NCBI RefSeq assembly: GCF_003018115.1 | Contig: NZ_CP027457.1 | Length of the DNA stretch: 64,000 nucleotides | Strand: one strand, 5' to 3' | DNA from: Escherichia coli | Lineage (GTDB): Bacteria; Pseudomonadota; Gammaproteobacteria; Enterobacterales; Enterobacteriaceae | Program-made: the position numbers and the translations under genes | Shown: piece after piece, positions 1-64,000 of the stretch | How positions within the stretch are numbered: position 1 is the first letter of the stretch | How the letters are laid out: each line of letters opens with the position of its first letter | The notes under the pieces: model-generated | What the model was told of the DNA's origin: nothing | The model's database searches: none | The model's input: the letters and a program-made list of their open reading frames with translations, nothing else

Positions 1-20640: not shown

Positions 20641-21825
20641 ATGAGTGAATTTATTGCCGAAAACCGCGGCGCGGATGCCATCACCCGACCGAACTGGTCA
20701 GCCGTTTTCTCGGTGGCGTTTTGCGTCGCCTGTCTGATTATCGTTGAGTTTTTGCCCGTCAGTTTGTTGACGCCAATGGCCCAGGATTTAGGCATTTCGG
20801 AAGGGGTTGCCGGGCAATCGGTGACCGTGACCGCCTTTGTGGCAATGTTTGCCAGTTTGTTTATTACCCAGACAATTCAGGCCACTGACCGCCGCTACGT
20901 TGTTATTTTGTTTGCCGTTTTGCTGACGCTCTCCTGTTTGCTGGTTTCCTTTGCTAACTCATTCAGTTTGCTTTTAATTGGTCGTGCCTGTCTGGGGCTG
21001 GCGCTGGGCGGGTTCTGGGCGATGTCGGCGTCGCTGACCATGCGTCTGGTGCCGCCGCGTACGGTGCCGAAGGCGCTGTCGGTGATCTTCGGTGCGGTTT
21101 CTATTGCGCTGGTGATTGCCGCGCCGTTGGGCAGTTTTTTAGGCGAGCTTATCGGTTGGCGCAATGTCTTTAATGCGGCGGCGGTGATGGGCGTGTTGTG
21201 TATTTTCTGGATTATCAAATCATTGCCTTCGCTGCCAGGCGAACCCTCGCATCAGAAACAAAATACTTTCCGCTTATTACAACGTCCGGGTGTGATGGCA
21301 GGGATGATCGCCATCTTCATGTCTTTCGCCGGGCAGTTTGCTTTCTTCACGTATATTCGCCCGGTGTATATGAACCTGGCGGGATTCAGCGTGGATGGCT
21401 TAACGCTGGTGCTGTTGAGTTTTGGCATTGCCAGCTTTATTGGTACGTCGCTTTCGTCGTTCATTCTTAAACGTTCGGTAAAACTGGCCTTAGCAGGCGC
21501 GCCGTTAATACTGGCTGTGAGTGCGTTGGTGCTGACGTTGTGGGGAAGCGATAAAATCGTTGCGACCGGCGTGGCGATTATCTGGGGGCTAACTTTTGCA
21601 TTGGTTCCTGTCGGCTGGTCAACGTGGATCACCCGCTCACTGGCCGATCAGGCAGAAAAAGCCGGGTCTATTCAGGTGGCGGTTATTCAGCTTGCTAATA
21701 CCTGTGGCGCGGCAATCGGCGGTTATGCGCTGGATAATATTGGTCTGACTTCGCCGTTGATGTTGTCCGGCACATTGATGTTGCTGACGGCGTTATTGGT
21801 CACCGCAAAGGTGAAAATGAAGTAA
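20641..21825 (+). CDS. nepI: Purine ribonucleoside efflux MFS transporter NepI
   Basis: 396-aa MFS protein from [10 protein letters not shown]. Confidence 0.9.
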
Positions 21826-22026
21826 CGTATTTACAGGAGGGTTATTGCTCTGGCGGGAAAGCTCTCCTGTTCTGCCCCCTGATAACCCTTGATCAGGTAT
21901 TGTTCTTATCTTGTTGTTATTTCCATTATTCCGCCTGTATTCATCATTTGCTAATCATGAATCATCATTTTCCCTCATGTTAAAGAAAGGTCATTTAATC
22001 TGAACGCATAGCGACAGGGATGACAA

Positions 22027-25000
22027 ATGGCAGGGAAAGCGCATGGGAACGGCGATCGTCGGGGCGATAACACCATATGTGGATTGGGGGATCGTTTACG
22101 TCGTCTGACCGCCGGTATTTGCCTGATAACACAAACTATATTCCCTGTTATGGCCGCTGCCCCTACGCATATTAACCATGCGCATTCGGATACTGCCACG
22201 TCACTGATCCTGCCGAACGTTAAAACTATTCCATATACCCTGGGGGCATTGGAATCGCCATCAACGGTCGCGGCACGCTTTGGTATCACCGTTGATGAAT
22301 TACGTCGCCTGAATCAGTTTCGTACCTTTGCGCGGGGCTTTGACAATGTGCGTCAGGGCGATGAAATAGATGTGCCCCTCATTAACAGTAATAGCCTCGA
22401 AGCGCGCAACTTGAAAGCAATGCAGATGGAGCGCGACGGCAAAGATCCGCAAATGCAGGTCGCGGAAGTGGCGCAGCAAAGCGGAACACTTTTAGCTCGC
22501 GATATGGACAGCGAACAGGCGGCGAGTATGGCGCGTGGCTGGGTGGCTTCTTCTGCATCTGCGCAGGCAACGGACTGGCTCAGTCGTTGGGGAACTGCCC
22601 GGGTATCTCTTGGTGTGGATGAAGATTTCAGCCTTAAAAGCTCGTCATTTGAATTTCTCCATCCCTGGTACGAAACGCCGGATAACCTGGTCTTCAGCCA
22701 GCACACACTTCACCGTACGGATGATCGCACTCAAACCAACCACGGTATCGGCTGGCGTTACTTCACCCCGAGCTGGATGTCTGGCGTCAATATGTTTATC
22801 GATCATGACCTGACCCGCTATCACACCCGAACCGGGATGGGCGTTGAATACTGGCGCGATTACCTGAAACTGAGCGGCAACGGTTATCTGCGCCTCAGTA
22901 ACTGGCGTAGTGCACCGGAACTGGACAATGACTATGAAGCACGTCCGGCGAACGGTTGGGATCTTCGCGCTGAAGGCTGGTTACCGGCCTGGCCGCAGCT
23001 GGGCGGCAAGCTGGTCTATGAACAATATTATGGCGATGAAGTGGCGCTGTTTGGTAAAGACGAGCGACAAAACGATCCTCACGCGATTACCGCAGGTTTG
23101 AGTTACACCCCCGTTCCTCTGATCTCCTTTAGTGCCGAGCAACGGCAGGGCAAACAGGGAGAAAACGACACCCGAATTGGTATGGAGTTGACGTTGCAAC
23201 CTGGTCATTCACTGCAAAAACAGCTCGATCCAGCTGAAGTTGCAGCTCGGCGCAGCCTTGTGGGCAGTCGCTATGACCTGGTCGATCGTAATAACAATAT
23301 CGTCCTCGAATATCGCAAGAAAGAGCTGGTACGGCTGACGCTGACCGATCCGCTGAAAGGCAAGCCGGGTGAGGTTAAATCGCTGGTTTCTTCCTTACAG
23401 ACCAAATATGCGCTGAAAGGTTATGACATTGAAGCCGCCGCCCTGCAATCAGCGGGCGGAAAAGTAGCAGTTTCCGGCAAGGATATTCAGGTCACTATTC
23501 CTCCTTACCGATTCACGGCAATGCCTGAAACCGACAACACTTACCCGATAGCGGTTACAGCGGAAGATTCGAAAGGAAATTTCTCCCGGCGTGAAGAAAG
23601 TATGGTGGTCGTGGAAAAATCCACACTAAGCCTCGCCGATTCAACGCTTTCTGTCGATCTGCAAATCCTGCTTGCTGATGGAAAATCAACCTCAACGCTG
23701 ACCTATACCGCGCGAGATTCCAGCGGCAAGCCGATCCCCGGTATGACGTTAAAAACACAGGCAAAAGGTTTGCAGGATTTCGCCTTAAGCGAATGGAAAG
23801 ACAACGGTAACGGAACCTATACCCAAATAGTTACCGCCGGGAAGACGTCTGGCGCGTTATCGCTGATGCCGCAATTTAACGGCGACGATATCGCTAAGAC
23901 GCCAGCGCTGATTGCCATTGTAGCGAATACGGCATCCCGTGCTGACTCCACGATTGAGACAGACCAGGATAATTACGTCGCGGGTAAGCCGATAGTCGTT
24001 AAAGTGACCCTGAGAGATGATAACGGCAACGGGGTTACCGGAAGAAAAGAACTTCTCAAACAAACCGTTAAAGTAGACAACACGAAGGCTGATGCTGTTA
24101 GTGCCTGGACGGAAGAAAGTGAGGGAATTTACAAAGCAAGCTATACGGCCCATCTCATTGGCGACAAATTAACGGCCCAGCTAACGATGCCCGGCTGGCA
24201 AACCAAACATTCGGATGCGTTCAGTATTGCGGGTGATAAAGATACCGCCAAAATCGCTGCGATGCAGATCACCGCGAATAACGCAGTTGCCAGACGCGAT
24301 CACAATACCGTCGCTGTGACGGTCAGGGATGTGCATCAAAATTTACTGCAGGGACAAAATGTTACCTTCACGGTCGTGAATGGTGCGGCGGTTTTTGCCG
24401 ATCCAAACGGCGGTATTGTGACGACAGATAAAGACGGAATTGCCAGCGTTAACCTTGCCAGTGACCAGGCGGTAAACAGTCTTATCAAGGCCGAGATCAA
24501 TGGCAGTAGTCAGTCTGTGGAAGTGAGCTTTATCACTGGCGATATCTCGCAGCTGACCTCCACCATCAAGACGGACGATGTGTCATACACTGCGGGTGGC
24601 AAGATAAAAGTGTCCGTCACCCTTATGGATGAGCAGAAAAACCAGGTGAAAGGGATGGCTTCGCTGCTCGCGGGTAGCGGTGTGGTCGAGGTGAGCGGTA
24701 CAGATAAAAATGAAACGGGTAACTGGAGCGAAGAGTCTGACGGCGTTTATACCACCACCCGAACCGCGAAGATTGCTGGCGATCGCCATTACGCCACGCT
24801 GAAACTATCGACATGGAGTAGCGCGCAGCAATCCGATGCGTATGCCATCCGCGAAAGCGGAGCTGTGCTGGCTTATTCCTCCATCGTTACCGACAAAACG
24901 ACCTACACCGCGGGCGGTGCGATAAAAGTTACGGTGACACTCAAGGATAGCTATGAAAACCTGGTCGGGGGGCAACGAGACGCTATCAACCTGGCTATCC

Positions 25001-28000
25001 AGCTGCCAAATACAAAAGCGGAAAGCATCGCCTGGAATGAAGATCAAAAAGGAATTTATACCGCAACGTATACCGCCTTACTCCCTGGCACCGGTTTAAA
25101 AGCACAGCTACAGATGTCCGGCTGGGCGAACGCTCTGACTTCAAATGATTACAGTATTAGTGGCGATGCCGCCAGCGCACAAATTGTCGCGATGCAAGTG
25201 ACAACGGGTAACCCGGATGTGCTGGCAAATGGCAGCGATCGACATACGGTGAATGTCCGGGTGGAAGATCAGTTTGGCAATGTGCTGCCGGAGCAGACCG
25301 TCACCTTTACGGTGACGAAGGGGGCGGCTGTATTTGCCAATGCAGGGCAGAGCGCAGATATCAGGACGGATGCGCATGGTATGGCAGAGGTTGATCTGAG
25401 CAGTACCGTAGCGGATGCCAGCACTGTTGAGGCTAAGGTCAATCAAAGCAGCGATAGTAAAACGGTGAACTTTGTTGCTGATGTCAGCACGGCGCAGATC
25501 GCTGATCTGGTGGTCATTAAGGATGGCTCAGTGGCAGACGGTTCGACGGCGAACACGCTGCGGGTGAGGGTGACGGATGCGTTCGGTAATGCGCTGGGCG
25601 GGCAGACGGTCAGCGTGTTGGCGGACAACAGCGCAACGGTCGCTCCGACGGTTATCACCGAGCCGGACGGGACGGTGGAGATCTCTGTTACCAGCCAGAC
25701 GGCGGGAGTCAGTGCGGTCACCGCCAGTATCAACAACAGCAGCCTGAGCCGGAACGTGACGTTTGTTGCCGATGTCAGGACGGCGAAGATCGCTGATCTG
25801 GTGGTGATGCAGGACGGCTCAGTGGCAGATGGCACGACGGCGAACACGCTGCGGGCGAGGGTGACCGATGCGTTCGGCAATGCGCTTGCCGGGCAGACGG
25901 TCAGCGTGACTGCAGGCAACAGCGCAACGGTCGCTTCGACAGTGACCACAAAGCCGGACGGCACGGTGGAGATCAGTGTCACCAGCCAGACGGCGGGGAT
26001 CAGTACAGTCACTGCAACCATCAACAGCAGCAGTCAGAGCCGGAACGTGACGTTTGTCGCGGATGTCAGGACGGCGAAGATCGCTGATCTGGAGGTCATT
26101 AAGGATGGTTCAGAGGCGGACGGTGCGACGGCGAACACGCTGCGTGCGAGGGTAACCGATGCATTCGGAAATACGCTTGCCGGACAGACGGTCAGCGTGT
26201 TGGCAGGCAACGGCGCAACGGTCGCTCCGACGGTTATCACCGAGCCGGACGGGACGGTGGAGATCAGTGTCACCAGCCAGACTGCCGGAATCAGTGCAGT
26301 CACTGCAACCATCAACAGCAGTAGTCAGAGTCAGAACGTGACGTTTGTCGCGGATGTCAGGACGGCGAAGATCGCTGATCTGGAGGTCATTAAGGATGGT
26401 TCAGAGGCGGACGGTGCGACGGCGAACACGCTGCGTGCGAGGGTAACCGATGCGTTCGGCAATGCGCTTGCCGGGCAGACGGTCAGCGTGACTGCAGGCA
26501 ACAGCGCAACGGTCGCTTCGACGGTGACCACAAAGCCGGACGGGACGGTGGAGATCAGTGTCACCAGTCAGACGGCGGGGAGCAGTACAGTCACTGCCAG
26601 CATCAACAGCAGCAGCCTGAGCCGGGATGTGACGTTTATTGCGGATGTCAGGACGGCGCAGATCGCGGAGCTGGTGGTCATTAAGGATGGTTCAGAGGCG
26701 GACGGTGCGACGGCGAATACGCTGCGGGCGAGGGTGACCGATGCGTTCGGCAATGCGCTGGGCGGGCAGACGGTCAGCGTGTTGGCGGACAACGGCGCAA
26801 CGGTGTCTCCGACGGTTACCACAGAGTCGGACGGGACGGTGGAGATCAGTGTCACCAGCCAGACTGCCGGAATCAGTGCAGTCACTGCAACCATCAACAG
26901 CAGTAGTCAGAGTCAGAACGTGACGTTTGTCGCGGATGTCAGGACGGCGAAGATCGCTGATCTGGAGGTCATTAAGGATGGTTCAGAGGCGGACGGTGCG
27001 ACGGCGAACACGCTGCGTGCGAGGGTAACCGATGCGTTCGGCAATGCGCTTGCCGGGCAGACGGTCAGCGTGACTGCAGGCAACAGCGCAACGGTCGCTT
27101 CGACGGTGACCACAAAGCCGGACGGGACGGTGGAGATCAGTGTCACCAGTCAGACGGTGGGGAGCAGTACAGTCACTGCCAGCATCAACAGCAGCAGCCT
27201 GAGCCGGGATGTGACGTTTATTGCGGATGTCAGGACGGCGCAGATCGCGGAGCTGGTGGTCATTAAGGATGGTTCAGAGGCGGACGGTGCGACGGCGAAT
27301 ACGCTGCGGGCGAGGGTGACCGATGCGTTCGGCAATGCGCTGGGCGGGCAGACGGTCAGCGTGTTGGCGGACAACGGCGCAACGGTGTCTCCGACGGTTA
27401 CCACAGAGTCGGACGGGACGGTGGAGATCAGTCTCACCAGCCAGACGGCGGGCACCAGTGTGGTCACTGCCAGCATCAACAACAGCAGCCTGAGCCAGAG
27501 CGTGACATTTATTGCCGATGTCAGGACGGCGAAGATCGCGGATCTGGTGGTCATTAAGGACGGCTCAGTGGCAGATGGCGCGACGGCGAACACGCTGCGG
27601 GTGAGGGTCACCGATGCATTCGGCAATGCGCTTGCCGGGCAGACGGTCAGCGTGTTGTCGGACAACGGCGCAACGACTGCCCCGACGGTGAGCACAGAGC
27701 CGGACGGGACGGTGGAGATCAGTGTCACCAGCCAGACTGCCGGAATCAGTGCAGTCACTGCAACCATCAACAGCAGTAGTCAGAGTCAGAACGTGACGTT
27801 TGTCGCGGATGTCAGGACGGCGAAGATCGCTGATCTGGAGGTCATTAAGGATGGTTCAGAGGCGGACGGTGCGACGGCGAACACGCTGCGTGCGAGGGTA
27901 ACCGATGCGTTCGGCAATGCGCTTGCCGGGCAGACGGTCAGCGTGACTGCAGGCAACAGCGCAACGGTCGCTTCGACGGTGACCACAAAGCCGGACGGGA

Positions 28001-31000
28001 CGGTGGAGATCAGTGTCACCAGTCAGACGGCGGGGAGCAGTACAGTCACTGCCAGCATCAACAGCAGCAGCCTGAGCCGGGATGTGACGTTTATTGCGGA
28101 TGTCAGGACGGCGCAGATCGCGGAGCTGGTGGTCATTAAGGATGGTTCAGAGGCGGACGGTGCGACGGCGAATACGCTGCGGGCGAGGGTGACCGATGCA
28201 TTCGGAAATACGCTTGCCGGACAGACGGTCAGCGTGTTGGCAGGCAACGGCGCAACGGTCGCTCCGACGGTTATCACCGAGCCGGACGGGACGGTGGAGA
28301 TCAGTGTCACCAGCCAGACTGCCGGAATCAGTGCAGTCACTGCAACCATCAACAGCAGTAGTCAGAGTCAGAACGTGACGTTTGTCGCGGATGTCAGGAC
28401 GGCGAAGATCGCTGATCTGGAGGTCATTAAGGATGGTTCAGAGGCGGACGGTGCGACGGCGAACACGCTGCGTGCGAGGGTAACCGATGCGTTCGGCAAT
28501 GCGCTTGCCGGGCAGACGGTCAGCGTGACTGCAGGCAACAGCGCAACGGTCGCTTCGACGGTGACCACAAAGCCGGACGGGACGGTGGAGATCAGTGTCA
28601 CCAGTCAGACGGCGGGGAGCAGTACAGTCACTGCCAGCATCAACAGCAGCAGCCTGAGCCGGGATGTGACGTTTATTGCGGATGTCAGGACGGCGAAGAT
28701 CGCTGATCTGGAGGTCATTAAGGATGGTTCAGAGGCGGACGGTGCGACGGCGAACACGCTGCGTGCGAGGGTAACCGATGCGTTCGGCAATGCGCTTGCC
28801 GGGCAGACGGTCAGCGTGACTGCAGGCAACAGCGCAACGGTCGCTTCGACGGTGACCACAAAGCCGGACGGGACGGTGGAGATCAGTGTCACCAGTCAGA
28901 CGGCGGGGAGCAGTACAGTCACTGCCAGCATCAACAGCAGCAGCCTGAGCCGGGATGTGACGTTTATTGCGGATGTCAGGACGGCGCAGATCGCGGAGCT
29001 GGTGGTCATTAAGGATGGTTCAGAGGCGGACGGTGCGACGGCGAATACGCTGCGGGCGAGGGTGACCGATGCGTTCGGCAATGCGCTGGGCGGGCAGACG
29101 GTCAGCGTGTTGGCGGACAACGGCGCAACGGTCGCTTCGACGGTGACCACAAAGCCGGACGGGACGGTGGAGATCAGTGTCACCAGCCAGACGGCGGGCA
29201 CCAGTGTGGTCACTGTCAGCATCAACAACAGCAGCCAGAGCCGGAACGTGACATTTATCGCCGATGTCAGGACGGCGAAGATCGCTGAACTGGAGGTCAT
29301 TCGGGATAACGCGGTGGCAGACGGTTCGACGGCGAACACGCTGCGGGCGAGGGTAACCGATGCGTTCGGTAATGCGCTTGCCGGGCAGACGGTCAGCGTG
29401 TTGGCGGATAACGGCGCAACGGTCGCTCCGACGGTCATCACAGGGCCGGACGGTACGGTGGAAATCAGTGTCACCAGCCAGACGGCGGGCACCAGTGTGG
29501 TCACTGCCAGCATCAACAACAGCAGCCTGAGCCAGAGCGTGATGTTTGTCGCCGATATCAGGACGGCGCAGATCGCGGATCTGGTGGTCATTAAGGATGG
29601 TTCAGAGGCGGACGGTTCGACGGCGAACACGCTGCGGGCGAGGGTGACCGATGCGTTCGGCAATGCGCTTGCCGGGCAGACGGTCAGCGTGACGACGGAC
29701 AACGGCGCAACGACTGCCCCGACGGTGAGCACAGAGCCGGACGGCACGGTGGAAATCAGTGTCACCAGCCAGACGGCGGGGATCAGTACAGTCACTGCAA
29801 CCATCAACAACAGCACCCTGAGTCAGAACGTGACATTTATCGCCGATGTCAGAACGGCGCAGATCGCGAGTCTGGAGGTGACGCAGGATAACGCCGTGGC
29901 TGACGGCGCAATGGCGGATATGCTGCGGGCGAGGGTCACCGATGCGTTCGGTAATACGCTTGCCGGGCAGACGGTCAGCGTGATGGCGGACAACGGTGCA
30001 GCGGTCGCTTCGACGATGACCACAAAGCCGGACGGCACGGTGGAGATCAGTGTCACCAGCCAGACGGCAGGAATCAGTGTGGTCACCGCCAGCATCAACA
30101 GCAGCAGTCAGAGCCGGGATGTGACGTTTATCGCCGATATCAGGACGGCGCAGATCGCGGACCTGGTGGTCATTAAGGACGGCTCAGTGGCTGACGGCGC
30201 AATGGCGAATAAGCTGCGGGCGAGGGTCACCGATGCGTTCGGTAATGCACTTGCCGGGCAGACGGTCAGCGTGTTCGCAGGCAACGGTGCCACGACTGCT
30301 CCGACGGTCACCACGCAGCCGGACGGCACGGTGGAGATCTCTGTCACCAGCCAGACGGCAGGCACCAGTGCGGTCACTGCCAGCATTAACAGCAGCAGCC
30401 AGAGCCGGGATGTGACGTTTATCGCCGATGTCAGAACGGCGAAGATCGCTGATCTGGTGGTCATTAAGGACGGCTCAGTGGCAGACGGCGCAATGGCGAA
30501 CACGCTGCAGGTGAAGGTCACCGATGCGTTCGGCAATGCGCTTGGCGGACAGACGGTCAGCGTGACGGCAGGCAACAGCGCAACGGTCACTCCGACGGTC
30601 ACCACGCAGTCGGACGGTACGGTGGAGATCAGTGTCACCAGTCAGACGGCGGGGATCAGTACAGTCACTGCCAGCATCAACAACAGCAGCCTGAGCCGGA
30701 ACGTGACGTTTGTCGCGGATGTCAGGACGGCGCAGATCGCGGATCTGGTGGTCATTAAGGACGACTCAGTGGCCGACGGTGCAATGGCGAATATTCTGCG
30801 GGCGAGGGTGACCGATGCGTTCGGTAATACGCTTGCCGGGCAGACGGTCAGCGTGTTGTCGGACAACGGTGCAACGGTCGCTTCGACGATGACCACAAAG
30901 CCGGATGGCACGGTGGAGATCAGTGTCACCAGCCAGACGGCGGGGATCAGTACGGTCACTGCAACCATCAACAACAGCAGCCTGAGCCGGGACGTGACAT

Positions 31001-34000
31001 TTATCGCCGATGTCAGGACGGCGCAGATCGCGGACCTGGTGGTCATTAAGGACGGCGTAGTGGCAGACGGCGCAATGGCGAACATGCTGCGGGTGAGGGT
31101 CACCGATGCTAACGGTAATACGCTTGGCGGACAGACGGTCAGCGTATCGGCAGACAACAGCGCAATGGTCACTCCGACGGTGACCACGCAGCCGGATGGC
31201 ACGGTGGAGATCAGTGTCACCAGTCAGACGGCGGGGATCAGTACGGTCACTGCAACCATCAACAACAGCAGCCTGAGCCGGAACGTGACGTTTGTCGCGG
31301 ATGTCAGGACGGCGCAGATCGTTGATCTGGTGGTCATTAAGGACGACTCAGTGGCAGACGGTGCAATGGCGAATATGCTGCGGGCGAGGGTCACCGATGC
31401 GTTCGGTAATACGCTTGCCGGGCAGACGGTCAGCGTGACGGCAGGCAACGGCGCAACGGTCACTCCGACGGTCACCACGCAGCCGGACGGCACGGTGGAT
31501 ATCAGTGTCACCAGCCAGACGGCGGGGATCAGTACAGTCACTGCAACCATCAACAACAGCACCCTGAGTCAGAACGTGACATTTATCGCCGATGTCAGAA
31601 CGGCGCAGATCGCGAGTCTGGAGGTGACGCAGGATAACGCCGTGGCTGACGGCGCAATGGCGGATATGCTGCGGGCGAGGGTCACCGATGCGTTCGGTAA
31701 TGCGCTTGCCGGGCAGACGGTCAGCGTGATGGCGGACAACGGTGCAGCGGTCGCTTCGACGATGACCACAAAGCCGGACGGCACGGTGGAGATCAGTGTC
31801 ACCAGTCAGACGGCAGGAATCAGTGTGGTCACCGCCAGCATCAACAGCAGCAGTCAGAGCCGGGATGTGACGTTTATCGCCGATATCAGGACGGCGCAGA
31901 TCGCGGACCTGGTGGTCATTAAGGACGGCTCAGTGGCTGACGGCGCAATGGCGAACATGCTGCAGGTAAAGGTTACCGATGCTAACGGCAATGTGCTTGC
32001 CGGGCAGACGGTCAGCATGATGGCAGGCAACGGTGCAACGGTTGCCCCGACGGTGATTACAGAGCCGGACGGTACGGTGGAGATCCCTGTCACCAGCCAG
32101 ACGGCGGGAGCCAGTGCGGTCACCGCCAGTATCAACAGCAGCAACGCGAGCCGGAACGTGACGTTTATCGCCGATGTCAGAACGGCGAAGATCGCTGATC
32201 TGGTGGTCATTAAGGACGGCTCAGTGGCAGACGGCGCAATGGCGAACACGCTGCAGGTGAGGGTCACCGATGCGTTCGGCAATGCGCTTGGCGGACAGAC
32301 GGTCAGCGTGACGGCAGGCAACAGCGCAACGGTCACTCCGACGGTCACCACGCAGTCGGACGGTACGGTGGAGATCAGTGTCACCAGTCAGACGGCGGGA
32401 GTTAGCGCAGTCACAGCAACCATCAACAATCATAGCCTGAGCCAGAACGTCACCTTTGTACCGGGTGACGCATCGCAGCTCACTTCAACCGTTGAAACAA
32501 ATAAGTCTAACTACACGGTTGGAGAGACCATCACCATCACGGTAACGCTCCGGGATGCGTTCGATAATCTGGTAACCGGTGCAGCTTCACAGTTAGCCGC
32601 TAATAGTGTGCTGACGGTGGATGGCACCGACCCGTCAGAAACGGGAAGCTGGGTTGAATCAGGTGGCGTGTATACCACAACCCGAATGGCGACGATTGCC
32701 GGTAACGATCAGCACGCCAACCTGCAATTGCAGTCGTGGAGTGTTGGCGTAACGTCAGATCGCTATGACATACAGTCCGGTTCTCCGGCGCAAGCCACAT
32801 CAACTATCGCCACGGATAAAAACGCATACACCGCTGGCGAGACTATAACCGTCGCCGTGACGCTGAAAGATGCGCACGGTAACCTGGTTGAAGGGGGCGA
32901 GTCCTTACTGTCTGGTGATAACGTAACAGTGGAAGGAGCCGTACGTTCAGGAGAGTGGTCTGAAACTGCCGGTGTTTATACTGCTACATGGTCGGCGCAA
33001 ATGGCGGGAGACTCTCACCACGCGACGCTGACGTTGCCCGAGTGGGGCAGCAGTAAACAATCAGAGAGTTATTCCATCCACAGTGGTGCTCCGGTGCAGG
33101 CAAATTCTGCTATCAGGACAGATAAATCGGCATATATCGCCGGGGAGCCATTAACTGTCACAATAACGTTGCGGGATGAGTTTGGTAACCCTGCTTTAGG
33201 GCTGACATCAGAAGTCATCGAGTCTTATATCGATAATTTCGCGGTAGGTGGCGCAACTTCCGATTCTATGCAGTGGGTCGAGCAGAATAATGGTGAATAT
33301 ACCATTGTCTGGACAGCATGGGTTGCCGAGGAAAATCTGGTTGCCAGTCTGAAATTGAAAACATGGGCAACGGAGATTAAGTCCTCGTTATACGGAATAC
33401 AACCAGGTGCGGCGGAAAAAACTCAATCCACGATTGTCGCGGACAAAACGATATATATTGCTGGGGATAGCATAACGGTGACCGTTGTTCTTAAAGATGC
33501 CCAGGATAACTTTATTACTGATGGCGTTGTTCAGCTTAATGAGGAAAACGTACAAGTCAGGAATGCGGATCCTATCCAGGGCAATAATTGGGTTTACAAT
33601 GGCAATGGTATATATCAAAGACAGTATATGGCGCATTTTGCGGAAGCGAACTTGAATGCGCAATTGAAGATGACTGGTTGGAGCGATGCCAATTATTCAA
33701 ATAGCTACATGATTAAACCAGGTGAAGTAAGTATGCTTCGTTCACAGCTTCGTATACGCGAAGTTTTAGTGGTAGCTGGGGCGGATATACCTGTCAGTGT
33801 TTTATTAGCTGATGAATTTGGTAATCCTGTGAATGACGGTCTGGATTTGCTGACAGATGATGCAGTGTACTTACAAAATGTGGAAAAGAAACATTGGTCC
33901 AGTTGGACATTTGTAGGTGATGGCAGATATGAGCGTACCTATATGGCTTACAAAGAAGGAGAAAACTTAAACTCTTATCTACATATTAATGGTTGGTATG

Positions 34001-64000: not shown

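Follow-up and report, generated by a model that had tools for sequence, protein, structure and literature searches.

The 24-unit iatC (air/eaeX) allele of an Escherichia coli eip island and the variation of its Ig-like repeat number among complete genomes

IatC of Escherichia coli SMS-3-5 (EcSMS35_4024; Goh et al. 2019, mSphere, PMC6714894) has been described as a protein of 2934 aa in which a LysM domain and a barrel are followed by Big_1 repeats and capped by a C-type lectin. Orthologues were reported to occupy conserved positions, and the recombinant SMS-3-5 protein was surface-exposed by immunofluorescence and promoted biofilm formation, yet it showed neither autoaggregation nor binding to extracellular matrix proteins (PMC6714894). 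In part, therefore, the term adhesin reflects membership of the family. Air/EaeX of EAEC 042 and ST69 (Fox et al. 2020, PMC7058095), whose first description as Air is attributed to Sheikh et al. 2006, is encoded beside eilA in the published eip (selC-B) island (PMC7058095). EilA has been reported to activate both eaeX and the eip genes, and eaeX and eilA mutants of EAEC 042 are reduced in adherence and biofilm formation (PMC7058095, PMC4210603, PMC11068852). EaeX proteins of different strains carry different numbers of Ig-like (Big) repeats (PMC7058095), whereas another paper reported that it saw no sign of variability in the repeat number of IatC (PMC6714894). Almost identical Ig domains have also been described in the Yersinia ruckeri invasin-like molecule (PMC6714894).

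The window analyzed here, that is, the whole stretch of 64,000 nucleotides of E. coli DNA, contains an intact iatC (= air/eaeX) coding sequence at 22027–34599 on the plus strand. The ORF list and its translation gave one reading frame with an ATG start, 4190 codons, and zero internal stops, for a product of roughly 430 kDa, in agreement with the single 12.6-kb ORF recognized in an earlier note on this DNA. The product exactly matched RefSeq WP_159026622.1, 'inverse autotransporter adhesin IatC', and scored 3077.7 bits (cut-off, 2400) against NCBIfam NF040978 (Ve_IatC_Nterm, a curated equivalog-domain model) over model positions 1–1065 of 1065. The PGAP annotation of an orthologue begins at the same ATG, and an AGGGA ribosome-binding site was found 8 nt upstream of this codon; an in-frame TTG at 22084, which matches the annotated YeeJ start in the alignment, is an alternative start. 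A sigma-70-like promoter was not found in the 200 bp upstream of iatC on the plus strand. Of 5426 complete E. coli genomes, 755 carried the gene at this locus, and the median copy number was one. The window gene is thus chromosomal E. coli iatC, the same locus as air/eaeX, and its product is the inverse-autotransporter (type Ve secretion) adhesin that belongs to the eip/selC-B island; this explanation as a whole, together with the display, the copy-number mechanism, and the function proposed below, is highly probable (approximately 0.93).

The window gene shares its RefSeq gene name with SMS-3-5 iatC, and its product resembles the published IatC layout. SMS-3-5 IatC, compared by description, has 2934 aa versus 4190 aa and 24 units in the window protein; by arithmetic, the former length would accommodate 11 units and a tail of 716 aa, whereas the window carries the other tip allele with a 712-aa tail. 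As in EAEC 042 and ST69, the locus lies beside eilA in the eip/selC-B island, and some orthologues were labelled 'air: EaeX/Air' by PGAP. The 'air' protein of EC1515 was 99.1% identical to the window protein over its first 1151 aa, and the identity rose to 99.5% for the tip; it has 20 units instead of 24, and the two differ only in the number and order of units and in point differences. Because IatC/Air/EaeX has already been described and its repeat number is known to differ among strains, the window gene is a large but unremarkable allele of a gene that is already known.

The closest K-12 paralogue, YeeJ (b1978), was 51% identical over 1148 N-terminal residues, with much higher identity in the LysM-barrel region. 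Its overall layout is that of IatC, and its lectin-like tip is homologous (30% identical). In contrast, the yeeJ locus is different and adjoins asnT, its Big_1 domains are diverged and do not form a homogenized tandem array, and its GC3 is 0.45–0.53 compared with 0.76 in the iatC array. Invasin of Yersinia and intimin of EPEC/EHEC share with the window protein a homologous barrel, a D4-D5 tip with aligned Cys (1CWV), and the type Ve topology; however, they have 4–5 extracellular domains compared with approximately 38. Intimin proper was examined as an identity and rejected: the NCBIfam intimin_all model scored 422.3 bits, under its cut-off of 1400, and aligned with the barrel region only. The window protein is therefore not intimin. 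A gene for the partner Tir was absent from the window island. The N-terminal model of the YrIlm family of Y. ruckeri, which differs from window iatC in genus and locus, gave E = 7.7e-124 and 413.9 bits, below the cut-off of 750.

Domain searches confirmed the intimin/invasin-like layout proposed in the earlier note, with matches to IAT_beta, Big_1, Invasin_D3, the invasin D4-D5 region, and the IatC model. The barrel, the Ig repeats, and the tip all stood, while the two N-terminal elements were less firm. The putative long Sec signal peptide (aa 1–45; 22027–22161, plus strand) was assigned by eye from a basic n-region, the hydrophobic TAGICLITQTIFPVMAAA, and an Ala-rich cleavage motif, in which Ala-Ala-Ala follows the hydrophobic core, and it aligns with the YeeJ N-terminus. 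The LysM-like, putatively periplasmic segment (aa approximately 63–116; 22213–22374, plus strand) gave a partial and sub-threshold Pfam LysM match (E = 0.14, aa 77–98) and showed high similarity to the corresponding part of YeeJ; in the literature, IatC/EaeX is assigned a LysM domain (PMC6714894, PMC7058095). The inverse-autotransporter beta-barrel translocation domain (22471–23295, plus strand) matched Pfam IAT_beta (PF11924) over the whole model length at aa 149–423 (E = 2.7e-108) and the solved barrels of invasin (4E1T, E = 5.7e-80) and intimin (4E1S, E = 4.2e-68).

The barrel is N-terminal to the passenger, and every Ig-like domain identified with Pfam lies C-terminal to it. Approximately seven non-repeated Ig-like domains (Big_1/Invasin_D3) form the base of the passenger at 23344–25479 on the plus strand; Pfam matches were located at aa 537–633, 639–727, 744–837, 843–918, 950–1022, and 1056–1150, and this base is similar to YeeJ. 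Big_1 and Invasin_D3 domains continue all along the passenger, the best match (E = 1.5e-19) being Big_1 on the last unit of the array. Distal to the array, approximately five non-repeated Ig-like domains (32464–34017, plus strand) were assigned with Invasin_D3/Big_1 and with PDB 4E9L (attaching and effacing protein, pathogenesis factor; E = 3.1e-09). By analogy with the intimin/invasin family, the long signal peptide would route the protein through Sec, the LysM-like segment would remain periplasmic and bind peptidoglycan, a 12-stranded beta-barrel would insert into the outer membrane, and the C-terminal passenger would thread outward through it. Outside the cell, a rod of approximately 37 Ig-like domains (approximately 7 basal, 24 repeated, 5 distal, and 1 D4-like) would be capped by a C-type-lectin-like domain, held by a disulfide bond, through which the target would be contacted. 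The 24-unit array would be the variable-length middle of the rod; at approximately 3.6 nm per Ig domain, taken from the invasin rod, it would add approximately 85 nm of reach.

The array consists of 24 tandem 291-bp (97-codon) Big_1 units at 25480–32463 on the plus strand, delimited using Tandem Repeats Finder, an identity matrix, and a unit HMM. Tandem Repeats Finder reported one array at 25480–32457 (period 291, 24.0 copies, 86% matches, 0% indels, score 9426), and the unit HMM detected 24 full units at aa 1152–3478. This is the same array of 24 97-codon units that had been placed at 25474–32460, in a phase shifted 6 bp earlier. All units are exactly 291 bp long and in codon register, with a mean identity of approximately 86%. 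Since the adjoining 291-bp stretches are only 27–38% identical to the units, the edges of the array are sharp.

The description of the units as near-identical holds for a subset: units 4, 9, 11, and 12 were mutually 100% identical, unit 6 was nearly identical to them (rounding to 100%), identity was 99% for units 16 and 22 and 98% for units 3 and 10, whereas most other pairs in the matrix were 81–93% identical. Identity over more than 230 bp, which had also been claimed, was confirmed by 10 maximal exact in-register repeats, all within units 3–13, the longest of which were 504, 503, 455, and 417 bp. Units 3–13 are the recently amplified core.

On the opposite strand of the array, ORFs reach 306 aa; they were dismissed as genes, being a by-product of the GC-rich periodic coding sequence. 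A pattern search located eight Chi sites (GCTGGTGG) in the window, compared with 2.2 expected for the entire window, and four of these, all exact, lie in the array (26670–29005, plus strand), starting at 26670, 27252, 28125, and 28998 in units 5, 7, 10, and 13. The array Chi sites derive from the consecutive codons GAG-CTG-GTG-GTC, which encode E-L-V-V, and every one of the 13 sampled alleles has 1–5 Chi sites in its array. A driving role of Chi sites in the recent amplification was considered and rejected, since their number does not follow the number of identical units; the NMBU_W05E18 allele, for example, has 10 identical unit pairs and one Chi site.

Unit counts were taken with the unit HMM from loci retrieved from 13 complete genomes, a comparison across related strains that had been suggested in the earlier note. 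In all 13, the ORF was intact and contained 4–27 units, always in frame, with the array starting at aa 1152. These results support the proposed expansion and contraction of the array. Within this range, 24 units are a large but not an extreme number, and alleles with 25 and 27 units rule out the window allele as the largest. Strain GF3-3 has 14 units. The nearest lineage, ETEC O169:H41, has 22 units, and its 5' part is 99.6% identical to that of the window; its array is collinear with that of the window at both ends, and the difference is confined to window units 12–15. The report of no variability for IatC (PMC6714894) is contradicted by PMC7058095 and by the 4–27 units counted here. Change in copy number is the outcome seen in the strain comparison; as to its mechanism, we infer that copy number changes through RecA-type unequal recombination together with gene conversion between units, for which the exact repeats of 300–500 bp in the window allele would be ample substrate.

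The tip, at 34018–34596 on the plus strand, comprises an invasin D4-like Ig domain and a D5 C-type-lectin-like domain with Cys4113 and Cys4186, and varies between alleles. Using phmmer, aa 3998–4164 aligned with residues 296–460 of the invasin D4-D5 chain (1CWV, E = 1.3e-17), with Cys4113 on an invasin Cys, and Pfam Invasin_D4 matched in the tip with E = 1.6e-12. An AlphaFold2 model of the last 215 aa from a 6-sequence alignment had a pLDDT of 34.9 and was unusable; the lectin-like fold of the tip is predicted from its homology to invasin. Over the last 200 residues, the tip occurs as two allele classes that are approximately 57% identical and most divergent in the lectin-like domain, and both cysteines are invariant in the two classes. 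Within the gene, GC3 is highest in the array (0.76), intermediate in the N-terminal part (0.55), and lowest in the tip (0.35). In all 13 sampled alleles, the array had a GC3 of 0.74–0.77, compared with 0.35–0.55 in the rest of the gene. The contrast between GC-rich repeats and an AT-rich surrounding island, pointed out earlier, was also evident in total GC, with 0.60–0.63 in the array and 0.36–0.40 in the 3' end of iatC and the downstream island (34–42 kb). Two forms of the lectin-like tip and a codon composition that falls into three parts point to a mosaic gene, whose tip alleles may bind different receptors.

The order nepI (yicM)–iatC/air–eilA–eip genes was found in the window and in 14 of 14 retrieved loci. 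The eip/selC-B island is inserted between nepI and yicS, approximately 11 kb from the selC tRNA gene (tRNA-Sec, 46094–46188). Downstream of iatC and convergent with it lies an intact eilA gene (34649–36346, minus strand), which encodes a HilA-family regulator (NCBIfam NF009037, 953.8 bits; cut-off, 589) and is annotated as eilA in the orthologous loci. A GC-rich hairpin with a 10-bp stem between the two genes (34613–34636, plus strand), detected as a consensus match in a terminator-like scan, is likely to be a shared terminator. The remainder of the AT-rich island (GC 0.36–0.40) is occupied by eipD, eipC, eipB, and eicA (36549–41611, minus strand), which NCBIfam and the PGAP annotation of orthologous loci identify as homologues of the translocators SipD, SipC, and SipB and of the chaperone SicA; among the NCBIfam matches, those to SipD/IpaD and to a needle tip complex protein of type III secretion (PRK15374) scored below cut-off, and that to the SycD/LcrH chaperone family scored above it. 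PADLOC and NCBIfam searches gave no match for two hypothetical genes in an AT-rich islet at 7.7–10.7 kb. From the published orthologues, expression of window iatC would be expected to depend on the adjacent HilA-like EilA, and adherence and biofilm formation would be its expected function.

Although the gene is real, the count of 24 units or their order might be an assembly artefact in which identical units were collapsed, expanded, or mis-ordered, and the exact repeats of 417–504 bp are longer than short reads. The array does break assemblies, because the 90%-identity cluster of the protein is dominated by draft-assembly fragments of 880–1920 aa, often partial, and the collapse risk raised in the earlier note was thereby borne out; in addition, the best match among the complete RefSeq genomes searched, a set outside which the source record falls, reached 99.6%. 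However, WP_159026622.1 is encoded on a 5.0-Mb contig, i.e., a closed chromosome, and none of the 24 in-frame 291-bp units contains an indel. Furthermore, three independently assembled O169:H41 genomes have one common 22-unit protein, in which 15 of the 24 window units occur exactly and the order of units agrees with the window at both array ends, and the existence of 25- and 27-unit alleles makes 24 not implausible. An artefactual count or order is therefore quite unlikely.

A genuine array could nevertheless be a contingency locus mainly for antigenic variation or immune evasion, instead of a structural spacer of drifting or tuned length. Such a role would accord with 179 distinct sequences among the 231 units of 13 alleles, with approximately half of the residue positions varying between units, and with the surface exposure of the protein in published work (PMC6714894). 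On the other hand, the units are under purifying selection (dN/dS approximately 0.31), repeat number was reported to be conserved within ST69 (PMC7058095), and the array lacks any mechanism for slippage at short tracts or for on/off switching; the identical protein in the three O169:H41 genomes argues against rapid switching. Antigenic variation, which the earlier note had also raised, is thus not supported as the driver and appears very unlikely. It might also be supposed that iatC is the intact yet silent cargo of a decaying island, and that it yields no product in nature: ETT2, a related type III secretion cluster, has been described as widely degraded (PMC7058095, PMC11068852), some genomes have split or disrupted copies of the gene (survey rows H32, H62, and H71) or eip genes interrupted by IS1, and the 200 bp upstream yielded no sigma-70-like promoter on the plus strand. 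This supposition is improbable, since a stop-free 12.6-kb ORF and 13 intact alleles among 13 sampled would be hard to keep without selection, the dN/dS was 0.31, eilA and all eip genes are intact in the window, and eaeX and eilA mutants of EAEC 042 show adherence and biofilm phenotypes in published work (PMC7058095, PMC11068852).

The gene, its island, its regulator, the role in biofilm formation and adherence, and the variation in repeat number are all already published and annotated, so that the significance of this large iatC allele is small beyond bookkeeping. The in-frame alleles of 4–27 units in complete genomes settle the disagreement between two papers on the repeat variability of IatC. 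Draft assemblies routinely fragment iatC, and short-read surveys of its presence or intactness are consequently unreliable. In a more speculative reading, which we consider unlikely, the locus would be a module of reach times receptor, in which recombining tips would set receptor specificity and the array would set the length of the stalk, and the uniformly high GC3 of the array might be the footprint of GC-biased gene conversion in concerted evolution, not of foreign origin. On this reading, the two recombining tip alleles, approximately 57% identical, would confer different receptor specificities, and the array of 4–27 units would give each lineage a stalk long enough for its own depth of capsule or O-antigen.

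An uninterrupted ORF of 4190 codons with an ATG start was found at 22027–34599 (+) in the window, as a single plus-strand frame, in agreement with the earlier note; an AGGGA ribosome-binding site lies ahead of this start codon. The RefSeq protein WP_159026622.1, which is named IatC and originates from a 5.0-Mb contig, is the exact 4190-aa sequence. The protein scored 3077.7 bits against a cut-off of 2400 with the curated NCBIfam model NF040978, and it failed all four of the NCBIfam intimin, SinH, YchO, and YrIlm models. The 5' 3.4 kb of iatC had 755 matching records, spread over 754 of the 5426 complete E. coli genomes, and the median was one copy per genome; all of the matches but one were chromosomal, and the remaining one is in a plasmid-labelled record. 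PGAP names the match "iatC: inverse autotransporter adhesin IatC", and in some strains "air: inverse autotransporter adhesin EaeX/Air". The gene, its family, island, regulator, phenotype, and repeat-number variation have all been published and annotated already, and the finding holds nothing new in kind.

The order of domains was examined in view of the claim of an intimin/invasin-like layout. A putative long signal peptide (aa 1–45) was proposed from visual inspection and an alignment with YeeJ, the closest K-12 paralogue, which is 51% identical to IatC over 1148 aa and 30% identical in the tip. It is followed by a LysM-like segment (aa ca. 63–116), which gave a partial Pfam match (E = 0.14), is conserved with YeeJ, and has been called LysM in published analyses (PMC6714894, PMC7058095). 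The inverse-autotransporter beta-barrel at aa 149–423 was detected with PF11924 (E = 2.7e-108) and matched the solved barrels of invasin (4E1T, E = 5.7e-80) and intimin (4E1S, E = 4.2e-68). According to domain matches, approximately seven diverged Ig-like domains extend from the barrel to aa 1151, and approximately five others lie distal to the array of 24 Big_1 units, which was located at aa 1152–3478 by a domain search and a unit HMM. The C-terminal tip (34018–34596, +) is homologous to invasin D4-D5 (1CWV, E = 1.3e-17; Pfam Invasin_D4, E = 1.6e-12). The claimed layout therefore stood for the barrel, the Big_1 domains, and the tip, and is provisional for the LysM segment and the signal peptide. 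The passenger contains just two cysteines, 4113 and 4186, both in the tip, and Cys4113 aligns with an invasin cysteine. An AlphaFold model of the tip had a pLDDT of 35 and was unusable. A hairpin with a 10-bp stem is located at 34613–34636, between iatC and the convergent eilA.

The last 200 aa of IatC fall into two classes, with at least 99% identity within a class and ca. 57% between classes. The tails are 712 aa in one class and 716/717 aa in the other, in a comparison of the window with the orthologous loci L005, L007, L009, L012, and L014. The two classes differ mostly in the lectin-like D5 domain, and the N-termini are 98–99% identical. The allele of the window belongs to the minority class, which is full-length in 85 genomes and includes a sub-class at ca. 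92% nucleotide identity. The PGAP naming as iatC or air does not follow the tip type.

Tandem Repeats Finder reported a sole array at 25480–32457, with a period of 291, 24.0 copies, 86% matches, and 0 indels. When cut from 25480, the 24 units, a number that holds for the sequence as assembled, are 97 codons each and all in codon register. The edges of the array are sharp, because the flanking 291-bp stretches showed only 27–38% identity to the units. Only some of the units fit the description near-identical: units 4, 9, 11, and 12 are mutually identical and unit 6 almost so, and units 16 and 22 and units 3 and 10 are 99% and 98% identical, respectively, whereas most of the remaining pairs share 81–93% identity. 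The claimed identity over more than 230 bp was borne out by 10 maximal exact in-register repeats of such length, all inside units 3–13, and the longest are 504, 503, 455, and 417 bp. Antisense ORFs at 25141–32384 (−), the longest of 306 aa, recur at the array period; they were therefore taken as by-products of GC-rich repeated coding sequence and not as genes.

Fourteen orthologous loci from complete genomes were compared, and their units were counted with an HMM made from those of the window, since a whole-gene BLAST survey is unable to size long arrays. iatC was intact in all 14 loci, with the array starting at aa 1152 in each. The other alleles carry 4, 10, 14, 15, 16, 17, 18, 19, 20, 22, 25, or 27 units in frame, 22 being the number in three O169:H41 ETEC genomes with one common protein. 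The predicted expansion and contraction of the array is thus evident, and the 24 units of the window are a large but not extreme number. One paper found no evidence for variability of the IatC repeat number (PMC6714894), and variation of this kind was described for EaeX in later work (PMC7058095); the complete-genome counts clearly agree with the latter. In the closest lineage (99.6% identity in the 5' part of iatC), the array is collinear with that of the window as far as unit 11 and over units 16–24, and two mosaic units stand in place of units 12–15. Judged from the unit sequences, this two-for-four difference is a signature that would be left by unequal crossing-over and gene conversion within the array. 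In most alleles, no two units are identical, and the units average ca. 85% identity. Among the sampled alleles, identical units occur only in those of the window, the closest lineage, NMBU_W05E18, and EC1515 (a single pair), which points to recent local amplification in these alleles. On the other hand, the suggested antigenic variation was not favored, because the dN/dS of the units (ca. 0.31) indicates purifying selection and argues for a structural role over diversifying antigenic selection. The 90%-identity cluster of the protein has 174 members, and 14 of the 15 listed are proteins of 880–1920 aa, often partial, from draft contigs; short-read assemblies therefore break at the array, as anticipated.

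The GC content was 0.60–0.63 in the array and 0.36–0.40 in the 3' end of iatC and the genes downstream, consistent with the reported contrast between GC-rich repeats and an AT-rich flank. Along iatC, GC3 rose from 0.55 in the N-terminal part to 0.76 within the array, then fell to 0.50 across the distal Ig domains and to 0.35 at the tip; within the array it was constant at 0.74–0.77 in 13 of 13 alleles, whereas the diverged Big_1 region of YeeJ has a GC3 of ca. 0.5. Either a foreign founder unit or GC-biased gene conversion is possible as the source of the high array GC3. Exact Chi sites (GCTGGTGG) were found in the array at 26670, 27252, 28125, and 28998 (+), in units 5, 7, 10, and 13, respectively, and come from codons for the residues E-L-V-V. 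The whole window has eight, all on the plus strand, compared with an expectation of 2.2 from shuffling. The array of each sampled allele holds 1–5 Chi sites, and no clear link between their number and recent amplification was seen across these alleles.

The gene order in the window is ilvBN-uhpABCT-adeD-adeQ-yicN-toxin-antitoxin pair-nepI-iatC-eilA, followed by eipD-eipC-eipB-eicA-yicS-nlpA-yicL-setC-tRNA-Sec. The iatC-eicA block is the eip (selC-B) island known from the literature, where it is described as an insertion of six genes between yicM (nepI) and nlpA (PMC7058095, PMC11068852), and eilA and the eip genes are all intact. The RelE/ParE-family toxin and helix-turn-helix antitoxin genes (19747–20413, −) lie immediately upstream of the island, with yicN and nepI on either side, and were found in every iatC-positive locus retrieved. 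The selC tRNA-Sec gene (46094–46188, −) is ca. 11 kb from iatC. selC is a classic island integration site, and no insertion at selC itself was visible in the window. An AT-rich islet at 7.7–10.7 kb (GC 0.34–0.36) between ilvN and uhpA contains two hypothetical genes, neither of which had a PADLOC or NCBIfam match. The first (7706–9001, +) is intact at 431 aa in strain F9792 and is probably a pseudogene in the window because of an in-frame stop at codon 113. The istR small RNA (4997–5126, +) adjoins the tisB toxin locus. In some iatC-positive genomes (loci L008, L009, and L010, positions 1–2840), the uhp operon upstream of adeD has given way to a PTS/LacI module together with a fragment of yicS, indicating that the region also varies on its left flank.

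By analogy with the intimin/invasin family, IatC would be exported through Sec, the LysM segment would contact peptidoglycan, the barrel would insert, and the passenger would be exported, a predicted rod of ca. 37 Ig-like domains ending in a lectin-like tip. The array would give the stalk a variable length, with each domain adding ca. 3.6 nm if it resembles those of the invasin rod (1CWV structure). Published work shows IatC to be surface-exposed and to promote biofilm formation (PMC6714894). EilA is described as the activator of eaeX and of the eip genes, and eaeX and eilA mutants of EAEC 042 show less adherence and less biofilm (PMC7058095, PMC4210603, PMC11068852).
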